Position numbers and translations under genes: made by a program. A model generated the notes under the pieces. That model was not told the origin of the DNA. It made no database searches and saw only the letters and a list, made by a program, of their open reading frames with translations. This document shows, piece after piece, positions 1 to 29,020 of a DNA stretch of 29,020 bases. Positions within the stretch are counted from its first letter, which is position 1, and every line of letters begins with the position of its first letter. The DNA comes from Clostridia bacterium (lineage in GTDB: Bacteria; Bacillota; Clostridia; Oscillospirales; Acutalibacteraceae), in contig JAUNQL010000001.1 of the NCBI GenBank assembly GCA_030536195.1, positions 1-29,020 on the forward strand. The letters run 5' to 3'.

Positions 1-519
1 CCACATAAGAAGGCATGCACCAGCTGTGAGAACCATGATAATTACAAGAGCCTGTAATACAGCAGAAGCACCTGTGTAAGGTGTGCCGTCAGCAGCTGTT
101 GTGATATATCCGCCGCTTCTGAGATAGAAGAAGTAAGCTGCAGACTGAAGTACTGCGATGATTACCGCACCAATTCTGGTGATAAAGCTAATCTTTTTCT
201 TGCCTTCTTCGCCCTCTTTTGCGAGGTTTTCAAGTGCTGGGATAGCAACTGTCAAAAGTTGAATAATAATTGATGAGTTAATGTATGGTGTGATTGACAT
301 TGCAAACAATGTACCATAATTGAACGCATCACCAGTCATCATGCTGAGGTAGTTCATGAAGTTTGCTCCACCTGTATCTTGAATGATACCGCTTGCAGCA
401 TCGGTGAATGGAACTGGAATTGCAGCACCTAATCTAAAAAGCAAGAGAATAAGTGCTGTAAAAAGCATCTTTTTTCTAAGGTCTGGTACTTTAAAAGCGT
501 TGAGAAGAGTCTGCAACAT
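1..519 (-). CDS. secY: Preprotein translocase subunit SecY (5' part; runs off the window edge)
   Basis: Manual translation from ATG at 519: MLQTLLNAFKVPDLRKKMLFTALILLLFRLGAAIPVPF...SITPYINSSIIIQLL...LTAGACLLMW, which are SecY motifs; directly downstream of rplO. Absent from the ORF track because it is open at the edge. Confidence 0.97.
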   Translation of the reverse strand, partial: MLQTLLNAFKVPDLRKKMLFTALILLLFRLGAAIPVPFTDAASGIIQDTGGANFMNYLSMMTGDAFNYGTLFAMSITPYINSSIIIQLLTVAIPALENLAKEGEEGKKKISFITRIGAVIIAVLQSAAYFFYLRSGGYITTAADGTPYTGASAVLQALVIIMVLTAGACLLMW

Positions 520-520
520 T

Positions 521-964
521 TTAAACCACCTCTGCCTTTCCGCCGGCTGCTTCTATTTTTGCCTTTGCAGCCTCTGAATAAGCGTTAACCTTAACATTAA
601 GTTTTTTCTTGAGTTCGCCGTTACCAAGAACCTTGATACCGTCTTTCTCGCTCTTGATAAGACCAGCTTCGATAAGAGCAGCTGCATCTACTGTTGCACC
701 TGACTTGAAGCATCTCTCAAGATCAGAAACGTTTACTGTAACGATTTCCTTAGCGAATATGTTGTTGAAGCCTCTCTTTGGAAGTCTTCTCTGTAAAGGC
801 ATCTGTCCACCTTCAAAGCCTGGACGCTGACCTTTACCTGCTCTTGCGAGCTGACCCTTGTGACCCTTACCAGCAGTTTTACCCTGGCCAGAGGCTGGGC
901 CTCTACCTATGCGCTTAACGTCCTTCTTAGAACCAGCGGCAGGTGTGAGTTCATGTAATTTCAT
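521..964 (-). CDS. rplO: 50S ribosomal protein L15
   Basis: MKLHEL...[39 protein letters not shown]; position in the spc operon. Confidence 0.99.
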
Positions 965-981
965 AATACCTTTACCTCCGA

Positions 982-1176
982 TTAAGCCTTTGTAACTGTG
1001 ATAAGGTGAGAGATCTTTTTGATCTTACCCTGTGTCTGAGCATTGTCTGGCTGTGTTGAAACATCGCCAATCTTATGAAGACCAAGTGAGTAAGCGGTAG
1101 CAATCTGGTCTTTCTTGCTGCCGATGAGGCTCTTAGTGAGCTTTACTTCAACAGTTTCTACTGATGTCTTAGCCAT
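982..1176 (-). CDS. rpmD: 50S ribosomal protein L30
   Basis: 64 aa, VKLTKSLIG...LGLHKIG; between rpsE and rplO. Confidence 0.97.
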
Positions 1177-1190
1177 TTTGACCGCCCTCC

Positions 1191-1694
1191 TTAACCTAAA
1201 ATCTCTTTAGCGGATTTGCCGCGGATTTCAGCAACTTCTTCTACATTGCGGAGCTTTGAAAGACCGTCAATTGTAGCCCTTACAACGTTGCAAGGATTGT
1301 TAGAACGAAGTGCCTTTGAACGAATGTCCTTGATACCAACTGTCTCTACAACAGCACGAACAGGACCACCAGCGATGACACCAGTACCTGGTGCAGCTGG
1401 CTTAAGAAGTACAACGCCTGCGCCGTACTTACCAGTAATCTCGTGAGGGATTGTTGTACCCTTAAGAGATACCTTAATCAAGTTCTTCTTTGCGTCTTCG
1501 ATACCCTTGCGGATAGCATCTGGAACTTCGCCTGACTTACCAATACCGAAGCCTACGATGCCGTTGCCGTCGCCAACAACTACCAAAGCTGCAAATTTAT
1601 AGATACGTCCACCTTTAACTGTCTTTGATACACGGTTAATGGTAATGACTCTCTCTTGTAACTCTAAATTAGAAGCATCTATTTTACTAGCCAA
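1191..1694 (-). CDS. rpsE: 30S ribosomal protein S5 (probable TTG start at 1694)
   Basis: [21 protein letters not shown] motif; AAGGAGG RBS precedes TTG GCT AGT AAA; the ORF-track start at 1754 overlaps rplR and is rejected. Confidence 0.98.
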
Positions 1695-1716
1695 AAGTTT
1701 TTCCTCCTTACCATTA

Positions 1717-2076
1717 TTAGAACTTAAGGCCACCCTCACGGGCACCATCTGCAAGTTCTGCTACACGACCATGATAAACGTAGCCACCACGATCAAAAAC
1801 TACTTCTTCAATGTTCTTCTTAAGTGCACGCTCAGCAAGGATCTTACCAAGTTCCTTAGCTGCGTCCTTGTTTCCACCGTACTTCTTGAAGCTCTTCTCG
1901 TTTGTAGAAGCGCTGCAAAGAGTCACACCAGCTACGTCGTCAATAATCTGAGCGTAGATGTTGTCAAGTGAGCGGTAAACGCAAAGACGTGGGCGTGAAG
2001 CTGTACCAGAAATTTTTCCGCGTACTCTCTTATGACGCTTAAGACGAGCTTTATTTGAATCTGCCTTATTAACCAT
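1717..2076 (-). CDS. rplR: 50S ribosomal protein L18
   Basis: RPRLCVYRS...[26 protein letters not shown]. Confidence 0.99.
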
Positions 2077-2100
2077 AATTTAATTTCACTCCTTCTCTTA

Positions 2101-2640
2101 TTATGCGCCTTTACCGGCTTTGCCTTCTTTACGGCGGATATGTTCGTCCATGTACTTAATGCCCTTGCCCTTATATGGCTCAGGTGGACGCTTTTCACGT
2201 ACTTCTGCTGCGAACTGACCAACCTTCTGCTTGTCAATACCTGAAATAGTGATAACCTTATCATTTACTTCAGCCTTAACACCATCAGGGAATGGCATTT
2301 CTACAGGATGTGAATAACCGATGTTAAGAACAAGCTTGTTGCCTTCAACTGAAGAACGGTAACCTACACCGTTAACCTCAAGCTGCTTTGAGTAACCGTT
2401 TGTAACGCCCTCAACCATGTTAGCAATAAGAGTTCTTGTAAGACCATGAAGTGAACGATTCTCTTTCTGATCGTCTGGACGAGTTACCTTAATCTCGGCA
2501 CCGTCGATTTCAACCTTCATGTTCTGATGCACTGTTCTAGTAAGTTCACCCTTTGGGCCCTTTACAGTAACAGTGTTGCCGTCGAGCTTAACTTCTACGC
2601 CGGCAGGAATTACGATTGGCGAATTGCCTATACGTGACAT
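2101..2640 (-). CDS. rplF: 50S ribosomal protein L6
   Basis: MSRIG...GVGY...[11 protein letters not shown]. Confidence 0.99.
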
Positions 2641-2653
2641 ACCTGTTACCTCC

Positions 2654-3052
2654 TTACCAGATGAATGCGAGAACCTCGCCGCCTACGTGAGCCTTGCGAG
2701 CTTCCTTATCTGTCATAATACCTTTTGATGTTGAGAGGATAGCAATACCGAGACCCTTCATTACCTTTGGCATGTTTTCACAGTCAGTGTAAATTCTAAG
2801 ACCTGGCTTTGATACTCTCTTGAGACCAGTAATAACTGGTGACTTGTTTTCGCCATACTTGAGTACGATTTCAATCATACCCTGCTTACCGTCTTCTTCA
2901 ACGGTGAAGCTCTTGATATAGCCCTCATCTACAAGAATCTGAGCAATAGCTTTCTTCATGTTAGATGCGGGAACTTTAACTGTATCATGTTTAGCTGCAT
3001 TAGCATTTCTAATTCTTGTGAGCATATCTGCTACTGAATCTGTAATCTGCAT
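2654..3052 (-). CDS. rpsH: 30S ribosomal protein S8
   Basis: [10 protein letters not shown]...SKPGLRIY...GGEVLAFIW; the second ATG (3052) has better RBS spacing than 3058. Confidence 0.98.
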
Positions 3053-3082
3053 TTGCATTTCCCTCCTTAGTTATTGCTCAAA

Positions 3083-3268
3083 TTACCAGCTTGCCTTTTT
3101 AACGCCAGGAATCTGGCCCTTGTGTGCAAGCTCTCTAAAACAAATACGGCATACGCCATACTTCCTGAGGTAGGCATGTGGTCTACCGCAGATCTTACAT
3201 CTGTTGTACTGTCTTGTTGAATATTTAGCTGGACGAGCCTGCTTAACCTTCATTGATTTCTTAGCCAC
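3083..3268 (-). CDS. rpsZ: 30S ribosomal protein S14, zinc-binding type (GTG start)
   Basis: 61 aa, RCKICGR...CRICFRE (two CxxC); GTG at 3268 after AAGGAGGG. Confidence 0.97.
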
Positions 3269-3281
3269 GTGTCTTCCCTCC

Positions 3282-3824
3282 TTATCTAGTAGCAAATGGA
3301 GCGCCCATGAGTGAGAGGAGCTCTCTTGCTTCTTCGTCTGTGTTTGCTGTTGTTACGAAACAGATATCCATACCACGAATAGCGTCAATCTTGTCGTATT
3401 CGATTTCTGGGAAAATAAGCTGTTCCTTAACACCCATTGAATAGTTACCACGACCATCAAATGAGTCTGGGTTGATACCTCTAAAGTCTCTTACTCTTGG
3501 GAGTGCCAAGTTGAAGAATCTGTCGAGGAATTCGTACATTCTATCGCCACGAAGTGTAACCTTTACACCGATTACCATGCCTTCACGGAGTTTGAAGTTA
3601 GCTACTGACTTCTTAGCCTTACAAATAACTGGCTTCTGACCAGTGATGATTGAAAGGTCGCTTATGATAGCATCTACTACCTTAGCGTTATCCTTAGCTT
3701 CGCCGCAACCTACGTTGATAACAATCTTATCAAGCTTTGGAATCTGCATAACTCTCTTGTATTCGAACTTCTTCATAAGAGCAGGTGCTACTTCTTTGGT
3801 ATACATTTCTTTAAGTCTTGCCAT
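3282..3824 (-). CDS. rplE: 50S ribosomal protein L5
   Basis: [12 protein letters not shown]...ITGQKP...FKLREG...LPRVRDFRG. Confidence 0.99.
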
Positions 3825-3844
3825 AAGGTTTAGCCCCCTCCTTC

Positions 3845-4171
3845 TTATTCAAACTGAGCGCCGCACTTCTTGCAAACGCGTACTTTTTTACCTGTCTTCT
3901 TGTCTACTGCGTGTCCTACACGAGTAGCCTTGCCGCACTTAGGGCAAACAAGCTGTACCTTATCAGCATAGAGAGCACTCTCTGCCTTGATAAGTCCGCC
4001 AGCTTCGCCCATCTTGCGAGGCTTAACATGCTTTGTGATGATGTTGATGCCTTCAACAATTATCTTGCCTTCAGAAGGTGCAACCTCAAGTACCTTGCCC
4101 TTCTGGCCACGGTACTTACCGTTGATAACGATAACTTCATCACCTGTTTTAACGTGAACTTTATTATTCAT
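3845..4171 (-). CDS. rplX: 50S ribosomal protein L24
   Basis: [17 protein letters not shown] motif; C-terminal CPKC...CKKC; ATG at 4171 follows AGGAGG. Confidence 0.98.
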
Positions 4172-4189
4172 TATCTCTCGCACCTCCTA

Positions 4190-4558
4190 TTAAAGTACCT
4201 CTGGAGCAAGGCTCAAGATCTTTGTGAAATCCTTTTCACGAAGCTCACGAGCTACAGGTCCAAAAATACGTGTTCCTCTTGGTGTCTTATCTTCACGGAT
4301 AAGAACTGCAGCGTTCTCATCAAAACGGATGTATGTACCGTCGTCACGACGAACACCCTTCTTTGATCTAACTACTACTGCTTTTACTACTTCGCCTTTT
4401 TTAACGCCGCCACCTGGTGTAGCCTTCTTAACTGATGCTACGATGACGTCGCCTATATTGGCATACCTCCTGCCAGTACCTCCAAGCACACGAATGCACA
4501 TGATTTCTTTTGCGCCTGAATTGTCGGCAACCTTGAGGTAACTCTGTTGTTGTACCAC
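4190..4558 (-). CDS. rplN: 50S ribosomal protein L14 (GTG start)
   Basis: VADNSGAK...FDENAAV...[12 protein letters not shown]...SLAPEVL. Confidence 0.99.
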
Positions 4559-4575
4559 AGTGGTTCCCTCCTTAA

Positions 4576-4830
4576 TTACTTAGCCTTTTCGATGATTTCA
4601 ACTACACGCCAATGCTTATCTTTTGAGATTGGACGAGTTTCCATAATAAGAACCTTGTCGCCAACATGGCATTCGTTATTTTCATCGTGTGCTTTGATTT
4701 TTACTGTACGGTTTACGATCTTCTTATAAAGTGGGTGCTTAACCCTATCTTTTACTGTAACTACTACAGTCTTGTCCATCTTATCTGATGAAACGAGGCC
4801 GACCTGAGTCTTTCTAAGATTTCTTTCCAT
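4576..4830 (-). CDS. rpsQ: 30S ribosomal protein S17
   Basis: [14 protein letters not shown]...HPLYKK...AHDE...ETRPISKDK. Confidence 0.99.
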
Positions 4831-4849
4831 GACTTAATCCTCCTTAAAC

Positions 4850-5053
4850 TCAAGCATCTTCGCCGTGAAGTTCGATATCGCGCTGAATTGTCTTAATTCT
4901 AGCGATGTCCTTCTTAACGGCCTTGATGCGCATTGGGTTTTCGAGCTGATTGATAGCCTGCTGGAAACGAAGCTTAAAGAGTTCGTCCTTAAGTTCAAGA
5001 AGCTTAGCATCAAGCTCAGCGGCGGACAGTTTCTTAAGTTCTGATGCTTTCAT
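4850..5053 (-). CDS. rpmC: 50S ribosomal protein L29
   Basis: MKASEL...ELFKLRFQ...KKDIARIKT; start overlaps the rplP stop. Confidence 0.98.
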
Positions 5054-5472
5054 TACTGCTCACCGTCCTCTTTCTTTACAAATTTACATTTAATTGGGAG
5101 TTTGTTAGATGCAAGACGCATAGCCTCGCGAGCAAGTTCTTCATCAACGCCTGCGATTTCGAACATAACTCTGCCTGGCTTAACTACTGCTACCCAATAT
5201 TCTGGGGAACCTTTACCTGAACCCATTCGAGTTTCAGCTGGCTTCTCTGTGATTGGCTTGTCTGGGAAAATCTTAATCCAAACCTGGCCACCACGCTTAA
5301 TATAACGTGTCATAGCAATACGGGCTGCTTCTATCTGGTTAGCTGTGATCCATGCTGGCTCTAAAGCCACAAGACCATAATCACCATAAGTTACTGTATT
5401 GCCACGAGTTGCCTTACCAGTAAGACGGCCTCTCTGCTGTCTTCTGTATTTAACTCTCTTTGGCATTAACAT
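5053..5472 (-). CDS. rplP: 50S ribosomal protein L16
   Basis: [10 protein letters not shown]...IEAARIA...RMGSGKG. Confidence 0.99.
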
Positions 5473-6140
5473 TACTTAGCTCCCCCTTCCTTCTTATTTG
5501 CCTTACGTGTATCGTGAAGAACTTCACCCTTATAGATCCATACCTTTACGCCGATACGGCCGTAAGTTGTATCTGCCTCAGCAAAACCGTAGTCAATGTC
5601 TGCACGGATTGTCTGAAGTGGAATAGTACCTTCCTTGTAGCTCTCTGAACGAGCGATTTCTGCGCCACCAAGACGACCAGAAACCTGAGCCTTGATACCC
5701 TTAGCGCCAAGTCTCATTGTTCTACCGATAGCGAGCTTAAGAGCACGACGGTAAGAAACACGCTTCTCGAGCTGTGCAGCGATTGACTCTGCAACAAGCT
5801 GAGCGTCAAGGTCTGGCTGCTTGATTTCGATGATGTTCAAAGCTACTTCTTTACCAAGTCTCTTTTCACATTCAGCCTTAAGCTTCTCGATCTCAGCGCC
5901 GCCGCGACCGATTACCATACCTGGCTTTGCGCAGTGGATGTTGATGCGAACGCGCTTAGCGTCACGCTCAATCTCTACCTTTGGCACACCAGCAGAAGCG
6001 AGTGACTTGAGAAGGTACTCTCTGATTTCATAGTCTTCGTGGAGAGTGTCTGCGAACTGGCTCTTGTTTGCATACCAGCGAGACTCCCAGTCCTTAATTA
6101 CGCCAACTCTAAGACCAGTTGGATTAACTTTCTGTCCCAT
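5472..6140 (-). CDS. rpsC: 30S ribosomal protein S3
   Basis: [11 protein letters not shown]...KPGMVIG...[10 protein letters not shown]...TIRADIDY. Confidence 0.99.
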
Positions 6141-6156
6141 GTTTTACCTCCTCCTC

Positions 6157-6489
6157 TTATTCTGCTTCCTTAAGTGTAAGGGTGATGTGCGATGTCTTTT
6201 TATTAATTCTGTATGCACGACCCTTAGACATAGGTCTAATACGCTTGAGTGTAGGACCCTGATCAACAGATGCATAAGCAACATAAAGTTTGCTTGTGTC
6301 CATGTCCTTCTGCTCTGCGTTTGCGATTGCTGACTTTAATAACTTTACAAGAACCTCACTTGCAGATTTTGGTGTGTTCTTGAGAATAGCCATTGCCTTA
6401 TCAGCTGGTTGATTTCTAATAAGATCAAGTACAATCTTAACCTTACGAGGTGCGATTCTAACGAATGTTACCTTAGCTGTTGCTTCCAT
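6157..6489 (-). CDS. rplV: 50S ribosomal protein L22
   Basis: RIAPRKV...SAIANAE...GPTLKR...SHITL. Confidence 0.99.
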
Positions 6490-6510
6490 TTAAAAACACT
6501 CCTTTCTGCA

Positions 6511-6783
6511 TTATTTACCGGTCTTTGAACCAGCATGTCCTCTGAATGTTCTTGTTGGTGCGAACTCACCAAGCTTGTGGCCTACCATATCTTCAGTAAC
6601 GTATACTGGAACGTGCTTACGTCCATCGTGAACTGCGAAAGTATGACCAACGAACTGTGGGAATATTGTTGAAGAACGGCTCCATGTTTTAAGTACGATC
6701 TTCTCGCCACTTTCGTTCATCTTTTCAACGCGTGCGAGGAGCTTAGGTTGTACGTATGGGCCCTTTTTAAGACTTCTGCTCAT
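6511..6783 (-). CDS. rpsS: 30S ribosomal protein S19
   Basis: MSRSLKKGP...TWSRSSTI...[13 protein letters not shown]. Confidence 0.99.
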
Positions 6784-6804
6784 TATTCATAACTCCTTTC
6801 ACAA

Positions 6805-7638
6805 TTACTTTCCGTTACAACGTCTTACGATCATCTTATTGGAAGCCTTTTTCTTATTACGTGTCTTATAACCAAGAGCTGGCTTACCCCAAGGAGTAAC
6901 AGGACCTGGACGACCGATTGGTGACTTACCTTCACCACCACCGTGTGGGTGGTCGTTAGGGTTCATAACTGAACCACGTACTGTTGGGCGAATGCCAAGG
7001 TGACGTGTACGTCCAGCCTTACCAACCTTAACGTTAGCGTGGTCTGTGTTGCTAACCTGGCCGATTGTAGCCATGCAGTTGATTGGAACGTTGCGAAGTT
7101 CGCCTGATGGCAAACGAAGGAGTGCATAAGCACCTTCCTTAGCCATAAGCTGAGCTGCGTTACCAGCAGAACGAGCGAGCTGTCCGCCGCGACCTGGGTA
7201 AAGCTCAACGTTGTGGATGAATGTACCTGTTGGTACGTTTGCAAGTGGAAGAGCGTTACCTGGCTTGATGTCAACGTTTTCGCCTGCTTCTACTTTATCT
7301 CCAACCTTAAGACCTACAGGAGCAAGGATGTATGCCTTCTCGCCGTCCTCATACTGGATGAGTGCAATAAATGCTGAACGGTTTGGATCGTACTCAAGAG
7401 TGAGTACTGTAGCTGGCATATCGAACTTCTGTCTCTTAAAGTCGATAATACGATACTTTTTACGGTTTCCGCCACCGCGGTGACGAACTGTGATTCTACC
7501 ATAACTGTTGCGGCCTGCATTCTTGTTAAGAGGAGCAAGTAAGCTTCTCTCTGGTGCAACCTTTGACAGTTCGGAGTAATCTGTAACGGACATATTTCTT
7601 GTGCCGTTAGTAACTGGCTTAATGTTTCTAATTGCCAC
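6805..7638 (-). CDS. rplB: 50S ribosomal protein L2 (GTG start)
   Basis: GRNSYGRIT...YDPNRSA...[18 protein letters not shown]. Confidence 0.99.
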
Positions 7639-7658
7639 TTTGATTTCCTCCCTTTTGA

Positions 7659-7955
7659 TTACATCATACCGTCGAAGAACTCAATTGTCTTTGAGTCTTC
7701 TGTGAGAGTAACGATTGCCTTCTTCCAAGAAGCTGTGTAACCCTCGTAACGGCCCTGACGGCGAAGCTTGCCGCGTACTGATAATGTGTTTACCTTTGCT
7801 ACTTTAACGTCGAAGAGTTCTTCAACTGCCTTAGCAATTTCGATCTTGTTAGCATCCTTGGCTACTTTGAATGTGTACTTCTTGTAAGCCTGGTTTTCCA
7901 TTGATGCTTCTGTGATGATTGGTTTGAGGATAATATCCTGTGCTAACTTACTCAT
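7659..7955 (-). CDS. rplW: 50S ribosomal protein L23
   Basis: PIITE...[22 protein letters not shown]...KKAIVTL. Confidence 0.98.
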
Positions 7956-8575
7956 GCATATACCTCCTCAAGCTTTTCAACTGCTGCCTTAGCGATTACA
8001 ACCTTGTTGCAGTTAACGAGATCATAAACGTTGATAGCATTTACTGGTGAAACCTTAACGCCCTTGATGTTACGAGCACTCTTGTAGATGATGTCGTCAA
8101 CGCCATCTGTAACAACGAGTGTCTTCTTAGCACCACTTACTGCGTCAAGAACTTTTGCCATTTCCTTTGTCTTGATTTCCTTGAGCTTAAGCTCATCAAC
8201 AACAACGAACTCATCGTTTGCTACTTTGTCTGAAAGAGCAGAGAGCATAGCGAGCTTTCTAACCTTCTTGTTGATTGAGAAACCGTATGAACGTGGCTTT
8301 GGACCAAAAGCGATACCACCGTGTGTCCACTGTGGAGCTCTTGTTGAACCCTGGCGAGCACGGCCTGTGCCCTTCTGTCTCCATGGCTTCTTGCCACCAC
8401 CGCTAACTTCAGAGCGTGTCTTGGTTGACTGTGTGCCCTGACGCTGGTTAGCGAGATAATTAACTACTACGAGATGAACTGCTGACATATTTGGAACAAT
8501 ACCGAAGATGTCGTCATTCAGGTCCATAGTGCCAACCTTTTTGCCGGTTGTATTAAGTACTGATACCTGTGGCAT
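7952..8575 (-). CDS. rplD: 50S ribosomal protein L4
   Basis: [33 protein letters not shown]. Confidence 0.99.
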
Positions 8576-8589
8576 TCTAGTCTACCTCC

Positions 8590-9225
8590 TTACGCATTCT
8601 TGATGCTGTTCTTCAAAACAACGATGCCGCCCTTAGGACCTGGAATAGCGCCCTTGATAGCGATGAGGTTGTTCTCAGCATCTACTTTAACGATGTCTAA
8701 GTTCTGGATTGTAACTCTCTCTGCACCGAGGTGACCAGCGAGTTTCTTTCCTTTGAAAACTCTTGATGGGTCAGAGCAAGCACCGAGTGAACCGGCATGT
8801 CTTACTACAGGACCTGAACCGTGAGTTTCTTTAAGTCTACCGAAGTTCCAGCGCTTGATTGCACCGGCGGTTCCTTTACCCTTTGATGTACCAACAACAT
8901 CTACTCTGTCGCCAACCTCAAATGTGTCAGCCTTTAAGATGTCGCCTACGTTAAGTGCAGCACAGTCATCAAGGCGGAATTCCTTGAGAACCTTCTTTGG
9001 TGCTACATCAGCCTTTGCGAAGTGACCCTGCATTGGCTTGTTTACTCTCTGTACCTTAACATCACCGAAGCCAAGCTGGATTGCATCATAGCCATCATTC
9101 TCAACTGTCTTCTTCTGTGTTACTGCACATGGACCTGCTTCGATTACTGTTACAGGAACTACATTTCCCTTTTCATCGAAAAGCTGTGTCATACCGATTT
9201 TCTTTCCGATAAGACCTTTTTGCAT
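8590..9225 (-). CDS. rplC: 50S ribosomal protein L3
   Basis: GKKIGMTQ...PVTVIEAGP...SKGKG...[10 protein letters not shown]. Confidence 0.99.
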
Positions 9226-9298
9226 GATATTTTCCTCCTTTAGTTATTGGTTGGTGTTTCCACCAACATGACTTTTCCTGGACTTGAGACTTTAGCGA

Positions 9299-9610
9299 TT
9301 AAAGTTTAATCTCGATCTCTACGCCAGCAGGAAGCTCAAGACCTGTGAGAGCCTCAACTGTTTTGTTTGAAGGTCTCATGATGTCGATGAGTCTCTTGTG
9401 TGTGCGCTGCTCGAACTGCTCACGGCTGTCCTTGTACTTGTGTACAGCGCGAAGGATTGTTACTACTTCCTTCTCTGTTGGAAGTGGAACTGGGCCAGAA
9501 ACCTTAGCGCCTGTGCGCTTTGCTGTTTCAACAATCTTCTCTGCTGCTGCATCTACAAGATTGTGGTCGTAACCCTTAAGTCTGATTCTGATTTTTTCTT
9601 TTACTGCCAT
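9299..9610 (-). CDS. rpsJ: 30S ribosomal protein S10
   Basis: [10 protein letters not shown]...GPVPLPT...[19 protein letters not shown]. Confidence 0.99.
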
Positions 9611-9826
9611 TTTTTATTCCTCCATAAAATACACACCGCCGGGCGTTTCCTCTCTCAGTAATTAAAAAACCTGGAAAACAGGAACGTCTCCGGTTGGCAA
9701 AACGGCATAGTTTCGCCCGGTTTAAAATCGGACATACTCCGCAGGAGTTCCCTACCTCAGAGGGTAGCCACATCCCACATCTACGCATATCTACGCGCTT
9801 TTCGACACGTCTGCCTTTTCGCGCGC
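9611..9826 (-). promoter_or_regulatory. Structured 5' leader of the S10 operon (candidate ribosomal-protein leader)
   Basis: About 215 nt between promoter and rpsJ; complementary CCGGGCG/CGCCCGG (9639-9645, 9714-9720) plus hairpins at 9670-9682, 9736-9748 and 9752-9767. Confidence 0.6.
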
Positions 9827-9832
9827 CCCAAT

Positions 9833-9861
9833 ATAATATCACGCGTATTATAATAATGCAA
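9833..9861 (-). promoter_or_regulatory. Sigma-A promoter of the S10 operon
   Basis: Minus strand TTGCAT-17 nt-TATTAT with TGn extension, followed by GC-rich GGGGCGCGCG (discriminator-like). Confidence 0.7.
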
Positions 9862-10024
9862 CAATTTTTTCAAAAAACTTTCGTAGAGTTTACACAAAGG
9901 ATTGCCATAATCTTTGGCAAACACAACATATAGTTTGATATGGCTAAAAACGCCACCAAATGGCATATATTGTGGAGAAAAAGTTTACAATTTGTTTATA
10001 TTTTCACCTTTTTCTGCTAATCGC

Positions 10025-10053
10025 TTGCAAACCCTCTCGCGCGCGTATATTAT
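10025..10053 (+). promoter_or_regulatory. Sigma-A promoter of rarA
   Basis: TTGCAA-17 nt-TATTAT about 37 nt upstream of the ATG. Confidence 0.65.
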
Positions 10054-10090
10054 AAATGGTATATTAGAAAAGTCAATGGAGGACCTAAAA

Positions 10091-11341
10091 ATGAGCTCAC
10101 CTCTAGCCGATCGTCTTCGTCCAACAACATTGGATGAAATGGTAGGACAAGAACACCTTTTGGGGCCAGGAAAAGCCCTTAGAAACATCATCGAATCAGG
10201 CGAGATTCCAAACCTGATTTTCTATGGCCCATCAGGTATAGGCAAGACAACTCTTGCCAGCATCATTGCAAAACAGACCAATAAGAGACTTTACAAGCTC
10301 AACGCAACCAACGCATCAGTGAACGATATCAAGGATATCATCGCTGATGTGGATACTCTTATGACTCCAAATGGTATCCTCCTCTATCTCGATGAGATTC
10401 AGTATTTCAATAAAAAGCAACAACAGTCACTCCTTGAGTTTTTGGAGAGCGGCAAGATAACCATGATTGCATCAACTACAGAAAATCCATATTTTTATGT
10501 ATACAATGCAGTTATCAGCCGTTGCACAGTATTTGAGTTTAAATCAGTTACGCCGGCCGAAATTGAAAAGGCCGTGCTTCGCGCATTTTCTATTATAAGT
10601 GAAGAGAACGGCGTGACTTTCGATATCGAGGACGGCTTAACGCTCGACATCGCGACCAGCGCTGGCGGCGATGTGCGCAAGGCAATCAATACAGTGGAAC
10701 TGATTGGCCTTGCCGCACTGGATGGCAAGGTGACGAAGGATCTCGTCACCGACATCACAGGCCACAGCGCAATGCGCTATGACCGTGCAGGCGACGACCA
10801 CTACGATATCCTCTCCGCTTACCAAAAGTCTATGCGTGGCTCAGACCCTGACGCTGCGCTCCACTATCTCGCAAGACTTTTGGAAGCAGGCGATTTGATA
10901 TCAGCTGTACGTCGCCTCCTTGTCTGCGCATGCGAGGACGTAGGCCTTGCATATCCTCAGATTATCCCTATTGTCAAATCCGCTTGCGACATCGCACTTC
11001 AAGTTGGACTCCCAGAGGCACAGATTCCACTTGCTGACGCAGTCATACTTGTTGCCACTAGTCCTAAGTCCAACTCTGGCGTCAGTGCAATCGAAGCTGC
11101 GATGGCAGACATCCAAAGTGGCAACTTTGGCGCCATCCCAAGAACCCTCCAAAACAAACACTTTGATGGAGAGGATCAGGATATCAAAGGTCAGTTCTAC
11201 AAATACCCTCACGTATTTCCAAATCACTGGCTTGAGCAACAGTATCTTCCTGATGCTATCAAAGATGTAACTTACTATGAATATGGAGATAATAAGATAG
11301 AGCAAGCCACAAAAGCTTACTGGGATCAAATCAAAAAATAG
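10091..11341 (+). CDS. rarA: Replication-associated recombination protein A (AAA+ ATPase, RarA family)
   Basis: PLADRLRP..LDEMVGQEHL, Walker A GPSGIGKTT, Walker B LDE, STTENP, SAYQKSMRGSDPDAA, C-terminal YKYPH; start set at ATG 10091 after GGAGG. Confidence 0.95.
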   Translation: MSSPLADRLRPTTLDEMVGQEHLLGPGKALRNIIESGEIPNLIFYGPSGIGKTTLASIIAKQTNKRLYKLNATNASVNDIKDIIADVDTLMTPNGILLYLDEIQYFNKKQQQSLLEFLESGKITMIASTTENPYFYVYNAVISRCTVFEFKSVTPAEIEKAVLRAFSIISEENGVTFDIEDGLTLDIATSAGGDVRKAINTVELIGLAALDGKVTKDLVTDITGHSAMRYDRAGDDHYDILSAYQKSMRGSDPDAALHYLARLLEAGDLISAVRRLLVCACEDVGLAYPQIIPIVKSACDIALQVGLPEAQIPLADAVILVATSPKSNSGVSAIEAAMADIQSGNFGAIPRTLQNKHFDGEDQDIKGQFYKYPHVFPNHWLEQQYLPDAIKDVTYYEYGDNKIEQATKAYWDQIKK

Positions 11342-11397
11342 ACTACAGTTTTTTCATAAATGTCTATAAATTAGCGAACAACTTATATATATTCATT

Positions 11398-11803
11398 TAT
11401 TTTTCTAATTTAGAAAAATATTCAGATTGACAATTTTTGTTAAAACTATAATCACGCTTTACCACGTGAAATAAAAACGTACGTGTGTTCATAAACCACG
11501 TAACTATGTTATTTAGCAAAACCACATTCCTACGTGGTTTTAAACTTGTCAAGGGGTTTTTAACAAAAATTTTTAAGGCAAAATTGCAGAATTATACTAA
11601 CTGTAATATAAAAATGCACATAAAATGTTAAAAACTCGGTGGAAATTGCGGAAATAAAATTTTTATATAACGTAGCATAGGGATTTCTTCGGCGTTTCCT
11701 ACCTTTTGTGGAGAAAATTGGGGTTGACAATACTTGTGATTACACAACGTTAAAAACGCTTTACCACGAGAAAAAGAAATAGCAAAATGCACGAAAATAC
11801 GTG
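11398..11803. repeat. Intergenic cluster of inverted and direct repeats (operator-like array)
   Basis: Perfect inverted repeats 11398-11407/11411-11420, 11432-11445/11558-11571 and 11493-11502/11531-11540; direct repeat ACGCTTTACCACG at 11454 and 11756. Confidence 0.6.
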
Positions 11804-11845
11804 ATTTTTTTGGAAGTATAAATTGCACAAAAGAAAGGCAAAAAC

Positions 11846-12691
11846 ATGGCCAATTTTTTTACACTGAATTATAACAACTGTAACTTGACAGTTGAAAATA
11901 TTCATTGCTTAAACCTGGATTATACACTCGACTGCGGTCAATCCTTCCGTTGGCAGAAGAGAAGTGACGGCCATTGGTGTGCGGTAGTCGACGGAAAATA
12001 CCGTGAACTCTCCCAGGATGCACCTGACTCCATCACCTTTTACAACTGTACAGAGGAGGAATTCAATTCCTTTTGGGTACACTACTTCGATCTTGAAAGA
12101 AACTACGATGAAATACTAGATTGCTATAAGAAGGACAAGTATTTAAAGGAAGCAATCAGTGCCTACTATGGCATCCGAGTAATGAATCAGGACCCATGGG
12201 AGGCTCTCTGCTCCTTTATAATCTCTCAGAACAACAACATACCTAGAATTAAAGGTATTATTAATAGGCTCTGTGAGGCGTATGGTGACAAACTACCAAA
12301 TAGTGAATATACATTCCCATCAGCAGAAACACTCGCAAAGCTTGAACCAGAGGACCTAGCCCCAATCAGAGCCGGCTTTAGGAACAAATACATTATTGAC
12401 GCTGCGCGCAAGGTCGCATCTGGTGAGATAGACCTTGAGGCAATAAAAAAGCTCCCGCTTGATGACGCGGAAGCAGAGCTATTAAAGATTAAAGGTGTAG
12501 GACCTAAAGTTGCACAGTGTGCACTCCTCTATGGATGCGAACAAGTCGATGCCTTTCCAATAGATGTCTGGGTCAAGAAGATAATGGCAGAGCTCTATCC
12601 AAAAGGACTGCCATCCTGTACAAAAGATACACGGGGCATAGCACAACAGTATCTCTTCCATTGGAGAAGAAATAACTCGTCCCACGCATAA
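11846..12691 (+). CDS. 8-oxoguanine DNA glycosylase / AP lyase (OGG1-like, HhH-GPD)
   Basis: TLDCGQSFRW, QDPWEALCSFIISQNNNIPRI, LLKIKGVGPKVA (HhH Lys), FPIDVW. Confidence 0.92.
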   Translation: MANFFTLNYNNCNLTVENIHCLNLDYTLDCGQSFRWQKRSDGHWCAVVDGKYRELSQDAPDSITFYNCTEEEFNSFWVHYFDLERNYDEILDCYKKDKYLKEAISAYYGIRVMNQDPWEALCSFIISQNNNIPRIKGIINRLCEAYGDKLPNSEYTFPSAETLAKLEPEDLAPIRAGFRNKYIIDAARKVASGEIDLEAIKKLPLDDAEAELLKIKGVGPKVAQCALLYGCEQVDAFPIDVWVKKIMAELYPKGLPSCTKDTRGIAQQYLFHWRRNNSSHA

Positions 12692-12724
12692 AAAAAGAGG
12701 CAACCGAAAGGTTGCCTCTTTTTT
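12690..12724. terminator. Bidirectional intrinsic terminator between the glycosylase gene and the tRNAs
   Basis: A-tract, GAGGCAACC-GAAA-GGTTGCCTC, T-tract. Confidence 0.9.
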
Positions 12725-12798
12725 GGTGACCCGGACGAGATTTGAACTCGTGTTACCGCCGTGAAAGGGCGGTGTCTTGACCACTTGACCACCGGGCC
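12724..12798 (-). tRNA. tRNA-Glu (TTC)
   Basis: Reverse complement GGCCCGG...CCGCC-CTTTCAC-GGCGG...TTCAAAT...CCGGGTC-A-CCA; full cloverleaf with encoded CCA. Confidence 0.97.
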
Positions 12799-12831
12799 AA
12801 AATTGGGACCGCTATTGCGGTCCCTCACGCT

Positions 12832-12908
12832 TGGTAGCGGGAGTAGGATTCGAACCAACGACACCCCGGGTATGAACCGAGTGCTCTAGCCAACTGAGCT
12901 ATCCCGCC
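12832..12908 (-). tRNA. tRNA-Met (CAT), elongator type
   Basis: GGCGGGATAGCTCAGTTGGCTAGAGCA-CTCGG-TTCATAC-CCGGG...GTTCGAATC...CCCGCTACCA; paired first base and no GGG/CCC anticodon stem argue against initiator; closest in pattern to Firmicute elongator tRNA-Met rather than Ile2. Confidence 0.9.
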
Positions 12909-12928
12909 ATTTATAAAGCGCGAAAGTT

Positions 12929-12957
12929 ATTATAACGTACAGAATATAAGTTGTCAA
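12929..12957 (-). promoter_or_regulatory. Consensus sigma-A promoter for the tRNA pair
   Basis: TTGACA-17 nt-TATAAT, followed by GC-rich TTCGCGC. Confidence 0.9.
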
Positions 12958-12984
12958 TAACTTTTTCCGCGCCTATAAAACCTA

Positions 12985-13629
12985 TTACAGTAAGATATTT
13001 TTAAGATCCTCAAACGTCGTTGCTATATAGTCGGCATTGTTCTCCAAAAACTCCTCACGCTGACCAAAGCCAAACTCTATACCAATTGATGTAACGCCAA
13101 CTTCGTTTGCACCAATAATATCATAGGACCTGTCACCAACCATTGCCACACGCTTTGATGGCTCAATGCCAAGTCGCTCACAAGCTGTGCGAACAAGGTA
13201 CGCCTTGTTGGCCTCATGATTTTTAAGGTCTGGGCCTACCACTTCCTCATAGAGCTCATCTGCACCAATGTCGTGTACACCCGTTTCAAGGAATACAAGT
13301 GGCTTAGAGGATGCTATGGCAAGCCTTACGCCCTCTGCTTTGAGTGCGGCAGCGAGTTCAAGCATGCCTTCCTTTGCCACAAGCTCGTGTACGCCGGTTT
13401 CAGAATAGTAAACTCTGTATGTGTCAACGAGGTCGTTGGCAAGCTCTGGTGAAATGCCATACATAGACTCATATGTAAGATAGAGTGGAGGACCTAAAAA
13501 CTCATTTAAGCGATCCTCATATATAGGCATATTATATTCATTTAAAGAATACCTAATTGCATTGCGAACACCCTCACCTGTATCGGCTACTGTGCCGTCA
13601 AAATCAAATATAACTGCGTCAAAATTCAT
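12985..13629 (-). CDS. HAD-superfamily hydrolase (phosphoglycolate phosphatase-like)
   Basis: Motif I FDFDGTVADT, motif II ASSK, motif IV MVGDRSYD; substrate not determinable. Confidence 0.85.
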   Translation of the reverse strand: MNFDAVIFDFDGTVADTGEGVRNAIRYSLNEYNMPIYEDRLNEFLGPPLYLTYESMYGISPELANDLVDTYRVYYSETGVHELVAKEGMLELAAALKAEGVRLAIASSKPLVFLETGVHDIGADELYEEVVGPDLKNHEANKAYLVRTACERLGIEPSKRVAMVGDRSYDIIGANEVGVTSIGIEFGFGQREEFLENNADYIATTFEDLKNILL

Positions 13630-13652
13630 GTGTTATCCCCTCTTTGGTTTGC

Positions 13653-13687
13653 TTGTAAATTATACACGAATTTGCTATAATCGGCAA
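13653..13687. promoter_or_regulatory. Overlapping divergent sigma-A promoters
   Basis: Plus: TTGTAA(13653)-17-TGn-TATAAT(13676-13681). Minus: TTGCCG(13687-13682)-17-TATAAT(13664-13659). Confidence 0.7.
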
Positions 13688-13697
13688 TGGTGATAAT

Positions 13698-14480
13698 ATG
13701 AATATCTCGAAAAATAGAATCGCTCTTCTCGATGAAATTCGAGGTTTCTGCGTACTCTGCATGATTTTCTATCATGCTTTTATTTTCATGTATGAGCAAT
13801 ACGATGTTCAGTTCGGATATGACGCTTACACGTTCTTCCTGCCTGTTCAACCTTTTGTCTCATGCATGTTCCTTTTTATATGTGGAATCTGTTGTAGACT
13901 GTCCCATAGCAATCTAAAGCGAGGACTAAAACTCGCTGTGTTTGCATTGGGTCTCAACTTTGTATCTATCGTTCTACTTCCAAAATTTGGATTTGTGGAT
14001 TGCGAGATTTGGTGGGGCGTACTTGATTTCTTCACAGTATGTATCCTCCTCTACGCACTGCTCGAGAGACCTATAATCTCTAGGATCCCAGCCTGGCTTG
14101 GTTGCCTGATTTCAGTAGCCCTTCTCTGGCTATTTAGAGAGTGGGAAACATACGGCACCATCTCAGTTTGGGAGGACATCTCTTGGCAAGCACCAGAGGC
14201 TCTGCGCCAACTTCCTTGGATATTCCCGTTCGGCCTTCAGCCAGACGGCTTCTTCTCAGCGGATTACTTCCCACTTATCCCTTATGGTTTTGTATTCTCA
14301 CTCGGCACCTATGTCGGCGTGTGGGTACACGATGGTAAACTGCCAAGCTTTGCCTATCCAGTACACTCAAAAGTACTCATGTGGCTTGGCCAGAAATGTT
14401 TCCTCATCTATATTATTGAATTACCAATTCTCTTTATACTGTTTGAATTTATCAAATGGATAATCGGAGTTTTAGGATAA
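13698..14480 (+). CDS. DUF1624 / heparan-alpha-glucosaminide N-acetyltransferase-like membrane protein
   Basis: RIALLDEIRG...MIFYH, FLFICG, SADYFPLIP, multiple hydrophobic segments. Confidence 0.75.
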   Translation: MNISKNRIALLDEIRGFCVLCMIFYHAFIFMYEQYDVQFGYDAYTFFLPVQPFVSCMFLFICGICCRLSHSNLKRGLKLAVFALGLNFVSIVLLPKFGFVDCEIWWGVLDFFTVCILLYALLERPIISRIPAWLGCLISVALLWLFREWETYGTISVWEDISWQAPEALRQLPWIFPFGLQPDGFFSADYFPLIPYGFVFSLGTYVGVWVHDGKLPSFAYPVHSKVLMWLGQKCFLIYIIELPILFILFEFIKWIIGVLG

Positions 14481-14491
14481 CGGTGATTGAT

Positions 14492-15118
14492 ATGACCAAG
14501 AAAGAAAGAGCGCTCAAAGCCGTAGAGGCTTTGAAAGCAGAATACCCTAAAGCGGAATGCTCGCTTGTTGCAAGCGACCCATTTCAGCTCCTCGTCGCAA
14601 CGAGGCTTTCAGCGCAATGTACAGATGCAAGAGTTAACATGGTAACTCCTGCCCTATTTGAAAAATACAAAACAGTCGAGGACTTTGCAAAAGCAGATCT
14701 CTCAGATGTTGAGGACCTCATACGCACATGTGGCTTTTACCACGATAAGGCTAAGAGCATTATCGGTATGGCACAGGGCGTGCTTGAGAGATTTGATGGC
14801 CAAGTACCCGACACCATAGAGGACCTCGTCACACTTCCGGGTGTTGGCCGCAAGACAGCCAATCTTATCGTCGGTGATGTGTATAAGAAGCCTGCTGTTG
14901 TCGTCGACACACACCTTATCAGAATCACCAACCTCTTAGGTCTAGTTGATTCCAAGGACCAAAAGACAATAGAATTTGAGCTCAAGAAGATTCTCCCACC
15001 AGAGGAGTCAAATGACTTCTGCCACCGCATTGTAATGCACGGGCGCGCAGTGTGTATCGCGCGCCGTCCACAATGCGACAAATGCTGCATGCGAGACTTT
15101 TGCAAGAGCGCAAAATAA
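14492..15118 (+). CDS. nth: Endonuclease III
   Basis: LVATRLSAQCTD.RVN, HhH LPGVGRKTAN, VVDTH, 4Fe-4S loop CIARRPQCDKCCMRDFC; start set at ATG 14492. Confidence 0.96.
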   Translation: MTKKERALKAVEALKAEYPKAECSLVASDPFQLLVATRLSAQCTDARVNMVTPALFEKYKTVEDFAKADLSDVEDLIRTCGFYHDKAKSIIGMAQGVLERFDGQVPDTIEDLVTLPGVGRKTANLIVGDVYKKPAVVVDTHLIRITNLLGLVDSKDQKTIEFELKKILPPEESNDFCHRIVMHGRAVCIARRPQCDKCCMRDFCKSAK

Positions 15119-15150
15119 AAGAGGCGGTTTAAAACCGCCTCTTATTTTTT
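15112..15150. terminator. Bidirectional intrinsic terminator
   Basis: AAGAGGCGGT...ACCGCCTCTT stem with flanking A and T tracts, between convergent genes. Confidence 0.88.
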
Positions 15151-15154
15151 GCAA

Positions 15155-15547
15155 TTAGTGATGACAGTCGTGTTCGCCGCAGCAATCGTGCTCGCCACAA
15201 TCATGGTCATGATTGTGATCCTCGCACACCTTGTCATTATCGTAGTCAAGTGTGCCTGCGATAAGTGCGTTTATTGCGTCATCTGTCTTGCCGGATACGC
15301 CAGCATATACCTTGATGCCAATCTCTGCGAGTGCATCACGAGCGCCCTGGCCCATGCCACCACAGATAAGTTCATCAACTTTAAACATAGAAAGGAAACT
15401 TGCAAGTGCGCTATGTCCGCCGCCATTAACTGGAACCAAATGAGCACCTACTACTTTGCCGTCCTCTATGTCATAGAGTTTAAAGTGTGTTGAATGTCCA
15501 AAGTGCTGGAACACTTCGCCACCTTTATAAGTAACTGCTACTCTCAT
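15155..15547 (-). CDS. NifB/NifX-family (dinitrogenase Fe-Mo cofactor binding-like) protein with His/Cys-rich tail
   Basis: VFQHFGHSTHF.LYDIE, LICGGMG.GA..AL...GIKV; tail CEDHNHDHDCGEHDCCGEHDCHH; start set at ATG 15547 after GGAGGAG. Confidence 0.82.
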   Translation of the reverse strand: MRVAVTYKGGEVFQHFGHSTHFKLYDIEDGKVVGAHLVPVNGGGHSALASFLSMFKVDELICGGMGQGARDALAEIGIKVYAGVSGKTDDAINALIAGTLDYDNDKVCEDHNHDHDCGEHDCCGEHDCHH

Positions 15548-15560
15548 ACCGCTCTCCTCC

Positions 15561-16973
15561 TTATAATGTTTCAACCTTAATAAGGTTGGTATTGCCTGAC
15601 TGAGTTGATGTGCCACCAGTGATTACTACAAGATCACCAGACTGCAAATCAAATTCCTTCTTTATTTTGTCCTTAGCTGTGCCGAACATCACCTCTGTTG
15701 AATCGTAAACATCAACAAGAGCAGGTGTTACACCCCAAGAAAGAGCAAGTTTATAGTATGTCTTGATGTCAGTTGTAAGACCTAAAATATCAACTGTTGG
15801 TCTAAAGCGTGATACCATACGAGCCGTTGTGCCAGACATAGTACAAACTGCTATTGCTTTAGCATCAATATCAATTGCCATGCCAACTGTTGAATGGCTT
15901 ATCGCGTCAGTAGTGTTCTTGATGCTAAAGTCGCTATCATAAAAGCGCTTTGCGTAATTGATGTTTTGCTCTGTGCATTCAGCAATCTTTGCCATTGTCT
16001 CTACGCACAAAACTGGATGTTCGCCAGATGCTGTCTCACCAGAGAGCATGATGGCACTTGTGCCATCATAAACGGCGTTTGCGACGTCAGAGATCTCCGC
16101 ACGCGTTGGGCGTGGGTTGGTTGTCATGGACTCAAGCATTTCAGTTGCGATTATTACACGTTTGCCGAGCAAGCGGCAATTCGTAATAATCTTCTTCTGA
16201 ACTGCTGGGAGTTCCTCAAAAGGAATCTCCACGCCCATGTCGCCACGGCCAATCATTATGCCGTCGCACTCCTCACAGATCTCCTTAATATTATCAATAC
16301 CAGATTGATTTTCAATCTTGGCAATAAGACTACCCTGGCAATCGAAACCAAGTGTTTTAAAATACTCTTTTACATCTAAGAGATCCTGCTTGCTAGATAC
16401 AAATGAGAGGGCAAAAAAGTCTACGCCATTTTCAACGCCAAATTTTAAGTCATCCTTATCCTGCTCTGAGAGGAAAGGCTGGCTTAAAACTTTGTTTGGG
16501 AAACTCATTGACTTTCTGTTTGAGAGTTCGCCACCGATAAGAGTGGTACAAATGATGTCTTGACCATTGATCTCTTTTATCTCAAATTTAACCAAACCAT
16601 TATTCAAGAGAATAATATCTCCAACAGATAAATCCTCATGAAGGTGTGGATAGCTTACAGAAACTATCTCTTTTGTACCAACAACATCTCTTGTTGTAAA
16701 AGTAAATGTATCACCATCATTTAAAAAGATTTTATTCTCTTTAAAAGTCTTAATTCTATATTCAGGACCCTTGGTGTCAAGAAGAATTGCAATAGGAAGT
16801 CCGAGCTCATCTCGCACTTCCTTAACTCTGTTCATTCTTTCAAGATGCCAGTCGTGTGTACTATGTGAGAAGTTAAACCTTGCAACATTCATTCCAGCCT
16901 TTGCAAGTTCTGCCAATGTTTCCTTGCTTTCACAGGCTGGACCAATAGTACAAACTATCTTTGTTTTCTTCAT
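15561..16973 (-). CDS. pyk: Pyruvate kinase
   Basis: KTKIVCTIGPA, ARFNFSH, LLDTKGPEYR, IAKIEN, MIGRGDMGVE, ATEMLESM, PRPTRAE.SDVANAV, MLSGETA; start set at ATG 16973. Confidence 0.98.
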   Translation of the reverse strand: MKKTKIVCTIGPACESKETLAELAKAGMNVARFNFSHSTHDWHLERMNRVKEVRDELGLPIAILLDTKGPEYRIKTFKENKIFLNDGDTFTFTTRDVVGTKEIVSVSYPHLHEDLSVGDIILLNNGLVKFEIKEINGQDIICTTLIGGELSNRKSMSFPNKVLSQPFLSEQDKDDLKFGVENGVDFFALSFVSSKQDLLDVKEYFKTLGFDCQGSLIAKIENQSGIDNIKEICEECDGIMIGRGDMGVEIPFEELPAVQKKIITNCRLLGKRVIIATEMLESMTTNPRPTRAEISDVANAVYDGTSAIMLSGETASGEHPVLCVETMAKIAECTEQNINYAKRFYDSDFSIKNTTDAISHSTVGMAIDIDAKAIAVCTMSGTTARMVSRFRPTVDILGLTTDIKTYYKLALSWGVTPALVDVYDSTEVMFGTAKDKIKKEFDLQSGDLVVITGGTSTQSGNTNLIKVETL

Positions 16974-16983
16974 ACTAGGCCTC

Positions 16984-17856
16984 CTAAATACCAATGCCTA
17001 ACAATTCGATCAAAATACCAAAAACTACACCAAAACCATAGAGTATAGCGATGATTTCAGCGTTCTTCTTTTTGTCCTCATTCATACGAATAAGAATTGC
17101 AATACCGATACCCGCTCCAACAAGGAGTCCGCTCATCATAGCGCCAAAAGACAATGCACCAGAGAGATAGAGCTGGGTAATTACAACCGATGCAGCACAG
17201 TTTGGAATAAGGCCAATGAGGCCTGCAACAAGCTCACCTATGATAGGCTTGTTTGTGATGAAATTACCAAGTGCCTCCGCACCAACAAATTCAATAATAA
17301 ATCCAAGTACCAGTGATACAAGGAAGATAAATCCAGTAATCTGAAGTGTATGATGAAGAGCGGATTTAAAGATACCCTCCTCCTCACAGTTGCAGTGGTC
17401 ATGCTCACAGATGTGATGGATTTCTGGGCCGTCAGCCTTTTTACCCTTGTAAAAACGGCGTACACAGAAATCAAGCAAGAAGCCTGCGATAAGACCTATC
17501 ACAATCTTGAGTCCCAAAACTTTTACAATGTCCACTACTGGAACTTGCTCGGAGAGGAATATTGGGAGCATCTCATCAGATGTTGAAAGGTAGACAGCCA
17601 TAAGCGTGCCGACCGTGATTACACGTCCGGCATACAGGCTCGATGCTGCTGCTGAGAATCCGCACTGTGGAGCCGCGCCAAGCAACGCTCCGATAGCCGG
17701 ACCGTACTTGCCCGACCTTGCGATTCTCGCCTTAGCGCTCTCGCCCGCCTTGTGTTCAACATACTCCATAGCGAGATATGTGAGGAACAAGAAAGGTATG
17801 AGCTTTAAGGTGTCCTTGCAAACATCTATTAAAATGTCTAGAATAAGCTCTTTCAT
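16984..17856 (-). CDS. Putative heavy-metal/manganese exporter (ArsP_2 / DUF2899-like) membrane protein
   Basis: GAAPQCGFS, LSTSDEMLP, GLIPNCAAS motifs; His/Cys loop HHICEHDHCNC; family recognised by eye. Confidence 0.7.
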   Translation of the reverse strand: MKELILDILIDVCKDTLKLIPFLFLTYLAMEYVEHKAGESAKARIARSGKYGPAIGALLGAAPQCGFSAAASSLYAGRVITVGTLMAVYLSTSDEMLPIFLSEQVPVVDIVKVLGLKIVIGLIAGFLLDFCVRRFYKGKKADGPEIHHICEHDHCNCEEEGIFKSALHHTLQITGFIFLVSLVLGFIIEFVGAEALGNFITNKPIIGELVAGLIGLIPNCAASVVITQLYLSGALSFGAMMSGLLVGAGIGIAILIRMNEDKKKNAEIIAILYGFGVVFGILIELLGIGI

Positions 17857-17877
17857 GTTTAAATCCTTTAAAGTTTA

Positions 17878-18603
17878 TTAGATAAAGAGAAGTGAGAGTG
17901 CGATAAGGAACTGACCAATATAATAAGTTGTGTGGTTTGTGATTACATCAACCGGTCTGTCCTTTCCCTCGCCAAAGTATGTGCCTGACAAAATAAGGTC
18001 AGAGATGAGGAAGAATATCTCACCAAAGAACATAAAGTCAATTGCGGCATAGTGGAAGTTAGTCATAATTGCAAGGGCGCCGAGAAGAAGTGGCATAGAA
18101 ATAAGGATGCCACCATAAAAACCAGATACCTTCTTGTAATCGCCATAGTTGAGTTTCATTGGCTTCTCAAGGAAGAGAACATTCAAAGCACCTGCTGCAA
18201 CACCAACTAAAATCATGATAATTGAAACGATGATGAACTTTGAGCCTCTCTCAATAATGAAGTTTAAGAAAAGTCCAATTATAATAAGTACATGCTGAAC
18301 TGCAAATACATAGAATCCAGCAAAAGTCCAAATCTTGTTATCCTGTTGATAAACCCACTTAAGATCAAGCCAAATATCTCCGAAGAGGCCGAAGAGCAAA
18401 CCAAAGATTACAAAGAATCCAAGAGTGTTGCTTGTTCCAGCAACAGATGCAAAAAGAGCAGAAATTGCAATGCCCATAAATGCAGCTGAAGCGAGTGACT
18501 TAAAAATTACAGCCTTAGGTGAGAATGCCTTTACTCTTTCTTTACAGAAAAGTGCAAGAAAAACAAATCCAAGACCCAAAAAAACAAATGCTAAAATCTT
18601 CAT
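17878..18603 (-). CDS. YhhN-like (lysoplasmalogenase family) membrane protein
   Basis: K..AS, GLFGDIWL, FLISDLIL, YYIGQFLIA motifs; polytopic. Confidence 0.72.
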   Translation of the reverse strand: MKILAFVFLGLGFVFLALFCKERVKAFSPKAVIFKSLASAAFMGIAISALFASVAGTSNTLGFFVIFGLLFGLFGDIWLDLKWVYQQDNKIWTFAGFYVFAVQHVLIIIGLFLNFIIERGSKFIIVSIIMILVGVAAGALNVLFLEKPMKLNYGDYKKVSGFYGGILISMPLLLGALAIMTNFHYAAIDFMFFGEIFFLISDLILSGTYFGEGKDRPVDVITNHTTYYIGQFLIALSLLFI

Positions 18604-18627
18604 AACTTTTCTCCTTTTTGATTTTTG

Positions 18628-19077
18628 CTAATTGTCCTTTGGCTGATTCTTCCTCTGGAAGAGAACAGCCCATACCGTCCAAACAAGGCTTATGCCGATT
18701 GCGATTGCAAGCGCAAATTGAATTGTAAGTCTTGCATAATACCACGCTTCAGTCAGGTTCCTTTGAACCACATTGCTCATTGTGTAATAAAGAGCAGAAC
18801 CTGGAATCAAAGGTATAACTGATGGAATAAGAAGTACAGTTGCAGGTGTCTTTTGAAGTTTTGCAAATACTTCTGCATAAAGAGTACAAAAGACAGTTGC
18901 TATCATTGCAGAGGCAAAGATATTATCCGTGTACTTAAGGCAGAGAAGATAGATTCCCCAAACTAGAGCGCCACCAAGTGTCGCAAGTGGCAAATGCTCA
19001 GGTCTGAGCCTGTAGAGGAGCGCAAAGCCAAGTGAGCCGAGCGCTGCTGTAATGATTTGAATAATCGTTTCTGTCAT
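18628..19077 (-). CDS. ThrE-family exporter, small subunit (ThrE_2 / YjjB-like)
   Basis: GFALLY...GGALVW...PATVLLIPSVIPLIPG..LY; start set at ATG 19077. Confidence 0.8.
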   Translation of the reverse strand: MTETIIQIITAALGSLGFALLYRLRPEHLPLATLGGALVWGIYLLCLKYTDNIFASAMIATVFCTLYAEVFAKLQKTPATVLLIPSVIPLIPGSALYYTMSNVVQRNLTEAWYYARLTIQFALAIAIGISLVWTVWAVLFQRKNQPKDN

Positions 19078-19081
19078 ACGC

Positions 19082-19846
19082 TCACCACACAATCCAAAAT
19101 GCCATAATGAAGCCGGCAGCAATTGCGCCCGCCCACATTACGGTTTCAACTATACGCATTGTACCAGACACCGTGTCCCCAACAAGGATGTCACGGATAG
19201 CATTGGTCATTGCAACTCCAGGGATAAGCAACATAATGTCGCCTATCATAATCTTATCTAGGTTAACGCCTGGAATAAACCTTGCTACAAGACAAACTCC
19301 AAGGCCAATAACGAATGAACTAACGATGTTATAAACAATAGGGTTTGGGGCAAGTGGAGAAAGTTCTCTTTGGAAGAAACAAATCAGCACACCAAAGAGG
19401 GCTGCAATAATTCCGTCAAATATGTTGCCCCCAAAGAATATAGCAAAAGCGCCAGCGGCAAGCGCGCTACCGATATACATACGGATAGGCTTGGTCGTTG
19501 GACGAATTGCCCTCTCATACTCCTCTCGGAGCACCTCAATTTCCATCTTATTGTTACAATAATGTCTGCTGACATCATTGATACGTGCAAGCTTTCTGAA
19601 GTCTGTGCTAAGGGGAGCTGTAATACGGCGAGTAAGTGTGATACTGTTGCCCTCTGAAAGTTCCATTGTTACAACAATTGAAGTTGTAATTACAAAAACA
19701 TTCATCTGAGTAGCACCGTAAGCAAATCCCATTCGAGAAATTGTATCCTCAACACGGTTTACCTCTGCACCACAAGCAACAAGTGATTCACCCATCTCGA
19801 GTGCCACTGTTAAAAACTCGTATGCATCAGATCTACTTCTATCCAC
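19082..19846 (-). CDS. ThrE-family exporter, large subunit (YjjP-like); GTG start
   Basis: GESLVACGAEVNRVEDTI.R, FAIFFGG, IMLLIPGVAMTNAIRD..GD..SG. Confidence 0.85.
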   Translation of the reverse strand: MDRSRSDAYEFLTVALEMGESLVACGAEVNRVEDTISRMGFAYGATQMNVFVITTSIVVTMELSEGNSITLTRRITAPLSTDFRKLARINDVSRHYCNNKMEIEVLREEYERAIRPTTKPIRMYIGSALAAGAFAIFFGGNIFDGIIAALFGVLICFFQRELSPLAPNPIVYNIVSSFVIGLGVCLVARFIPGVNLDKIMIGDIMLLIPGVAMTNAIRDILVGDTVSGTMRIVETVMWAGAIAAGFIMAFWIVW

Positions 19847-19942
19847 TTCCTCACCACCTTATAAATAATACTAATATATAGTTAAAATTAAGCATAGGAA
19901 TATTAACACGTTTAACAAGTAAAGTAAAGATGTTTTTTACAT

Positions 19943-19980
19943 AAAACGAAAGGTGCGACTGATTGCTCAGCCGCACCTTC
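19943..19980 (-). terminator. Intrinsic terminator downstream of the EF-G paralog
   Basis: Minus strand AAGGTGCGGCTGA-GCAA-TCAGTCGCACCTT followed by TCGTTTT. Confidence 0.85.
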
Positions 19981-20015
19981 CTATTTCATTTATCTCCCTA
20001 GACAAATAACCTAAA

Positions 20016-22088
20016 TTATTCTTCTTCGGACTTGTATGCTTCGATAACCTTCTGAGCTACTTCGTTTGGACACTCGTCATAACGAGCGAATTCCTGTGTG
20101 AAGGAACCTCTGCCCTTTGTTGTTGAACGAAGAACTGTTGGGAAATCAGCAAGTTCAGCCTCTGGAGCCTCAGCAACGAGTTGCTGCATGCCTGGCTTGC
20201 CAGCTGCTGGTTCCATACCAAGTACACGGCCACGGCGCTTTGTAAGATCGCCCATGATATCGCCCATGTTGTCGTCTGGAACAAGTACGTTGAGGCTTAC
20301 TACTGGCTCAAGGATTACAGGGCTAGCCTTTGGAATACCATCCTTGTAAGCAAGAGAAGCAGCTGTCTTGAATGACATTTCTGATGAGTCTACTGGGTGG
20401 TAAGAACCATCATAGAGAGTAGCCTTGAGGCCTACCATTGGGAAGCCAGCGAGTACGCCGTGCTCAATAGAATCCAAAAGACCCTTTTCAACTGCTGGGA
20501 AGAAGTTCTTTGGTACTGAACCGCCGAATACTTCCTCTGCGAATGTAAGACCAGGATCAGCACATGGCTCAAAGCGGATCCAAACATCACCAAACTGGCC
20601 ATGTCCACCAGACTGCTTCTTATAACGGCCCTGTACTTCTACTGTCTTCTTGATAGCCTCACGATAAGCTACCTTTGGAGCCTTGAGCTCTACGTCTACG
20701 CCAAACTTAGCCTTAAGTTTGCCGATAACAACGTTGATATGCTGTTCACCGAGACCCTTGAGAACCTGCTCTTTTGTCTCTGTGTTAGTACCAAATGTGA
20801 TTGTTGGGTCCTCGTCCATAAGCTTGATAAGACCCTGAGCAATCTTCTCTTCCTCACCCTTCTTGGTTGCATAAACTGCCATTGGCATGCAAGGTGTTGG
20901 AAGGTTAAGACCCTTAAGTGTAAGTGGCTGCTTCTCAGAAGAGATTGTGTCACCAGTCTTAAGACCGTCGAGCTTTGTAAGAATAGCGATATCACCAGCT
21001 GTGATAGATGTGCCGTCCTCTTGCTTGCCACCGTGTGGATAGAGGATCTTACCGAAACGCTCGGTCTTGCCTGTGCGAGCGTTATAAGCAGGTGTGTCAC
21101 CCTTAATCTCGCCAGATACAACCTTAACGTATGAGAGCTTACCTACGAATGGGTCAGCGATTGTCTTAAAGCAGATAGCAGCAAGTGGGCCTGCTGGATC
21201 GCACTTGAGAGCAACTTCCTTTTCGTCAGCGTCAAGTGCGATTTCGCCTGTCTTTGCTGCAGCTGCAGGAAGGAGATTTGTAATTCCTGAGAGGAGAAGG
21301 TCAACACCTTCAAGTGTCAAACCAGAGCAAGCGAATACAGGATAGATGTCACCATTTGTAACACCTTCAAGAAGTCCTTCTTGAACTTCCTTCTCTGTGA
21401 ATGCCTCGCCTTCGAAGAACTTCTCCATAAGTTCCTCAGAAGCACCTGCTACTGATTCATTAAACATATCGCGCATAGCGTCAAGCTTTGCGCTTGATGG
21501 CATGTCAATCTCTGTTGCCTTGCCATTGCTATATGTGAAAGCCTTGTTCTGACCGAAGTCTACAAGAGCCTTGATTTTACCATCTTCGATATAAGGAACT
21601 ACTACTGGGCAAAGCTTTGTTCCGTGGATTGCCTGAAGCTCCTCAAAGAGATCACCAAAGTTCGCATTTTCAGCATCTGTCTTGTTAATTACGAACATTG
21701 TTGAAAGGTTGCGTGCCTGAGCTGCTTCGAAAGCCTTCTCAGCACCAACGTCATACTTAGCCTTTTCTGCATCAGTTACGATAACCATGCATCCAGCAGC
21801 ACGAGCTGCCTCTGAAAGACCACCAGCGAAGTCAAAGAGACCCGGAGTGTCGATAATGTTGAGTTTAATGTTCTTCCAATCGAGGCTGGCAACAGCACTC
21901 ATAAGGGAAGCGCCACGTTTCTTTTCTTCTGCATCGAAGTCCATTACTGTGGTTCCGTCTGCTACCTTACCAAGTCTGTCAGTTGCTCCGGCCACATAGA
22001 GCATTGCCTCACAAAGGGTTGTCTTACCGCGTCCTGCGTGGCCTGCTACCGCAATATTTCGGATATTGCTTGAGCTATAAGTTTTCAT
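20016..22088 (-). CDS. Elongation factor G paralog (EF-G II / FusA2-like)
   Basis: 690 aa with five-domain EF-G architecture (GELHI-like GEQHI, QSGGHGQFG, GSYHPVDSS); G-motifs are divergent: GHAGRGKTT, RGASL, DTPGL, NKTD. Confidence 0.9.
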   Translation of the reverse strand: MKTYSSSNIRNIAVAGHAGRGKTTLCEAMLYVAGATDRLGKVADGTTVMDFDAEEKKRGASLMSAVASLDWKNIKLNIIDTPGLFDFAGGLSEAARAAGCMVIVTDAEKAKYDVGAEKAFEAAQARNLSTMFVINKTDAENANFGDLFEELQAIHGTKLCPVVVPYIEDGKIKALVDFGQNKAFTYSNGKATEIDMPSSAKLDAMRDMFNESVAGASEELMEKFFEGEAFTEKEVQEGLLEGVTNGDIYPVFACSGLTLEGVDLLLSGITNLLPAAAAKTGEIALDADEKEVALKCDPAGPLAAICFKTIADPFVGKLSYVKVVSGEIKGDTPAYNARTGKTERFGKILYPHGGKQEDGTSITAGDIAILTKLDGLKTGDTISSEKQPLTLKGLNLPTPCMPMAVYATKKGEEEKIAQGLIKLMDEDPTITFGTNTETKEQVLKGLGEQHINVVIGKLKAKFGVDVELKAPKVAYREAIKKTVEVQGRYKKQSGGHGQFGDVWIRFEPCADPGLTFAEEVFGGSVPKNFFPAVEKGLLDSIEHGVLAGFPMVGLKATLYDGSYHPVDSSEMSFKTAASLAYKDGIPKASPVILEPVVSLNVLVPDDNMGDIMGDLTKRRGRVLGMEPAAGKPGMQQLVAEAPEAELADFPTVLRSTTKGRGSFTQEFARYDECPNEVAQKVIEAYKSEEE

Positions 22089-22275
22089 AAAAAGTCCTCC
22101 TCTTATGATAAATTACAAATTTCCGTAAAATACAGTAAAAATAGTTTAGCATAATATATAGCGTTTCAACGTTTTACAGTGATAAAGGGATAGAAATTCC
22201 CTTATGTTTTTTGTGTACATCTCATAAGAAGATGTTTTGAAATTTAAATAATTTCCGAACAACCGTACACTTTCG

Positions 22276-22304
22276 TTGACATATACATTAAATAGGGTTA
22301 AAAT
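22276..22304 (+). promoter_or_regulatory. Sigma-A promoter of the SDR gene
   Basis: TTGACA-17 nt-TAAAAT, then AAAGGAG RBS before the ATG at 22337. Confidence 0.82.
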
Positions 22305-22336
22305 ATAGCCACCATTTTAAAAAGGAGATCGTTCGT

Positions 22337-23365
22337 ATGAAAATTTGTATGATCGGCGGTACAGGCCTTCTTGGTGCAGAAGCAGCAAAGGTTATGATCG
22401 CAAAGGGACATCAGGTATCAACACTTGCTCTTCCTCCACTTCCAGAGGGAGCTCCTATTCCAGAAGAGATGGAAATCATCTTCCAGGACATCAACAAGTG
22501 GTCAGATGCTGACATCGAAAATTGGCTTAAGGGTGCTGACGCATTCGTATTCGCAGCAGGCGTAGACGAGCGTGTAGAGATGGAAGGTCCAGTACTTCCT
22601 AAGTACCATAAGTTCAACATCGCTCCTCTTGAGAGAATCTTCCCAATCGCTAAGAAAGCTGGCGTAAAGCGCGCTACAGTTCTTGGTTCTTACTTCGCTT
22701 ATTGGGCAAAGATGCATCCAGAGAAGCCAGACTATCGCAGCGATAGAAACCCATACATCCAGTCAAGACTTGCTCAGGAGCAGCTCTGCAAAGACGTTGC
22801 TGATGACAACTTCGCAGTAGACGTTCTTGAACTTCCATACATCTTTGGTACACAGCCAGGTCGTCGTCCAGTATGGACAATCCTCATCGAGAAGATTAAG
22901 ATGATGGATAAGTGGCCTTTCACAATGTATCCATGGGGCGGCACAGCTATGCTTACATGCCGTCAGGTTGGTGAGTGCATCTGTGGTTCTGCTACACGTG
23001 AGTCTAAGGGCTACAACGCACTTCCATGCGCTTGCTACAACATGAAGTGGGGTCCATTCCTCAAGATCGTTTACAACGCACGTGGCATGGGCGCTAACCG
23101 TCCAATCCTCTATGTACCACCAGTAGCTATGAAGCTCGGTCTCTTCGGTATCCTTAAGGATTATAAGGAGAGAAACATCGAGTCTGGTACATCACTCTTC
23201 ACAACAGCTGACCTCATGGGCGATGACATCTTCATCGACACAGGTATTGCTGAGTCTCTTGGTGCTACACCAGACGACATCGAATCAGCTATCTTTGATT
23301 CAATCAAGCTTTCAGTAGAGGCTGTTAACGGTACAGCTAAGCTTCTTGGTATGAAGGGTGAATAA
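22337..23365 (+). CDS. NAD(P)-dependent epimerase/dehydratase-like (extended SDR)
   Basis: Rossmann motif MIGGTGLLG, FVFAAG, LGSYF, YIQSR, ELPYIFG; substrate unknown. Confidence 0.8.
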   Translation: MKICMIGGTGLLGAEAAKVMIAKGHQVSTLALPPLPEGAPIPEEMEIIFQDINKWSDADIENWLKGADAFVFAAGVDERVEMEGPVLPKYHKFNIAPLERIFPIAKKAGVKRATVLGSYFAYWAKMHPEKPDYRSDRNPYIQSRLAQEQLCKDVADDNFAVDVLELPYIFGTQPGRRPVWTILIEKIKMMDKWPFTMYPWGGTAMLTCRQVGECICGSATRESKGYNALPCACYNMKWGPFLKIVYNARGMGANRPILYVPPVAMKLGLFGILKDYKERNIESGTSLFTTADLMGDDIFIDTGIAESLGATPDDIESAIFDSIKLSVEAVNGTAKLLGMKGE

Positions 23366-23384
23366 TTAGAGTTTAATTCTTCAC

Positions 23385-23421
23385 AAAAAGGACCCGCTCA
23401 AACGAGCGGGTCTTGTTTTTT
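23385..23421 (+). terminator. Intrinsic terminator (hairpin copy 1)
   Basis: GACCCGCTC-AAAC-GAGCGGGTC then TTGTTTTTT. Confidence 0.88.
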
Positions 23422-23433
23422 AATTCTTTCCCA

Positions 23434-23442
23434 TGATATAAT
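23434..23442 (+). promoter_or_regulatory. Extended -10 promoter element
   Basis: TG-A-TATAAT 35 nt upstream of the ATG at 23478; weak -35 (TTGTTT) in the preceding terminator tail. Confidence 0.6.
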
Positions 23443-23477
23443 GAGCGTGCAATTTATTTTAAGAAAGGAAAACGCTT

Positions 23478-23873
23478 ATGGGATTATTTTCATCTTCAAT
23501 CGCACTTTGGGACGATAAGAGCCAGCGCCTTGATCTTGATATGACTAAAGAGGATCTCTATAGCACCCTTAAACTCCTAGACGCTCTTTTCTTTAAAGCA
23601 AGACTTGTAGATGTTGAAAATAGCATCGAATACAATGTAACACCAGAAGGAAAAATTGTTCCAACTGAAACATGCTGCTTCGCAGTTTGGGGCAAGGATT
23701 CACCTTGTACTAACTGCACATCAATGCAAGCGTTCAAATCAAAGTCACAGCTCACAAAACACGAGAGCATAGGCAGTGTTCAGTTCCATATTCTTTCAAA
23801 GTATATTGAATTTAACCACAAACCATACGTGCTTGAAGTTGTTATCAAGGAAACTCACAATGTAATGTCCTAA
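23478..23873 (+). CDS. Stand-alone Cys-motif sensory-domain protein (resembles the N-terminus of clostridial diguanylate cyclases)
   Basis: CCFAVWGKDSPCTNCTS.AF.....K.E...ILSKYIEF..KPYVLE; AAGAAAGG RBS, own promoter and terminator; family assignment from recalled pattern only. Confidence 0.6.
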   Translation: MGLFSSSIALWDDKSQRLDLDMTKEDLYSTLKLLDALFFKARLVDVENSIEYNVTPEGKIVPTETCCFAVWGKDSPCTNCTSMQAFKSKSQLTKHESIGSVQFHILSKYIEFNHKPYVLEVVIKETHNVMS

Positions 23874-23884
23874 CAGCAAATAAC

Positions 23885-23919
23885 AAAAGACCCGCTCTTT
23901 TCGAGCGGGTCTTATTTTT
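23885..23919. terminator. Bidirectional intrinsic terminator (hairpin copy 2)
   Basis: AAAA-GACCCGCTC-TTTTC-GAGCGGGTC-TTATTTTT, abutting the aspS stop. Confidence 0.88.
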
Positions 23920-25711
23920 ATTCTGCTTTTTCCTCGCGATGTGTTACTGCAATTCCAAGCTCATCAAGCTGAGCGTTGTCAACGCTGCTTGGGCAGGATG
24001 TCATAGGCTCTATGGCATCCTTATTCTTTGGATATGCGATAACATCGCGGAGAGTCTCAAGGCGAAGCATCTGCATGATAAGTCTATCAAGGCCGAGTCC
24101 CATGCCACCATGAGGTGGTGGGCCAAACTTGAAGGCATCGAGGAGATAGCCAAACTTCTGCTGAGCCTCTTCCTTGGTAAGACCAAGGAGATCAAAGATA
24201 CGAGACTGGAGCTCTGGGTCTGTGATACGGATAGAACCTGACGCGAGCTCAACGCCGTTGAGAACGAGGTCGTAGCACTTTGCACGAACCTTAGCCTTGT
24301 CGGACTCAAGGTACTCAAGACAATCGTCCATTGGAGCTGTGAATGGATGGTGCATAGCAACGAATGTCTGGAGCTCCTCGTCCCACTCAAAGAATGGGAA
24401 TTCTGTGATCCAAAGGAGATTGTATTTATCCTGTGGAATGATATCAAGCTTCTTTGCAGCCTCTTGACGGATTGCGCCGAGGATGCTCAAAACATGAGAG
24501 TTGTTTGTATCACCAATGATGAATACAACGTCACCCTGTTCTGTATTTCCAGCCTTTAAGATGGCATCCATCTTGTCCTCTGAGATGAACTTGCCAAATG
24601 ATGAACTTACGCCATCATCGGTCCAACGTACCCAAGCAAGTCCCTTAGCACCGATGCCCTTTGCCATCTCAGTGAGCTTGTCGATTTCCTTACGTGAGTA
24701 AATTGATGCTGCGTTCTTGGCAGTAATTGCACGAACACTACCGCCACCAGCGATTGCTGATTCAAATACACCAAATCCGCAATCCTTTACAATGTCAGAG
24801 ATATCATAAAGTTCCATGCCATAACGTGTATCTGGCTTATCAGAACCAAAGCGTTCCATTGCCTCCTTAAATGTAAGACGTGGAAGTGGAAGCTCAATAT
24901 CAACATCAAGTGCTTCCTTAAATACGCGAACCATAAAGCGTTCGCCCATATCCAAGATGTCCTCCATATCAACGAAAGACATCTCAAGGTCTATCTGAGT
25001 AAACTCTGGCTGACGGTCAGCACGAAGATCCTCGTCTCTGAAGCAGCGAGCGATTTGCATGTAGCGGTCAAAACCTGCTACCATGGAGAGCTGCTTATAA
25101 AGCTGTGGAGACTGAGGAAGCGCATAGAAGTCGCCATTGTGAAGTCTGCTTGGAACAAGGAAGTCACGTGCTCCCTCTGGAGTAGACTTGATAAGCATAG
25201 GTGTCTCTATCTCGATAAAACCATTCTCGTCGAAGAAATCACGAACAATCTTGGTAATCTTGTGACGCATCAAAATATTCTTCTGAAGGTCTGGACGACG
25301 AAGGTCTAAATATCTGTACTTAAGACGAATAAGTTCGTCTGTTTTGCAGTCCTCTACAATCTCAAATGGAGGTGTCTCAGACTTACCAAGGATGCGAAGG
25401 TCGCTAACAAAAATCTCAACCTCACCAGTTGGGATTTCAAGGTTCTTAGATGAACGCTCACGAACAACGCCCTTTGCCATCAAAACAAACTCTGAACGAA
25501 CAGAGAATGCCTTGTCAAAAACAGCCTTGTCTGTTGAATCGTCAAAAGCAAGCTGAACAATACCTGTACGGTCACGCAAATCAATAAAGATAAGCGCACC
25601 AAGGTCGCGCTGCTTTGCAGCCCAACCACAAACTACTACTTCCTGTCCTATGAATGAGGAATTAAACTCACCACAGTAATTGGTCCTCTTAAGACCGTCC
25701 ATCTTGTCCAT
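23918..25711 (-). CDS. aspS: Aspartate--tRNA ligase
   Basis: RTNYCG, LIFIDLRD, RLKYRYLDLRR, ALPQSPQLYKQ, FRDEDLRADRQPEFTQID, PPHGG.GLGLDR. Confidence 0.98.
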   Translation of the reverse strand: MDKMDGLKRTNYCGEFNSSFIGQEVVVCGWAAKQRDLGALIFIDLRDRTGIVQLAFDDSTDKAVFDKAFSVRSEFVLMAKGVVRERSSKNLEIPTGEVEIFVSDLRILGKSETPPFEIVEDCKTDELIRLKYRYLDLRRPDLQKNILMRHKITKIVRDFFDENGFIEIETPMLIKSTPEGARDFLVPSRLHNGDFYALPQSPQLYKQLSMVAGFDRYMQIARCFRDEDLRADRQPEFTQIDLEMSFVDMEDILDMGERFMVRVFKEALDVDIELPLPRLTFKEAMERFGSDKPDTRYGMELYDISDIVKDCGFGVFESAIAGGGSVRAITAKNAASIYSRKEIDKLTEMAKGIGAKGLAWVRWTDDGVSSSFGKFISEDKMDAILKAGNTEQGDVVFIIGDTNNSHVLSILGAIRQEAAKKLDIIPQDKYNLLWITEFPFFEWDEELQTFVAMHHPFTAPMDDCLEYLESDKAKVRAKCYDLVLNGVELASGSIRITDPELQSRIFDLLGLTKEEAQQKFGYLLDAFKFGPPPHGGMGLGLDRLIMQMLRLETLRDVIAYPKNKDAIEPMTSCPSSVDNAQLDELGIAVTHREEKAE

Positions 25712-27072
25712 TAAAACTTGCCTCCAAAAAGTGAATTGAAATCTATTCCACTGATATCAACGTCTTTCAAATCGTCACCTAAATCAAGGTTGCTTACTGA
25801 TTGCTTAATTGATATCTCAACAAAGTCCTCTGCCAAAGTATCAAGTTTTACCTCTACTTCTTCGCCAGAATCCATGTTCTTAAGCTTTGCTGTGCCTGAT
25901 TGAAGTTCGTCATCACCGATGACTACTACATACTCAGCACCAATTTTGTTTGCGTACTTCATCTGTGCCTTGATGCCACGATTTGATACATCAAAGAGTG
26001 CAAACACACCCTCCTGACGGAGGTTGGTTGCAAGACCTGCGGCAAAGAGGCTTGCGGCCTCACCTGCTGGTGCAATGTAGATGTTGCACCTCTGCTCCTC
26101 TGGGAGCTCGATGCCCTGCTGCTCGAGTACGAGCATCAAGCGTTCGAGGCCCAAACCAAAGCCGAGTGCAGGTACATGGTTGCCGCCAAGCTCCTCGCAG
26201 AGGCCGTCATATCGACCGCCGCCACATACGGTGCCCTGGGCACCTATGCCTGTTGCAACGAACTCAAATACTGTCTTGGTGTAATAGTCAAGACCACGTA
26301 CGATTGTAGGGTTTACCTTATATGGAATGCTCATAGCTTCAAGATTTTTCTTGAGGCTCTCGAAGTGAGCACTACAATCATCACAGAGGAAGTCGAGTAC
26401 AACTGGAGCATCCTTTGCAATCTCAGAGCAAACTGGGCTCTTGCAGTCAAGGATTCTCATTGGGTTACGCTCAAGTCGTGAGAGGCATGTCTCACAGAGT
26501 TCGCCCTTCTTGCTCTCAAAGTATGCCTTGAGTGCCTCCTGATACTTAGCACGGCATGTTGGGCAGCCAATTGAGTTGATCTGAAGCTCAAGTCCCTCAA
26601 TACCAAGGAAGCCAAATATCTCACTTGCAAGTGAGATTACCTCTGCATCAGCGGCAGCGCTCTCAGCGCCAAAGCACTCAACACCAAACTGGTGGAACTC
26701 ACGAAGGCGGCCAGCCTGTGGCTTTTCATACCTGTAGCAAGATGTGAAATAATATACCTTCTGTGGCAATGCATCATTAAAAAGTCCGTGCTCTAAGAAA
26801 GCTCGAACTGCACCAGCAGTACCCTCTGGACGAAGAGTGATTGAACGACCACCCTTGTCCTCAAAAGTATACATTTCCTTTTGAACTACATCAGTTGTAT
26901 CGCCAACAGAGCGATTAAAAAGCTCTGTGTGCTCAAATACAGGCGTGCGAATCTCACGGAATCCAAAGTTGCCAGCGATGTCAGCTATAGTTGCTTCTAC
27001 GAAGCGGTTTTTATAGCTCTCGCTTGGGAGGATGTCCTCCGTGCCCTTGATTGCACTAGTCAATAATGCCAT
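25711..27072 (-). CDS. hisS: Histidine--tRNA ligase
   Basis: LRPEGTA, RYEKPQAGRLREFHQFG, VRGLDYY, GGGRYDGL, FGLGLERL; stop overlaps the aspS start (TAATG). Confidence 0.98.
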   Translation of the reverse strand: MALLTSAIKGTEDILPSESYKNRFVEATIADIAGNFGFREIRTPVFEHTELFNRSVGDTTDVVQKEMYTFEDKGGRSITLRPEGTAGAVRAFLEHGLFNDALPQKVYYFTSCYRYEKPQAGRLREFHQFGVECFGAESAAADAEVISLASEIFGFLGIEGLELQINSIGCPTCRAKYQEALKAYFESKKGELCETCLSRLERNPMRILDCKSPVCSEIAKDAPVVLDFLCDDCSAHFESLKKNLEAMSIPYKVNPTIVRGLDYYTKTVFEFVATGIGAQGTVCGGGRYDGLCEELGGNHVPALGFGLGLERLMLVLEQQGIELPEEQRCNIYIAPAGEAASLFAAGLATNLRQEGVFALFDVSNRGIKAQMKYANKIGAEYVVVIGDDELQSGTAKLKNMDSGEEVEVKLDTLAEDFVEISIKQSVSNLDLGDDLKDVDISGIDFNSLFGGKF

Positions 27073-27119
27073 GTTTAAAGCCTCCGTCGTATACGATTAA
27101 ATAGTTGAATAACGCGTTA

Positions 27120-27148
27120 ATTATAATACAAGAGCCGTGCTTTTGCAA
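27120..27148 (-). promoter_or_regulatory. Sigma-A promoter of hisS-aspS
   Basis: Minus strand TTGCAA-17 nt-TATAAT; the -35 lies in the loop region of the upstream terminator. Confidence 0.72.
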
Positions 27149-27165
27149 TAAAAAGCACGGCTCAA
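27126..27165 (-). terminator. Intrinsic terminator after the mgsA-like gene
   Basis: 13-bp perfect stem GAGCCGTGCTTTT/AAAAGCACGGCTC (27132-27144, 27151-27163), minus-strand tail TTGTATT. Confidence 0.78.
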
Positions 27166-27175
27166 TTTCGCTATT

Positions 27176-27583
27176 TTAGTTGTTCTTTGGGTTAACGATG
27201 TCACGCCAATCAAGGTCACCACGTGCAAGTGAGTGGATGAGTGCCTCTGCTGTTGCAATGTTGGTTGCAACTGGGATGTTGTGTACGTTGCAAAGTCTCA
27301 AAAGATTGGCCTCGTTAGGCTCGTTTGGCTTTGGATTAAGTGGATCGCCAAACATCAAAAGAAGGTCGATTTCATTACATGCAATTCGAGAAGCAATCTG
27401 TTGCTCGCCACCCTGAGAACCACTTAAAAATCTCTGGATTTCAAGACCTGTTGCCTCAGACACAATTTTACCTGTAGTTCCTGTTGCACAGAGAGTGTGC
27501 TTGGACAAAATTCCACAGTAAGCTATACAGAACTGTGTCATAAGTTCCTTTTTAACATCATGTGCAATAATTGCGATGTTCAT
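27176..27583 (-). CDS. mgsA: Methylglyoxal synthase homolog with substituted catalytic residues
   Basis: IAHD.KK, ATGTTG, SG.QGG.QQI, DPL, LLRLC..HNIPVATN.ATAE; start set at ATG 27583 after GGGAGG. Confidence 0.88.
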   Translation of the reverse strand: MNIAIIAHDVKKELMTQFCIAYCGILSKHTLCATGTTGKIVSEATGLEIQRFLSGSQGGEQQIASRIACNEIDLLLMFGDPLNPKPNEPNEANLLRLCNVHNIPVATNIATAEALIHSLARGDLDWRDIVNPKNN

Positions 27584-27625
27584 CGTTATGCCTCCCGATA
27601 GATACACATTTACTAGGTAAAGTCT

Positions 27626-27654
27626 ATTTTAACATAAAATACACACGTGAACAA
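27626..27654 (-). promoter_or_regulatory. Probable promoter of the mgsA-like gene
   Basis: TTGTTC-17 nt-TAAAAT with TGn extension. Confidence 0.5.
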
Positions 27655-27678
27655 TAGGTTTTTGTAAAAATTAAACAA

Positions 27679-28410
27679 TCAAAGCTTGAGTGGAACGTGC
27701 TCGCCCTCGAGTCGACGTGCCACACGTTTCATTGCTTTTACAGCTTTGCCATTTGGATCAACAAGCTCACCGTTTTGCATTGACAAAACGAGGCCCTTGT
27801 CCTCTGGTACTACGCCAACAAGCTGAACGCCAGTTGCATCAACAACCTCATCGATGTTGAGTGCTCTTCCTCCGAGCACTACACCCTTTTGGAAGCGGTT
27901 AATGATGAGCCTTGCTTCAACACCCGCGTCGGCTGCCTTCTCAGCAGCAACACCTGCGCTTCTAACACAGACATTATCCGGTGTAGAAACAATAATAGCC
28001 ATATCCGCAACGCCAAGAGCAGCCTCAAAAATTGGGCCGACGCCCGCTGGGCAGTCCAAGATAATATAATCAAACTCGTGGTCGTAGATTGATACGAGCT
28101 TACGCATGTCCGCTGCTGAAACATCAACGTCATACGTTGGCGCAGCAAGGAGTTTTGGACCACCAGTGGTAATGAGGGCAGACCTTGTATCTATGTTGCC
28201 CTCGATAATGTCATACCAGTCATAGAGCACAAGGCTGCTGACAGACAACATAATATCAAGTGTTCTAAGTTCAACATCACAGTCTATCATCAAAACCTGA
28301 TACCCTTGAGAACAGAGTATCTTGGCATAAGTAGTGGAGAGAGTTGATTTGCCAACTCCACCCTTTCCGGATGTAAACAATATTTTCTTTCCTGACAAAT
28401 CGCGACGCAT
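27679..28410 (-). CDS. minD: MinD-like ATPase (C-terminally short, divergent)
   Basis: Deviant Walker A SGKGGVGKS, IDCD..LR.LD, DYIILDCPAG, LIINR, GVVPED; located directly after a PBP gene. Confidence 0.8.
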   Translation of the reverse strand: MRRDLSGKKILFTSGKGGVGKSTLSTTYAKILCSQGYQVLMIDCDVELRTLDIMLSVSSLVLYDWYDIIEGNIDTRSALITTGGPKLLAAPTYDVDVSAADMRKLVSIYDHEFDYIILDCPAGVGPIFEAALGVADMAIIVSTPDNVCVRSAGVAAEKAADAGVEARLIINRFQKGVVLGGRALNIDEVVDATGVQLVGVVPEDKGLVLSMQNGELVDPNGKAVKAMKRVARRLEGEHVPLKL

Positions 28411-28423
28411 ATCATTTACCCCC

Positions 28424-29020
28424 TTACTTGATTACTGTGTTGTATTGCTGAACTGATTGAAGTTCTTTCTCTGAGAAATAGTAGTTGTAAATATCCGCAG
28501 CAATTGATGCGGTCAAAGCACCTTGGTTTGCTGTCTCAACAACGATAGCTATTGCTATCTCTGGCTTTTCATATGGTGCGTATGTGATAAGGAAACCGTT
28601 GTTTCCTTCGTAAATTACACCATCAATTTTCTTGGCAACCTCTGATGTACCAGTCTTGGCAGCAGCCTTGACTGGGATGTTGGCAAACGCATCTTTACAG
28701 AAGCCCTCGTGAGCAACCTTGTACATGCCCTCTTGAACCAACTTGAGGTTGTGCTTGTCTATACCAAGTTCGCTCTCTACTACAGGGTCCTTCGTCAAAA
28801 CAGTTTCGCTATAGTCGTAAGTCAAAATTGCCTTAACAAAATGCGGAATATACTTGGTGCCACCATTCGCAAGAGTTGCACAATAGTTGCACATCTGAAG
28901 AATTGTAAACTGGTGATCAGACTGACCAATAGCTGCCTGAACTGTATCACCTGGGTGCCACGTGCCACCCTGAGACTCACGGTATTCCTTACCAGCAAGG
29001 ATACACTCAGCCTCACTTAT
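28424..29020 (-). CDS. Class B penicillin-binding protein, PBP2/MrdA-like (3' part; runs off the window edge)
   Basis: Frame is open to the edge: GDTVQAAIGQS...QM..Y.ATLANGG...AAKTGTSE...NGFLITYAPYEKPEIAIAIVVE; mrdA identity inferred from the adjacent minD. Confidence 0.88.
   Translation of the reverse strand: MSEAECILAGKEYRESQGGTWHPGDTVQAAIGQSDHQFTILQMCNYCATLANGGTKYIPHFVKAILTYDYSETVLTKDPVVESELGIDKHNLKLVQEGMYKVAHEGFCKDAFANIPVKAAAKTGTSEVAKKIDGVIYEGNNGFLITYAPYEKPEIAIAIVVETANQGALTASIAADIYNYYFSEKELQSVQQYNTVIK

Follow-up and report, generated by a model that had tools for sequence, protein, structure and literature searches.

A candidate pseudoenzyme descended from methylglyoxal synthase at the end of a cell-wall elongation gene cluster in Clostridia

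The window, the whole 29,020-nucleotide stretch analysed here, encodes an MgsA homolog of the methylglyoxal synthase (MGS) family in which the catalytic residues D71, H98 and D101 are all replaced. Does the gene still encode a methylglyoxal synthase and, if not, what has kept it intact? An earlier note, made from the letters of the window, had proposed a pseudoenzyme with an undamaged phosphate pocket. The gene, its signals and the three replaced codons are as follows.

27176..27583, minus strand: mgsA-like CDS, 135 amino acids plus stop, MGS fold, with E60, N87 and N90 replacing catalytic D71, H98 and D101
27583-27581, minus strand: start codon ATG of the mgsA-like gene
27178-27176, minus strand: stop codon of the mgsA-like gene
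27591-27596, minus strand: ribosome-binding site GGGAGG, 7 nt 5' of the ATG, read from the sequence
27406-27404, minus strand: Glu60 codon GAG, equivalent to D71 (catalytic base of E. coli MGS) in an ungapped alignment
27325-27323, minus strand: Asn87 codon AAC, equivalent to H98 in the same alignment
27316-27314, minus strand: Asn90 codon AAC, equivalent to D101 in the same alignment
27163-27132, minus strand: terminator-like hairpin 3' of the mgsA-like stop, with a 13-bp stem including 7 G-C pairs

E. coli MGS numbering, in which active-site positions are given below, equals the residue number of the mgsA-like protein plus 11. The protein was aligned without gaps by phmmer to solved MGS structures from B. 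subtilis (6F2C, E=1.4e-39), Thermus (1WO8) and E. coli (1B93). This alignment bears out the claimed changes of D71 to Glu, H98 to Asn and D101 to Asn, and the earlier alignment by eye proves correct. The residues described as retained are likewise all present, namely H8, D9 and K12 (H19, D20 and K23), T34-G35-T36-T37 (T45-T48), S54-G55 (S65-G66), D80 (D91) and R96 (R107), as are the two peptides quoted by the earlier note, SGSQGGEQQI at residues 54-63 and FGDPLNPKPNEPNEANLLRLC at residues 78-98. The catalytic roles that it gave to the triad in the E. coli enzyme are consistent with the literature, in which D71 is the catalytic base and H98 an accessory residue that is not critical for the chemistry (PMC7843640), and with the Catalytic Site Atlas, where the MGS entries are H19, G66, D71, D91, H98 and D101 (PMC1877815). 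Phosphate is held in MGS by K23, S65 and T45-G49 (PMC7843640).

Membership of the MGS family is indicated by model matches, an alpha/beta fold and the phosphate-binding residues, with the catalytic Asp71, His98 and Asp101 missing. The mgsA-like protein scores 43.5 bits against the MGS domain model PF02142 (cut-off 24.1) and 147.9 bits against NF003559 (cut-off 84), and it barely passes the methylglyoxal synthase equivalog model TIGR00160 (148.6 bits, cut-off 146.9), below which 34 of 121 family-level genomes fall. The AF2 model has a pLDDT of 91.4, with lower confidence in the 10-residue blocks 51-60 and 81-90 in which E60, N87 and N90 lie. Foldseek matched this model to 6F2C, 1WO8 and 1B93 with TM scores of 0.84-0.93 and rmsd of 1.4-1.7 Å; the values for B. 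subtilis MgsA (6F2C) were TM 0.84-0.93, rmsd 1.4 Å and 54-55% identity. According to their PDB titles, entries 1S89 and 1S8A are E. coli H98N and H98Q mutants crystallised with phosphoglycolate bound, and position 98 is therefore dispensable for ligand binding.

The signals around the gene had been described as intact, which holds for the reading frame, the ribosome-binding site and the terminator-like hairpin and is not borne out for the promoter. A consensus scan, at its thresholds, detected no sigma-70-type promoter between the MinD-like gene upstream and the mgsA-like gene; an extended -10 element upstream of the mgsA-like gene, TGTTAAAAT, was spotted by eye and is a plausible but unproven candidate. 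The 103 nt between the mgsA-like stop and the hisS start (27073-27175) contain only the hairpin, which fits an intrinsic terminator, and a promoter-like site ahead of hisS that overlaps it (TTGCAA-17-TATAAT, 27148-27120). The corresponding gap ranges from -1 to 860 nt among relatives. Rfam detected no T-box in 27073-27175 and gave no match in a scan of 25500-29020. A sequencing-run search for expression data returned no RNA run, just two DNA metagenome runs (5% of sampled words).

To measure selection on the gene we compared it with its counterpart in another genome of the same genus (G051), using the neighbouring hisS as an internal conservation yardstick. The two mgsA-like proteins are 96.3% identical, with dN of 0.031, dS of 1.54 and omega of about 0.02, an approximate value since dS is near saturation. 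In the same pair of genomes identity is 80% for HisS and 58% for the MinD-like protein, and this ranking of mgsA-like above HisS above MinD-like was repeated in eight further genome pairs. The identity above that of HisS and the low omega therefore place the mgsA-like gene among the better-conserved genes of its genome, and it is no relic. Purifying selection is thus strong, and the protein falls under the operational definition of a pseudoenzyme as an enzyme homolog with key catalytic residues missing that is under purifying selection. G051 carries the identical E/N/N triad (Glu, Asn and Asn at 71, 98 and 101) in its mgsA-like protein, and the substitutions thus extend beyond this one assembly. 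The earlier statement that the gene does not look like decay stands on the intact frame and ribosome-binding site, on the omega, on the shared triad and on the comparison with HisS.

A set of 121 sequences was made up of the query and its 120 closest database clusters, almost all of which share at least 85% identity with the mgsA-like protein. The named sources of these clusters are MAGs labelled Acutalibacteraceae, Ruminococcaceae, Oscillospiraceae or Clostridia, and the label given to the protein there is 'methylglyoxal synthase'. The order is probably GTDB Oscillospirales and, on the source names of close matches, the family probably Acutalibacteraceae. Nearly all other columns are invariant in this set, and the triad positions are mixed: Ala, Asp and Glu occur at position 71 in 48, 40 and 33 sequences, respectively; position 98 has Gly in 67, Met in 24, His in 20, Asn, Ser and Thr in three each and Arg in one; and position 101 has Asn in 94, Ile in 23 and others in the remainder, with Asp in none. 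The exact E/N/N combination was found in two of the 121 clusters, query included.

A wider survey took one genome per genus from 120 genera of the window's GTDB family, from which 124 matches were fetched, together with a further 150 genomes that represent 26 families of the order. A family-model match was detected in 115 of the 120 genera and in 147 of the 150 other genomes. Identity to the window's protein is 60-96% for most members of the main ortholog group in the family and falls to about 42% in a few outliers. Just one member of the group has D/H/D; the commonest triad is D/H/N, and D/G/N, D/N/N, A/H/D, A/N/D, S/D/D and G/H/K also occur. E/N/N was confined in the family sample to the window's protein and G051. 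The order sample gave the same picture, with many different routes of triad decay; D/H/D was kept in most members of two families (f17 and f23) and in some members of three others (f2, f12 and f20). The suggestion that E71/N98/N101 might mark a conserved clade was therefore not upheld, as the pattern is restricted to the genus and is one of about 96 degenerate triads. What is conserved is the loss of constraint on the triad, not E/N/N itself.

Two further observations were made in these surveys. The triads E71/Y98/D101 and D71/Y98/D101 turn up repeatedly and are stable within families, both in this order (L215-L218, L209 and L174, from families f26, f22 and f6) and in other orders (L236, L238, L239 and L242). 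These two combinations may be functional versions of the active site and not products of decay, and the orthologs without D/H/D are not all necessarily dead. Separately, two very divergent syntenic orthologs (L123, G020:C1:153613-153954, and L124, G055:C20:3533-3892), with 42-49% identity, have lost the TGTT phosphate loop and kept K23 and T45; both come from genomes of about 1.3-1.4 Mb.

To compare the triad with the rest of the protein, we collected 188 orthologs from 26 families of the order that share a common gene context (PBP2, MinD-like, mgsA-like, hisS). A FastTree tree was built from 213 sequences, changes per site were counted across the 188 orthologs by the Fitch method and site rates were estimated using IQ-TREE on the fixed tree. 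The tree is based on a single 135-residue protein and the change counts are approximate: 85 changes at H98, 54 at D71 and 52 at D101, which rank 5th, 18th and 21st of 135 sites, against a median of 21. The chance of the three named sites all falling in the top 21 is 0.003. At the other extreme, K23 and T45 changed once each, T48 three times, G66 four times, D20 seven times and D91 eight times, and K23, T45, T48 and G66 are all kept in 181 of the 188 orthologs. Asp is absent at position 71 or 101 in 162 orthologs, and a carboxylate is absent at 71 in 65 and at 101 in 122. The residues at position 71 are Asp (105), Ala (20), Glu (18), Ser (12), Gly (10), Val (7) and others, and those at position 101 are Asn (83), Asp (55), Ser (11), Glu (11), Lys (7) and others. 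Further sites that are fixed in canonical MGS are also released here (P67, A95, V102, A104 and V111), most of them in or beside the active-site loop.

We consider it likely, from these sequence comparisons, that the mgsA-like protein is a pseudoenzyme that descends from a real methylglyoxal synthase and now serves a non-catalytic role. The function selected in this group cannot be the known chemistry, since Asp, Glu and Ala replace one another at the base position among close relatives and the nearby loop drifts. The core of the reading given in the earlier note is thus retained, supported by the alignment, by purifying selection and by catalytic sites that vary freely in the 188 orthologs where the phosphate residues are near-invariant; E/N/N as the signature of a clade is the part that has to be given up. 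The conservation of the phosphate-binding residues suggests that a phosphate-bearing ligand is still bound, and we regard phosphate or a phospho-metabolite as the probable ligand of the mgsA-like protein.

The alternative that survives best, although we regard it as quite improbable, is a working but attenuated MGS in which Glu60 serves as the base and self-poisoning by methylglyoxal is kept in check by the low activity. E60 is a carboxylate that could confer trace activity on the window's protein, H19, D20 and D91 are intact, and the TIGR00160 score lies just above the equivalog cut-off. In addition, H98 is not critical for the chemistry (PMC7843640), and the gene is the sole MGS-family gene found in the window's genome, which is 79% complete. 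Among proteins at least 85% identical, however, Ala at 71 is as frequent as Asp or Glu, and across the order a carboxylate is missing at 71 from 65 of the 188 orthologs and at 101 from 122. The loop residues around the triad have been released too, and the E. coli D101N mutant of Saadat and Harrison (1998) is said to have a kcat lower by several orders of magnitude.

A neofunctionalised enzyme, in which the phosphate pocket is reused for a different phospho-substrate, would also account for the conservation of the phosphate-binding residues and of H19, D20 and D91, and the MGS-like fold does perform other chemistry in PurH, a lower-ranked structural match of the model. A new mechanism should fix new residues, though, and pocket positions 67, 71, 98 and 101 belong to the sites that vary most between close relatives, with about 96 triads in all. 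The degenerate set shows no newly invariant residue of its own; the clade-specific invariants are common to the D/H/D syntenic orthologs, and several are also present, by eye, in B. subtilis MgsA. We therefore rate this explanation as very unlikely. A decaying gene or a sequencing artefact, to which three replacements that are each a single-nucleotide change might point, is effectively refuted by the intact frame and good ribosome-binding site, the recurrence of E/N/N in a second species, the low omega with identity above HisS, and the near-universal family matches in both the family and the order samples.

Outside this order, the ortholog in other orders of Clostridia is 62-72% identical and has D/H/D in 20 of 29 cases. 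This indicates that the degenerate state is derived and arose within this order. In those orders too the gene follows MinD, and in many cases there is an additional ORF upstream whose size would suit MinE or RodA. The ancestral state was therefore a genuine synthase, encoded last in the mre/min cluster. A second, distant group of MGS paralogs (n=25) is 36-45% identical to the window's protein, forms a clade with support of 0.984 and has D/H/D in all members, without a common gene context. Mean pairwise identity is 61% among these paralogs vs 67.5% in the syntenic group. About 10% of the genomes sampled from the order have the distant paralog (L002-L009 and L136-L161, e.g. G030:C5:118454-118873), and in many copies the match to the family model extends to about position 141 of 143. 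It was seen only alongside a degenerate syntenic copy (18 of 173 vs 0 of 15), a comparison that involves small numbers, related genomes and second hits that were partly fetched. This is suggestive only of genomes with the distant paralog drawing their real synthase activity from it; the paralog may be a horizontally acquired real synthase.

The gene order PBP2, MinD-like, mgsA-like, hisS is conserved. The neighbours in the window are listed below; in G051 the full order is maf-mreB-mreC-mreD-PBP2-MinD-like-mgsA-like-hisS-aspS.

28424..29020, minus strand: class B penicillin-binding protein (PBP2 type), C-terminal part, PF00905; runs off the contig end
27679..28410, minus strand: MinD-like deviant-Walker-A ATPase, 243 amino acids, directly upstream of the mgsA-like gene and without a C-terminal membrane-targeting helix
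25711..27072, minus strand: hisS, downstream neighbour

In 158 of the 188 loci the gene immediately upstream, on the same strand, is MinD-like, and the median gap between the two is 42 nt. The window's copy scores 170 bits against TIGR01968, below the cut-off of 212.9, and the Walker A motif SGKGGVGKS, including the signature lysine, is invariant in 40 orthologs. It ends in GEHVPLKL, its alignment to MinD stops at GEHVPLK, and all 40 orthologs end 0-9 amino acids past the GExVPL motif, so the membrane-targeting helix is absent. Searches of five genomes found MinE (PF03776) in none and no MinC (PF03775) match above the cut-off. The MinD-like protein appears as an orphan that evolves fast, as its identity within the genus is 58% vs 96% for its mgsA-like neighbour. 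A complex prediction for the MinD-like and mgsA-like proteins gave no answer (score 0.00), which counts neither for nor against an interaction. Five genomes of the family have no adjacent MinD-like gene and still have the mgsA-like gene beside PBP2; no MinD-like ortholog was found elsewhere in those five genomes, where the best matches had 23-31% identity. We considered a strictly MinD-dependent role and gave it less weight, since the mgsA-like gene is kept in these five genomes that lack the MinD-like gene.

We propose the following scenario for the pseudoenzyme. A descendant of a Firmicute-type MGS would close the mreBCD-PBP2-Min cluster in Clostridia, and in this order selection on its catalytic apparatus, comprising D71, H98, D101 and the surrounding 92-104 loop, has been lost. 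The fold, the phosphate-binding residues (K23, T45-T48 and S65/G66) and the remaining surface are still under very strong purifying selection. The protein would make little or no methylglyoxal, would still bind phosphate or a phospho-metabolite where the active site used to be, and would be retained as a ligand-dependent regulator or scaffold that is transcriptionally tied to the cell-wall elongation cluster. The role of DHAP/Pi sensor or scaffold put forward in the earlier note could be of this kind. More speculatively, the Clostridia-wide position of mgsA at the mreBCD-PBP2-Min end might reflect a second, non-catalytic function that makes cell-wall elongation or division respond to the amount of a glycolytic phospho-metabolite (DHAP or Pi), and that has become the sole function in this order; the catalytic residues would then decay while identity exceeds that of HisS. 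We hold this specific version to be unlikely. The repeated, independent knock-outs of D71, H98 or D101, reached in various ways, could even be an adaptive removal of toxic methylglyoxal production.

The protein is most likely non-enzymatic and mislabelled as methylglyoxal synthase in databases. A methylglyoxal bypass or a methylglyoxal-to-propanediol route would then be assigned in error to abundant gut Clostridia in metabolic reconstructions and metagenome profiles. A separate source of possible confusion in automated annotation is a RarA-type AAA+ ATPase in the window (9914-11341, plus strand), whose Pfam C-terminal domain is named 'MgsA_C' and clashes in name with MgsA. A small protein conserved at 75-96% identity over about 120 genera with drifting catalytic residues points to a strongly selected function beyond the known one. 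Its many independent inactivations amount to a natural experiment in which catalysis by MgsA could be told apart from a moonlighting role, if MgsA has one. The finding also suggests, in a form that can be tested, why mgsA stays linked to the mre/min genes in Clostridia; no explanation for this linkage was found in the literature searched, and a search for mgsA with min/mre genes gave no paper mentioning mgsA in its top 20. Full-text literature searches likewise found no description of catalytically degenerate or pseudo-MGS homologs.

The closest known system is the Firmicute MgsA, represented by B. subtilis 6F2C and by the C. difficile enzyme, which has been shown to be active and shares the residue numbering of the mgsA-like protein (PMC7843640). 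Length, fold and numbering are the same (H8, K12, TGTTG 34-38, S54, G55 and positions 60 and 87). In other Clostridia the Firmicute MgsA occupies the same position at the end of the mre/PBP2/Min cluster, and its phosphate-binding residues are intact here as well. The differences lie in the base, where Asp is replaced by Glu here and by Ala, Gly, Ser or Val in relatives, in the replacement of His98 and Asp101, and in the release of constraint on the active-site loop across the order. In B. subtilis, Crh reportedly binds MgsA; the window's genome encodes an HPr with His15 and Ser46, and an HPr/Crh-type partner was considered for the mgsA-like protein.

Two further systems are comparable in other respects. 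Caulobacter KidO is said to be an oxidoreductase homolog without catalytic residues in which the ligand pocket is preserved and whose target is the machinery of division or elongation. The concept is alike; the fold and lineage are unrelated, and the link to the elongasome here comes from gene neighbourhood only. The allosteric MGS-like domain of the carbamoyl phosphate synthetase (CPS) large subunit (e.g. 1CE8 with IMP) has the same fold and is the next-best structural match of the mgsA-like model, with a TM score of about 0.65. It differs in sequence (16-18% identity) and in being one part of a large enzyme, whereas the mgsA-like protein is free-standing. The CPS domain is non-catalytic, and its equivalent phosphate site binds allosteric nucleotides. 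Together with the phosphoglycolate-bound H98N and H98Q structures, this match is consistent with retained ligand binding, and by analogy the CPS domain provides a precedent for the MGS fold as a ligand sensor.
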